From the NCBI GenBank assembly GCA_054661495.1, contig BAAFSQ010000002.1, positions 1 through 32,000 of the forward strand: a stretch of DNA of 32,000 nt, written 5' to 3'. The stretch's first letter is position 1. Each line of letters begins with the position of its first letter. Both the position numbers and the translations under genes were made by a program. Shown here piece by piece: positions 1-32,000 of the stretch. Under the pieces are notes generated by a model. The model was not told where the DNA came from, made no database searches, and saw only the letters and a program-made list of their open reading frames with translations. The DNA comes from Zygophlyctis sp. KS116 (lineage: Eukaryota > Fungi > Chytridiomycota).

Positions 1-1
1 T

Positions 2-139
2 GAAGTCATTGCATGTTGGAACCAAGGAAATCCTTATAGGGTGCGTGTGAAGAGCAATGGAGAAAATGTATGGGCTCCTGAAGACAATGATGATTTTATT
101 CGGGAAAGGAAAAATGATCCATTGGTAGTGGATGAATAA
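2..139 (+). CDS. 3' end of an upstream gene, possibly the C-terminal extension of a CobW/COG0523-type GTPase
   Basis: Open frame 2: EVIACWNQGNPYRVRVKSNGENVWAPEDNDDFIRERKNDPLVVDE*, stop TAA at 137-139. The W..GNPYR....G..VW.P.D.D.FIR pattern resembles, from memory, the C-terminal domain of some eukaryotic CobW-like proteins. Confidence 0.4.
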   Translation, partial: EVIACWNQGNPYRVRVKSNGENVWAPEDNDDFIRERKNDPLVVDE

Positions 140-237
140 AACTTTGATTTCTATTAAATCGAATTTGAATAATGAGAATAATGAGACCACGGTTGTTATA
201 AGTTATATGATAGGGCTTTCAGGCCTACCAGATTACA

Positions 238-1682
238 ATGAAGATTGCCGTTCAAGGTTGTTGTCATGGGGAATTAGATATACTATATGCTACTCTCAAG
301 AATGAATCGATCGATCTATTAATAATTTGTGGCGACTTTCAATGTTTAAGATCGCCGATAGATTTACCATCTCTGGCTTGTCCTGCAAAGTATCGACGAT
401 TGGGAAACTTTTATGAATATTACAGTGGCTTAAAAGAGGCTCCATTCCCAACTCTATTCATCGGGGGCAATCATGAAGCAAGCTCTTACCTTTGGGAGTT
501 ATTTCATGGTGGATTTGTGGCACCGAATATTTATTTTCTTGGGTTCGCTGGAGTTATAAAGTTTGGCGGACTTCGAATTGCTGGAGTCTCTGGGATCTAC
601 AAGGAACATCATTATAATAAAGGATATTATGAAAAACATCCTCTAAGTGAAAATGATTGTCGATCTATCTATCATACAAGAAAATATAATATTTATAGGC
701 TATCTCAAGTAAGATTTATTGAACTTTCTTAAATTAAAGATTAAAGAACCAGTAGATATTTTCATTTCTCATGATTGGCCAAGAGGAATTTCTTATCATG
801 GAAACGTTGAGAAATTGATTTCAAAGAAACCGTTTTTTAGAAAAGAAGTACTTTTTATAGACTTAGAATTTAGATTCAAAATAATACACTAGGAAGTGCA
901 CCGAATGAAATGTTGTTGAAATTGTTAAGACCGTCATTCTGGTTTTCGGCTCATTTGCATGTCAAGTTTGAAGCTACATTTTCGCATTCTCTAAAGATTG
1001 TGAATCCAGATGAAATTTTACTAGATGATGATGAGTCTCAAAAGAGTGATGCTGAGGTACAATCTCAAAATACTCAATTTCTTGCACTAGATAAAATATT
1101 ACCAGGCAGAGAGTTTTACAAGGCAAGAAGTTTTTTCTAAGTTTTTAGATATTAGAAATTCCAACAAAGGACCAAGGGCCTTTAGAATTTATGTATGATG
1201 AAGAATGGATGTCGATAGTTCACGCAACAATGGATTATATGAGTTTGGAAAGTTGTCAAATGGATCTTCCGGATTCTGAATTTATTACAAGGTAAGTTTT
1301 AGAAATATTTTAATTGAACATTAGAAAAATAATGGAAAGTCGTGAGTTTTTAAAGGGGAAACTCTCCAAGGATGATTTGAAAGTTTCTGAATTCATAATG
1401 ACGGCACCACCCTTTGATGATTCTAAAGATTTCAAAGATGAAGATTGTAAGTTTATTTAAATTTGATAATTAGTTAAAACTTACATTAATCCTCAAACTG
1501 CGTATTTTTGTAATCTTTTAGACATAAAGAACATCATTAATCCAACTGGAGAAGTAGTTTCTTTTGGAGATCCTACAAGAGTTCTAAAGCAAAAGTATTC
1601 ATTGGATTGGAACTCTACCAAAAATACCTCTGTAAATATTTGTGATGAAAACTCTCAAAATGAAGAAGATGGTTACGTTTAG
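238..1682 (+). CDS. DBR1: RNA lariat debranching enzyme (6 exons)
   Basis: Motifs [41 protein letters not shown] and NPQT. Frame is restored by introns 709-739, 848-873, 1123-1148 (GC-AG), 1292-1324 and 1447-1473. Stop TAG at 1680-1682. Confidence 0.95.
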
Positions 1683-1694
1683 AATATTAAAACA

Positions 1695-2553
1695 TTAAGC
1701 ACGACCTGCGCATTCTTGTAATTCAGGATCCCAGTTTTGCTGAATCAAATACTTACGATCACCTTTTATTTGGTTATATTTTGCTTTATTATCATCAAGA
1801 AAAGTGGTGTCATAGTTCCAGCTGCATTTTCATTTCCTCTCAAATCAATCCAAGCGTTTAGATGCGGATCAGATATTGCTAGATTAAGATTTTAGAATTA
1901 TACCTTCAACAATTTCATGAGAAAGAGTATCAATCAAGCTATCAATCAAGCTATCGATAACTGGTGAATTATTTGGATAAACCCCATTATTATTTGATCT
2001 GCATCCTCTACAATACATCTAATCCGTAAATTATTAATAATTACCGGGTTCGCAACGATTCCATAATATATTGTAGAATTTGCATATTTTATAAAATCAT
2101 GTAGACCACAATATTGACTACAAAATCCATCGACTTTCACGTATTGGGAAGTGAATAGAAAGTATACACCAAAACTATCAATAGGAAAGCACTTTCGATC
2201 AAGATGATACTTTACAACAGCATCATTTGGTGACAATTTATGACCCAATGAGTAATCATCAATCACAAATCCCGCAAGTTTCACTTGATCTGTTCCATAG
2301 GTCCGCTTTGTCGCTTGATTTGCCTGATAATAGTATTTCATATTTAATTTGTACCATTGACTTGATCTATATCAGAATCAGTCCATTTCCCAATTGCGTA
2401 TATGTTGACCGTATCAGCTACTTAGTACCGTTCCTCCCAACCGGTAATAAATCGGAAACAGGGAGCTTGCTGCCGTTTTAGTAGATTTTGGTAATCTCAA
2501 AGAATTAATACCGTCTAAAATATTATGCACAATATAAGAATAAAACTAATCAT
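1695..2553 (-). pseudogene. EXORDIUM / phosphate-induced protein 1 (Phi-1)-like secreted protein, apparently frameshifted
   Basis: Family-like segments YYRLGGTVL, TVNIYAIGKW, GFCSQYCGLH, YYGIVANP, SHEIVEAISDPHLNAWID..GNENA and KYLIQQNWDP. Frame breaks near 2420 and near 1820 are not explained by GT-AG introns. There is a 12-nt tandem duplication at 1929-1952. The 5' end is uncertain. Confidence 0.65.
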
Positions 2554-3490
2554 TTAAGCAAATGCTTGCGAAACGCTTGAATACTGTGATTCAATTTCAG
2601 CTTTTCCAAATGCCCTGTCCAAACTTGCTCATTATCAGAGACTTCAGGATTTTCATGAATAATTTCATATAATTCTTTATCCCAGTCAACTTGATTCTCG
2701 ATCTCGTATGAAATAGCTTTAGAATGATAAAATCTAATCGATTGGCTTGAAATCAGATTGTATGCATTTGCCTATTATTTAATGTTTGTAATAAATACAA
2801 TTTCATCTAATGTAACAGTATCTGGTTGTCTTAGTTTAGAAATGAACAACTTCCAATTTTCATCATATTTCATAATGTCCGATTCTAGATTTGAAAAGCA
2901 GACTTGTCTTTCTAAACATGCCTCTCTCACTAGTACACCAGATACAGAATTTATCAAATGGTCATTCACTGGTTGGCTTTGCAGCCAATCATTCACATCT
3001 GTGATACAATTTTTCAAGTCGAAAAGAACAGCCTTTGTTGGTATATGTGGACCTAAAAGTATTAGATTTGTACTGAATCACCTTTAAATATTTCAAAGGA
3101 TAGAAATGATAAATCTATACTTAATGTTGGGCGAGTATGAGTTTTCTTGATATCAATAGATTTCATCTGTTTATGATCAAATAGATAGTATGCATGCTTT
3201 CCATTAATATCCCAACATAATAAAACCGATGGTTGTTTATTACTGATCGCCTTGAATAAAATCACCTTCTGACTAGATTCTAAACCAGATGTGGACTTTT
3301 CCCTTGCCTGCTGTTTCTTACGTCTATTCACCGCTCGAGTCGGCGCAAATTCCAGGACTTTATCATTGTACTTGAATCGTGAAAGACCTTGAAAGAATAT
3401 TGGACATTCGAATTTATCTTTACTAATTGTAGTGATTGGATTCATTTTTATTAACCAGTCTTGAGCATCTAAATAGACTCTAAAATCCAT
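2550..3490 (-). CDS. Hypothetical protein (3 exons, ~290 aa)
   Basis: ORFs 3062-3490 and 2775-3017 join in frame via intron 3053-3081. Intron 2772-2798 extends the frame to TGA at 2550-2552. No recognised family motif. Confidence 0.7.
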
Positions 3491-3500
3491 AATGTATTAA

Positions 3501-4088
3501 TTAACGATCAATCACTTCCGCTTCGTCCGAATTCTGAGATTCCAAAGACTCTTGAAGCAGATTCTCCAAATGTTGTAGATTTCGAATTCCTTGACTAGAA
3601 AGTCCATTTGGTGAAACTCCTTGAAATGGCTCTTGTAATTCATCTGTGGCTTGATCGTCCTTGGGATCTGGATTAAGTGCAGCACATTCATTTAAAGCTA
3701 TAAACAGTTCATCCAGGCAACCATCATCATTTGGAACTATTCTCATTTCTGGTACAACATCAGATCCATCACTTTGATTTATAAGCTCTAGCTGACAATA
3801 GATGCAAGGCTTTCGAACCAATCGATCATTTTCTCCTCTAGAAATGGCATGAATCACAATTGTAGGATAATCAATAGTAATGCATTCATTTTCATTACTA
3901 TGGAAAATAATATTTCTAGTTGTGATGTACAAAGTTCCCATTCCAGCATCAGATATTCCTTGAAATTCAGGGGAAAATATCAATTGCACATTCCGTCCGA
4001 CAAATTTAGATAAAGGCAGATCTCTGTTTAATGCATCGGCTGCAGAGGTAGCAATTTCAGGAAGGTTTTGAGAGATTTGTATTGGCAT
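3501..4088 (-). CDS. pICln / LOT5-family protein (methylosome subunit, Voldacs domain)
   Basis: GTLYITTRNIIF, IDYPTIVIHAIS, PCIYCQL, EMRIVP, LF.ALNECAALNPDP. First ATG is at 4088; the ORF-track start at 4109 is TTG. Confidence 0.88.
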   Translation of the reverse strand: MPIQISQNLPEIATSAADALNRDLPLSKFVGRNVQLIFSPEFQGISDAGMGTLYITTRNIIFHSNENECITIDYPTIVIHAISRGENDRLVRKPCIYCQLELINQSDGSDVVPEMRIVPNDDGCLDELFIALNECAALNPDPKDDQATDELQEPFQGVSPNGLSSQGIRNLQHLENLLQESLESQNSDEAEVIDR

Positions 4089-4123
4089 TTGATGGTTTGC
4101 CCTAATCAATTGTCTGAATACTT

Positions 4124-4717
4124 ATGTCGTCGGCTCGCAACAAAAGGATCATCATCGGAGTCACCGGATCTGTTGCGTCTGTTAAATTAAAGGCATTGAT
4201 TGATTATTTGAAATTACATTACTCTGATCAAGTGGAAATCAAGGTAGTAGCGTCAAATAATTCACTAAACTTTTTCAAAGCGCAAGACTTGGAGCCAATC
4301 CAAGTTTATACAGATTCGGTAGAGTGGAAGGAATGGAAAAAAATTAATGATCCAATCTTACATGTAGAATTGAGGAATTGGGCTGATGTAATAGTTTTGG
4401 CTCCATTATCAGCAAATTCAATGGCAAAGATTGCAAATGGGTTCTGTGATAATCTATTGGTATTATTAATCATTTTTAACGTTTAGACTTGTATTCTTAG
4501 AGCATGGGATCATGAAAAACCTGTAGTTGTTTGTCCGGCAATGAATACTTTTATGTGGAATCATCCAATGACAAGTAAACATCTAGATATCATCAAATCT
4601 TTAAATTATATTATTGTAAATCCAATTAGTAAAAAATTGGCATGTGGAGATATTGGGATCGGTGCAATGGCAGAAGTTTCGGACATTGTAAAGGTTCTAA
4701 ATAAAGTCTTAGAATAA
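4124..4717 (+). CDS. PPCDC: Phosphopantothenoylcysteine decarboxylase (HAL3/CAB3-type flavoprotein)
   Basis: GVTGSVASVK, PILHVELRNWAD, APLSANSMAKIANG.CDNLL; after intron 4460-4486: TCILRAWD, PAMNTFMWNHP, KKLACGDIG.GAMAE. Both the catalytic His and Cys motifs are present. Confidence 0.93.
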
Positions 4718-6161
4718 AATTGTTAAAATAAAAATCCAAAAGAATGATACTGCAAATGCAACATTGAAATTTGGAATAGCTTGATTTTTGTTGGTAGATG
4801 TAGTACTGGTCTTTCCTTTAGTCCCTTTAAGATTCTTCTTTTCAATTCGTTTTAATTGAACACATTGACCAGTTATAGGATCAAAAGTACCAGAATTAGG
4901 ACAAGAAGTAGATACAGTTTGTCTAATAGGCCCTTGAGGAGGTGGTACAGGCTCCTGAACACTTGGAGGCTTTTGTGGGCAATTGAAGCAAGTTTTGAAC
5001 CACACTTTTCCATCTGGATACTGGCAGATTTTGACTAAATTTGGCTCATCAATATTTCCATCACCATTATTATCAATTCCATCGCATATTTCACTATTTG
5101 ATGGGTCAACTGCAGGTAATAAACAATCAAGAGCTGGGTTAGTAAGAGAACCTGAAACATCAGTTGGATTTGCCATCCAAGAAAGCAATTGCTGATTATT
5201 TATCCAATAAACATCTTCATAATTGTTTTGAGTCCATTCTATAAAATCTTTTATTGCATCAGAGACCATGAAAGCAGCATGTAAATAAATCCCCAGAGGA
5301 AGTCTATTCCCATTATAGCGTTGAAGAAAATTGCTCTTTAACAACTCTAATGTCTTTTCATATGTGATTGAACCGACAGGATTTGGATCCATAGCAGCAT
5401 TAAGAGAATCATCAGGATTCAATAAACTATACATTGGAACTTCCCACAATCCAGGGAATTTGAAATTCCCCTCACAACTCCCACTTCCACATGTTACAGG
5501 AACCCCATAATCTAAAGTATAAGGCCAAAATCCTGAGACTTTTGGTTGATGTTCTATTGATGAATCATAAAGAAAATTGTTTGATGAATGCAAATTCTGA
5601 AATGAACCAGTCGACTAATATTAGACGGTTGAATAACCTACATAATTCAAGAATGGAGTTCTAAATCCTTTGAGTTTGTCTCTTGGTATACCAGCGTAAG
5701 AATTCAATGCACTTTGAGCGCCATTTATCTCTCCGGCAGAAGGAATCGCAACATGATTCATTGTATGAACAGCGATTTCATGTCCTTGCGAGAAAAGACT
5801 TTGCACATAGGAGTAATCAGTAAACTTCGTAGAGACAAAAAACGTAGCAGATAAAGGACAACCGTTCGGATTCTTTGTTCTATTCACCATGGCATTTTGA
5901 AGGAGACCCCATAAAGGCTCATTCACAGAATCATCAAAAGTCAATGTTATAAACTGAGGAATCCGTTTAGGATCCAAGTTGCCAGGTGGATTTTTTGACG
6001 GGCAGAGACACTTTGGCATCTCACATGGTCCACTATATTAAGAGTACACAATCTTACCATGTAAACCCATTAACTGTATTTGAATTTGTGGGACTAACCT
6101 GTTGGGCATACACATAAATTGTATTCAGAAGGACAATTGTCTTTAACAAGCTATCAATCAT
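4709..6161 (-). CDS. Secreted/GPI-type CE4 polysaccharide (chitin) deacetylase
   Basis: Signal peptide MIDSLLKTIVLLNTIYVYA; motifs TFDDSVN, HEIAVHTMNH, GFRTPFL, FLYDSS, LWEVPM, PLGIYLH; hydrophobic C-terminus. Introns 6033-6057 and 5615-5641. Confidence 0.88.
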
Positions 6162-6385
6162 TGCTGGTCTTGCAGTTTTATCAGTGCTTAGTGTTACGTC
6201 AACGGTGACCAGACAATGTCATTTCGTTGTTATCGGACACGATTAAACACTCATGCACTAAAAGTCAAAACACAAGGTATCAACAAATCTTATTATAGCA
6301 CAAAGTATCTATTTTAAACCCAAAAACTACATGTAACGATCTAAAAATAGATTCAGATACTTTAAAATTAATTTCTACTATAGAC

Positions 6386-9142
6386 ATGGAAGACTTTTGG
6401 CTTTCTAAAAAGATAAATATCAAAATTTCAGAGGCTAAACATCTCAACGGTAAGTGTACCAATCAATTTTAATCATCTAGAAAAGATCAATTCATATTGC
6501 ACAATAGATTTAGATTCAACTGAACATTCTCGGACTTCAACTGCATCAGCATCAGAGAGTCCATTTTGAGTAAGAAAGTGATAAGAATTAATTATAGGAC
6601 TATAAGAATTCTTTTGAGCACAGATCAGAATTAAAAATGATGAGGATAAATGTGTGGAATCAGGAACATCTCGGTGAAAAGACCAAGTATGGAGAATTGG
6701 TTATTTCAAAGAGAGAATTGTCGTTAGGGGTAAAAGGATGGTATCCAATTCAGCCAATTAAACCAAAAGGTAATATAAACCAATATTAATAGTAGCCCAA
6801 GGAAAGGTGTTAGTGCTTTTCAAGTATTACCGGCCTAAACAAAATAATCCCAATCATAGTGTTTCTGTCACAATTCTGAGAGCACAGGGAATATCTAGTC
6901 CATTCTCAGGTAAGCATTCTTTGTCCTAATTTAAAGATGAGCCGCCAACATCTCAAGCAATTCTTCACTTGATTCCGAATCTTATCAGCCACGCTACTGC
7001 TATTAAATCAAAGAATTCAAATCCTGAGTTTTTGGAATATTTCACATTGTAATCTTTTTTACAAATCTAATTTCATAGTACCTTTAAGGAAGTCCTTGAT
7101 GCTACAAAGATATATATTTCCTTGTGGGATCCTGTTGTTTTCTCATCTAATACTTCGAAATCTTCTCTAGGATATGTTTCGGTTTTAGTGAGTGATCTGG
7201 TCAAGAATGGGCCGGAATGGCAAACATGGCTAAATCTAAATGTTTTCGAGACGCTACCCTCTCAAGCTACGGATGCATCTTCAACAATCATAAACTCTAT
7301 AAGAAATCATGAAAAGGGGCTATTTCTTACTAATGTTCCACTTGTCCATAATTTTCATAAATCTTCTGCGAAGAATATACTATGCCCAGGATGTAAATCA
7401 AAGATTTCGAGGAACTCTGTCACCTGCACATATTGCCTGACTATCGCACATCAAAGCTGTGCTAAATCCTGTAAAGAATGTTCTGGCCTTGGAATGATGT
7501 ATATTGAGGCACATTATGAAGAAAACACTGTTCTTCCCCTGAAAATGTATGATTCTCTGATAGATTTTCTTTTCCAAGACAATTTTGCATTTCCTTTGTA
7601 TTTGGAAAAGCCAAATGAAGATCGGGATGAGATGTTAGATCTAATGGTAAAATTCGAGATAATTATTAATTAAAAGATGACATTAATGGACTCCAAAGGG
7701 AAATCAACTGATTTTATGAAATATTTATTGCTGGTAGAGTTAAGCAAATCGAATGATACAAAAACTTTATTTAGAGCAAATTCATATGCCACAAAAACTG
7801 TAGATATTTACATGAGGCGTCATGGTAAAATATTTATGAAAAAAGTATTGGAATCTATGCTGGTATTTATAAGAAATCATGAAGTTAATTGCGAGTTGGA
7901 CCCAGAAAGATTGTCGAAAACTGGCAAATTAGAGACGAACGTATCGAATTTAGAACGATGTTGTGGGCTTTTTTTAGGTGATCTTCTGAAAAATATTCAT
8001 CTAATTCCATTGTATGAAAATACTCATTAAAATTTAGGGGATTTCGAGACTTATTCATGTTCATAAGATCAACGGTTACTGAAAAGTTTGCTGCAACTCA
8101 GAAAACTGGCTATGCGGCTATTGGTGGATTTTTGTTCCTCAGATTTTTTGGGCCTGCTTTAGTAAGCCCCACAAAATACGGGCTTATTGAAGGTAGAAAT
8201 TTACTGTACTAATTTCAAGGAAATGTTAATCCCCAAACTCAGCGCAATCTAATTTTAGTTTCCAAAACTATTCAGAATCTTTCGAATTTCGTAAAATTTG
8301 GAGCTAAAGAGCCATATATGAAAGTGATGAACGACTTTCTAGAGCAATCTCGGGACAATCTAGAGCTGGTGATGAATTTGATATCTGTAAGACTCTTTTT
8401 ATTAAATTTGTAGGATCCCAAGACACAAATTCCAAAGTTTGTTGCACGTACCAATCCCTTAGAGACCGCCCGTGATGCAGACAGATTCAGTCAGATATTA
8501 ATCAAATCACACAAATCGAATGAATTTCTGAAAGACTTTGGTCGTAAAACAGACATTTTACTTTTATTTGGATCCATTGAAAGGCGAAAAGATGTTTATA
8601 CTTCTAAACTGAAAAGCGGAAAGATCACTCCTAAAGTACCTGAAACTCTTGAAGCTCAAAAAACTGCTTCACCCCCTCCTCGACATTCTTCTGCAAACTG
8701 GAGAGATTCTGGCAGTTTAAAGTCGCTTAGTTCTATTGTTGAAGAAATAGATCGCGGCGACAAGGCCTCTGAGAGAACAAACTTACCAAAGGCGCAAAAA
8801 GACAAAAAGTCTCCAAGTCGCACGATATCACATCAATCAGTCTACTACGATGAAGGGCGTGAAGAACCTCGCAATAGTTATAGATTTTCAACCATTAGTT
8901 CATTATCATCATCATCGATCAGTGATCTAGATGATGATCCTGAACCAAAACGTACCATATCAATATTTGGAACTTTACAAAAGAATAGGCGTAGAATATC
9001 CTCGGCTATTGAATCTGCAACTAGGAAAGAAAGACTTAGTAGAACTTCATCAAAGGAATCATTAAATAAGAAAGATAAATTAAGCAGAAAATCATCACTG
9101 GAATATTCAAGTAGCAAGGATAGATTAAGTAGAAACGGTTAA
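6386..9142 (+). CDS. Ras GTPase-activating protein with two C2 domains and a C1-type zinc finger (GAP1-family-like), multi-exon
   Basis: N-terminal C2 start ([11 protein letters not shown]), second C2 (VTILRAQG...NPEFLEYF), C1-like HNF..CPGC..C.YC...AHQSC...C, arginine finger [10 protein letters not shown], signature [30 protein letters not shown]. Stop TAA at 9140-9142. Confidence 0.88.
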
Positions 9143-9223
9143 AAAGGTTGAATATCTATTTAAACTAGAATTAAGTGACGTTATGTTTTGAGGGGACAGG
9201 GCGGCAACTGTGGCGTTCCGAAA

Positions 9224-10433
9224 ATGAATGAAAAGTCCAATTCCAACAAGCCTGCCAGTAAGATATTATTGAAATAACTCTAGACACCGCATTCTCCCAA
9301 CAGAGACTTAAGTCATGGCAACCTTTGCTTACTCCAGGTGTTGTCTTACCATCATATTTTATAATTGGACTTATCTTTATCCCGATCGGAGTTTCTCTTT
9401 TATTGGCATCGAATTCAGTCATTCAATATACATTTGATTACACTGATTGCTCCAAAGCTACAAGCACTTTTCAGCCGGTTGACAATCAAGCATTGGGGAT
9501 TGTCGCATGGAAGTATACAAATGGAGTATGTTCCATTCAAGTTTCAATCAAGGAGGATATTCCTGCGCCAGTTTATATGTATTATCGTCTTACCAATTTT
9601 TACCAGAATAATCGTAAATATGTGAAATCGTTTGATCTGAATCAATTAAACGGAAAGAATATAATTGACCCAAATGGGTTAACGGCTGACTGTGATCCGC
9701 TCAGATCTAATCCTACAGACACATGGGTCTTGATTGGAACAACTAATACAACCATTCCAGCTGGAAGCGCATTGATTTATCCTTGTGGATTAATTGCAAA
9801 CTCAATGTTTTCAGGTAATTTTTTAGAATAATAGTATAGATGATTTTTCTAATCTCACATGTGTAAAAGGTACTATCAATGGTCGATCATGCGCTGACTC
9901 TAACATTCAGTATGTATTTAATACATCCCAGATTTCTTGGCCAAATGATAACCAAAGATTTAAAGATTCTAGTGTTTTCCCTGCAGATTGGACTAAAGTA
10001 GTTCCACCGCCTTTCTGGAGAAATATTCCTAAATGGAAAAATGGATATAACAATACTAATTTTCCCAATATTTCCACTTTTGAAAGATTTCATGTCTGGA
10101 TGAGGACTGCTGGGTTATCAACTTTTAGAAAATTATGGGGACAAAATTCCGGAGAACAACTAGCTGCTGCTACTTGGCAAATTGACATTGATGATCATTT
10201 TAATACTTCCTTGTTTTCTGGCTCAAAGTCTATTGTGATTTCAACAATATCAGTAATTGGCGGTAAGAACCCTTTTCTGGGTCAAGCTTATCTTGCAGTT
10301 GGAGTTATTTGTTGGATCTTTGGAGTGGGATTGTTGTTGAGGCATATGATAAAACCAAGAAAATTGGGTGATCATAGTTACTTGTCATGGTAAGAATATT
10401 AAACTGAAATTTAGGAATCAACCGTCCAAATAA
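9224..10433 (+). CDS. CDC50/LEM3-family P4-ATPase (flippase) beta subunit
   Basis: PANTAFSQQRLKSWQP after intron 9258-9283; YYRLTNFYQNNRKYVKS, PCGLIANSMFSD (intron 9815-9839), VWMRTAGL, GGKNPFLG.AYL, PRKLGDHSYLSWN (intron 10390-10414). Confidence 0.94.
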
Positions 10434-10523
10434 TTAGCTTAGTTCTAGGCTCAATATTTACATTAATACTGGTCTAGGGTACTGGAAGCCCTAAAGAAAT
10501 TTAAAAAATCTCATCGCTTTTTA

Positions 10524-13500
10524 ATGTCCTTTTTGAGTAATTCTTCTTTTGGTCATAAACGTCCATTTTCTCAATTGTCTTCAATGAGAAAACGTCCCAT
10601 TTCTTTAACAGAGATTCCTGCTGAAGAAGACTTTAATAAAGCACCATTTAAAAAACCTTTTGAGATTTCTTCTGTTCCTGAAGATTTGGCATCTTCCGCA
10701 TCGACAGAGGAAAAGGAAATACCTGAAATTATACCCGAGCGAACCGTGAATGAGTCTGCAAAGGAGGAATCGAGTCTTGTTAAAGTCTCAAAAACTGTAG
10801 ATTCTCCTTTTAGAAAGAGTTCAACTAGAACATTGGTTTCTAGATCACCCTCAAATGTGAATAAAATGGACTCAAACTCTGCGTACAGTTTCCTGGGGAA
10901 TTTGATTGAACGTGAAAAAGAAGAATATAATTCTAACATCAATAATCTGGTAAAGTATAAACTATTTAAAATAGAAAAATGAATTATTAATTGCTAATCA
11001 AAAAATTTCAACTCTAGAAAGTGATGTAGAGTCTAAAAATGGGAAAATTGGTGATTTACAAGGGGATTTGGATTTTCAATTGGAGAAAAATCAAGTTTTG
11101 ACTCAATTGTAACAAGTTTTAATTGAAAAAAAGGGAAAACTCGTTGAATCATCTCAGTAAAGGCGTAAAAGTAGATTTTACTTTATAAGGCAATAGGAAA
11201 CTAGCAGCGATTTAACATCCAGAATGGGATCTATTGAGAGACTCGTCACGGAAAAGGTTTCAGAGTTGCAGTCTAGTATTTATAATTTTTATTGATTGAA
11301 AGAGCTTGAATCTCTTCGAAAGCGTCACCAAGAATTGAAGAAACGAAATGATGAAAATGAAGAAAAAGGTAAAATAATTATTCTCATACAAGAGCGTTTA
11401 TCAAATCAAAACTTTAATCTTTTACAATCAAAAACTATTCAGGAAAAGAAATCTTATGAATCAGTAATTGAATTTAAGAATGGTGAAATTGAAAGTCTTG
11501 AAACTCTTTTAAAACAAAAAAAATTAGATCAAGAGGAAGATTTACAGAATTTGAAGGCTCGTTTTCAACAAGAACGAAATGATTTTCGTACTGAAAAGGG
11601 TATTTTACTTTTAAGTAATTCTAGCTGATATTTGCCGTGAATTTAAACAAGAAATAAAGGAACTGAAAGAAAGTCACAAGCTAAATCTTGACGAATTATC
11701 AGCTCGAATTTCGACAGAAAATTTGGCGAGAAGAACGGCTGAAGATTCTCTTTCAAAATTCAGAAATGAATACCAAACTAATTTGAATAATTTGAATAAT
11801 GAATTGATGCAAATTAAGTCAAAATTGGGGACCGCAAATGATTGCTTACTTCAGGAAACTAAAAAAAATGAGGATCTTTCTAGAGAAAGAGTGGAATTGA
11901 AGCAAGAAAAGGAAAATCTTGGTTCACAACTTCAAAATCTACAAAAATTAAATGAAAAGGCTACATTAGATCTTAAGGAGGCAAATTCAAGAATTGTTGC
12001 TCTTGAGAAAGATTATGAAAGGTTAGAAAATGACAAGAATAGTTTGACTTCAATTCATTCAATTTTGGTAACAAATTATGATAATCTTTCTAAAGATTTT
12101 GAAAATTCGAATTCCAGGATTGCTTCTATTAATAATCTCTTTGAACAAGCCTCAGAAATGTAAGTATTTTCAAACTAAATTACATAGAATTCGCAATTCT
12201 CTTGGTATTGATATAAATGAAATGGACTTTTCTATTTTGGACATTCCTAATGACAGCTCGGCTGAAAAGTAATTTTACTTTGAAAATTTATTTATAGATT
12301 ATTTTCTTTAATTGAAAATGTTCATCAATCTTTGGTTAAAACTCTTGCACTTGTTCGTGAACGAAATGCACAACTTGGTGTAGAATTAGATCGGATTTCA
12401 AAGGAGGGCGATTTAAAGGATGAGAAATATCAGCAAAATCTCGAATCCCTTGAAAAAGAAAATGATGAAGCTTTAAAGCAACTCGATTTCTTGAAAACGA
12501 ACAAGGAGGAAAAGCTAAAAAATGTCGAAAAGGATTTAGAATTGGCTCATCAAGATCAGAAAAAACTGGAGGTAAAATTATTTAAATCGATTCTAGTCCA
12601 AACTTGAAGAAACTTATAAAAAGTTGAAGTCTGCAGAAAATGGACTGTTAGAAACGGCACGTAAGCTTCGTGATCTTGAATCTAAAAATGTATTTCCCAA
12701 AAGATAATTTTAGACGATTCTTCAAAAAGAAAATTCTAAACTAAATGAAGAATTTAATCTGCTAAAGAAAGTACCTCTTCCGATTCCTTCTGAAGAAATT
12801 TCAAAAAAGTATTTGGCTGAAGTCACTTTGCTCAAAAACGATTTGGACAGAATTGAAAAAGAAAAGGTAAGTACTTTACTGATTTCTAAATCAAGTCAAA
12901 ACTTCATTTAGAATTGGAAGTATTGAAGAATGGGGTAATTGATGATCTATTCTTAATTATAGAATGAAGCAATTATTTCAGAAATGCGTGAAAAATGGAA
13001 AGAGTCATTATATGCAAAGGAAGTAACTTTTCTTTTTTTTAACCTTTTAGGCTGACTTGAAGAATCAATTGAAGCAAAAAGATATGATTATCAAACAAAA
13101 AGAACTCTTTATCGAAAAAATGCAACATGTATTGATTTACTCTTTCTAAATTGAAGATTGGAACTCCTATATCTGCTAAAGGAAAGAATGAAGCTCAAAC
13201 ACATCGTATTTCTCCCTTAAAGTTCAAATCAGTCATTGGAATTGAAGAAATGGGCGATAAAACACTAGTAGATCTCTCAATGGAAGATATTAACATTGAC
13301 GATCAAGGATTTGTTGTAGAATCTCCAAAAATGTCCCAGCGAAGAAACACCAGGTATTTTAAAGAGTTAAAATTGTAGACAGAATGTAAAGTCTGGAGAC
13401 ACGGACACTTTAGCAAAGGTAATAATGTCTATTTAACACTTAGGGAAGAAAGAAATTGCCTCCTTGGAATCGATCAACAGCAAATAGCCGATCAAATCTA

Positions 13501-13614
13501 AAGACTGAGTTTGGAAAGGATAAAGGTCATTCTTCACGAAAATTGAGACGATCTGGATCTATCTCTAGCTACCCATCAGTTCTTGATGAAAATACCTTGT
13601 TTGACTTACATTGA
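10524..13614 (+). CDS. Long coiled-coil protein with low-complexity S/T/P-rich termini, many short introns
   Basis: Successive E/K/L/Q-rich heptad ORFs (11296-12607) separated by 24-30 nt GT..AG introns. Probable stop TGA at 13612-13614. Not every exon boundary was resolved. Confidence 0.7.
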
Positions 13615-13692
13615 ATCAATAACTACATTTGTTTTTGTAACAAGGATGTTGTATATTGATTGCGTCTGTAAGGCCTGAGATTAATTAGGGCA

Positions 13693-14009
13693 ATGACGAT
13701 ATCGTCCGTATCTTTCCAAGTATTTGGCAAAGTCCAGGGTGTTTTCTTTAGAAAATGCACTCTAGCAAAGGCTACAGAATTACAAGTCTATGGATGGGTG
13801 CAGAATGATCAGAATTCTGAGCGATCAGTCAGTGGAGTCGTGCAAGGATCGCAGGAACAGATTGAGAAATTGTAAATTTATGCACTAAAAATTATAGTAA
13901 GAGTTGGATCTCAACGCATGGATCGCCTGCATCAAAGATTAAGGAATGTAAATTCTTTGATCAAAAAGAGATAGACACTATAGAGTATAAAAACTTTGAA
14001 ATTCGCTAA
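13693..14009 (+). CDS. Acylphosphatase
   Basis: VFGKVQGVFFRK...GWVQN; after intron 13872-13897: WISTHGSPASKI...YKNFEIR*. Confidence 0.93.
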
Positions 14010-14031
14010 TAAAAATTACAAAAGAAAACAA

Positions 14032-16755
14032 TTAATCAGTAGAGTTTCCATTAACCTCTTTTCCGTGACAGAAAAAAATTCGAGCCTCTCGAGTTCCAGC
14101 ATTGGAAATCCGATACTGATTTCCTAAAGTTTTATAAAAGTTAAAATACCCCTAGGGACAAAGAATTGTGCGCCAGTACCAACAGTAAATATGGTCTTGT
14201 GAATTTGCACTTGAACTTGTCCCGCCATAACTACAAAAATCTAATGATTAGGAAATTAAGATATACCATGGCAGAAGAATTAGAATTTTTGTTGGGTTTT
14301 TGCGAGCCTTTAGGAAGATACAAAACTCCAGATGCTAGAAATTCACCTTCGCTAAAGACTTTTTGGAATCTATAGTCTCCCGCACCTACTGTTCGTGGAT
14401 CAATCATATCGGGGGTAACGACAATTTCTGTTTTAATTCATATTTACAAAACCTTACGTTGATCTTCTTCTTTTTGAGTGATATAATTAATCACTGGTAG
14501 ATCAGTCTTTTCAATCTTTAGAGTTTCTTTCTTCGAGTCAGATTTCTTCCTAAGAGGATTGTTCTCAGAATCGGATTCAATTCGAATAACCTCTTTCATC
14601 ACTGGAACGGGACAATATCCTATAATTTAAAATATAGATAATTACCCGAATCTCTTCTACCATAGACTATTTTTTCGTTTCTCCAATATGCCAAGGGTGG
14701 GATCTTTACTCTTTTACTTTTTCTCATTCCGTTTGGGTCTTCTTCTTGATCATCAGCTTTGAGATCACTTGGATAAAGAGTTCCTAGATATATATTATCA
14801 AAATAAATTTACTTTTAACCGGTTTCTTCGCAACTGCTTGTTTTTCTGTCTTCTCTCCAGCCAGTTTTCTTTCAAATGACTTGGAAGTGTTCTAAACATG
14901 AGTTTATAATAAGGAAAAAACCTTTTTTCCTTTGGGCCTTCCTCTCTTAGATACTACTGGATTTGGAGCTTCTTCAATGGGCTGAGAAATTGCTTCATTT
15001 GTTTCATAATTATCGTATGCATATTGATCTTCAGCTTGATCCGGGAAATCATTATATTCCCCGCCTTCAAATCTTTCCTGAATGTCTTCAACGGAGACCT
15101 TTTGAGATTTTGTCGATTGAATCCGATTTTTACCCAAAGAGAGAGAACGAGCAATTTCTTCTTCATATGTAGTGCCTTCCAATCTGTGATTCTTTGAAGG
15201 GGTTCCATGGGTGTAATCATTGTATTCATGATGGCTTGACGGAGATTGTGGCATTTTTTTGGATGACATATGTATTGATGCTCTACTATGAGGACGTGAC
15301 CCATAAGGAGCACTAGATTCCAACTCCTTTTGACTTAACGGTCGCACATGAGTTTCTGGATAAGATAGACTCTTGCGAATTCTCCTATCTGATCGTGGAT
15401 AATCACTATTTTCATACTCTACCTGTTCCGGGTGGTATGATTGACGTCCAGTGAATCCTTTTATTTCTTTGCTTAATCTCTCCTCAGGGTATTCAGCATT
15501 TTTGTAATCGTCCTGGCCATGATTGTATGATTGACGTCTACTAATGGCTTTTACTTCTTTGCTTAATCTCTCTTCAGGATAACCCACGTTTTCGTAATCG
15601 TCGTGGCCATGGTTGTATGATTGACTTCTAGTAATTCCTTTACTGAATCTTTCTTCGGGATAATCATGGATGTCTCTATCATCGTGAACCTGTTGGTAAA
15701 CCTGGCGATTCCGAAATCCAATATCCTTTTTCCTTACATCTTCAGGATAATCATCATGATCGTAATCCACCTGTTCTGGGTGGTATGGTTGTTGTCTACT
15801 AATCCTTTCTCCATTTTTTTTAACTAATCTTTCTTCTTCGTAACTATTTGAAGACTCTGGGTACTTGAGCTGTGATCGATTCACTCTTGGGGAATAACTT
15901 TGACCTCCAATATCATTCGATGCTAAAGAACGAGAACGATTCATTCTGCCAACAACCACTTTAGGTGAATTCTGGTACCCATCTCTATTATACATTTTTG
16001 ATTCTCTTCTAACATGAGTCTGCAAAGGCGATTGTGAAACATCATGTTTCGCATTATCTGAAAAATAACCATCATTGCCTACTCTGGGAGAAGCAGGATT
16101 ATTGTGCTGTCTTTTTACTGAATAAACTGCACGACTGATGGGCATATCCATTCTATATTCATCATCTTCCACGTCTTGACTTTCATAAACATCATTTCTA
16201 CGGGGTCTTGCAGGAGATTCATATCTACCCATATCTTCATGATATCCATCTCCATAGCCCATTGCAGATCTACTTTTAACACTAAAAGTTTGATCTGGAC
16301 CTGCATCGTTCCTGATTGCAAGAGGAGTCCTTGCCAATGGTCTGGTGGGAAGAAACCCAGTCACTTGATCTTCCTCAAAGAAGCCAGGTGAATGATCCGC
16401 ATGATTTTCTTCCTCTTCTTGAAACAATTCCTGAGCGATTTCCTCTGACGGAACGCGCTGCCGTCCTCGATGACGAAAACGCTCTTGCCTTCTTTCATCT
16501 CTTGTCATGCGATGTTGGCGAGCAGCTGGTAATATATTTTGAGAAATGTGCTCCTGAATATCTTCATCTGATGAAAATTCCTGAATTTCCGGCTCAGAAT
16601 CAAAGAAATCATCAATATTTGCCAAACCATCTGAATCGCGTTTAAGGTTTGGTTTGCTAGTCCATCCGGTTTTTCTAAAAATACTTAAATTACCATGCAT
16701 ACCTTCCACGAACACCCAATTCAAAGTATTGATTAGACCGATTCTTGTTGGTCAT
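14032..16755 (-). CDS. MIF2: Inner kinetochore protein CENP-C / Mif2
   Basis: Spliced N-terminus FELGVRGRKTG...RDSDGLANIDDFF (Mif2_N), AT-hook KRGRPK, CENP-C motif RKSKRVKIPPLAYWRNEKIVY, C-terminal cupin (FFVPRGNQYRISN...ARIFFCH). Confidence 0.93.
15400..15845 (-). repeat. Coding tandem repeat, ~90-nt / 30-aa unit, inside CENP-C
   Basis: ATGATTGAC recurs at 15437, 15527 and 15617 (exact 90-nt period). The protein unit is approximately RQSYNHGQDDY....YPEERLSKE; more diverged copies extend to ~15845. Confidence 0.85.
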
Positions 16756-16760
16756 CAGAA

Positions 16761-16786
16761 AACGCGAAAATTTTAAACCACGAAAA
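16761..16786. promoter_or_regulatory. Paired SCB/E2F-like G1/S elements upstream of CENP-C
   Basis: CGCGAAA at 16763-16769 and CACGAAA at 16779-16785, within 30 nt of the MIF2 ATG in a 98-nt intergenic gap. Confidence 0.45.
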
Positions 16787-16853
16787 TTCTCAAAATCAGT
16801 TTCATTCGTTGTATTTCTACTGTTCTACTGTTCTAAATCCAGCCTTTAAAATA

Positions 16854-18593
16854 CTAAAATGTGTCTAATACATATTTCAAGGGTTCAGCTAACAGACCAA
16901 GTCTATGACGAAGAGAATCTGTATAAATCCATTCTAAAACTCGTGCTGGAGATATGATCTTGCAATAATGCATTCCTGGGATATAATCTGAGATTCTCTT
17001 AAATGAAGTATTTAAAGAAGTCTTGAATTCAACAGAAGACACCATCATTCGCGTATGTCCATTCCTCGTCTTTAATTCAAATTTTAGAGGAGCATATATC
17101 CAAAAAGGTCCGGCAGGTAGCAGAGGTGACTGATCTTGTTCAAAAGCCATTTCAATACCATATTTTTTATAGAATTTTAATCGTCTGGGTTCAACTAAAT
17201 CAGTAGCAAGTTGATAAATCTTTTCATTAATCTCCTTGCATTTGGAAGAAGGATCAGTTTCATTAAAGTCCAAATTAATAGCCATAGGATTAGACGTAAC
17301 TTGTAAAAAACTTTGGTGAGATTTCAGTTTCATGCGGATTTCAGACGCTGAAATATATGTAGTTCCTGCATCAACAAATTCATCAAACATATCATATACA
17401 TTTTCAGAAACAGTAGTCACATTTAATATACAATTTTTTGTAGAACCTGTGCAGTCATTCCAAATATGAGGAAGATGTGTAGGAGTAAATTCTGAAACTT
17501 TATGAAAAGCATCCTGAACAGATATAGAGAACCGAGATTCATCCAAACCTGCCATAACATTCGTAGCATATTGTGCAATTGGTGATCCACAAAAACAATC
17601 AATCTCTTTAGATACTTTTCTTTCTTCCTTTTGAGGAGGCCATGCAGGATAAAAAGGGCAGTGAGGACTGGGGAGATCAGAATTACACGGTGGCTTCAAT
17701 CTATAACTCCCTTCAAGAATCAATGAAGAAATCATTGGTTGCAAAAATTCTCTAGTAGAAGCTACAGCCTTTTCTAATTCCCCAAGTCCATTATCCGTCT
17801 TGTCTCTTAAAAATGAATTTACAGTAATAAAAGCCTTGATTAATCGTGCAATTCTCTGATGCGCAACATCTTCTGGAACCTAATATAAATTATTTTAAAT
17901 AAATACCATTGGTTGAAGATCCTTTTGCCTTACCAGATAAGGAATATTTGAATAAGTAGCACATGCCATATGTGTTAAACCTGGTAGAATTATTACTGGA
18001 CGATATGTAATCGCCTCTGGTCCCTTATTCAACACATTATGATAGAAAGCCTCGGCGCTTCTCATTGGTTTAAACTAATATTATAATAATAAATGTACCT
18101 GAGAATCTAATTCACCATTGATCGACATGACTGGAATTTGGATTTTATCCGGGGATATATCATACGTTCGGAGTAAGATGGATCCGAGTAAAATTACACC
18201 TTGAGCAAAATCAGGATGTTTGGATACAAAGTCCTGTACTGTAACGCCACCAAGCGAATGTCCGGCAATATATATTGATCCTTGAGGATTAAACCCAGAT
18301 CTAATGAGTTCGTTACGAGCAGAAATGATCTTTTTGTGTGCACCAAACAATTGGAGTGGAACTTCCAATCTAGTTTCAGCAATCATCACCCAGACGTTTT
18401 CGGAGAAGCTGGCATGGATCTGGTATGCGAGGCCATTGTACTCTGTATGGTTGATTCCCGCACTATCATTATCATATGAAATATACCCCTGAAGAATGAT
18501 CACCGCAAGATCTGTACTTTGATTTATAGGCGATAGCAAAAGAGAAAACGCATGAGACAAATACAATATAATCCACAGACTGAGCATTATCAT
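16854..18593 (-). CDS. Secreted alpha/beta-fold hydrolase
   Basis: Signal peptide, nucleophile elbow [24 protein letters not shown], a later His-containing segment (PGLTHMA) and a Cys-rich C-terminal domain. Short introns near 18463-18486, ~18075-18098 and ~17880-17906. Confidence 0.8.
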
Positions 18594-18696
18594 AAAAAAC
18601 CTAGTGCGAGTCCTGCCGTAGTTTTAGCAGTGTCCGAACGTTTTTATCAAGCTGATCTCAGCCTTATCATTAATAGTTCTAAATCAAGTCGTTTAT

Positions 18697-20523
18697 TCAA
18701 TCATCATCGGTATTATCTAAATATACTCCCAAACAGTACTCTTTTAATTCAGAATATGCCTTTTCCAAATTATCATTGATGATTTTAAAGTCAAAAAAGT
18801 CTGCAATGTTATATTCATTGTTGAATGCTGCTTCGGCACGTATCAGCCATTGTCCTATTTCAGTCCGAAGAACTTCATTGTACCCGGAAAAGTCTGCAGC
18901 TGATTTATTAGCTATTCCATTCTTCATAATGTTATTGTAGATATCCTCTAGCTCGCATGATGGTACTTCAGGATGTGCTAATGCTAATCTTTGACGGAAA
19001 CGCTGGTGTAAAGAGTCTTCATTAGGAACAGTGATAAATATATATCTTGGATTTAAATGTGATTTCTTAAGTGATAGCACACCCTAAATTATAAAAGGAT
19101 TAATGTACTTTACCTCAGTCTCCAAATCCATAATACATATTTTACCTTCTTCTGTGACCCTATCTATTGATTTAAAAGATGTCCCATAAATATGACCAAA
19201 AAGATTTGCAGTTTCTACAAAAGATCCCTTTTCTATTTCGGCGTCCATTTCCGGTTTTGTTACAAAATGGTAATGGACTCCATTTTCTTCCTGTCCTCTA
19301 GGTTTACGTGTGGTATGAGAAATAGAGAGTCCGAAAATATGTGGAAATTCTTGTAAAAGTTTTTTGGTTAAAGTTCTTTGGTTTTAGTCTTCTAGGATTT
19401 GTATTATACCTTTTGCCGACTCCGCTAGGACCACACAATACAATTGGTCGAAGTCTACTCGATTGCATCAAATCAATAGCCTTGATTTTAGCAGGCCTTC
19501 CTAATTGTTTTTTAACCAAGTCAGTCTATTTTTAATGAATTAATTAATACATGGTGACTACTAGCCATAACTGCTGCTGGAGGGGAATGTTTGTTCAATG
19601 CAGCAATCTTCTCTTCTGGTAAAATGATTATGTCATCTAGATTAGTAAGATGAGAAATTCCATGAATTGTTCTTAAGCGATAGTCCTTTTGAAATGCAAG
19701 CTGCTTTGGAACAATTGGATTACCAAAAAGTTTTAAACTTCTTAAAGTCTCGACTTGACTCAAAAATTCCAATTCATCTGAATCATCTATCAAATTATCA
19801 GACAGATCAAGAACTTTTAAACGTTCACGATCATCTTCAAGTCCAGATATTGAGCGGATCTTATTATTGGCAAGATTTAATTCTTCCAAAGTAGTAATAT
19901 TTGATAGACCAGATACAGATCGTATTAGATTTTTTTGCTTTCTGTTAAACACTTATCTTACCAAATTCAAATATACAAGTGGAAGATGATCCAAGTTTTC
20001 GATTCTTTCAATTAAGTTTTGGGAAAGATCAAGATGAGTCAAATATTGACATTGATCAAATCCCTTGATCTCCTGTATTCTATTTCCTGACATGAGCATA
20101 TCGGTTTTTACATACCTGATAAGTTACATTTTCTCAAAAATATATATTCGTTGAAATCCCAACCATTGAATTTGTTGTGCGATAGATCGATCTCTTGTAG
20201 ATTATCAGGAATTTTAATGTTGAGTCCGGACAGATTATTCTTTGCGAGATTAAGTTTGACTAGAAACGGCAAGTCCAATTCAACGTTTATATCTATCTTA
20301 TAAATGCTAATAATATAATACCAGTCAATGCATTATCTTCCAGCTCTAAGATCTCAAGATATCGAAATTGCTGGACAATCGCCAAATCTTTAAAATTCAA
20401 TCCCTTTTATTTAGTTGCAATTATTACATTCTTTGAAAACTTTGTGTATACTAGGCCTGATCCATCGCATGCAAAATCAGGACCCGATAAGCCATCATCA
20501 TCTTCGGATGAAATTACTTGCAT
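18697..20523 (-). CDS. LRGUK: Leucine-rich repeat and guanylate kinase domain protein (single spliced gene)
   Basis: SDS22-like LRRs plus LRR cap (YRLRTI..ISHLTNLD...EEKIAALNKHSPP) join in frame via intron 19526-19550 to a guanylate kinase domain (LCGPSGVGKRTL, SHTTRKPR..E.NGVHYHFV, YGTS, IINDNLEKAYSELK). Confidence 0.88.
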
Positions 20524-20616
20524 CTATCAAGTATGTATTTGGAATATCTTCCGATTTGATAAATGCGACGTCATGAAATGAAACAATCAATTTAAAAAAC
20601 ATAATTCTTAAATATC

Positions 20617-22797
20617 TTAAATCTTGCGATTCGACGCCACTGATCTAAATTGCTTTTCTATGATCGCTGCAACTCTTTGCCCATATTTACTAGATCTAAG
20701 ACCGGGAATATGTGGTAACAGATATCTTGTGCATAAATTACGCTGATGTTTGTCAGCAAGACTTAAAATATGCTGTACAACATAGTTTGCGTACTGGTCT
20801 TTCATCATATCTAAAATTCTAGGTTTTCCCCTTTCTGGTATGAGAACCTGATCGATAAGAGTTTGCAATTCAGATTTTGATGCGATTTTGAGACATTTTT
20901 CTACAACTTTTGATGCATACTGATCTAATGACATGATGTAAATGTCTCGCGTAAGCACTTTGATAATCATTTGACGATGCTCTGGATAACTGTGTTCTAA
21001 AATATGCTGGATAACATAATTTCCCCATTGCCCTGAGAATTAGTATGTTTTTAGAGAAATTATAAATCATAAGGAAATACATACCTTTTGATACAGACTG
21101 CAAATTTACAAAAATTTCATCGATAATCTGACTCTTTTCATGCATCCCACCATTCTCAAATATACACTGAACTACTAATGATCCATGTTCATCGTTTGCT
21201 ATTATTGCCCAATGTCCCTTTAGGCTATGGCAAACTCTTTCATAAAGCACAGGGAATGGTGTCTTCCATTTGATTTCAAAAATTCTTTGCCAGACATGGC
21301 TAGCAAATCGATGAGTGATTGACTCATTAATCTGCTGTAACATTTCTAGGATAATCACAATTTTAAGATCTTCCTCTACACGTTCAACAGCCTATTAATT
21401 AGTACGTGCATAACAAACCTTTTGAACTACATGACATCCAAATCGGTCATATGCAAGCTCCAAGACGTTCTTTTTCATTTTTTCTACAATACTTCTTATT
21501 TGGGGGACGCTTCCATACTATGATTAAAACTGGAAAAATTACTTCAAAACATTTCTGCATCAAGAAGTTTCCAAAACGGTTCTTCATTAGCTGAACTGAT
21601 TGGACGGCAATTGCCTCAAATATCTGACCCTTTATCTCCTCGCATTTTGTATGCTGTAGTTTTTGCTGAAGAAATAAAGAAATTGGCTGATCATTGGTTT
21701 TAACTATTCTATCAACCAAGTACTATTTTCAGTCTGGTAAAATATTACACGATAGTTAATCTGCTCCTCTGAATCTATTTGTGGAATTTCAGCCGTGTTA
21801 GATGATACAGATCTTGGAACCGAATAGCTGTCATTTGCCGAATTGGAAAAAAATGATTCATCTGCAGATCCATTCTGTCCAATTGATCCCTGGTATTATG
21901 ATTGTATGATAAAGTACCTCAAATGGCCGAGGGCCATTCCAAGCCGAGCTCCAAAGTGGTTTGTATTCATCTAATTTTGTCGCTATAGTACTTCCTGTTA
22001 ATGGCGTCCCAAAATCACTTCCAGCAGCACTAAAGGCCCGCTCAGATGAAGGCTAAAAAGGTCAAGAAGAAAAAATACCTGAGAAATTACGTCAAAGAAG
22101 CCAAAATCAACTGTTCCCTCGTTAAATGATGCCCAAATCGATTTAGATTGACCCAAAGTACTGTAATGCGCAGATGGATTCGATGCTGCGATCGAGTTTG
22201 ATCTAACAAACGGCCGTTTTGATACAATCCGATTTGAATTGAGCGAAAGAGGAATATCTTTAAAAAGAAGCTGTGTCGTTGATTCAATGCCTGATGTTTT
22301 CTTCAATTTTTCTATTTCCTCAGTCTTTTTTTGTAAGAGCATCTCGTCTTCACGTTTTCTCAACTGAAGCTCACTAACTTGAGTTTTTAAAGATTCCATT
22401 TCCTTTTGAAGAATCAACAATTTATCCTGGACTTAATGCATGCATGGCTTACCGAATCAGTCAAATTCCCAATCTGGCCATCCTGTCGGAGGTTAACTTT
22501 CGGCGATTGCGACTCTCGCTGTCTTTTGATCTAATCATAAAATAAATTCGATTACATTCAAATAATTGCGAAAAACTGATTGGATTTGTATTGCGGCCTT
22601 AATCTTGTCTTCACCGATCGATTCTCTTGGAGGATTTCTTATTGGAATGCTTTCTTTGAGATTACAATAAGACGGCTAAAGATTTACTGATTGCAATCGC
22701 TTACAAGAATTCTAATATCATTCATTCCTGATCCTATGGATCCAATAAGGCCACACGATCCCACATCATTGCTGGATTGGGACTGGAGCTTATACAT
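20617..22797 (-). CDS. Pumilio/PUF RNA-binding protein of the fungal Mpf1/Mcp2 (Puf8)-like type, N-terminal coiled coil
   Basis: DRIVKTNDQPISLFLQQKL, MKNRFGNFLMQKCFE, DRFGCHVVQK, HRFASHVWQRIFE, DEHGSLVVQCIFE, QWGNYVIQH, DQYASKVVEK, DQYANYVVQH. Start ATG at 22797 is inferred. Confidence 0.88.
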
Positions 22798-22936
22798 CTA
22801 CGTAAATCAGTTGAAAACGCGTGTCCGATCTCGGGCCCGATAATTATGATCTTGCGTCATTAGCACAAGTCTCATGATTTAAAGAATTTTTATTTCAATT
22901 ATAAAATATGACTATATAATAGTGCCTCCGTTTGAT

Positions 22937-25073
22937 TTAGTATTGGTATAATGAGTCTGATAATTTGTCTGGTTCGCCACGACGTTTGGTTGATAGTCGT
23001 CGGCGCAAAGAGTCAATAAATCGAGTTGCTAATTTAACTGCTGGCATAAATGCCGTTTTGACCTCTTCATCTGTAACCTCTTCATAAATACAGTTTTCTT
23101 CGGTGCTGATCATTGGATCGCTTCCACGAAGTGTAACCCAAGGATGTACTTTTATTTCCGCAATAGTGAGACGATCTCCTGGGTCCTTTTTTAACATTCC
23201 TATCATCAAATCAACTAATAGAGATGATAGGTTGGATGAGTATTTAATCTCGTCATTCTTGATCTGATCGGCTAGTTCTAGAATGTTATCGCTATCAAAG
23301 GGACAGCGACCATGTACAAGAGCATACAATGTTATTCCAAGTGACCAAACATCCGCCGATCTTCCATCTGGAATAGTAGAGTTTTCTGATATTAGTAAAT
23401 TCATAACCATACCATTGAAAGCCTCTGGTGGACTAAACGCTGGTGATGCATTTTTATCTTGAACAGCAGCTTGTTCATTTTCAAATGTGTGAGAAATTCC
23501 AAAATCAGCTATAACTACAGAAAAATCTTGAGCAAAAAGAAGATTTTCAGGTTTGATATCACGATGAATTATTTTTTTATAGTGCACTATAAGTTACAAG
23601 AATGCAAAATACTATATTCAACGCCAAGAAGAACATCACGTAGCATTTTTCTAGCCATATCCTCATTATAAGGTATTACGGTCTTATGTGGCACCAGCTT
23701 CATTATTGCACCATACTCACATAATTCGAATACTAAAATATAAAATCGTAAATTAGCCTACTCATGTAAATATTGTCATCTGCTGCATTATCCAGAACTT
23801 CGACTAAATAATTGATATTCGGATGCCGAGAAAGTTTTTTGAGAACAGCAATCTCTTTTTTCATTTCCTCTAAAACATCATGCTGACCAGGTCCATTCAT
23901 GACAGCTCTCCATCGCATTTTCTTGACCAGTCTACTTTTAGAAATCATCTTAAGTGCAAAGTATTGCCCACTTAGCGCACTCTTACAGAGATAAACTGTC
24001 CCGTATGCACCACTACCAATCTCTCGAATGATGTGATACTGGTTAATTTGACTAGTACTACATTCTTTTTCTCCTAGCCTGTTCACAAAAGTTGCCGTCC
24101 TATCTTGTACAAATATAGATGTTGTCTCTTTTATTCTACTACCTTCAGCCAAAAGAGATTTTTTCAGAGATTTTGATTTTCCTGGATCAGCTTTTGACGA
24201 TAATTCAAAACGAGCATCAGACCTCGTGCGAAATCGATCAAAAGTATCAATTTCGTCAATCCATGCCAGTTTTTTACTCTTTTTTGACTTTGATTGACTT
24301 AAACTTTGATTTTGCTGTTCCAATTTCAATGATTGCATAATAGTTCTTAATTCTTTAGGGCCAAGAGATTTTGATAAATGATTTCTGGGTTCTGATAAAG
24401 ATTCTCCAAAATCATCAAAGTTTGAAAATGACGATTCAGAATTTTCTTTTGGGACCCATGTATCATCCATATTGATCTCTGCTAATGATGGGGCAGATTT
24501 GAGCGATTTTCTAGATTGAGCACTTTTTGTCCGCTTGGCTCTATTATCTCTTTCAACGCTCTCTGGTTGTACTGCGAGTGGCATAACATTAAATTGTAGA
24601 TTATTGGAGTCTAGAGATACTATTGGTGTTATTTCATCTATGCTAGCAAGCCTCATTCTTGAATTCTCGCTTGAAAAGAATGCAGCAAAATATGGAGGTC
24701 TTTCAGCAGACTTTGATTCAGAAATACAAGGATCTGATGCCATTACAATACTGTTTTTGTAAATTCTTTCAGTAGAAGATTCTTTGATGACCATTGTAGT
24801 GTCCGATCGATTGGTTGATGATACAGATGAAGCCGATGCATCAATAAGCTTCGATTTGAGGATTTTAAGCTTGACACTCTTAGAGTCTGATATATTCTTT
24901 GATTGCCGAAAGTCCGGCTCTGAAGCATACAAGGAAACATCGCTAGAAAAATCTCTTTCGAGATCCTTTTCATGACTACCAAACATGGAAGAGATCTTTG
25001 AAGATAGTTTACTAAAGATCTTTCCAAATTTCTTCTTGAGGTCAAAAGATTTCTTCTTGTGACTCAAAGACAT
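22937..25073 (-). CDS. CAMKK/Ssp1/Sak1-like Ser/Thr protein kinase
   Basis: INQYHIIREIGSGAYGTV, ALKMISKSRL, EIAVLKKL.RHPNI, IIHRDIKPENLL, ADFGIS, SPAFSPPE, DVWSLGITLY. Long Ser-rich N-terminus; first ATG at 25073. Confidence 0.88.
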
Positions 25074-25189
25074 GATTTTATTTAGTTTTATAAAATAGTA
25101 AACAATGCCCAATCCATCGAAATCATGCCAATCTAAAAATAGATTTGGCAGAGCAACTAAAGCCCGATGAGACAATCTTATAATTACCC

Positions 25190-26453
25190 CTACTGATCAA
25201 GTTTAAGAGACTTGTTTGCCTTGAAATTATTTCTATCGGGAGATAATGCTCTCTTTTTATTTGTTCTAAAAATTAAGTAATTTTAAGCATACTCTTCAGA
25301 CTTTGGAGAAATATCCATTGAATTAGTTGCTTCAGCTTGTAAGTTTGATTGTCTGTCAGCTTTACTTTTAGATATAGCATTTGCAACAGCTTCCGCAATA
25401 CGTGGAGCAATTTTCAAATGCTCGGGTGATTGATACTGTGAACATGATGGGCATTTAAACCTTTTTGCAATATCAGCATTTTCCAACAATGAAAAAGTTA
25501 TACCTAAAATTTACATTTAAAAATGTTACATTCTTTACAAAAGGCAGTATTACAACAAGATACTACAACAGGGTCTGTAAACAGTTTATCACAAAGAGAA
25601 CATTTCAAATCACTTGAAAAAGAATCCAATTCACCGACAGCCTTTGTTCTAGTCATTTTATTCCAAGCATCTCTAATTTTTTTAATATAAAAATCAATTT
25701 ACTCATTTGGTTGTGCAACAACAATCTCACCTGTAGTTGTCACCATTAATCCAGCCGCATCTTTACTTTCTACAGTCTTCAAAAACATTTTTGGTATTCC
25801 AGTTGTTCTTTTTAATTTTGGTCTATTATCATAGTCCTTATTTCCCAAAGTGGGACATTGATTAATAAAATGACCTTTTTCACCACATCTAAAGCAGACA
25901 TAATTCGCATGTGGAGTTTTTTCACCTTGAGCCTGCATTCCTCTTCCCATCCCCATTGGACGATACATTGGCCGTTGACTATAAATCAATAAATTTCACC
26001 AAAATACCTATTAGCTGTATTTTCCCATTGAGCCGATTGTTGCTTAAACATCATCTTGATCTTATCTTCTTCAGACATATCAGAATGTTGCATTAAATTT
26101 GGTCTTAATTTTGGTCTATAAGCGATTGGCTGAGCTTTGGAGAATGTTGGTACAGCCTTTGAATAGCCAAGAGGATTAACTCCCAAATACTTTTGAGCAG
26201 TTCCTTTTCCTGCTCTTGTTGCAGGCCTTCTAGAGACTAAAACCGATGAATTTTTAGGAATAATTTCATTATCGTCCAAGATCTCTTCTCCTGACGACGA
26301 ATTCCAAAGAATTAAGTCAAAATCATTTCCTTTTCCCAATTTCTTTGTGATCATGATGTCCTTTTTAAGATCAAATACTGAAATTCCTGATCCGTCGAAT
26401 TTGCATGTGTCATAGTCCTTTGCGATCTTGAATTTGTAGAAAACTGAGCTCAT
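25190..26453 (-). CDS. MPE1: Cleavage/polyadenylation factor subunit Mpe1/RBBP6 (DWNN, zinc knuckle, RING)
   Basis: MSSVFYKFK..KDYD...FDG.GISVFDLK (DWNN), YVCFRCGEKGHFINQCP, KRTTGIPKMFLK, RING-like CSLC...CC...FC.EC...CPSC. Stop TAG ends at 25190 after the last intron. Confidence 0.93.
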
Positions 26454-26539
26454 GCAAACAAAACTTGTGTTTTAGGATATTAGGCAATCGAACCTCGGCG
26501 CTGGCGGTTTATCAAAAAAAAGTTTAGGAAAAATGCCAA

Positions 26540-26839
26540 AGTTTTGCACCCGCCGTCACGTTATCTCTAATCCCAGACTGTACCTAGTGCTTAATGATGG
26601 ATGTCTCACACACGAATGAATTTCATTCTTTAACCCTAAGTTGTATCTCTCTCCTCTTTATAAATTTAAAGAATCCTGAATTTGTATGCACAGACATAAG
26701 AATTACGCCTACCTGCGCATCCTACGGGATAGAGCCTTGGCTCGAAATTTAAGAGTGGTGTATGGTTCTTTTTGTCTCATGGTTGGAATCTGGGGATGGC
26801 TAAAGACGGCAAATGCGGTGCAAATTCTTTATATTTTTG
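26540..26839 (+). ncRNA. Candidate telomerase RNA (~300 nt)
   Basis: Template-like TAACCCTAA (26631-26639), 2 nt after hairpin GAATGA/TCATTC (26614-26628). Long interrupted terminal stem 26543-26577 / 26789-26824. Arm 26692-26777 ends in ATCC-TACG-GGAT and GAGC-CTTG-GCTC hairpins. Sm site ATTTTTGG at 26833-26840. Confidence 0.7.
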
Positions 26840-26915
26840 GTAGAATTTACCCTAACCATAAACATTACCACTGGGCGCCCATTGGAAGATTTAGCCTACA
26901 CCCCAGACGTTGACC

Positions 26916-29298
26916 ATGTATTCTGATAACGGATACATTGAATTGGACGATTTGGATGATTTGGACGATTTGGATGATATCGACACAACAGATCTTAATG
27001 ATACGCAAGTCATTGACTCTAAATTGGCAAATCAGATCGCTGATGGACTTGTGCCGAAAACAGATGATCCATTGTTGCCATCCTTTACTTTACGGGTTCT
27101 GATTATAGGTACAATATGGAATATATTCTTGGCTATTTCTAATGGAATATTTTCATTCAGAACGACGTCGTTTCAAGTTCCTGGGATCTTTGCAACTCTT
27201 TTAAGTTATCCAATGGGGATATTTCTAAGTAGAATCTTGCCAAGGAAAAAAATAAATATTTTTGGCAAAAGGTGGGAATTAAATGATGGGGATTTTTCAA
27301 TAAAGGAACATGTATTAATATACATTATTGCATCAGGTATGAAATCCGATCAATCAATTAATCATTTTATTAACTGTTAGGGGGAGCAGGAATCGCGTAT
27401 GGGTTGGATAATGTTGTTACACAGAGAATGAGCATGTTTATGGGGAACTCTACAATTAATTTTTTTGAAGCTCTATTATGGGTATTGTCAAGTCAATTTA
27501 TTGGTTTTGGGATGGCTGGGATTATGAGACGTTTTTTGATTAAGCCGGCTGCAATGTTGTGGCCAACATGTTTATCAGACGTTGCATTGTTTGTTGGATT
27601 TCATGAAAAATCAACAGATGCAAACCAACTCAGTAGATTTAAAATGTTTTGGTGGGGACTTTTGGGAATGTTTATATACTCTTGGTTTCCAATGTATATC
27701 TCTCCAGCGCTACAATCAATACCAGTCTTGTGTTTTATTACTTCAAATTCAAAATTACGGTTTTTAGCGTCTGGATGGCCAATACCAGCAGGATATGGAG
27801 GCGTTGGATTGGGTACTCTTTCCGTATTCTCTTTAGAAATTTAATAATTAGTTTGATTGGTCACAAATAGGAGGATCCAGTATGACTATTCCTTGGTGGG
27901 CTACAGTGAATTTTGTGATTGGAAATATTATCTGGGCATGGATTTTGACGCCCTTGTTATATTATTCAGATGCTTTTGGGATGGATTCATCTTTAAGGTC
28001 TCATGGATTACCTGTCTTGAATACAGGATCACTATTTAACAAGAATGGGACTGCAATTAATGCTCTCAGTTTGTATAACCATACAACGTACGATATTAAT
28101 CTGCAAGCATACAACGAGAATGCCCCAATATACATCACTACACTTTTTTCCATGTCTTATGCTTCCAGTTTCCTTGGGATTACAGCGGCTTTTACTCATG
28201 TCTTTTTATGGTATGGAAAAGATATTGTGCGCCAATTTAGAGCGACCTTGTTACAATTAGATGATAAAGCTGATAATTCTGATATTCATAATCAACTGAT
28301 GAAAAGCTACCCTGATTTTTCTGAAATCGATTATCTAATATTTCTAAGTTTTTGTATTATTCTTCAAGTGATTGTATCATTGTAAGTTCCTTGTACTTTA
28401 TATACGTAGAACGACTTCTTTTACAATGCCTCTTTGGTCTGTGTTTCTCTGTTTAGCCATGTCACTCTCATCAATTTTACCTCTGGGAATAATCAAAGCG
28501 ATTGCTGGATCGTCTCTTGGTCTTAATGTTCTAACTGAATTTGTGATTGGACTTCTTATACCTGGGAGCACGGTTGCCGTCATGTCATTTAAAAGCCTTG
28601 GAACCAATTCTGTCATTCAAGCACTGGATTTATTGAGTGACTTAAAATTGGGACATTATATGAAGATAAATCCTATTCATATGGTATACGCACAGGTAAA
28701 TTTAATTATTAAAATTAGTTGTATGGGACTTTTATAGGAGCATTATTCAACACTATATCTTGCTTTTTCGTAATGGATTTCATGAAGGATATACTAGGTA
28801 CACCTGATTGGCAAGTATCTAGCTATACTATATTCTATAATGCAGGAGCAATTTGGGTAATTTCCTACTAATTAAAATTCCAAGGGAGCTATTGGCCCAT
28901 CTAGATTTTTCGGAATAGGATCAGTCTATCAAGGATTGTTATGGTGTTTCCCTCTTGGTATTTTACTCCCCATTGTACCATGGCTCCTAAACAGGACCTA
29001 CCCCTCACCCTACTGGCACCTTGTGAATGTACCTCTTTTATGCTCCATGACTGAACCTGGAAGAGTGCAAAACTATATAATATGTTCTACTCTAGTCTCT
29101 TGGTACTTTCAAAATTACATTTTCCGTAAATATCATGATTGGTGGACTAGATATAATTATATACTTTCTGTTGGATTTGCCAGTGGAGTCTCAATCTGTG
29201 GCCTATTTATAACCTTTCTACAGGAATCCGGACATGAATTTCCTTATTGGTATCTTAACCCTCAAGAAAGAGAATCATCTTGTAAGCCATATATTTAA
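26916..29298 (+). CDS. OPT-family oligopeptide transporter
   Basis: DDP.LPSFTLRV, FSIKEHVLI, LSSQFIGFGMAGIMRRFLIKPAAMLWP, DIHNQLMKSYP, GLNVLTEFVIG, SDLKLGHYMKI.P, WGAIGPSRFFG, WWTRYNYILS. Several 23-40 nt introns. Confidence 0.94.
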
Positions 29299-29304
29299 AA
29301 ACAG

Positions 29305-29762
29305 TTACTCATTTGCCTAATTTAATTAAAAATATTAGTAAAACATACAACTTTCTTCAAACGTGCGCTTCCATTAGTCAACTTGACATTTAACTGAGCA
29401 GCTCTTTCCACGATGCTGATTCTTTTCTTTGAAGAGATATTATGGGCGATTTCACCAGCATATAAACGATTGTGCATCAATAGCATTTCAACGTCTGCGA
29501 CATTGGTGATTAAAAACTTTTTAAGGCCGTTTGGCATCATATGTCTAGTTCTAGCGTTTGATCCATATCCGATGCTTGGCATAGGAATTTGTCCCTTGAA
29601 ACGACGACGGACTCTGTTATCAATACCCTTTGGCTTTCTCCAAGATGCCTAAAATTAGCCATGGAAATATACATCAATTTTCTTGTAGCGATCACACTGG
29701 TGACGGGTAAACTTTTTAGTTCTCTTTTTAACAATCTTGAGTTTAGCGACTGAATTTGACAT
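29305..29762 (-). CDS. RPL32: 60S ribosomal protein L32 (eL32)
   Basis: [57 protein letters not shown]. Introns 29649-29672 (24 nt) and 29317-29348. Confidence 0.96.
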
Positions 29763-30061
29763 TTTTTAAATTTTTTTTTCTGTGTCTGTGGCCGCCGCTG
29801 CGCACAAATTTTTATAATTTTTTCGCCACTCCTGTTTGACCCTTGACCCTTCTTGAACCTGGGCCCTGGACTTTTTTTTAAAAGTTTTTTTTTTAATTTT
29901 TTTTTTTAATTTTTTTAAATTTTTTTTTAAGTGGTTTAAAAGTTTTTGAAAATTTTTAAACCACATTATAAATTCCTTTATAACTCAACCCTCGATTGCT
30001 CTAGTGCTCTAGTGCTCTAGGGGATAAAATATAAATTTCAAGAAAGTAATATGTGTATTAG

Positions 30062-32000
30062 TTAACCCTGAGAGTCCAAAAGAAACTCTTGGTGCAATTT
30101 TACTTGCGCAGCATATTCCTTTTCAAGCTTTTTTCTTTTAGATTTAGAAATTTCTATTCCTTCTCTGTCTTTAAGTGGAAGTCCCATAGAGTCCCATTCA
30201 GAGTATTCACTGTTTTTAAACATTTCTAAAGGTTTAATAGATCCTTTTGCCAATCTTTCTTGTTTTTTAAGTAAATTTAGTCTTGCTCTTTCTTCTTTTT
30301 CTAGTAATTTTTCCTTTTCACGCTTTGGAATAAGTAAAATAAAATTATACCTTTTCTTTTTCTTGTCTGGCTTCAAGTAGAATAGATGCATCAATAAGCT
30401 TAATAAGAGCTTTTCCATCATCACGGTCTTCAAGTGAAATTCCAAGATCAACCATGTCAAAATCTCGAAGTTGATCACAAAGAATTAGAAATTCTCTAGG
30501 ATCGGATTTAGATTGCGCTAAATTACGAACAGTGTCTCGGAATTTAGATAGAGCTGTTACAAAAGGAAGAATTGTTTCTTCTTTATTGACTCCAGATAAA
30601 GTTGAACCAGATCCAATTAGAGGGTTCAAGTTTGGATATACTCCAAAGACTTGCATTAAATTTGTAATATATTCTGCAATTCCTTTTAATAAATCAGAAT
30701 TAGGAATAGATTTGCTCTTATTCTTTTCTTGGTAATAGGTGTTGCATATAGAGATTAGATTCTTTATTTCAGTCATTACTACTGGAGTATTGAAGGAATC
30801 ATAAAGGGCTTCATCAATAAGAATTTGTTTCTCCTGGAACCTAAATATTATTTAAAATAAAGTTTACAGCTTGTTGAGGGATTTTTCCTCTTTATGGAAA
30901 TTATGATTTCCAGTAAAAACATAGGAAAGAGACTGTTCATGAATCAAGGCTTTTACCATTGACATGAAATTGTTCACAAAAGATTCAAAAGATTTTGCTT
31001 CATTCATAGAGGCAATACTGTAATCTAAAACAGAGTCCCATGAGTGTAATAAGAAAAATAAACGTATTTGGGACGCAGTATAAGAATTTAAAGCCTCCTA
31101 AAAAGTTAATATCTTTTAAATTACTTGAATAGTAATGAAATTCTTTAAACTTTTAGACATTTTTTGACCTTCAATATGTAAATGTCCTGCGTGCAAAAAA
31201 TAGTTTACCCACTGTTTACAATTAAAATATCCCTCGCATTGAGCGATTTCATTGTCATGATGAGGAAATGCCAAATCAATTCCACCTGAATGAATATCTA
31301 AACGTTCACCAAGCACATCACTAGCCATAACTGAGCATTCAATATGCCAACCAGGACGCCCATGGCCCCAGGGTGATTCCCATGCAGGCTCTCCTTGTTT
31401 TGATTTTTTCCATAAAGCAAAATCAGAACTTGTCTTTTTACCTTTAAGGTCTTTACTCAAATCTCCTTCACCTTCTTGAAGTAATTTTACGTTACCAGCC
31501 GACCAAGGCTCTAATTTCGCATAGTCATGACCTTCAGTCTTATCAAATTTAACAGTGTCAAAATAAACTGAACCATCAAATTCATAAGCATAACCATTTT
31601 GGATAATTTTGTCCACAAATTCTACTATTTCCGGAACGTATTCACTAACTCGCGTCAATACATTAGGTCTCTGTATATTCAAGTCATCCATATCCTTAAA
31701 ATATTCATTTTCCCAAAAAGCAGCAAAATCTCTAAAAATCTTTTGATCAGTGACTAAATGCCCCTTCTAAAATAATAAATAAATTTAAAAATTACCTCTA
31801 AATCTAGTAAAGGTGCCACAACATCCTTTACTTGATCTAACAGCCCTTCACCTACTCCTGAATCTGAATCTGAGCCTAACAACTCTTGCATTGCGCCTTT
31901 AGCCTTGACTGCAATCTTGATATAGAGTTCAAATTTAGGTTCGTCTGAAGCATCAATGACATTGCTTTCAACGGCTTTTAAAAATCCATCAAAATTCGTG
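30062..32000 (-). CDS. CARS: Cysteinyl-tRNA synthetase (5' part lies beyond the window)
   Basis: [87 protein letters not shown]. Confidence 0.96.

Follow-up and report, generated by a model that had tools for sequence, protein, structure and literature searches.

What is encoded by the 462-nt gap that separates two divergent protein-coding genes in the genome of Zygophlyctis sp. KS116? The window, by which we mean the whole stretch of 32,000 nucleotides that was analysed, contains this gap at positions 26454-26915. It is bounded on one side by the start codon of MPE1, whose first exon, encoding the DWNN domain, lies on the minus strand (25986-26453; Pfam PF08783, E 5e-30), and on the other side by the ATG at 26916 of an OPT oligopeptide transporter gene, with its first exon on the plus strand (26916-27338; Pfam PF03169). 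An earlier note, made from the sequence of the window, had proposed a compact telomerase RNA for this gap; the gap has the length given there, and each motif quoted is present at its coordinate. Our analysis supports the proposal. The RNA is very probably the telomerase RNA of a Rhizophydiales-like chytrid, a reading that rests directly on the transcription of the region as a discrete unit, a conserved fold with covarying stems, an invariant template, a P6/P6.1 junction with the P6.1 motif and a TERT gene in the genome, and that agrees with the absence of any Rfam assignment.

The Zygophlyctis assembly comprises 12.7 Mb in 1175 contigs, and DNA of this genome was detected in freshwater samples. 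The spliced genes were searched exon by exon. For the MPE1 exon the best named relatives were Globomyces and Gorgonomyces, followed closely by Polyrhizophydium and Batrachochytrium, and the kinase, NOP9, LRR and guanylate kinase genes are kept near MPE1 in Gorgonomyces as in the window. Best matches and synteny, rather than a tree, point to a host in or near Rhizophydiales.

A transcribed RNA and its homologues

Three lake metatranscriptomes from three studies yielded one contig each over the region (26564-26808, 26551-26820 and 26554-26819), all with zero mismatches. The contigs carry no information on strand, exact ends or level; all three end just inside the terminal helix that closes the structured core (26543-26824, plus strand, 282 nt), which fits a discrete RNA slightly shorter than 300 nt. 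None reaches OPT; the contigs cover neither the OPT gene nor most of MPE1, and a piece of MPE1 was present in one run only. In a DNA run with partial cover, MPE1 and OPT were represented by pieces and the RNA region by none; the contig pattern therefore does not reflect an assembly bias towards this region. The earlier note had made its case depend on a discrete transcript of about 300 nt: contigs confined to the region exist in three RNA runs, and both they and the closed core agree with that size. The mature RNA would be about 285-300 nt long, depending on the position of its 3' end.

Rfam scans of the region (2.5 kb, E up to 10) and of three homologues assigned it to no family and returned weak chance matches only; the assignment to SRP RNA, RNase P/MRP RNA or an snRNA that the earlier note had seen as a danger did not appear. 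The Rfam models place U1, U2, U4, U5, U6, U3, SRP and a P/MRP-like RNA all at other loci. We therefore rejected an SRP RNA, which is found on contig C223 with 104 bits, as well as a spliceosomal snRNA or U3; an H/ACA domain was also rejected, no such architecture being apparent by eye. A highly divergent RNase P or MRP RNA might likewise have about 300 nt and paired ends, and searches of the genome for RNase P RNA, with RF00009 and with a pattern that had no positive control, found none elsewhere. Yet this reading is barely credible, since the scans just described gave no P or MRP match, the P4 strands (CR-I and CR-V) are absent by eye from the invariant blocks on either strand, the P/MRP-like RNA sits on contig C45 (10528-10695; a very short RNA of 168 nt, 37.7 bits against RF00030), and the 3' flank of the candidate is of the Pol II snRNA kind.

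Folded as a single sequence, the window RNA is weakly better than its shuffles (z -1.6 for the plus and -2.1 for the minus strand), and homologue L022 reaches z -3.6. Given this weak folding and the lack of an Rfam family, the case rests on expression and relatives. Separate searches with the flanking exons retrieved syntenic MPE1-OPT gaps (L033, L022, L028/29, L030/31 and L034), making six distinct sequences including the window, at identities of 65-98% (98% for L033, 65-86% for the others). They share an alignable block of ~282-296 nt, and the flanks do not align except in L033. The consensus structure has 85 pairs with 93.3% of cells paired, and 21 of the 85 show compensatory (two-sided) changes in an alignment where no more than five sequences are well separated and all belong to a single narrow clade. 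None of 500 shuffles reached the consensus pairing and slid partners paired at 41-48%, controls that lean in favour of the structure because it was derived from the same alignment. Comparative structure is far beyond chance. Cells with G-U outnumber those with A-C by 62 to 6, which, together with a cUACGg loop, fixes the plus strand, which the earlier note had favoured on the basis of G-U pairs. The same set of gaps bears out the pattern for which that note had proposed to look, a template that is invariant while the stems covary.

The gap is a divergent promoter region, and CCCTA/TAGGG motifs recur in flanks and upstream of U3, as would be expected if the element were a structured 5' leader or promoter of OPT or MPE1 with TAACCCTAA as a telobox-type Myb protein site. 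This explanation is very improbable: the RNA contigs all end by the terminal helix and none continues into OPT, the compensatory changes reflect selection on RNA pairing, and in L024, which is more distantly related, OPT and MPE1 still stand head to head, only ~150 nt apart (2925-3075), and the RNA is lacking. The RNA gene has thus moved into or out of the MPE1-OPT gap. L024 also carries a short tandem duplication across the MPE1 start. Within the fetched 1-20 kb, synteny walks in the named chytrids Polyrhizophydium, Globomyces and Gorgonomyces, and at the more distant OPT loci L024, L032, L035 and L038, ended without a suitably sized gap or without a model match, so that the RNA either lies elsewhere in those genomes or has diverged. 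An exact-pattern scan of the genome contig collection with the template block gave no match; two 18-nt matches to the block in viral contigs were dismissed as chance, with no CR4/5 match there.

Template domain and CR4/5-like arm

Overall, a long interrupted terminal helix (26543-26581 paired with 26779-26824; 34 pairs, 10 compensatory) opens into two arms. The long interrupted stem described in the earlier note stands as far as its closing helix, which is conserved, and fails at its inner register: CCCAGA/TCTGGG is an alternative to the conserved pairing. The conserved register joins 26573-26576 to 26783-26786 and 26578-26581 to 26779-26782, with a C-G/U-A change in three of the six sequences.

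The first arm holds the template domain within a core-enclosing helix (26588-26606 paired with 26670-26690; 15 pairs, 7 compensatory), in which the bulged base 26603 varies between G, U and A. A hairpin (26614-26628) lies 2 nt 5' of the template, just as had been claimed, and Aspergillus boundary helices mostly lie two bases from the template as well (PMC3603654). Its 5-bp stem is invariant in all six sequences, with one of five loop positions invariant; because the stem never varies, it comes without covariation proof.

The template UAACCCUAA (26631-26639), read earlier as 1.5 copies of the TTAGGG complement, is identical in all six sequences and lies within an invariant block of 17 nt (26630-26646). 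All nine template positions and all seven positions of the 3' flank are invariant, compared with 27 of the 95 other unpaired positions. The bases on both sides of the template break the repeat, which makes it exactly 1.5 repeats long, and templates that start and end with UAA are known to make TTAGGG (PMC3603654). No stable helix involves it; a weak 4-bp hairpin that shows no covariation is the only one able to cover it. On paper the template could also pair with an invariant GGUUG near the 3' junction; that strand is better placed in the terminal helix, where it covaries. By itself the 9-mer TAACCCTAA is common, with 222 copies in the genome. Copies are clustered many-fold on a few mid-sized contigs (C131, C133, C137, C159 and C185), which fits interstitial patches of telomere repeat.

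The second arm (26692-26777) is CR4/5-like and single-copy in the genome. Its long P5-type helix (26692-26714 with 26752-26777), with 21 pairs, 97.6% of cells paired, three compensatory and five one-sided changes, ends in a three-way junction. P6 (26719-26730) is a stem of only 4-5 bp, invariant in all six sequences and without the pyrimidine bulge of vertebrate P6; it carries the cUACGg loop, replaced in one homologue by a 5-nt U-rich loop. A single linker A and P6.1 follow (26731-26744, the hairpin proper being 26732-26743), with a 4-bp stem containing GAG/CUC as in vertebrate P6.1, a 4-nt loop with an invariant U (26737) and G (26739), and then an invariant G. The closing pair of P6.1 covaries (C-G in two sequences, U-A in four), and in all three loop sequences, CUUG, UUUG and UUAG, the second base is U and the fourth is G. 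In known telomerase RNAs the P6.1 consensus is a 4-bp stem with the loop NUNGN, or a loop of 4-5 nt in fission yeast and Saitoella; most activity is lost when the loop U or G is altered (PMC3592445); a conserved single A joins P6 to P6.1 and a G follows P6.1 (PMC3950677). This P5/P6/P6.1 junction, which is absent from the earlier note, is the strongest diagnostic for a telomerase RNA.

These features also bear on a different reading, in which a structured small Pol II RNA of chytrids, of an unrelated and so far undescribed kind such as a scaffold or guide RNP, uses the 17-nt loop as a protein-binding or antisense element and resembles template and P6.1 by chance. Such an RNA need have no conserved pseudoknot, and none was found; further blocks besides the template are invariant, the common 9-mer resembles a local regulatory motif or the snRNA 3' element, and the RNA assembles in small metatranscriptomes where adjoining mRNAs mostly do not, as would also suit a more abundant RNA class. 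We nevertheless regard chance resemblance as unlikely. The template, the boundary hairpin 2 nt from it and a P6/P6.1 that has precisely the loop U and G are found together in telomerase order; dinucleotide-shuffling the RNA 20000 times gave a template followed by a P6.1-like hairpin in 5 cases; and the three variable loop positions are those that are free in known P6.1 loops.

3' end formation, TERT and the telomere repeat

Downstream of the terminal helix lies a U-run (26833-26840, plus strand). The Sm site reported there is canonical in the window and in L033 only; its consensus, A-U5-6-G-R, is not conserved, four of the five other homologues having U5-U8 without a closing G. The U1 and U5 Sm sites of Zygophlyctis likewise end without G, so the candidate RNA may still have an Sm site. 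Next comes a DNA element of the CCTA-A-CC-TAAAC type (26849-26863, plus strand), similar to an snRNA-type 3' box, that is common to the 3' flanks of the U1, U2, U4 and U5 genes; it is located 16-28 nt past the ends of these RNAs and is absent after U3, U6, SRP and the P/MRP-like RNA. Twelve bases (26844-26855) are identical to the flank of one U2 gene. Because this element is shared with U1, U2, U4 and U5, we infer that Pol II makes the RNA and that its 3' end is formed as in snRNAs. No counterpart of the snRNA upstream elements is conserved ahead of the candidate RNA, which may use the divergent promoter of MPE1, whose start codon is 89 nt away; OPT begins 91 nt 3' of the terminal helix.

Three other possibilities were considered at this end. 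The second telomere-like word, at 26849, might have been a template copy or a branch point and is neither; it is the element found after U1, U2, U4 and U5. Pol III transcription, suggested by the U-run, is disfavoured: in several homologues, internal runs of T5-T6 match the terminal one in length, neither the upstream element of U6 and SRP nor a TATA box is present, and the 3' flank belongs to the Pol II snRNA type. Spliceosomal 3' cleavage of the ascomycete type was rejected because even L033, at 98% identity, has lost the GT that follows the U-run and the apparent branch point belongs to the snRNA-gene element.

The survey of snRNA genes also gave observations of its own. The telomere-repeat-like CCTA-A-CC-TAAAC word, a candidate 3' box or roadblock site, occurs in L039 and L040 (both 1692-1735), L044 (two U1 genes), L045 (U4) and L046 (U5). 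An upstream element like CCCACAAT lies near -65 in Pol II as well as Pol III genes, namely U1, U2, U4 and U5 (L044, L039/40, L045 and L046), U6 (L041) and SRP (L042). A second element, like AACCGCAGC, is found at about -45 in Pol II snRNA genes, and a TATA box in U6 and SRP. By analogy, this two-part arrangement looks like the animal-style SNAPc promoter system, here in a fungus. U5 is represented by five divergent copies in two tandem clusters (C456:220-712 and C51:52195-52520), U1 by a tandem pair starting with GC rather than AU (C548:191-680), and U6 (C436:156-268, L041) by a gene with a divergent 5' end and 3' stem (61 bits).

A TERT gene was identified on contig C66: the TRBD is matched strongly (E 2e-23), TEN, RT and CTE weakly, and the four domains follow the right order. 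In front of the TRBD, an RSRIFY motif (L019:5113-5742) recalls the CP2/TFLY motif, which contacts the template boundary. Neither a run of four TTAGGG nor a terminal telomere array was found in the assembly, and searches for Pot1 and TRF/Tbf1, run without a positive control, gave no match. Runs of two TTAGGG number 15, against 6 in the reversed control, and near-threefold runs 8 against 1. The telomeres of Batrachochytrium, which by the placement of the host near Rhizophydiales is of the same order, consist of TTAGGG, and in its earlier assembly, too, no contig ended in that repeat (PMC11797018). TTAGGG is the putative terminal repeat of the host.

By analogy with known telomerases, templating, TERT binding, the polymerase and the 3' end would fit together as follows. 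The RNA would be a single-copy, plus-strand RNA polymerase II transcript of ~285-300 nt, with its 3' end made like those of the host snRNAs. Its ends would pair into the long helix from which the two arms leave. In the arm that encloses the template domain, the 3' UAA of the template would align the telomere end, the next six bases would be copied to add GGGTTA, and the hairpin two bases beyond the template would stop copying. The other arm, with its P5/P6/P6.1 junction, would bind the TRBD of TERT and activate TERT through the loop U and G.

The pseudoknot and comparison with known telomerase RNAs

A pseudoknot would have to lie in a variable segment, U-rich and then A-rich (26647-26669), of which 3 of 23 positions are invariant. 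This segment is 19-23 nt long among the homologues, and the canonical fungal or vertebrate pseudoknot does not fit into it. The helix drawn for a pseudoknot in the earlier note (26659-26667 with 26678-26686) breaks in all distant homologues and in L033, and no conserved triple-helix pseudoknot or crossing helix was found across the six homologous sequences. A small H-type fold can be drawn in each homologue, with its second stem ending on an invariant AAGA (26669-26672). Its first-stem register is not shared, the best fold, reached by 2-74 of 150 shuffles, is marginal, and its formation would be at the expense of part of the core-enclosing helix. The pseudoknot is probably either absent or cut down to a weak one of ciliate size.

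Pseudoknots are essential in the tested fungal and vertebrate RNAs, missing in trypanosomes and weak in ciliates (PMC5175330). Lacking a conserved one, the chytrid RNA does not fully match the animal-fungal type of telomerase RNA; this lowers its formal membership of that type and not its reading as a working telomerase RNA. Tentatively, and with rather more doubt than confidence, we consider that it may be an opisthokont telomerase RNA of less than 300 nt with a vertebrate-type P6.1 and no pseudoknot at all. If so, it would present a combination undescribed in the literature examined, trypanosomes being without both and P6.1-bearing animals and Dikarya having both, and the triple-helix pseudoknot would be dispensable in a fungus, through a loss or owing to an equally simple ancestral fungal RNA.

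Described fungal telomerase RNAs measure 900-2400 nt (PMC9564094), and the shortest putative one ~500 nt (PMC12506658). In the literature searched, which reached few subscription papers, no chytrid telomerase RNA was found. The fungal ones there come from Ascomycota and Basidiomycota, and the sole claim outside Dikarya is an unvalidated ciliate-like match in Lichtheimia without homologues (PMC4133162). If confirmed, the RNA described here would be the first well-supported telomerase RNA from an early-branching fungus in the literature searched, and much shorter than any described fungal one. With its covariation support it would supply the missing outgroup for the shared animal-fungal telomerase RNA, and would picture the ancestor as compact, P6.1-bearing, snRNA-processed and perhaps without a complex pseudoknot. 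It also yields a covariance model with which cultured chytrids can be searched for the gene, and offers a naturally minimal RNA to reconstitution and structural studies.

The template domain resembles that of Neurospora crassa and Aspergillus RNAs, which share a 9-nt template beginning and ending with UAA for TTAGGG and a boundary hairpin 2 nt 5' of it; filamentous ascomycetes also have the core-enclosing helix and the P5/P6/P6.1 junction with loop U and G (PMC3592445, PMC3603654). In contrast to these RNAs of 1600-2100 nt, the chytrid RNA has ~290 nt and no PK1/PK2/PK2.1 pseudoknot, a P6.1 loop of 4 rather than 5 nt, P6 and P6.1 together of 27 nt against their 39-nt minimal fragment, and no conserved 5' splice site for spliceosomal 3' cleavage. 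Schizosaccharomyces pombe TER1 and the Saitoella RNA share the 4-bp P6.1 with a 4- to 5-nt loop (PMC3592445) and a U-rich or Sm-type site near the 3' end; the chytrid RNA is a quarter of their size, its Sm consensus is not conserved and it has no intron-linked 3' processing signal. The putative Malassezia RNA of ~480-500 nt, like ours a comparative prediction, is compact, located in an intergenic gap and equipped with template, boundary, CR4/5 and a putative Sm site (PMC12506658). The chytrid RNA is some 200 nt shorter, lies outside Dikarya and lacks the covarying pseudoknot reported for Malassezia (PMC12506658).

The CR4/5-like arm recalls vertebrate CR4/5 (human and medaka; PMC3950677) in the GAG/CUC stem of P6.1, U-N-G-N before CUC, the single A linking P6 to P6.1 and the G after P6.1, and overall size is close to that of teleost telomerase RNAs. 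Differences from vertebrates include one extra loop-side base in P6.1 and no bottom A-U pair, a very short and bulge-free P6, a hairpin rather than P1 as boundary, and the lack of an H/ACA domain and a P2/P3 pseudoknot. Finally, Trypanosoma brucei TR, with its short-helix template core, provides the precedent for a missing pseudoknot (PMC5175330); unlike that RNA of ~1000 nt, which has no P6.1, the chytrid RNA keeps an intact one.
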